A stretch of 20,174 bases of DNA from Candidatus Krumholzibacteriota bacterium (lineage in GTDB: Bacteria > Krumholzibacteriota > Krumholzibacteriia > LZORAL124-64-63), in NCBI GenBank assembly GCA_039714075.1, contig JBDLKA010000065.1, positions 1 through 20,174 on the forward strand, in the 5' to 3' direction. The notes beneath the pieces are model-generated. The model made no database searches. It was not told the DNA's origin and saw nothing but the letters and a program-made list of their open reading frames with translations. Positions 1 through 20,174 of the stretch are shown piece by piece. The position numbers were made by a program, and so were the translations under genes. Position 1 is the first letter of the stretch. The number at the start of each line of letters is the position of its first letter.

Positions 1-1908
1 GGTCGGCCCGAAGGGATCGTTGCTGTCGGTCCAGCGGTAACCGAAGTTGTCCGGACCGCCGGAACCGTCGATCACCGGGGCGCCGACGCGGGAATCCACG
101 CCGCCCTTGGGGAACGCCATGTAGTCACTCGTCGTGACCGGAGCGCCCAGCAGCAAGGGAGTGGGAATGACGAAATCGAGGGTACCCGCCCCGACGTTGC
201 TCAGCGTGAGCGACTGCAGGGAGGTACCGCCGGTCAGCAGGGCGTCGGAGAGGGACGCCGGTGCCACCGCGATATCCGGGGCACCCAGGGTCATACCCAT
301 GGCCACAGGGGACAGCGGTCCGGCGTTGCCGAACTCGTCGAGGGCCTTGACCGCCAGGTAGTAGGTCGTCGAGAAATCGAGACCCGTGATCCGCATGCTT
401 TCGAGGGTGCCCGGGGCGCCCGGCTTGGGTGTGCCGTTGACGCTGGTGGCGGTCTCGAAGTTCGCGTCGTCGATGGGAAAGGTCGCGTAGCGCAGGTCAT
501 AGCGGCTGGCAGGGCCGGTATTGGCACCGTCGTCTCCAACGGCCGACCACTGGGTGTCCAACCAGTTGGAACCTTCCATCACGACCGCCAGGTCGGTGAT
601 CTGGCCGGGCGGGATGCTGTCAGGTTCGGCGATCGGCCAGAAGGCGTTCAGACGCGCCCCCGACAGAATCACCCCGTCGAGATCCGGAAGCGGATCGGCG
701 AAGTTGAGCAGCAGGGCCTTCGCGTCCAGGGCGTTGATCGTCGGGAAACGCCCGTAGATAAGGGCCAGGGAGCCCGCCACATGGGGCGTGGCCATGGAAG
801 TGCCGCTCAGCGATCCGTAGGAGTTGCCGGGCAGCGTACTGAGAACATTGCTGCCGGGAGCCGCGATATCGACCGAGGTCAATCCGTAGCAGGAAAAGCT
901 GGACAGATCGTCGTTGTGATCCGTGGAGGCCACGGCCACCACGTTGTCCTCGGCGTAGCTGGACGGATAATGGGGACTGGAATCGTTATCGGTGCCGGAG
1001 TTGCCGGCGGCCGCCACGAACAGGTCGTTGTGGGCGCCCGCATCCGCGATGGCCAGGCGCATGGCTTCCGAGAAGCCACCGCCGCCCCAGCTGTTGCTGG
1101 TGAGGTTGACACCCATCATGGTGGCGTACTCGAGGCAATCGATGGCGTCGGCGATGCTGCCCGAGCCTCCGGCGCTCAGGAATTTCAGCGGCATGATCGT
1201 CACGGTCGGACTGACACCGACCACGCCGATCCCGTTGTCCTTGATGCCGCCGATGGTCCCGGAGCAGTGGGTACCATGGCCGTTGTCGTCCATGGGATCG
1301 TTGTCGTTGTTGATGAAGTCCCAGCCGCGGGTATCATCGATGAAGCCGTTGCCGTCGTCATCAATACCATTGCCGGCGATTTCACCCGGGTTGGTCCAGA
1401 TGTTGGCCGCCAGATCGGGGTGGTTGTAATCGACACCGGTGTCGATCACGCCCACGATGATGTTGTGGGAGCCGGTGAACACGTCCCAGGCGATGGTGGC
1501 GTCGATATCCGCCCCGGCGGTACCGCCGGTCTGGCCCGTGTTGTACATGCCCCAGAGTTCGTTGAACCGCGGATCGGTGGGGATATCCACCGCGTCGACG
1601 ATATAGTTCGGCTCAATGATTTCGATGGCGGGATGATTCTTGTACCGACCGATGGCCTTGCCCACGGTCAGACCTTGAATCCGTTTCTGATCCGTTTTGA
1701 TTCTCTTGAAGTGTTTGATCTGTGAGGCCCCAAGGTCCGTCAGGATGGCGTCCTTCTGGGACTGCGGAGCGTTGTCTTTGAACTTGATGATCAGTTCGCC
1801 GACTTTGTGGGGCAGGGAAATTTCTTCGGCCCAGGAGGTTGTGGTTGGCAGGATGAGAAGAATGATCAGTGAGATGAATAGCAGAGTTTGTGTTCGGCCT
1901 TTTTTCAT
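1..1908 (-). CDS. Secreted S8 family (subtilisin-like) serine peptidase with propeptide, FN3-like domain and further C-terminal domains; 3' end lies beyond the left edge
   Basis: Translated by hand from ATG at 1908 (MKKGRTQTLLFISLIILLILPTTTSWA, signal peptide). Catalytic triad motifs VGVIDTGVDYNHPDL, NGHGTHCSGTIG and SGTSMATPHVAG. Later an FN3-like segment (YDLRY) and GGPDNFGYRWTDS at the window edge. Absent from the ORF track because no stop lies in the window. Confidence 0.95.
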   Translation of the reverse strand, partial: MKKGRTQTLLFISLIILLILPTTTSWAEEISLPHKVGELIIKFKDNAPQSQKDAILTDLGASQIKHFKRIKTDQKRIQGLTVGKAIGRYKNHPAIEIIEPNYIVDAVDIPTDPRFNELWGMYNTGQTGGTAGADIDATIAWDVFTGSHNIIVGVIDTGVDYNHPDLAANIWTNPGEIAGNGIDDDGNGFIDDTRGWDFINNDNDPMDDNGHGTHCSGTIGGIKDNGIGVVGVSPTVTIMPLKFLSAGGSGSIADAIDCLEYATMMGVNLTSNSWGGGGFSEAMRLAIADAGAHNDLFVAAAGNSGTDNDSSPHYPSSYAEDNVVAVASTDHNDDLSSFSCYGLTSVDIAAPGSNVLSTLPGNSYGSLSGTSMATPHVAGSLALIYGRFPTINALDAKALLLNFADPLPDLDGVILSGARLNAFWPIAEPDSIPPGQITDLAVVMEGSNWLDTQWSAVGDDGANTGPASRYDLRYATFPIDDANFETATSVNGTPKPGAPGTLESMRITGLDFSTTYYLAVKALDEFGNAGPLSPVAMGMTLGAPDIAVAPASLSDALLTGGTSLQSLTLSNVGAGTLDFVIPTPLLLGAPVTTSDYMAFPKGGVDSRVGAPVIDGSGGPDNFGYRWTDSNDPFGPT

Positions 1909-2031
1909 GGCCCAACCCCCTTGGAATTCTGGTTAAGGAATTCCCTTGGGGGCGGGCGAGAACGTCCTCCTCCCCCAAGGAGCGTATTGTAGAATCCCGG
2001 AAGAAGTCTCTCCCCTCCTCGCGGGAGATTG

Positions 2032-2060
2032 ACCTTACCACGGATGTCATGGAAATGCAA
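2032..2060 (-). promoter_or_regulatory. Putative sigma70 promoter of the S8 peptidase
   Basis: Minus strand TTGCAT-N17-TAAGGT with a TG extended -10 element, about 125 nt upstream of the ATG. Confidence 0.5.
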
Positions 2061-2064
2061 TGGG

Positions 2065-2079
2065 GCATAATGATTATCG
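2065..2079. promoter_or_regulatory. Fur/PerR-box-like palindrome
   Basis: Minus strand CGATAATCATTATGC versus the Fur 7-1-7 consensus TGATAATnATTATCA (11/14 match), 4 nt upstream of the putative -35. Confidence 0.4.
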
Positions 2080-2126
2080 TTTATAACGAGAATAGATCCG
2101 TATAACACCGCAGGCTTTGGCGTGGA

Positions 2127-2465
2127 CTATTCCAGATCCTCGAGAACAACTGCCGTACCGTATGCCAGCAGTTCGGCGGCGTGCTCCATCATTTCACTGG
2201 TCGCGAAACGGACCCCGACCACTGCGTTGGCTCCGTTTTCGGCGGCCTGGGCAATCATGCGGTCCAACGCCTCTTCCCGGCATTCGGCGATCATCTTGGT
2301 GTATTCGCTGATCTCGCCGCCGATCATGTTCTTCAGACCGGCCATCAGGTCCCGGCCCATATGGCGCGCCCTGATGGTATTGCCGCGCACCAGCCCGATC
2401 GTCCTGACGATACGCTTTCCAGCAACATCGTGGGTCGTCGTTACCAGCATCGATCCGTTCATCAA
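2127..2465 (-). CDS. YbjQ / UPF0145 family protein
   Basis: Typical motifs GLVRGNTIRARHMGRDLMAGLKNMIGGE, REEALDRM, GANAVVGVRF and ELLAYGTAV. Start could be 2462 or 2450. Confidence 0.93.
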   Translation of the reverse strand: MMNGSMLVTTTHDVAGKRIVRTIGLVRGNTIRARHMGRDLMAGLKNMIGGEISEYTKMIAECREEALDRMIAQAAENGANAVVGVRFATSEMMEHAAELLAYGTAVVLEDLE

Positions 2466-2483
2466 TCCACCTTCCGGATGATG

Positions 2484-2948
2484 TCAGCGTATGACATCCT
2501 TGTAGCGGGTGCGTTTGCGTTTGAAAACCCGTTCGCGTACGGCCGAAACCGCCAATACCAGACCACCGGCCGCCAGAACGAAGATCCCACCCTTGGCCAC
2601 CAGGGGCAGGTCTTCCGTCTTCAGCAGGGCGGTCAGGGCCTCGGTCACGGCCCAGGCGCCGACGGCCACCAGTCCCACGCACAGCAGGATCCAGCCGACC
2701 GACCGCTCGGCCCGGTTGTACACGCTGCTCCAGAACACTTCCCATTCCTCGGCGGGCGGTTCCTTCAAACGCATGGCGCCGGTAACGGCCTTGAGCCGCC
2801 GCAACTGCTCCACCTCGCGGCGGGACTGTTCGTCTTCCTCCAGATGGGCCTCGATGCGGGCCACATCGCCCGGTTCGAGTTCACCGTCGACGTAGGCGCT
2901 GAGCAGAGGGGCTTCCTTCCGGGGGTCAAAGGGCCCTTTCCCATTCAC
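2484..2948 (-). CDS. Membrane-anchored anti-sigma factor (zf-HC2-like N-terminus lacking the Cys ligands, two TM helices)
   Basis: LLSAYVDGEL...IEAHLEEDEQSR anti-sigma signature, two hydrophobic segments, and a 4-nt overlap with the sigma stop codon. Confidence 0.85.
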   Translation of the reverse strand: MNGKGPFDPRKEAPLLSAYVDGELEPGDVARIEAHLEEDEQSRREVEQLRRLKAVTGAMRLKEPPAEEWEVFWSSVYNRAERSVGWILLCVGLVAVGAWAVTEALTALLKTEDLPLVAKGGIFVLAAGGLVLAVSAVRERVFKRKRTRYKDVIR

Positions 2949-3604
2949 GTTTCTTCCTCCAGGCCGGCGGCCTTGCGCAGCTTCAGACGGGCTGCGTGCA
3001 GCCGCGACATCACCGTCCCGATGGGCACGCCCTGCAGGTCGGCGATCTCACGATATTTGTGACCCTCGAAATGGTAGAGGCGGAAAACCTCGCGCATTTC
3101 CTCGGGAAGTTCCTGGAGTCCGTTCCAGATCTTCTCCCGCAGGTCATCGGCCACCGTTTCGGACAGGGGGTCCGGGCGGCCGTCCGATTGTTTGACCCAT
3201 TCCAGCGGCACTTCCCCCTTGTGCCGTTTTTCGTCCCGCCGCTGGTTGTGGGCGGTGTTGCGGACGATGCGGTAGAGCCAGGGAAAAAATGGTTCGTCGA
3301 GACGGAATTTCGGCAAGGACCGGTGGATGCGGATAAAAGCCTTCTGAACGGCGTCCATCGCATCGTCGTGGCTGCCCGTCAGGTTCAGGGCAATTCCGTA
3401 GGCTCTGTGCCGGTACCGGGTCATCAGTCGTTCGAACCCTTCGTCGTCGCCGTCCAGGAACCGCACGATATCCTCGCGGTCCCGCCGGCGTTCCGCGCCG
3501 AAAGGGTCCTGAACTGGATGACCGGACCCTGACGACGGAGGGGATACACCCCCGCCGGAGTCATTATTCGAGGAATTCCCGGAAAAAAGACCCAGAAAAA
3601 ACAC
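2945..3604 (-). CDS. ECF (sigma-70 group 4) RNA polymerase sigma factor
   Basis: Region 2 (DAMDAVQKAFIRIH, FFPWLYRIVRN) and region 4 (YREIADLQGVPIGTVMSRLHAAR). GTG start directly follows the upstream stop; the exact start is uncertain because of a low-complexity N-terminus. Confidence 0.93.
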   Translation of the reverse strand: MFFLGLFSGNSSNNDSGGGVSPPSSGSGHPVQDPFGAERRRDREDIVRFLDGDDEGFERLMTRYRHRAYGIALNLTGSHDDAMDAVQKAFIRIHRSLPKFRLDEPFFPWLYRIVRNTAHNQRRDEKRHKGEVPLEWVKQSDGRPDPLSETVADDLREKIWNGLQELPEEMREVFRLYHFEGHKYREIADLQGVPIGTVMSRLHAARLKLRKAAGLEEET

Positions 3605-4189
3605 TCAAACGTCTCCCTTGGTATCGGTCCAGGGAACATCGGGGATTCCGGACGCGGCGTTGGCGGCCCTCGCGGCGGTGAAAAGGAAGTCACTCAAGCG
3701 GTTGAGATAGGTCACAGCCCCCGCGGGCACAGGTTCGGCGGCGGCCAGGGCCACCGCTCCCCGTTCGACCCGGCGGCAAACGGCACGTGCCAGATGCAGG
3801 GCGGCCGCGACGGCACACCCCCCCGGCAGGATGAAGTTCTTCAAGGGAGCCAGCGAACCGTCCATGGTGTCGATGAGGGTTTCCAACTCTCCCGGAACGA
3901 ATGGTTGTTCCTCCGGAGGCAGGGCCGCGGTTTCCCTGGATTGGGATGGATGGGCCAGAATCGCGCCCAGGGAAAACAGGCGGCTTTGGATGTCCTGCAG
4001 GACGGCGATCGATAATCCCGGCACCTCCAACCCCGACTCGGCCAGGGCCGCGGCGCCCTGGCCCAGCCAACTGCTCAACTCGTCCACCTCTCCGTAAAGG
4101 GCGACCCGGGGGCCCGATTTCGGGACGCGGGACCCGTCGCCGAGGGAGGTTTCGCCGCTGTCACCGGTCCGAGTATAGATGCGCGCCAT
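3605..4189 (-). CDS. pduO: PduO-type ATP:cob(I)alamin adenosyltransferase
   Basis: MARIYTRTGDSGETSL, YGEVDELSS, FILPGG, HLARAVCRRVER and YLNRLSDFLF motifs. AAAGGAG RBS precedes ATG at 4189 (track start 4306 is too long). Confidence 0.95.
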   Translation of the reverse strand: MARIYTRTGDSGETSLGDGSRVPKSGPRVALYGEVDELSSWLGQGAAALAESGLEVPGLSIAVLQDIQSRLFSLGAILAHPSQSRETAALPPEEQPFVPGELETLIDTMDGSLAPLKNFILPGGCAVAAALHLARAVCRRVERGAVALAAAEPVPAGAVTYLNRLSDFLFTAARAANAASGIPDVPWTDTKGDV

Positions 4190-4254
4190 GGCGCGAGCTC
4201 CTTTGACGAGGGACTTACCGCCGCTGGATGAAAATAGTGGAACAAAAAACCGGT

Positions 4255-4273
4255 CAGGAAAAGACTTTTCCTG
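4255..4273. repeat. Perfect 9-bp inverted repeat in the divergent intergenic region (possible operator or hairpin)
   Basis: CAGGAAAAG-A-CTTTTCCTG; followed on the minus strand by ACCGGTTTTTTG. Confidence 0.5.
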
Positions 4274-4333
4274 TCCTCGGGAGCGAACATGTGCGATTCG
4301 GTCCATCTGAAACTAACATTTACCCTACCGAAG

Positions 4334-4364
4334 AAAGGGCCACCCCCCGGCGGGTCGCCCTTTT
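4334..4364. terminator. Terminator-like GC hairpin
   Basis: AAAGGGC-C-ACCC ... GGGT-C-GCCCTTT(T) stem with A/T flanks. Confidence 0.35.
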
Positions 4365-4398
4365 GCGGAATCAGGAAACCAACCGGGGAGCTCTCGCC

Positions 4399-4767
4399 AT
4401 GATCCAGCCGCATTTCGATGAAAAACTCAATCTGACCACCTATGTGTGCAGTGATCAGGTGACGGCGGAGGAAATCGAAGAGCAGGTCCGGATCCTCTAC
4501 CGGGGCACGCCCAGCCTCAACGCCCTGTGGGATTTCACGGAGGCCGATGTGGCCGCGCTGTCTCCCGAGGACATCCACGGAGTCGCCCAGTACGTCAAGT
4601 CCGCCTCCCATTCCCGGGCCGGCGGCAAGACGGCCCTGGTCTTTTCCACGGCCATGTTGACCGAAATGGGCGCCCTGCTCGAAAGCATCTCCGAAATCGA
4701 GGTTCCCGACGCCAAAATCAAGATTTTCAACGATCTGAAGGCCGCCCTGGCCTGGATCGACTCCTGA
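4399..4767 (+). CDS. Hypothetical 122-aa protein, possibly SpoIIAA/STAS-like fold
   Basis: GGGGAG RBS then MIQPHFDEK. Pattern LWDFTEAD...GKTALV...KIFNDLKAALAWI resembles SpoIIAA-like small proteins. Confidence 0.7.
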   Translation: MIQPHFDEKLNLTTYVCSDQVTAEEIEEQVRILYRGTPSLNALWDFTEADVAALSPEDIHGVAQYVKSASHSRAGGKTALVFSTAMLTEMGALLESISEIEVPDAKIKIFNDLKAALAWIDS

Positions 4768-4819
4768 CCTTGACACGAACCTGTTTTTCACTCACTTTCC
4801 GACAGCCTTGACATTTAGC

Positions 4820-4990
4820 CTGTGTTGTTGCTGGGAACGCCGTGAGAGTCGGCGACAGTAGCGCTGCTGTAACCGGATACGAAATCCCGAGAACCACTCT
4901 TTATTGGGGAAGGCGGGAGAGTAGGCCTGAAGCCGGAAGTCAGAATACCAGTCAACGCAGACCAACCGTGACCTTTCGCTTTAAAAGGAG
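4820..4990 (+). promoter_or_regulatory. Cobalamin riboswitch (translational OFF type)
   Basis: Core motifs GGGAA, GTGAGAGTC, CTGTAAC, CCACT...GGGAAG and B12-box-like AGTCAGAATACCAG. Closing stem CTGTGTTG/CAACGCAG. Loop AGCG (4860-4863) is complementary to CGCT (4977-4980) in the hairpin CCTTT/AAAGG that covers the SD. Lies directly upstream of a BtuB-like gene. Confidence 0.88.
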
Positions 4991-4998
4991 ACCGGCCC

Positions 4999-6870
4999 AT
5001 GCGTGCTTTTCCCGCCTTTCTTGCCCTTTTTATCCTTGTTTTCCAGCTCCGGGCCTTGGCTGAAACCACGACCGATGAGCACCAGACCCGGCAATTGCCG
5101 CCCCTGACCGTCACCGCCATGCGCCTGCCGTCGCAACCCGACCTCGACTCGGCGACGATCACGGTCATCACGCGTGACGATATCGACAGGACCGGGGCCC
5201 ATACGGTGGCCGAACTGCTCCGATTCGTGCCGGGCGCCGATGTCCGGATCACCGGTCAGACGGGCGGCCAAACCTCGGTCTTTTTGCGCGGCGCCAACAG
5301 CAACCATACCCTGGTGCTGATCGACGGAATCCGCGTCAACAGCGCATTCAGCGGGAATTTCGATTTTTCCAGCCTGACGGTCGCCAACGTCGAGCGTGTC
5401 GAGGTGATCCACGGTCCCCAGAGCCTACTGTACGGATCCGAGGCCCTGGGTGGAATCGTCAATATCGTGACGCGACGCGGCGCCGCCGGCGCTTCCGGTT
5501 CGTTGCGCGCCGCCGTCGGCAGCCACGGAGAAACCGAGGGACGCGCGGCGGCCACGTTCGGCGGTGAACGCGCCCGGGCCTCCGTGACCGGTTCCTGGCT
5601 CGAGACCGACAACGACCGGGACAACTCCGCCTATCGGGCGCGGGACCTGGCCGTGTCCGGTGACTGGGAGGTTTCCTCCCGCCTGGCCCTCGGCTTCCAG
5701 GCCTCCCTTTTCGATTCCGAGACCGGAATCCCCAATGACCGCTTCACGAACGACCCCAACGACCAGGGACAAGCCCTCAACAAGCTGGCGGCCCTGTCCC
5801 TGGACGGAGATCCTCTTGACTGGTGGAACCTGGGTCTGACCGTTTCCCGTGCCAGGGACCGGCTGAAGTTCGACGGCCCGGAGCCCAACCCGCCCTTCTT
5901 CTCCGGAGACGTCAATTCGCTGACCACGGGCCGACGCGACCTGGTCGACCTGCAGAACGTCCTGGCCCTGGCCACCGACCACCGGCTCCTGCTCGGCGCC
6001 ACCTATGAACGGACGGAAGTCGACCACTCCGCCTCATCCTCCTTCGGTGACACGCAGCTCGAACCCGACCAGGAGTCGCGCTCGGTATTCGGAGCCTACA
6101 GCTGGAGCGGCGACAGTTTCGAGGTGAACGGCGGCGGGCGTCTGGATGACTACACCTCCTTCGGCTCCCACGAAACCTGGCGCCTGGGCGGCCGTCTGAC
6201 GGTGACCGAGCGGCTGGTGGCCCGCGCCAACGTCGGCACCGGCTTCCGCGCGCCCTCGCTGGTGGACCTGTTCTACCCCGGCTTCAGCAACCCGGATCTC
6301 GAGCCGGAGGAAAGTCTCGGTTGGGATCTTGGTCTGGAAGCCCGTATCGGTGGCGATGACATCAGGGTCAGCGCCGTCTGGTTCGGCAACAGGTTTGATA
6401 ACCTTATCGCCTTCTCGACGACCGCTTTCCGGCCGGAAAACATCGCCGAAGCCCGCACTTCGGGTCTGGAATCCAGTCTGGACTGGGAGATCGGCGACGG
6501 TTGGAACATGCGCGCCTCCTACACCTGGCTCGAGACCGCCGAAGACCGGACCACGGGAATGCGACTGCTGAGGCGGGCGGAACACTCCGGCTCGGTCGAC
6601 CTGTTCGGGGAGATCCGCTCCGGACTGGGGCTGGATGCGCGGGTGCGCCTCGCCGGCTCGTCGGACGACCGCGACTTCTGGGCGTTCCCCGCCCGGGAGG
6701 TCGCCAACGCCGGCTACGTGAAGTGGGACCTGGGAGCCACTGCCAGGCTGAATTCGCACCTCACCGCCCATGGCCGGGTCGAGAACCTGTTCGACGCGCA
6801 ATACGAAGAGGCCTACGGTTTCCCGGCCCTCGGCCGGACCGGCCGCATCGGATTGACCTACGATTTCTGA
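4999..6870 (+). CDS. btuB: TonB-dependent receptor, BtuB-like cobalamin transporter
   Basis: Signal peptide, TonB-box-like LTVTA, plug motifs FLRGANSNHTLVLIDGIRVN and VERVEVIHGPQSLLYGSEALGGIVNI, GFRAPS, NPDLEPEES, ENLFD, C-terminal Phe, upstream B12 riboswitch. Confidence 0.9.
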   Translation: MRAFPAFLALFILVFQLRALAETTTDEHQTRQLPPLTVTAMRLPSQPDLDSATITVITRDDIDRTGAHTVAELLRFVPGADVRITGQTGGQTSVFLRGANSNHTLVLIDGIRVNSAFSGNFDFSSLTVANVERVEVIHGPQSLLYGSEALGGIVNIVTRRGAAGASGSLRAAVGSHGETEGRAAATFGGERARASVTGSWLETDNDRDNSAYRARDLAVSGDWEVSSRLALGFQASLFDSETGIPNDRFTNDPNDQGQALNKLAALSLDGDPLDWWNLGLTVSRARDRLKFDGPEPNPPFFSGDVNSLTTGRRDLVDLQNVLALATDHRLLLGATYERTEVDHSASSSFGDTQLEPDQESRSVFGAYSWSGDSFEVNGGGRLDDYTSFGSHETWRLGGRLTVTERLVARANVGTGFRAPSLVDLFYPGFSNPDLEPEESLGWDLGLEARIGGDDIRVSAVWFGNRFDNLIAFSTTAFRPENIAEARTSGLESSLDWEIGDGWNMRASYTWLETAEDRTTGMRLLRRAEHSGSVDLFGEIRSGLGLDARVRLAGSSDDRDFWAFPAREVANAGYVKWDLGATARLNSHLTAHGRVENLFDAQYEEAYGFPALGRTGRIGLTYDF

Positions 6871-6879
6871 TCCGGCGGG

Positions 6880-7917
6880 TTATTCGGCAGGAAAGTCGCG
6901 GTCAAGAACGCGCTGCCAGATGATCTCGTGAGCGGCCTCTTCGGTACTGGCCAGAAGCACGGCGTCGGGGTCGCCTTCCACCCGCGGATTGCGGGCCTGC
7001 ATCAGGGAATCCGGCCAATGGGCGGCGAACTCGTCGGCCGACCAGGGCCGGTAGCGGTGCCAGAATTTCCAGTGCCACAAAAAGAACTTCCGGGCCCGGG
7101 AGGTCCCCTTTTCATCGTCGCCGAAATATTCCAGGGCCAGCTCGAGGTACCGGCGCAGAATGGCCCAACGCTCGGGGACCGAGGGATCCCAAGGACGCCC
7201 TTCCGCCAGCTCGCGGAAAATCCACGGTTTGATCAGGGCGCCGCGGGCCACCAGGAAGGACGTCACCGTGGTTTCGGCGCGCCGGTGCTCCAGGTCCCAG
7301 GGCGTGAGGAGATCCCCGTTGCCCAGGACCGGGATTTCCACCGCCCGGGCCACTTCGTCGATGAGATCCCAGCGGGCGTTCAGACGGTAGCGCTGGTTCC
7401 GGGTCCGTCCGTGCACGCCGACGGCATCGGCCCCGGCGTCCTGGACCCTCGAGGCCAGGTCGACCACGTTCAGCTTGGCTTCCGAATATCCGAGGCGGAG
7501 TTTCACAGACAGGGGAACGTCGACGGCGCCGCGCACGGCGGCCACGATTTCGCCCAGGCGCGTGGGGCGTTTCAGCAGGGCGGCCCCGGAACCTCGCCTG
7601 ACGATCAGGTCGATGGGGCAGCCGAAATTCAGGTCGATGAAGTTTGCGCCGTGTTCAATGGCGATCCGGGCCGCTTCGGCCATGACCTCGGGGCGTTTGC
7701 CCGCCAGCTGCACGCCGAAATCGGATTCGCTGGGATGATGGCGGATCAGGGGGCGTTCGCCCCCCTTGACGAGTTTGTCACTCAGAACCATTTCGCTGCA
7801 GGTGCGCACCGCGCCGAACTGCCGGCACAGCACCCGGTACGGCAGGTTGCCCCCCATGGCCATGGGAGCCATGGCGATCACGTCCCGGAAGAAATCCCGC
7901 GCCTGCGAACGCTCCAC
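6880..7917 (-). CDS. tRNA-dihydrouridine synthase, Dus3-like
   Basis: IDLNFGCPID catalytic motif, VHGRTRNQRY, LGNGD and ARGALIKPWIF. Confidence 0.92.
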   Translation of the reverse strand: MERSQARDFFRDVIAMAPMAMGGNLPYRVLCRQFGAVRTCSEMVLSDKLVKGGERPLIRHHPSESDFGVQLAGKRPEVMAEAARIAIEHGANFIDLNFGCPIDLIVRRGSGAALLKRPTRLGEIVAAVRGAVDVPLSVKLRLGYSEAKLNVVDLASRVQDAGADAVGVHGRTRNQRYRLNARWDLIDEVARAVEIPVLGNGDLLTPWDLEHRRAETTVTSFLVARGALIKPWIFRELAEGRPWDPSVPERWAILRRYLELALEYFGDDEKGTSRARKFFLWHWKFWHRYRPWSADEFAAHWPDSLMQARNPRVEGDPDAVLLASTEEAAHEIIWQRVLDRDFPAE

Positions 7918-7920
7918 CTG

Positions 7921-8451
7921 TTATCCGCCGTCGAGCATCGAGTTTCCGTCGAAACCGTCGAAGCCCTCGGGATCGGCCATGAAATCGTAGGTGTTCTTGA
8001 GCAGCGAGAAATGGTTCTGCTCCTCGGCCGCCAGGTGCGCGAACACTTCCTTGGCCCGGGGAGAAGTGACGTCGTCCGCGGCCTTGGCGTACATGTGATA
8101 GCCGCGGCGCTCCACGTCCATCGCGCCCTTGAGGATTTCCAGTTCCTCGACCTGGTAATCGTAGGGATCGTTGGCCCCGTCCAGGGCCTTGTCGAAAATG
8201 GCGCGAACGTTCATGGCATGGTCATCATCAACATCGGGGAGTACTTCCAGGGTGTTCTCCCGCAAAATATCATCCCGCATCTTTTCGAGGTGCGCCTTGT
8301 GCCCGGCCTCGTCCTTGGCCAGGGAATTGAAAAGATTGCGCTCCAGGGTCGACGGAGCATTCTGGGCGCGGTCCTGAAAAAACGCCATGCCCTCCTCTTC
8401 GAAAACGATGGCTTTCTCGAGGATTTCCAGGCAGTACTTCACATCGTTCAT
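7921..8451 (-). CDS. Ferritin-like / rubrerythrin family di-iron protein
   Basis: Two repeats with ExxH ligands (LAKDEAGHKAHL, LAAEEQNHFSLL); GGAGG RBS upstream. Confidence 0.88.
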   Translation of the reverse strand: MNDVKYCLEILEKAIVFEEEGMAFFQDRAQNAPSTLERNLFNSLAKDEAGHKAHLEKMRDDILRENTLEVLPDVDDDHAMNVRAIFDKALDGANDPYDYQVEELEILKGAMDVERRGYHMYAKAADDVTSPRAKEVFAHLAAEEQNHFSLLKNTYDFMADPEGFDGFDGNSMLDGG

Positions 8452-8740
8452 TGTGCCCTCCAGGGACTGGTCCGGGTTCGCGTTTCGCTCCCTTAATGGT
8501 AACTCCCCGCCATCGATTATCCATGAAAATCCGCAAGAGGGGCAAGGACTGGGTTGATATCGGCCGACAACCCTGTTAAGTTTCTGACGAGTCTTGTTCT
8601 CGTTGCTCCAAGTGCAATTCCCTCCTCTTTTTATGGGATTTCACTTCGAGTTCGCGGGTATTTTTGTCAACACCGATTACCGGTTGGATAAAGCATTTTT
8701 TTCACCCGGGAACTCGGAATCAATTTTTTAGGAGGGTGTC

Positions 8741-10018
8741 ATGGCCAAGCTCCAGAATGCGCTCGACAAGAAAATCCCCGTCTGGCGGAAGGAAATCGGA
8801 ACCCTGGTCAAGAAGCACGGGGCCAAAAAGATCAGTGACGTTTCCATCCTCCAGGCCTATGGCGGGATGCGCGGCGTCAAGGGCATGGTCTGCGACACTT
8901 CCGAAGTCCCCCCCGACAAGGGCCTGATGATCCGCGGCATCCCCGCCGGCAAACTGACCGACAAGACACCCGAGGACATCTTCTATCTGCTGTGCACCGG
9001 CGAGCTGCCCAACGCCAGGGACCGCAGGGCCCTGACCGAGGAGCTCAACGCGCGCGCCAAGGTTCCCGCCTACGTGTGGAAGGTTCTCGAGGCCATGCCC
9101 AAGAACTCCCACCCCATGTGCATGCTCGACACGGCCATCCTCTGCATGCAGAAGGAGAGCAAGTTCGTCAAGGCGTACAACGCCGGCATGAGCAAGATGG
9201 ACTACTGGAAACCGACCATGGAAGACAGCCTGGACCTGCTGGCCAAGCTGCCGGCCATCGCCGCGGGCGTATACCGGATCCGCTTCAACAAGGGCAAACG
9301 AATCGGACCCAAGAAGGGCCTGACCTGGGCGCAGAACTACGCCCACATGCTTGGCATCAAGGACAAGACCGGCGAGTTCGCCGACTGTATGCGTCTGTAC
9401 CTGGTGCTGCACTGCGACCACGAGGGCGGCAACGTTTCGGCCCATGCCTGCCACCTGGTGGGCTCGGCGCTGAGCGACGCCTACTACAGCGTATCGGCCG
9501 GCCTCAACGGTCTGGCCGGCCCCCTGCACGGCCTGGCCAACCAGGAGTGCCTGAACTGGGTGCTGCAGCTGAAGAAGAAGTTCCGCGGCGTGCCCTCCGA
9601 CGAGCAGCTGACCCAGTTCGCCTGGGACACGCTCAACAGCGGCAAAGTCATCCCGGGATACGGTCATGCCGTCCTGAGAGTCACCGACCCCCGTTTCACC
9701 GCCTTCCGCGCCTTCGGGATGAAGCACTTCCCCGAGGATCCGGTGATGCAACTGGTGGACAAGGTCTACACCATCGTGCCCAAGGTGCTGAAAGAGCACG
9801 GCAAGGCCAAGAACCCCTGGCCCAACGTGGACGCCGGCAGCGGCGCCCTGCTGTACCACTACGGCATGAGTGAATTCTCCTACTACACCGTGCTGTTCTC
9901 GGTCTCCCGGGCCATGGGCATGCTCAGCCAGATGATCATCAACCGGGCCATGGGCTCGCCGATCGAACGGCCGAAGAGCGTGACCACCAAGTGGCTGAAG
10001 AAGCAGGTCAAGAAGTAG
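8741..10018 (+). CDS. gltA: Citrate (Si)-synthase, eukaryotic/Geobacter type
   Basis: YGGMRGVKGMVCDTS, HCDHEGGNVSAH, GLAGPLHGLANQE, VIPGYGHAVLRVTDPR, NPWPNVDAGSG and PIERPKS motifs; AGGAGG RBS. Confidence 0.96.
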   Translation: MAKLQNALDKKIPVWRKEIGTLVKKHGAKKISDVSILQAYGGMRGVKGMVCDTSEVPPDKGLMIRGIPAGKLTDKTPEDIFYLLCTGELPNARDRRALTEELNARAKVPAYVWKVLEAMPKNSHPMCMLDTAILCMQKESKFVKAYNAGMSKMDYWKPTMEDSLDLLAKLPAIAAGVYRIRFNKGKRIGPKKGLTWAQNYAHMLGIKDKTGEFADCMRLYLVLHCDHEGGNVSAHACHLVGSALSDAYYSVSAGLNGLAGPLHGLANQECLNWVLQLKKKFRGVPSDEQLTQFAWDTLNSGKVIPGYGHAVLRVTDPRFTAFRAFGMKHFPEDPVMQLVDKVYTIVPKVLKEHGKAKNPWPNVDAGSGALLYHYGMSEFSYYTVLFSVSRAMGMLSQMIINRAMGSPIERPKSVTTKWLKKQVKK

Positions 10019-10042
10019 GCGCTCAGGCCTGATCCGAAGACA

Positions 10043-10096
10043 AGGGATCCGGGCAGTTCGCGACCCATGGTCGGCGAACGGCCCGGATCCTTTTTT
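10043..10096 (+). terminator. Intrinsic terminator after gltA
   Basis: GGATCCGGGC...GCCCGGATCC stem with inner GTTCGC/GCGAAC and GACC/GGTC pairing, followed by TTTTTT. Confidence 0.8.
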
Positions 10097-10102
10097 CCAG
10101 GA

Positions 10103-10537
10103 TCAGACGACCTTTTCCCTCCACGCCAGGATGGCCGCCGGCAGGATGTGGGAAAGGTAGAGAAGCCCCGCGGGCAGCACCGCGTCGAAAATGTGCCAAT
10201 CGTGATTGGCCGCCACCGCGGCTGTGAACATCACCACAAGACTGCAGGGAACGAAAATCACGTAGGAGTAACGCAAAGCTTCCCGGGTGACCATGACCTG
10301 CCGTTCATCGAGGTTTTCGACCTTGGCATGGGTCAGGCTCCACAGCCCCGTTCGCAAGATGACGTGAAGGAAACTCAGGACAAGACCGAGCAGGCAAACC
10401 AGGATCAGACCGACGGCAACGGGATTGTGGACTCCACCTGCGACCCATCCGTAATAGATCAATTCCAGAAATAACAGGCTGGCCAGATTCAGGACCACAT
10501 GTCCCCGGCGTAGGGTTCGGGAGTCCGCACCATTCAT
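10103..10537 (-). CDS. Hypothetical 4-TM membrane protein
   Basis: Four hydrophobic segments, LDERQ...A.R.SY motif typical of membrane partners of XRE repressors. Start MNGADS lies 1 nt after the XRE stop with an AAGGGGG RBS. Confidence 0.75.
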   Translation of the reverse strand: MNGADSRTLRRGHVVLNLASLLFLELIYYGWVAGGVHNPVAVGLILVCLLGLVLSFLHVILRTGLWSLTHAKVENLDERQVMVTREALRYSYVIFVPCSLVVMFTAAVAANHDWHIFDAVLPAGLLYLSHILPAAILAWREKVV

Positions 10538-10538
10538 T

Positions 10539-10799
10539 TCAATCCCCCTTTTTCTCCAACTGATCCCGCAGGACATCGCTCAATGGCTTCATCGGCCTGG
10601 TTGAAAACACCATCTCCACCGGAAGACCGAAAACATCCGCGATCCGGAAGGCCAGATCGAGACTCGGGTTGTATTCCTCGCGCTCCAGGTACCCGATCGT
10701 CTGATAATTGACCCCAACCAAATCGGCAAGGTGCTGCCGTGAAAGGTCTCGTTCATTCCTGAAAACCTGGATTCGGTTGTAGATTTTTCTTGATTTCAT
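10539..10799 (-). CDS. XRE/Cro-C1 family helix-turn-helix transcriptional regulator
   Basis: LSRQHLADLVGVNYQTIGYLEREEYNPSLDLAFRIADVFGLPVEMVF. Confidence 0.93.
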   Translation of the reverse strand: MKSRKIYNRIQVFRNERDLSRQHLADLVGVNYQTIGYLEREEYNPSLDLAFRIADVFGLPVEMVFSTRPMKPLSDVLRDQLEKKGD

Positions 10800-10805
10800 A
10801 CATGA

Positions 10806-10834
10806 ATTCTACACCATTTTATTATATTTGGCAA
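10806..10834 (-). promoter_or_regulatory. Sigma70 promoter giving a probably leaderless XRE transcript
   Basis: TTGCCA-N17-TAGAAT, with only 6 nt between the -10 and the ATG at 10799; no SD. Confidence 0.7.
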
Positions 10835-10943
10835 TGTTTTTATTGTATTTTTACAACATAAATTCAGTTACCCCACCCCGGTCCATGGCCCGTAAGCGAA
10901 AGTAATTTAAGTTGTATTGGAACCCGTTTCGAGGAGGGAAGCC

Positions 10944-11285
10944 ATGCCTACGTACGTACTGATGACCAAACTCGCGCCCGACAACATCGGAAACGCCAAA
11001 CTCCGCAAGAGCAAGGGGCAGGATTGGCTGGACAGGGTCCACGAAGCCTGCCCCGAAGTGAAGTGGATCGCCCACTACGCGCTGTTGGGCAGGTACGATT
11101 TCATGGACCTGTACGAAGCGCCGGACGACGCCACCGCCCACAAGATCAGCCTGATCTCGCGGGAGCAGGGCGCCATCAGCGCCGAAAGCTGGCCCGCGAT
11201 GTCCTACGACAAACACCTGAAGCTGATGGAGGAAGTGACCCGCGGCAGGGGACGCGCCACTCCCGCGGGAAAACCGACGACTTGA
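10944..11285 (+). CDS. GYD domain-containing protein
   Basis: MPTYVLMTKL...HYALLGRYDFMDLYEAPDDATA; GAGGAGG RBS before ATG at 10944. Confidence 0.88.
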   Translation: MPTYVLMTKLAPDNIGNAKLRKSKGQDWLDRVHEACPEVKWIAHYALLGRYDFMDLYEAPDDATAHKISLISREQGAISAESWPAMSYDKHLKLMEEVTRGRGRATPAGKPTT

Positions 11286-11302
11286 CCTCGGTCGAGGATT
11301 CT

Positions 11303-11419
11303 TCAGGACCGTTTGCTGTGATCGACGGCCTTGAGGATCTTCAGGTTCAGAACGATGAAGCGGAAGAACTGGAAGAGCTTGTTGTTCATCCAGAACTTGT
11401 CCCTGTCGGTGATTTCCAT
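11303..11419 (-). CDS. 38-aa small protein downstream of SQR
   Basis: MEITDRDKFWMNNKLFQFFRFIVLNLKILKAVDHSKRS; GGAGG RBS right after the SQR stop; GC3-rich codon usage like its neighbours. Confidence 0.75.
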   Translation of the reverse strand: MEITDRDKFWMNNKLFQFFRFIVLNLKILKAVDHSKRS

Positions 11420-11430
11420 GGCGGCCCTCC

Positions 11431-12867
11431 CTATTCCGGAATGATCTTCCAGCCGATGCGGCCCTGCAGCTTGTGCATGAAGGTCGTGTGGATCATGCGC
11501 TTCATCCAGGCCCCGGCCAATCCCATTTCCATGTGCGTGACGAACGGGTCGCGCCCTTCCTCGTTGGGGTAGCGCCGGTTGTCCGGCACCACGGGATAGA
11601 CCATGATCACGGCGGCGGAACCGTCCCACAGGCTGTCCCCCATCGAAGCGATGCAGGCGGCGGCCATTTCCGTCATGCGTTCGCTGTGGGTCATCCGTCC
11701 GTGCTGCACCAGGTCGATGATGTTCAGGGCCACGATCCGGCCGATGATGCCCGAAACCATGCCGGTCCGCGGCGGCGCCGGGGTCATCGGCACGCCGTTG
11801 GGATTCACGTGGGGTCTGGAAATCGGTCCGGGCGGCGCGAAAGCGATACCGGCGGCGAAAATGTTCCGGTAGTTGGGATTCTGGTACACGGCGGGCCAGG
11901 CGTCGGGATTGCCCGCCAGGGTTTCGTAATCCAGACCGTAGATACCGTCCACCGAAACGAAGCCGGCCGGATTGACGATCTTTTCCGAGACATCCTGGCC
12001 TTCGGCCCCGAGGAATTTCAACGGCTGGCCCAGGAACCGCGGAATGAGCATCGCGTAATCGAATTTCGTTTCGCCGGAATTTCCCTCCATGTCCTGCCAA
12101 CCCGCGACGCCGGCGGCAACTTCGGTGACTCCGCGGCCGACCAGAGGCTTGATCTCGTAGTCCCTGAACACCGCGCCGATGAAGTCCTCGGCGGTGCGGC
12201 GCCGGCCCCGGTGCTGGACCGCCAGACCGCGAATGCCGAAGTCGCCCAGCTCCGGTTCGTTGGACAGGTAGGCCAGGTCGCACTTGGTGCGGACGTTTCG
12301 CCTGACAAGATCCTTGTGGACGTTGGTGATGTATTCCAGGGCCGCGCCCTGGCAGGTGGCCCCGCCGTGGCCGGTGCCGATGACGATGCGCTGCCGTTCG
12401 CCCTTTTCCATCCTGGCCACGGCTTCGAGGTAATTGTTCCTCGCATCGACCGCGTGGGGCGGGGTGCAGATGGACCAGCTGTGACCCGCGGCCGGTCCCA
12501 GACCCGGGGTGGCCTCGAAATCCAGCTTGGGGCCCGTGGCGATCAGGAGGTAGTCATAATCCACCTGGACCGGTTGGCTGCCCTCGGCGGCCGGTTCGAC
12601 CACGACGTGCTGGTCGTCCGCGTGCACCTCGGTCGCCCGGCCGGCGATGAAAGTCACGTTGCGCCTGCGGTAGACTTTTTCCAGATCGAAAAGGGTCTTG
12701 TTGATGTCCATGCGGCCGATACCGACCCAGACCAGGGAGGGGATGTAGACAAAATCAGGTGACCGGTTGATCACGGTCACCTGATGGTCGCGGCCCAGCT
12801 TGTCCCCCAGGTACAAGGCCGCGGTATGTCCGGCGAACCCGGCTCCGATGACACAGATTCTCGCCAT
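11431..12867 (-). CDS. sqr: Sulfide:quinone oxidoreductase family flavoprotein
   Basis: GAGFAG FAD motif, YIPSLVWVGIG, YDYLLIATGP, Cys motifs SICTPPHA, ATCQGAALEY and AACIASMG, NIFAAGIA, PRTG. Confidence 0.85.
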   Translation of the reverse strand: MARICVIGAGFAGHTAALYLGDKLGRDHQVTVINRSPDFVYIPSLVWVGIGRMDINKTLFDLEKVYRRRNVTFIAGRATEVHADDQHVVVEPAAEGSQPVQVDYDYLLIATGPKLDFEATPGLGPAAGHSWSICTPPHAVDARNNYLEAVARMEKGERQRIVIGTGHGGATCQGAALEYITNVHKDLVRRNVRTKCDLAYLSNEPELGDFGIRGLAVQHRGRRRTAEDFIGAVFRDYEIKPLVGRGVTEVAAGVAGWQDMEGNSGETKFDYAMLIPRFLGQPLKFLGAEGQDVSEKIVNPAGFVSVDGIYGLDYETLAGNPDAWPAVYQNPNYRNIFAAGIAFAPPGPISRPHVNPNGVPMTPAPPRTGMVSGIIGRIVALNIIDLVQHGRMTHSERMTEMAAACIASMGDSLWDGSAAVIMVYPVVPDNRRYPNEEGRDPFVTHMEMGLAGAWMKRMIHTTFMHKLQGRIGWKIIPE

Positions 12868-12894
12868 GAGTTCCTCCCCTGAATGTCGCCGGCA

Positions 12895-14853
12895 TCAATG
12901 AACGAGCATGATGCTGGTTCTTTCCTCCCGGCCGAGGGCTTCCAGGACAAAAACATAAGTCCCCGAGGCCAGCCGCGCACCACCCTGGCCGGTGCCGTCC
13001 CAGAGGAAATGGTTTTCCCCGGCAACTCCTGCCATGCTGCCCAGGTCTTTGACCATCCCGCCGCGGATATCATGGATCCGGGCGCGGACTGTCGCGTCGT
13101 TGCCCAGGGTGTAGCGGATCTCCGTAACGGGAACGGAACCGTTTCCGAAGGGATTGGGAACGGCTCCGATCAGCCGGGGCACGTTCGCCACCACGGCCAG
13201 GGTGACCGGTCGGGACGTGGTCCCGGCCCCGTTGTCCGTATTGCCGATCTGCAAGGTCGTCTGGTGCCGGCCCACGCCCAGATCCGCGGCGGCCGCCGTC
13301 AGCGCCACAGTCACCTGGACCGTTCCGCCCACGGGAATCGACCCGGCGCCGGGAGTGGCGGTCAGCCAGGGTTCGGAAACGGCGGCGGAGAACGCAGCCA
13401 CCCTGTCACCGGTATTGGTCAGGGTGTAGACGATTTCCACCGGTTCAAACGGTCCCCCGATCACTCCGTAGGACTCCAGTCCCGTCCCCGGTTCAACCGC
13501 GAAACTGGTAAAGAAGGGGTCGATGGTCTCGACCGTCGCCGCTCCGGTTCCCAGAGGATCCAGCCAGTCGCTCAACCGGGAGTCGCTGGTTCCTCCCCCG
13601 GCCCAGGACACGAAGAACCGGCCGTACCAATCGGACTCATTGTTGCCGCAGGCGGCGGCCCCGCCGTGGAGCTGTCCGACTACGTGATGGTCCTGGTCGA
13701 ACAGCGGGGAGCCGGAAGACCCACCCTCGGTCGTCCCGGCGTCCCAGTCGATGACCCGCAAGTGGGTGCCGTCGCCGGGGCTGCCCACACCCTGGTACGA
13801 TGTCACGGACAACGGATCATTCTCGAAACTGATGCTCTTTTCATCGGTGCTGGGGTGATGAATGCAAACGGCGCTGGAAGCCACGCCGCTGGTTCGGTCC
13901 CAGCCGGCATAGCGGACGTTGAAGGCCGAATCGGGCAGATCGTCCAGTTCCAGGAGGGTCACATCGGTAGTCTCGTACTCCGCCCGCAACACCGACCCGT
14001 TTTGGGTGTCGGTCCGGGTTCCTCCTCCCTGCTGACCGCATTCGGGGCTCTCGAAGTTCCAGTAGACGACCACCGAGGGCGCCGCACCGGCCCTGACGCC
14101 GCAATGGTACGCCGTCATGAAGTAGGGCGTCCCGTCCTCGGCCGTATTGTTGGTCATGTACCCCGTACAGAGTTTGCCCGCGTTCGAAGTGAAGAGGGCC
14201 ACGGTGGCGATTTCGTTCCGCCAGTCATCGCCCTCGGGACAGACGACATCGATGTTGCAAGGTCCCGATTTTTCTTCCAGATCCTCCCCGAAAAAACGGT
14301 ACCCCCTGCCGATGGCCGTCAGTTCCAGTTCCACCTGCCAGCGAAGGGCCGGATCCACTTCCAGTTCGACCACCACATCATCGGTAATCAGGACCTGGGT
14401 CCACAATTCGCCATGGGCGGCGTTGTCGGTTTCATCGAAGGCCAGGACAGGGCCCTCGCCCGTGGGGGAATAGATCAGCAGGCGCGCCTGATGCGGCAGC
14501 CAGAATCGTGTGAACCCGAAGTTCAGCGACAGGACGTCCGGACCGGTGATCCGCAGCCGCCAGAGACTTCGTCCCGAGGGCAGATCTTCCCAGGTCCCCG
14601 CCGCGTCCGGGGTCAGGGAAACTTCCTGGACCTGGGCGAACCGGTAGGGCAATCCCTGTTCCTCGCGTTCCAGATCTTCCCGGGCCAGGGAGGTGCGGTC
14701 AATATCCAGCGCCCGGAAACCCTCCACCTCGGCCAAGGGTCGAACGGGCCATAACGAGCCCGCGGGCAGGGCATCCGCCCCCAACAGCACCTGGGGCATT
14801 ACCGTTGCCAGAAGCAGAACCGCCAGACTCAGAGTCCTAAACCGGAATATCAT
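12895..14853 (-). CDS. Secreted lysyl-endopeptidase-like (Achromobacter protease I type, trypsin fold) protease with Ig/BACON-like linker and C-terminal FlgD/T9SS-CTD-like domain
   Basis: Signal peptide, SGPCNIDVVCPEG, CTGYMTNNTAEDG, TAYHC, DVTLLEL and TEGGSSGSPLF. Tail has PNPF, WDG and ASGTY motifs. Confidence 0.9.
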   Translation of the reverse strand: MIFRFRTLSLAVLLLATVMPQVLLGADALPAGSLWPVRPLAEVEGFRALDIDRTSLAREDLEREEQGLPYRFAQVQEVSLTPDAAGTWEDLPSGRSLWRLRITGPDVLSLNFGFTRFWLPHQARLLIYSPTGEGPVLAFDETDNAAHGELWTQVLITDDVVVELEVDPALRWQVELELTAIGRGYRFFGEDLEEKSGPCNIDVVCPEGDDWRNEIATVALFTSNAGKLCTGYMTNNTAEDGTPYFMTAYHCGVRAGAAPSVVVYWNFESPECGQQGGGTRTDTQNGSVLRAEYETTDVTLLELDDLPDSAFNVRYAGWDRTSGVASSAVCIHHPSTDEKSISFENDPLSVTSYQGVGSPGDGTHLRVIDWDAGTTEGGSSGSPLFDQDHHVVGQLHGGAAACGNNESDWYGRFFVSWAGGGTSDSRLSDWLDPLGTGAATVETIDPFFTSFAVEPGTGLESYGVIGGPFEPVEIVYTLTNTGDRVAAFSAAVSEPWLTATPGAGSIPVGGTVQVTVALTAAAADLGVGRHQTTLQIGNTDNGAGTTSRPVTLAVVANVPRLIGAVPNPFGNGSVPVTEIRYTLGNDATVRARIHDIRGGMVKDLGSMAGVAGENHFLWDGTGQGGARLASGTYVFVLEALGREERTSIMLVH

Positions 14854-14855
14854 GA

Positions 14856-15581
14856 TTACCCTTTCGAAATGTCATCTGTCGCCGGGGATTCTTCGTTCCC
14901 GTGAACGGCATCCACCGCATTCCAGGCTATGGTCCAGCCCAGGACGACCTGGGACAGGTAGTGTTTGCGATCGTTGATCCGCGACCATCCCGTCAGGACC
15001 GACGCGCACCGGGCCGCCCATTGCGGACAGTTACCCTGCAACCGCCGGGCCAGGTTCAGCCAGGGTATCGCCGCGATAAAGGCGTGTCCCGAGGCCGAGT
15101 TGTCGTCGCTCATGGGGCGCCACCGGGGATTCGGATCCTCGTCCGTGGGACGATTGGCGCCCAGGCCGCGCTGCACGGTCCACAGAACCGGCAGACCGAC
15201 CACCATGGCCTCGAAATTGTTCCGCCCCCAACGGCTGAAGGACCCCGAGCGCACCCAGGCGTCGACCGCGGCCACCAGGAACCAGTTGACGAACCAGAAC
15301 CGCTCGCCGAAAGGATTGACGATGTGGGACGCCGTGTCCGTTCCCCGGGAACGAAGCGATCCCGAATGAAACGAGTCGACCGCTTCGTCGGCCCCGCTGT
15401 AGGCCAGGGCACTCGCGGCAGCCAGGGCTCCACCCAGGCGCAGAAAACTCCGGCGGCTGTAATTGCGCCGCCAGTGGCTCCCCGTTCCCCACAGCAGCGG
15501 AACCTTCGCCTCTCCCCGCCGTGAACGGCCGGGCATCACCAGCAGGGCACAAACCAGGGACAGGCCGATCGCGATCCACAT
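14856..15581 (-). CDS. PAP2 superfamily phosphatase-like membrane protein
   Basis: Variant C1/C2/C3 motifs QRGLGANRP, ASGH and SRINDRKHYLSQV. Confidence 0.8.
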   Translation of the reverse strand: MWIAIGLSLVCALLVMPGRSRRGEAKVPLLWGTGSHWRRNYSRRSFLRLGGALAAASALAYSGADEAVDSFHSGSLRSRGTDTASHIVNPFGERFWFVNWFLVAAVDAWVRSGSFSRWGRNNFEAMVVGLPVLWTVQRGLGANRPTDEDPNPRWRPMSDDNSASGHAFIAAIPWLNLARRLQGNCPQWAARCASVLTGWSRINDRKHYLSQVVLGWTIAWNAVDAVHGNEESPATDDISKG

Positions 15582-15610
15582 GCGTCAACCCGCTTTTCCG
15601 GTAAGAGCAG

Positions 15611-16783
15611 TCATCCCTGGTCCATTTCCCGCACCAGGTCGGCCACGGCCTCGGCAATGGCCGGCGCGCTGGTCAGCCCCGGCGACTCGATGCCCACCAG
15701 ATTGATCAGGCCGGCGAACTCGTCCTCTTCCCTGTGGATCACGAAATCTCCAAACCCGCTGATAGCCAGTTTGGGCCGCAGCCCGCACATGGCCGGGGAC
15801 AAATCGTCAGGTTCCAGCCAAGGCAGGAACCGCTTCGCGTCTTCATAAAACGATGCCTGGCGCCCGGGATCAACCCGGTAATCCAGGTTGAACTCTTCGG
15901 GAGCGTGGCAGGCGTCCCGCGGGTCGTTCGGCAGACGCTCCAGATCCGGGCCCAGTTTCATCTGCCCGGCCAGATCCAGGCAGACGTGCACGCCCAGGCT
16001 CGAGCCCGAGGACGGCGGCACCGGATAGACCAGGCGGTTGATCCGCCCGTCATGGGCATTGCCGAGGGCGAAATAATTGCCTTTGGTCAAATACTGCTTC
16101 CAGCCGCGCGCGGCGATGTCGATCCCCGCCAGGGCGGCCACGCGGTCGGCCCACAGGCCCGCCGCGTTGATCACGATCCGGCTGGTATGGCGCCATCCCT
16201 CCCGTCGCTTGTCGCCCGTGGGCGTGATCGCGACCTCCCAACCCGCGGCCAGGCGGTCCAGACCCGTGACCCGGCTTCCGGTCATGACCTGGGCGCCCCT
16301 TTCGGCGGCCAGTTGCGCGTAGGCCCTGGCCGCGCCTTCGGCATCCAGCACGCCGGTGCGGGGGGAAAACAACCCGGCCACCGCCCTGACCTCGGGCTCG
16401 AGGGCCTTCAATTCGGTGGCGTCGATGAGCTCGAGGTCCTCGACCCCGTTGGCCTGACCCAGGGCCAGCAGGCGCTCCAGCTCGGGGATTTCCGCGTCCT
16501 CGACCGCGACGATCACCTTGCCGCACTCCCAGTAGCCGACCCCGGCGGTGGCGCAGAAATCCTTCAGCAGCCTGCGGCCGGCAACACAATAACGGGCTTT
16601 CAGGGATCCGATCGGGTAATACATGCCGCCATGGGAGACTTCACTGTTGCGGCTGGTCGTCCCCCGCGCCAGACCGGATTCCATCTCCAGCAGGACGGTG
16701 CTCAAACCCAGCCCCGAGATTTCAGAGGCCACCGCACAGCCCACCAACCCTCCGCCGATGACCGTGACGTCGAGATCGAACAT
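15611..16783 (-). CDS. FAD-dependent oxidoreductase, L-2-hydroxyglutarate oxidase (LhgO)-like
   Basis: VIGGGLVG, TTSRNSEVSHGGMYY, INAAGLWAD, LVYPVP, LGVH, GLRPKL and GIESPGLTSAPAIA. Start at 16783 after a GAGGGG RBS. Confidence 0.88.
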   Translation of the reverse strand: MFDLDVTVIGGGLVGCAVASEISGLGLSTVLLEMESGLARGTTSRNSEVSHGGMYYPIGSLKARYCVAGRRLLKDFCATAGVGYWECGKVIVAVEDAEIPELERLLALGQANGVEDLELIDATELKALEPEVRAVAGLFSPRTGVLDAEGAARAYAQLAAERGAQVMTGSRVTGLDRLAAGWEVAITPTGDKRREGWRHTSRIVINAAGLWADRVAALAGIDIAARGWKQYLTKGNYFALGNAHDGRINRLVYPVPPSSGSSLGVHVCLDLAGQMKLGPDLERLPNDPRDACHAPEEFNLDYRVDPGRQASFYEDAKRFLPWLEPDDLSPAMCGLRPKLAISGFGDFVIHREEDEFAGLINLVGIESPGLTSAPAIAEAVADLVREMDQG

Positions 16784-16791
16784 GGATCCCC

Positions 16792-17286
16792 TCAACGGGC
16801 GGAGTGCTTGCGCACCCAGGTCTGGTAATCGACTTTCTCGTAGGCCTTGGTGCTGACGTACTCCAGGACCCGCAGCAGTTTTTCCGGCCCGACGTATCCC
16901 TTGATATTGGTCAGACCCTTGCCCTGGGAGTCCAGGAACCAAAGGGTGGGCAGGCTTTCGACCCGGTATTTGCGGGCCAGGGCGGGCAGCTTTTCGGTAT
17001 CGATCATCACGGCGGTGAAATTCTCGTTCAGGTACCGGATCACCTTGGGGTCCTTATAGGTTTCCCGCTGCATTTTCTTGCACCACTTGCACCAGGGCGC
17101 GGTGAAGTGCAGAAAGGCGGGCTTGTCGAAATCCCGTCCCTGGGACAGGGCTTCGTTGAAACCCAGCCAATTTATGGCCCGGTTATCTTCTTTTTCTTCG
17201 GCGCCGAGGGCGGCTGCGGCGGACAGGGAAACGATCAACAGGATGATCGCCGCCCAGGTGGTCCCGACGGACCTGGTGCGGATCAT
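16792..17286 (-). CDS. Exported thioredoxin-fold protein (SoxW/DsbD-gamma-like)
   Basis: Signal peptide, WCKWC active site and cis-Pro loop SLPTLWFLD. ATGA overlap with the RluA stop; alternative start 17292. Confidence 0.88.
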   Translation of the reverse strand: MIRTRSVGTTWAAIILLIVSLSAAAALGAEEKEDNRAINWLGFNEALSQGRDFDKPAFLHFTAPWCKWCKKMQRETYKDPKVIRYLNENFTAVMIDTEKLPALARKYRVESLPTLWFLDSQGKGLTNIKGYVGPEKLLRVLEYVSTKAYEKVDYQTWVRKHSAR

Positions 17287-17981
17287 GGCCATGATGCTCT
17301 CTCTTTCTCCACGGTGACCGGCCAGGGCCAATCTTCCGGTAATGACGCGATCAAGGTCAACGGCTCTCCGCCGACCGGGTGGGAAACTCCCAGACTCACC
17401 GCGTGCAGGGCGATGCGGTGATCGGGCAGGCGGCGAGCGGACCCGTATTTGACGTCACCCAACAAGGGATGTCCCGCCAACGCGAACTGGGCGCGTATCT
17501 GGTGTCGGCGGCCCGTCACCGGCCTGACTTCCACCAGGGACCACCCGCCTCCGGTTTCCAGAACATGGTAACGCAGCAGGCCTTCCCTGGCTCCGGCAAA
17601 CGGTTCGGGCGCGGTCCGCGTTACGCCTTTGGCATCGCCTTTGGCCGCCAACCAGGAGCGCAGTTCGCCCTTGTCCTTGGCCGGGCTGCCCACCACGACG
17701 GCCTGATACACCTTGGTCACGGTACCTTCCCGGAACTGATGGGACAACCGTCCCGCCGCCTTGCTGGTCCTGGCCAGCAGAACGACCCCCGAAACGTTGC
17801 GGTCCAGACGATGAACCAGACCCAGATACACCCGGCCTGGTTTGTCGTATTTTTGTTTCAGGTACGCTCCGGCCACATCCAGCAGGGTCTCATCGCCGCT
17901 GCGGTCGCCCTGGACCAGCAAACCGGCCGGTTTGTGCACCGCCAAAAGGTGATTGTCCTCGTACAGGACCTCCAGTTTCAT
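17283..17981 (-). CDS. RluA family pseudouridine synthase
   Basis: YEDNHLLAVHKPAGLLVQ, VHRLDRNVSG, TGRRHQIRAQ, GHPLLGDVKYG and ALHA. Confidence 0.95.
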   Translation of the reverse strand: MKLEVLYEDNHLLAVHKPAGLLVQGDRSGDETLLDVAGAYLKQKYDKPGRVYLGLVHRLDRNVSGVVLLARTSKAAGRLSHQFREGTVTKVYQAVVVGSPAKDKGELRSWLAAKGDAKGVTRTAPEPFAGAREGLLRYHVLETGGGWSLVEVRPVTGRRHQIRAQFALAGHPLLGDVKYGSARRLPDHRIALHAVSLGVSHPVGGEPLTLIASLPEDWPWPVTVEKERASWP

Positions 17982-18057
17982 CCAACAACTCCGGCTGGGG
18001 GAAAATTCCCCACTATTCTACCCTGATCATGGAACAACTGACAAGAAAGGACCCGAA

Positions 18058-18144
18058 ATGACCGAGCGCTACGAACAGGAAATGATGGAAGACGGCGGTT
18101 GGAAGGTGGCTTTGGATACCGTGGTGCCGGATCCCGGGGAGTAG
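18058..18144 (+). pseudogene. Possible 28-aa small ORF or gene remnant
   Basis: AAAGGA RBS 7 nt before the ATG; MTERYEQEMMEDGGWKVALDTVVPDPGE, where DGGWKVALD resembles the last strand of NTF2/DUF4440 proteins. Confidence 0.3.
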
Positions 18145-18196
18145 TTGAAATTGGATGCCGGTGGTCCTAAAAGTGCCCCGGGAGGACTTTTCCATA

Positions 18197-18772
18197 CTAC
18201 CGATACATACTCTTCACAGCCCCCCAATGAGCACTCTTCACCGCGACTTCCCCACCGTTGATGACCGCCACAGGTAGGTCATATGAGCCGGAAGTTGGAT
18301 GGAGGGGAATTATGGTCCCTGGCGATCCATCATTTGCTTCATATACCGCGTCCCCATAATTCAGGGGGGGATAGTCGAGCGGTTGAATGAAAAGGTCCAC
18401 TCTTTCTGTCGGTGCCAGAACGTGAACTTGAAATCGCACCACAGGAAGGATTTCCGCTTGGGGCACCGGCGGCTCGGCACCGAATATCCATTCAATATTG
18501 CATATCCCCAATTGGGGTCCCAGCAAGTTGTCGCCGCATGGCCCCTCATATGGCAGGGTCCAGAATCCTTTCATTGCGAAACCTGAAAGACCTGATTGAG
18601 AACTGATGTTCTTGAGGATGACCCAGGCAATCACGTCCTCGGGGGACTGCGTGGTTTGGACGGTGGAAGTCAATCCTTCTTCATCGAAGTAGATCCCTAC
18701 CACATCCTGATCCTGGGCTATTGCGGTGCCCGTCAGGACGATAAAGGCGATCAATACCAAGTTGCGAATCAC
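18197..18772 (-). CDS. Secreted hypothetical protein, divergent member of the WGxVKxxYR family
   Basis: GTG start after GGAGG, signal peptide, VGIYFD, SGSYDLPVAVIN, C-terminus VAVKSAHWGAVKSMYR. Confidence 0.85.
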   Translation of the reverse strand: MIRNLVLIAFIVLTGTAIAQDQDVVGIYFDEEGLTSTVQTTQSPEDVIAWVILKNISSQSGLSGFAMKGFWTLPYEGPCGDNLLGPQLGICNIEWIFGAEPPVPQAEILPVVRFQVHVLAPTERVDLFIQPLDYPPLNYGDAVYEANDGSPGTIIPLHPTSGSYDLPVAVINGGEVAVKSAHWGAVKSMYR

Positions 18773-18787
18773 GATAGTACCTCCCGG

Positions 18788-19393
18788 TCACCGATACAGC
18801 GACTTCACCCCGCCCCAGGCGGCGCTCTTCACAGCTACCGGCTGGTGGCCTGTATTGACTTCAGCCACCGGCAGGTTCACGTTGCCCGAGGAAACGCCCA
18901 CACTCATGATGACATAATCTTCGTTCAAGATTGCAGGCAGGCCGCCGGGGATGGATGGATGGGACGGCGGCCCAAGGTAGAATTCGATGGTTATTGGTTC
19001 AAAGGTGAGAAACAACCAATGCACCAGAATCGTTGCCTCGCTGGTGGGATATGGTAGGCCCATGCCTACATAGTATTCACCGCTCACGGCGGTATTCATT
19101 TCATCGAGGAAAATCGAGGTTGGTGGCAATGTATCCGCCAATCGGAAAATCAAACCCTCCATCCCCGTCGGCACAACCAACTCATAACCGAACTCAAAGG
19201 CTTGGACATGGTCCCAGGTGGGATTGGTCAGAGTGACATACGCCCAGAATTCCGTATCGGGCGCCACGTCCAGGTAAGTCACGTCCGCGTTCAAATCGAA
19301 GTAGACCCCGAGGGAATTGGGATCGGGATCCACGACCGCGCCAACGGAGCCGTCGAGAAAAATCAGCAGAAATACCGTAAAAAGGGTTTTCAT
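18788..19393 (-). CDS. Secreted hypothetical protein, WGxVKxxYR family (copy A)
   Basis: Start MKTLF after AAAGGGG, signal peptide, LGVYFD, C-terminus PVAVKSAAWGGVKSLYR. Confidence 0.88.
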   Translation of the reverse strand: MKTLFTVFLLIFLDGSVGAVVDPDPNSLGVYFDLNADVTYLDVAPDTEFWAYVTLTNPTWDHVQAFEFGYELVVPTGMEGLIFRLADTLPPTSIFLDEMNTAVSGEYYVGMGLPYPTSEATILVHWLFLTFEPITIEFYLGPPSHPSIPGGLPAILNEDYVIMSVGVSSGNVNLPVAEVNTGHQPVAVKSAAWGGVKSLYR

Positions 19394-19503
19394 GACGATG
19401 CCCCTTTGCATCCCGGAATGGCAAGACCCCCCGGGGGACCCTGTTTTTGATTATCCGCACAGTTTTCCGAGGTCAACCTTGGATTTTTCGGACGAAATCT
19501 CAA

Positions 19504-20106
19504 CTACCGATAAAGCGACTTCACCCCGCCCCAGGTCGCACTCTCCGCGACCACCGGCTGGTGGCCCGTGTTGACCTCGGCTACCGGCACGGTCACATCG
19601 CCCGAGGAGATGCCAAGGCTGATCAGCTCGTCGTTTTCATTCATGACCACCGGGAACCCGTCGGGAAGACTCGGTGCGGATGAGGGGCCCAGGTGGTATT
19701 CGATGGTCATGGGCGCGAGAGTCATGAACAGCCACTCCACCAGAACCGTCGCGGCGCTGGTGGGAAGTGGAGGGGTCAACCCGAAAATGTAGTCGCCCTT
19801 GAGAAAGTATGGGAATATGGGGCAACACTCATGGGGTGGAATGATGGTTGCCAAGCGGAACAACATGCCCTCCATACCCGCCGGAACAACCGATTCGTAG
19901 CCGAATTCAATCCCTTTTACAAAACCGAAGGTCGGATTGGTCAGGATGACGTACGCCCGGAATTCGGTATCGGGCGCCACGTCCAGGTAGGTCACGTCCG
20001 CGTTCAGATCGAAGTAGATGCCCAGGGAATTGGGATCGGGATCCACGACCGCGACGGCGGAACCGACAAGAAATATCATCAATAAAAATGTGAAAAGGGT
20101 TTTCAT
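19504..20106 (-). CDS. Secreted hypothetical protein, WGxVKxxYR family (copy B)
   Basis: About 64% identical to copy A by manual alignment; C-terminus PVVAESATWGGVKSLYR. Confidence 0.88.
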   Translation of the reverse strand: MKTLFTFLLMIFLVGSAVAVVDPDPNSLGIYFDLNADVTYLDVAPDTEFRAYVILTNPTFGFVKGIEFGYESVVPAGMEGMLFRLATIIPPHECCPIFPYFLKGDYIFGLTPPLPTSAATVLVEWLFMTLAPMTIEYHLGPSSAPSLPDGFPVVMNENDELISLGISSGDVTVPVAEVNTGHQPVVAESATWGGVKSLYR

Positions 20107-20174
20107 GACGAAGCCCCTTTGCATCCTGGAATGGTAAGGCCCCCCGGGGGACCCTGTTTTTGATGATCCGCACA

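Follow-up and report, generated by a model that had tools for sequence, protein, structure and literature searches.

What a short motif shared by the C termini of three adjacent genes might do is the question raised by the window, by which we mean the whole stretch of 20,174 nucleotides analyzed here: the entire contig C65 from a Candidatus Krumholzibacteriota bacterium, whose genome measures 4.06 Mb and is 92% complete. A sequence-only reading of this DNA had described three tandem paralogues with Sec signal peptides and a common tail and had proposed a sorting signal for export, anchoring, or assembly. We find that the tail is genuine and modular, and that neither Pfam, NCBIfam, nor the literature that we searched describes it. 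Which of export, anchoring, and assembly it performs is a point on which we infer rather than observe.

Three tandem genes and their tails

The features discussed are as follows.

19504..20106, minus strand: gene A, 200 aa, with signal peptide, predicted cohesin-like domain, and tail
20050..20106, minus strand: predicted Sec signal peptide of gene A (19 aa), from sequence, hydropathy heuristic, and AF2 helix 2-14
19561..20040, minus strand: predicted cohesin-like beta-sandwich of gene A, residues 23-182, from VIA-align and Foldseek
19507..19554, minus strand: 16-residue tail of gene A, linker V-V-A-E and W-G-G-V-K-S-L-Y-R
18788..19393, minus strand: gene B, 201-aa paralogue and tandem duplicate of gene A, upstream region included
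18791..18838, minus strand: 16-residue tail of gene B
18197..18772, minus strand: gene C, 191 aa, GTG start, divergent paralogue of the same cohesin-like family
18200..18247, minus strand: 16-residue tail of gene C
20107..20174, minus strand: upstream unit, a repeat of that before gene B (blastn, 75% over 675 nt); the contig end falls inside it
12895..14853, minus strand: trypsin-like protein (PF13365) with a FlgD-type T9SS CTD (PF13860) in place of the tail

The three adjacent minus-strand reading frames, with their signal-peptide-like N termini and shared tails, are as had been described. Gene A is counted from the likely ATG, with a longer start possible at 20124, and gene B has a longer alternative start at 19411. 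Signal peptides were called for all three from a hydropathy heuristic and the AF2 N-terminal helix rather than by SignalP; that predicted for gene B carries an Asp within its h-region. The proteins end in ...HQPVVAESATWGGVKSLYR (gene A), ...HQPVAVKSAAWGGVKSLYR (gene B), and ...GGEVAVKSAHWGAVKSMYR (gene C). An early G[IV]YFD is found in each, and the SG..PVA.N motif is also present, but with a spacer of three residues instead of the two originally noted. Body identity is 62% between A and B, 35% between A and C, and 25% between B and C, and over the last 16 residues the same pairs share 12/16, 10/16, and 13/16. This bears out the remark that the third member is divergent in its body (25-35%) and has kept its tail (10/16 to 13/16). 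Pfam and NCBIfam returned no family for genes A, B, or C.

A C-terminal module on many bodies

Across the genome the tail follows the consensus P-V-[APG]-[VT]-E-x-x-S-[WF]-G-x-[VLI]-K-x-L-[YF]-R-stop, the last two x positions reading as in G-S-[VLI]-K-[AS]-L in the HMM consensus. It lies at the end of 75 ORFs that fall into 40 body clusters by BLAST, the largest with 24 members including the three of the window. When a loose regular expression was run over six frames, 48 of 54 matches lay within three residues of a stop (one of the 48 being a spurious short ORF). An HMM iterated from the regex seeds placed 75 of its 77 matches of at least 10 bits within five residues of a stop, and the two nonterminal matches above 10 bits are both in short spurious frames. 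The reversed pattern gave 0 matches in the genome against 56 for the real one; the C-terminal clustering of the tail is not due to chance.

The aromatic residue is similarly fixed, with W or F exactly nine residues from the end in 71 of 74 aligned tails, and the ninth tail position is R in 65 of 74, mostly as the final residue. The lysine count in the HMM-derived set is partly a matter of construction; among 120 homologues of one tail protein chosen by body similarity, 117 match the tail regex, the other three comprising two variant tails (one with Arg for Lys) and one CTD instead, and the lysine is kept in 118 of the 119 that bear a tail.

Tail proteins are predominantly predicted to be exported. 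A permissive hydropathy heuristic finds a signal peptide in 66 of 74 tail proteins, compared with 681 of 1,825 size-matched controls, and by the same heuristic the class with a signal peptide and an otherwise soluble chain holds 59/74 against 468/1825 (p 3e-21). The others comprise seven with a signal and a further hydrophobic stretch and eight not called; two tail proteins are predicted lipoproteins. Outside the window, Pfam domains were found on 10 of 72 tail proteins (LTD and CBM20 on two each; beta-helix, AhpC, C39, Big_13, Temptin_C, and DUF5128 on one each), and the other 62 have none.

The tail itself has no transmembrane segment, the mean best 15-aa Kyte-Doolittle score over the last 30 aa being 0.65. 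Its helical moment (0.52, compared with 0.38+-0.02 for shuffled tails) is matched by an equally high strand moment of 0.51. Searches with 61 tail peptides in Pfam and NCBIfam gave no family and no T9SS model, only isolated chance matches. A literature search, with thin coverage of subscription journals and with listings judged by title and the start of the abstract, returned nothing on the tail. The BAM beta-signal is a terminal aromatic residue on a beta-barrel; in contrast, the tail ends in R, and the body of gene A is a predicted sandwich.

Three findings had been named beforehand as fatal to a C-terminal sorting signal: confinement to one family, packing as an integral part of the fold, and occurrence other than at the C termini of secreted proteins. 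We found the opposite of each. The motif extends over 75 ORFs and 40 body clusters; its pLDDT is 54-68 against more than 90 in most of the body, and the same domain also occurs without it in CTD proteins; and it is strictly C terminal and enriched on signal-peptide proteins (59/74 versus 468/1825). The sorting-signal reading is thereby supported. The accompanying idea that the tail marks one expanded surface family did not hold, as it is a genome-wide tag on many bodies.

Relation to type IX and other C-terminal signals

The genome also carries a large conventional set of type IX signals, with 147 proteins bearing a terminal FlgD-type CTD by a local CTD profile and 148 matches to PF13860. None of the 75 tail proteins has a CTD, so the mutual exclusivity that had been anticipated holds, and tail proteins are smaller than CTD proteins (median 212 versus 703 aa). 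The two signals can replace each other on one body. In the paralogues C110:4211-5059 (tail) and C106:228-1202 (CTD), the bodies are 65% identical and the swap occurs at the same point; a second pair, P0068 and P0172, is likewise exchanged at the same position. The linkers resemble each other in part. Of 124 CTD linkers, 63 contain [ST]-[AGPDSN]-V-[EDPGNT], compared with 10.4+-3.0 after shuffling, and a PSSM of the tail linker scores CTD linkers above 200 of 200 shuffles, but the tail usually has V at the S/T position (56/71).

Tripartite small C-terminal signals (LPXTG/sortase, PEP-CTERM/exosortase, GlyGly-CTERM, and MYXO-CTERM) combine a short motif with cargo genes clustered near a dedicated protease. 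The tail is likewise short and found on many unrelated secreted proteins, and its genes lie beside a putative dedicated enzyme, PorU2 (26/28 and 32/39 loci versus 0/24 for canonical PorU; see below). Unlike those signals, it has neither a transmembrane helix nor a basic cluster, and the linked enzyme is a secreted C25 peptidase whereas the tripartite systems use a membrane protease.

The likeness to T9SS type A CTDs (TIGR04183/PF18962; PF13860 here), as handled by Porphyromonas gingivalis PorU/PorV (PDB 6ZA2; PMC5562754), begins with a C-terminal position after a flexible linker. PorU is described in PMC5562754 as cutting in the disordered linker before the CTD and then transpeptidating the product to A-LPS, and PMC10994853 gives the near-terminal Lys of type A CTDs as almost invariant. 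Both kinds of signal have a linker with a small residue followed by V/I, cargo with unrelated bodies and predicted Sec export, a near-terminal Lys, a terminal basic residue, and interchangeability on the same body; like the P. gingivalis T9SS, the tail-bearing genome encodes a C25-family peptidase with a vestigial CTD. The two also differ. The tail has 16 residues predicted to be helical, compared with 43-100 residues of beta-sheet, a W/F-G motif, V rather than S/T before the presumed cut, small cargo (median 212 versus 703 aa), and linkage to a separate PorU clade that adjoins PorV in 0/90 loci.

The shortest known CTDs, those of Prevotella intermedia (43-55 aa and three strands; PMC11969387), show that a type IX signal may be reduced in size without losing cleavage and glycosylation. 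The same source gives PT/GI as the cleavage consensus in Prevotella. In contrast to the tail, the short CTDs keep motifs B, D, and E and are served by an ordinary PorU/PorV. Type A CTDs are defined as folded beta-sheet domains that reach some 43 residues or more and contain motifs B, D, and E; at 16 aa, and helical by AF2, the tail falls outside that definition. As the sequence-only reading had it, the tail lacks a transmembrane helix and matches neither the LPXTG/PEP-CTERM kin nor the T9SS CTD: it would work like a T9SS or sortase signal, yet belongs with neither type A CTDs nor tripartite signals.

A second PorU-like peptidase linked to tail genes

The genome encodes SprA, six PorV-family genes above the cutoff, and a canonical PorU (466.8 bits) adjoining PorV. 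Models for GldM and GldN found no match in this 92% complete genome and none in control genomes either. A second PorU-like gene, here called PorU2, lies on contig C2 (C2:4222-8574), where three tail genes and a dockerin-like gene (C2:1625-2038) immediately precede it. It has a C25 domain (PF01364, 176.6 bits) and a PorU-like terminal CTD, its sole PDB match is PorU 6ZA2, and it scores 162.8 bits against NF033707, below the cutoff of 420. All 61 aligned sequences retain the catalytic His963 and Cys1004, and PorU2 is predicted to be catalytically intact.

In a FastTree phylogeny (unrooted, 127 sequences, excluding half of the family-level PorU2 sequences and any sequence shorter than 900 aa), the canonical PorU, or PorU1, forms one clade with support 1.0 and PorU2 falls outside it. 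PorV is adjacent in 27 of 30 PorU1 loci versus 0 of 90 PorU2 loci. In 26 of 28 loci of the family, the end of a tail gene on the same strand lies no more than 1.5 kb upstream of PorU2, and this is so in 32 of 39 further class loci, where four genomes gave two loci each. In other lineages a tail gene lies within 1.5 kb upstream in 4 of 18 loci and within about 7 kb in 10 of 18; for canonical PorU the count within 1.5 kb is 0 of 24. These counts leave out loci with fewer than 300 upstream bases (two in the family, one in the class, two in other lineages, and six for canonical PorU). The proximity expected by chance, with 75 tails in 4.06 Mb, is about 1-3%. As the genomes are related, the counts show a conserved cassette rather than independent events, and the linkage may reflect one ancestral operon.

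The cassette runs from a dockerin-like gene through several small tail genes, often two to four, to PorU2, and the dockerin-like gene is present in 28 of 40 class loci. In this genome the cassette's conserved dockerin-like gene has neither tail nor CTD, and a PDB sequence search with its product gave nothing significant. A SpoIID/LytB gene occurs in most family-level PorU2 loci and in those of several further families; in this genome nagZ follows it. As a possible tail-specific carrier, a standalone PorV/Q-like barrel (C1) was considered and set aside: it occurs in all tail-rich genomes examined, and weaker full-length matches are also present in Zixibacteria-labelled ones. No carrier specific to tail-rich lineages was found.

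Distribution of the tail

A DNA pattern for the tail matches 143 of 151 genomes of the phylum, with three control matches in all. The eight pattern-negative genomes appear not to be true negatives, since all seven that were fetched (G120 was left out) have variant tails beside PorU2. A collection scan returned at least 127 tail loci, labeled among those listed as Eisenbacteria, Latescibacterota, Krumholzibacteriota, Gemmatimonadota, Zixibacteria, and other bacteria, the taxon labels on scanned loci being unreliable. Of 34 genomes drawn from the scan, 32 have 2-63 matches to the tail pattern. Two scan matches, L141 and L197, are false, their last codon being TGG with no stop. An occurrence in cultured Fibrobacter was also discarded: the Fibrobacteraceae-labelled PorU2 matches share contig positions with members of the window's own family or, in G172 and G177, score within the range of that family.

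The Zixibacteria-labelled phylum that includes genome G170 is informative in another way. There, 16 of 51 genomes have a single near-invariant tail on a conserved secreted protein of about 140 aa, whose gene adjoins rex, not PorU, and two further genomes each have one other tail-like match. TWGKIKALF is invariant in 14 of 14 aligned sequences, and the body drifts to 27-37% identity. The AF2 model again shows an unpacked helix, here on a small transthyretin/CnaB-like fold (weak Foldseek matches). PorU-like genes number one in each of 40 genomes searched, and the 19 sequences fetched all belong to the PorU1 clade with PorV adjacent. Such strong conservation where no PorU2 was found suggests that the tail is older than PorU2 or has another reader as well. 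In genome G187, whose completeness is not given, there are 63 tail-pattern matches, and only a PorU1 was found.

A predicted cohesin fold and possible dockerin-like partners

The AF2 model of gene A, built from a 67-sequence alignment, is a confident beta-sandwich in which most 10-residue blocks have pLDDT above 90; the tail is of low confidence (pLDDT 68, then 54) and forms an unpacked short helix. A cohesin fold had been guessed, and both structural searches predict one for gene A. VIA-align ranks 5nrk_A best (Z 11.4, rmsd 2.8 A, 128 residues aligned), its top 19 rows are cohesins or cohesin-like modules (Z 8.4-11.4), and Gram-positive pilin domains rank below them (Z 7-8); Foldseek also puts cohesins first (E 6.9e-5). 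We predict cohesin folds for the bodies of all three proteins of the window. The cohesin model PF00963 matched none of genes A, B, and C, with one match elsewhere in the genome, and a PDB sequence search with the gene A family profile gave nothing significant. A profile of the family matches 30 proteins of the genome; 24 of them bear the tail and 5 carry a CTD (7 domains), leaving 1 that has neither signal.

Possible partners are also encoded. Pfam dockerins occur in only three proteins of the genome, and small proteins with two terminal dockerin-like EF-hand repeats are present as well, "dockerin-like" here being a reading of the motif, with no Pfam match and nothing significant in the PDB sequence search. 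OlpA, SdbA, and ScaE are clostridial single-cohesin anchors, and OlpA and ScaE carry SLH- or LPXTG-type anchors. Like the cellulosomal proteins (OlpA, PDB 3UL4; ScaE cohesin, PDB 2ZF9), the window proteins have a single domain of predicted cohesin fold and, where the anchor would be, a C-terminal element, with dockerin-like genes nearby. The window proteins differ from cellulosomal cohesins in having about 10% sequence identity, no PF00963 match, and a diderm host. By this analogy, the three proteins would be single-cohesin anchors like clostridial OlpA/SdbA or ScaE, and their fold and gene linkage suggest that they would offer docking faces to the dockerin-like proteins. The tail as a mini-dockerin for the cohesin family is not supported: the cohesin-like proteins bear the tail themselves, dockerin-like genes are already in the cassette, and the Zixibacteria-labelled tail protein has a different fold by its weak Foldseek matches.

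How the tail may work

The tail probably is a surface-sorting signal of an undescribed kind, served by a processing enzyme of its own. The reading we prefer, at roughly even weight, is that of a miniature sorting signal which PorU2 would cleave and use to anchor the protein to the cell surface. The heuristically predicted signal peptides would take the proteins through Sec, and the outer membrane would probably be crossed via the SprA translocon with a PorV-family barrel. By analogy with PorU, PorU2 would recognize the W/F-G-x-V-K-x-L-Y/F-R helix and cut in the linker, probably at V|[APG]-[VT]-E with release of about 15 residues, and would then transpeptidate the new C terminus onto a surface acceptor. 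As the tail is far shorter than CTDs and predicted to be helical, binding to PorV in the manner of type A cargo is unlikely.

It could instead be speculated that the tail stays uncleaved, as an amphipathic helix that docks or exports its protein noncovalently by binding some conserved partner in the envelope, whether a T9SS barrel, SprA, or the surface of PorU2, with PorU2 linked as a binding platform or by history. The invariance of TWGKIKALF (14/14) over bodies of 27-37% identity in Zixibacteria-labelled genomes where no PorU2 was found, the unpacked helix of both AF2 models, and the helical moment of 0.52 against 0.38+-0.02 would all fit such a tag. The strand moment is, however, just as high (0.51), the catalytic His and Cys of PorU2 are invariant, and the linker resembles that cleaved before CTDs, and we consider the tag rather unlikely. 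It is more doubtful still that tail proteins are periplasmic, or on the periplasmic side of the outer membrane, with the tail directing processing or attachment there, for example to peptidoglycan. PorU2's own PorU-type CTD points to the cell surface, paralogues carry T9SS CTDs on the same bodies, and CBM20, LTD, and beta-helix domains are typical bodies of surface cargo. These outweigh for us the SpoIID/LytB genes of most family-level PorU2 loci with nagZ next in this genome, the two predicted lipoproteins, the cassette's dockerin-like gene without tail or CTD in this genome, and the lack of a tail-specific outer-membrane carrier among the candidates found.

The cassette also resembles a set of pilin genes with a dedicated sortase (a dockerin-like gene in 28/40 class loci, two to four tail genes, and PorU2), and pilin domains follow cohesins in the fold search at Z 7-8. 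PorU2 might on these grounds be a pilus-type polymerase that joins the cohesin-like tail proteins encoded upstream of it into chains or a surface layer, much as pilins are joined by class C sortases, the other tail proteins serving as tips or decorations. Yet cohesins clearly outrank pilins in the top 19 rows (Z 8.4-11.4) and the cohesin-like domain is on only 24 of the 75 tail proteins, making polymerization quite improbable in our judgment. That the tail is merely the last conserved element of one family's fold would accord with its retention in 66 of 67 gene A homologues; with 40 unrelated body clusters, a low-pLDDT, unpacked tail, and a domain that exists without it, we regard this explanation as refuted.

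Cleavage and anchoring by PorU2, the preferred reading, may be extended, tentatively and with clearly less confidence, to a wider picture. Besides type IX secretion, several uncultured FCB-related phyla would have a second route, running in parallel, for attaching proteins to their surface. Its signal would be the helical tail, at 16 residues the shortest yet tied to a sortase of the PorU type, and its dedicated reader PorU2, with no PorV alongside. Dozens of small proteins would be exposed in this way, and the cohesin anchors among them would form a docking layer comparable to a cellulosome on a Gram-negative cell. If true, type IX signals need not be folded beta-domains carried by PorV; a 16-residue peptide would route a folded protein to the diderm surface or be joined by a secreted sortase, a possible protein ligation tool. 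As an annotation handle, the tail covers about 2% of this genome's genes (75 of about 3,300 predicted). It also reaches thousands of "hypothetical" proteins from Krumholzibacteriota, Eisenbacteria, and lineages related to them, the hidden family of predicted cohesins included.

Origin of the array

By sequence, genes A and B arose by recent tandem duplication, the upstream region included: the A/B repeat is 75% identical in DNA over 675 nt (blastn), and contig C65 terminates within the repeated unit. The array has a GC content of 55%, compared with 62% for the remainder of the contig. At the equivalent site beside the flanking pseudouridine synthase gene, 3 of 3 same-genus genomes have a different gene (1.5 kb viewed in each), and the three-gene array therefore looks like a recent insertion. 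Homologue clusters are most frequent in Candidatus Krumholzibacteriota.

Tail genes and second PorU-like peptidases

The second PorU-like C25 peptidase, PorU2, is followed in the source genome (locus L020) by two genes, and SpoIID recurs at many PorU2 loci from several families.
L020:8624-11460, SpoIID/LytB lipoprotein gene and nagZ

In some genomes there are two genes of the PorU2 clade (L236/L237, L265/L266, L268/L269, L270/L271 and L363/L364). Genes for tail-bearing proteins lie upstream of only one copy in four of these five pairs, and of neither copy in the fifth, in genome G193.

The tail is also found on two predicted lipoproteins of the source genome, and a paralogue on contig C27 ends exactly where the tail would be expected to start.
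C57:17947-20466 (L052) and C27:8175-8789, predicted lipoproteins and C27 paralogue

In a phylum labelled Zixibacteria, in which canonical PorU is the only PorU found, 16 of 51 genomes (loci L345-L360) have a gene downstream of rex for a single-copy secreted protein of ~140 amino acids that ends in a near-invariant tail.
L347:8853-9344, minus strand, example copy

Its predicted fold is small and transthyretin/CnaB-like, and the protein is a candidate case in which the tail serves an ancestral or special role.

Dockerin-like proteins

In one family of small secreted proteins encoded by the source genome, the C-terminal end consists of two dockerin-like EF-hand repeats and a final Cys. These proteins lack both the tail and a type IX secretion C-terminal domain (CTD), and one of them belongs to the PorU2 cassette.
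L020:1625-2035; C5:70464; C13:49595; C46:10613; C85:15276; C138:5265, family members

One CTD protein, an inverted scaffoldin, carries four tandem Pfam dockerins.
C34:26280-27698, four-dockerin CTD protein

The tandem array and other window genes

The array of three tail genes (window 18197-20174) has a lower GC content (55% versus 62%) and is missing from the corresponding position in each of three congeners compared; short relatives of its upstream unit occur on contigs C6 and C20.
12895-14853, secreted trypsin-like protease of the lysyl-endopeptidase type, with an Ig domain and a FlgD-type CTD
11431-12867, FAD-dependent oxidoreductase, Pyr_redox_2 match only

The protease is ordinary type IX cargo. 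The oxidoreductase has the look of a sulfide:quinone reductase, a putative name that goes beyond what the Pyr_redox_2 match gives.
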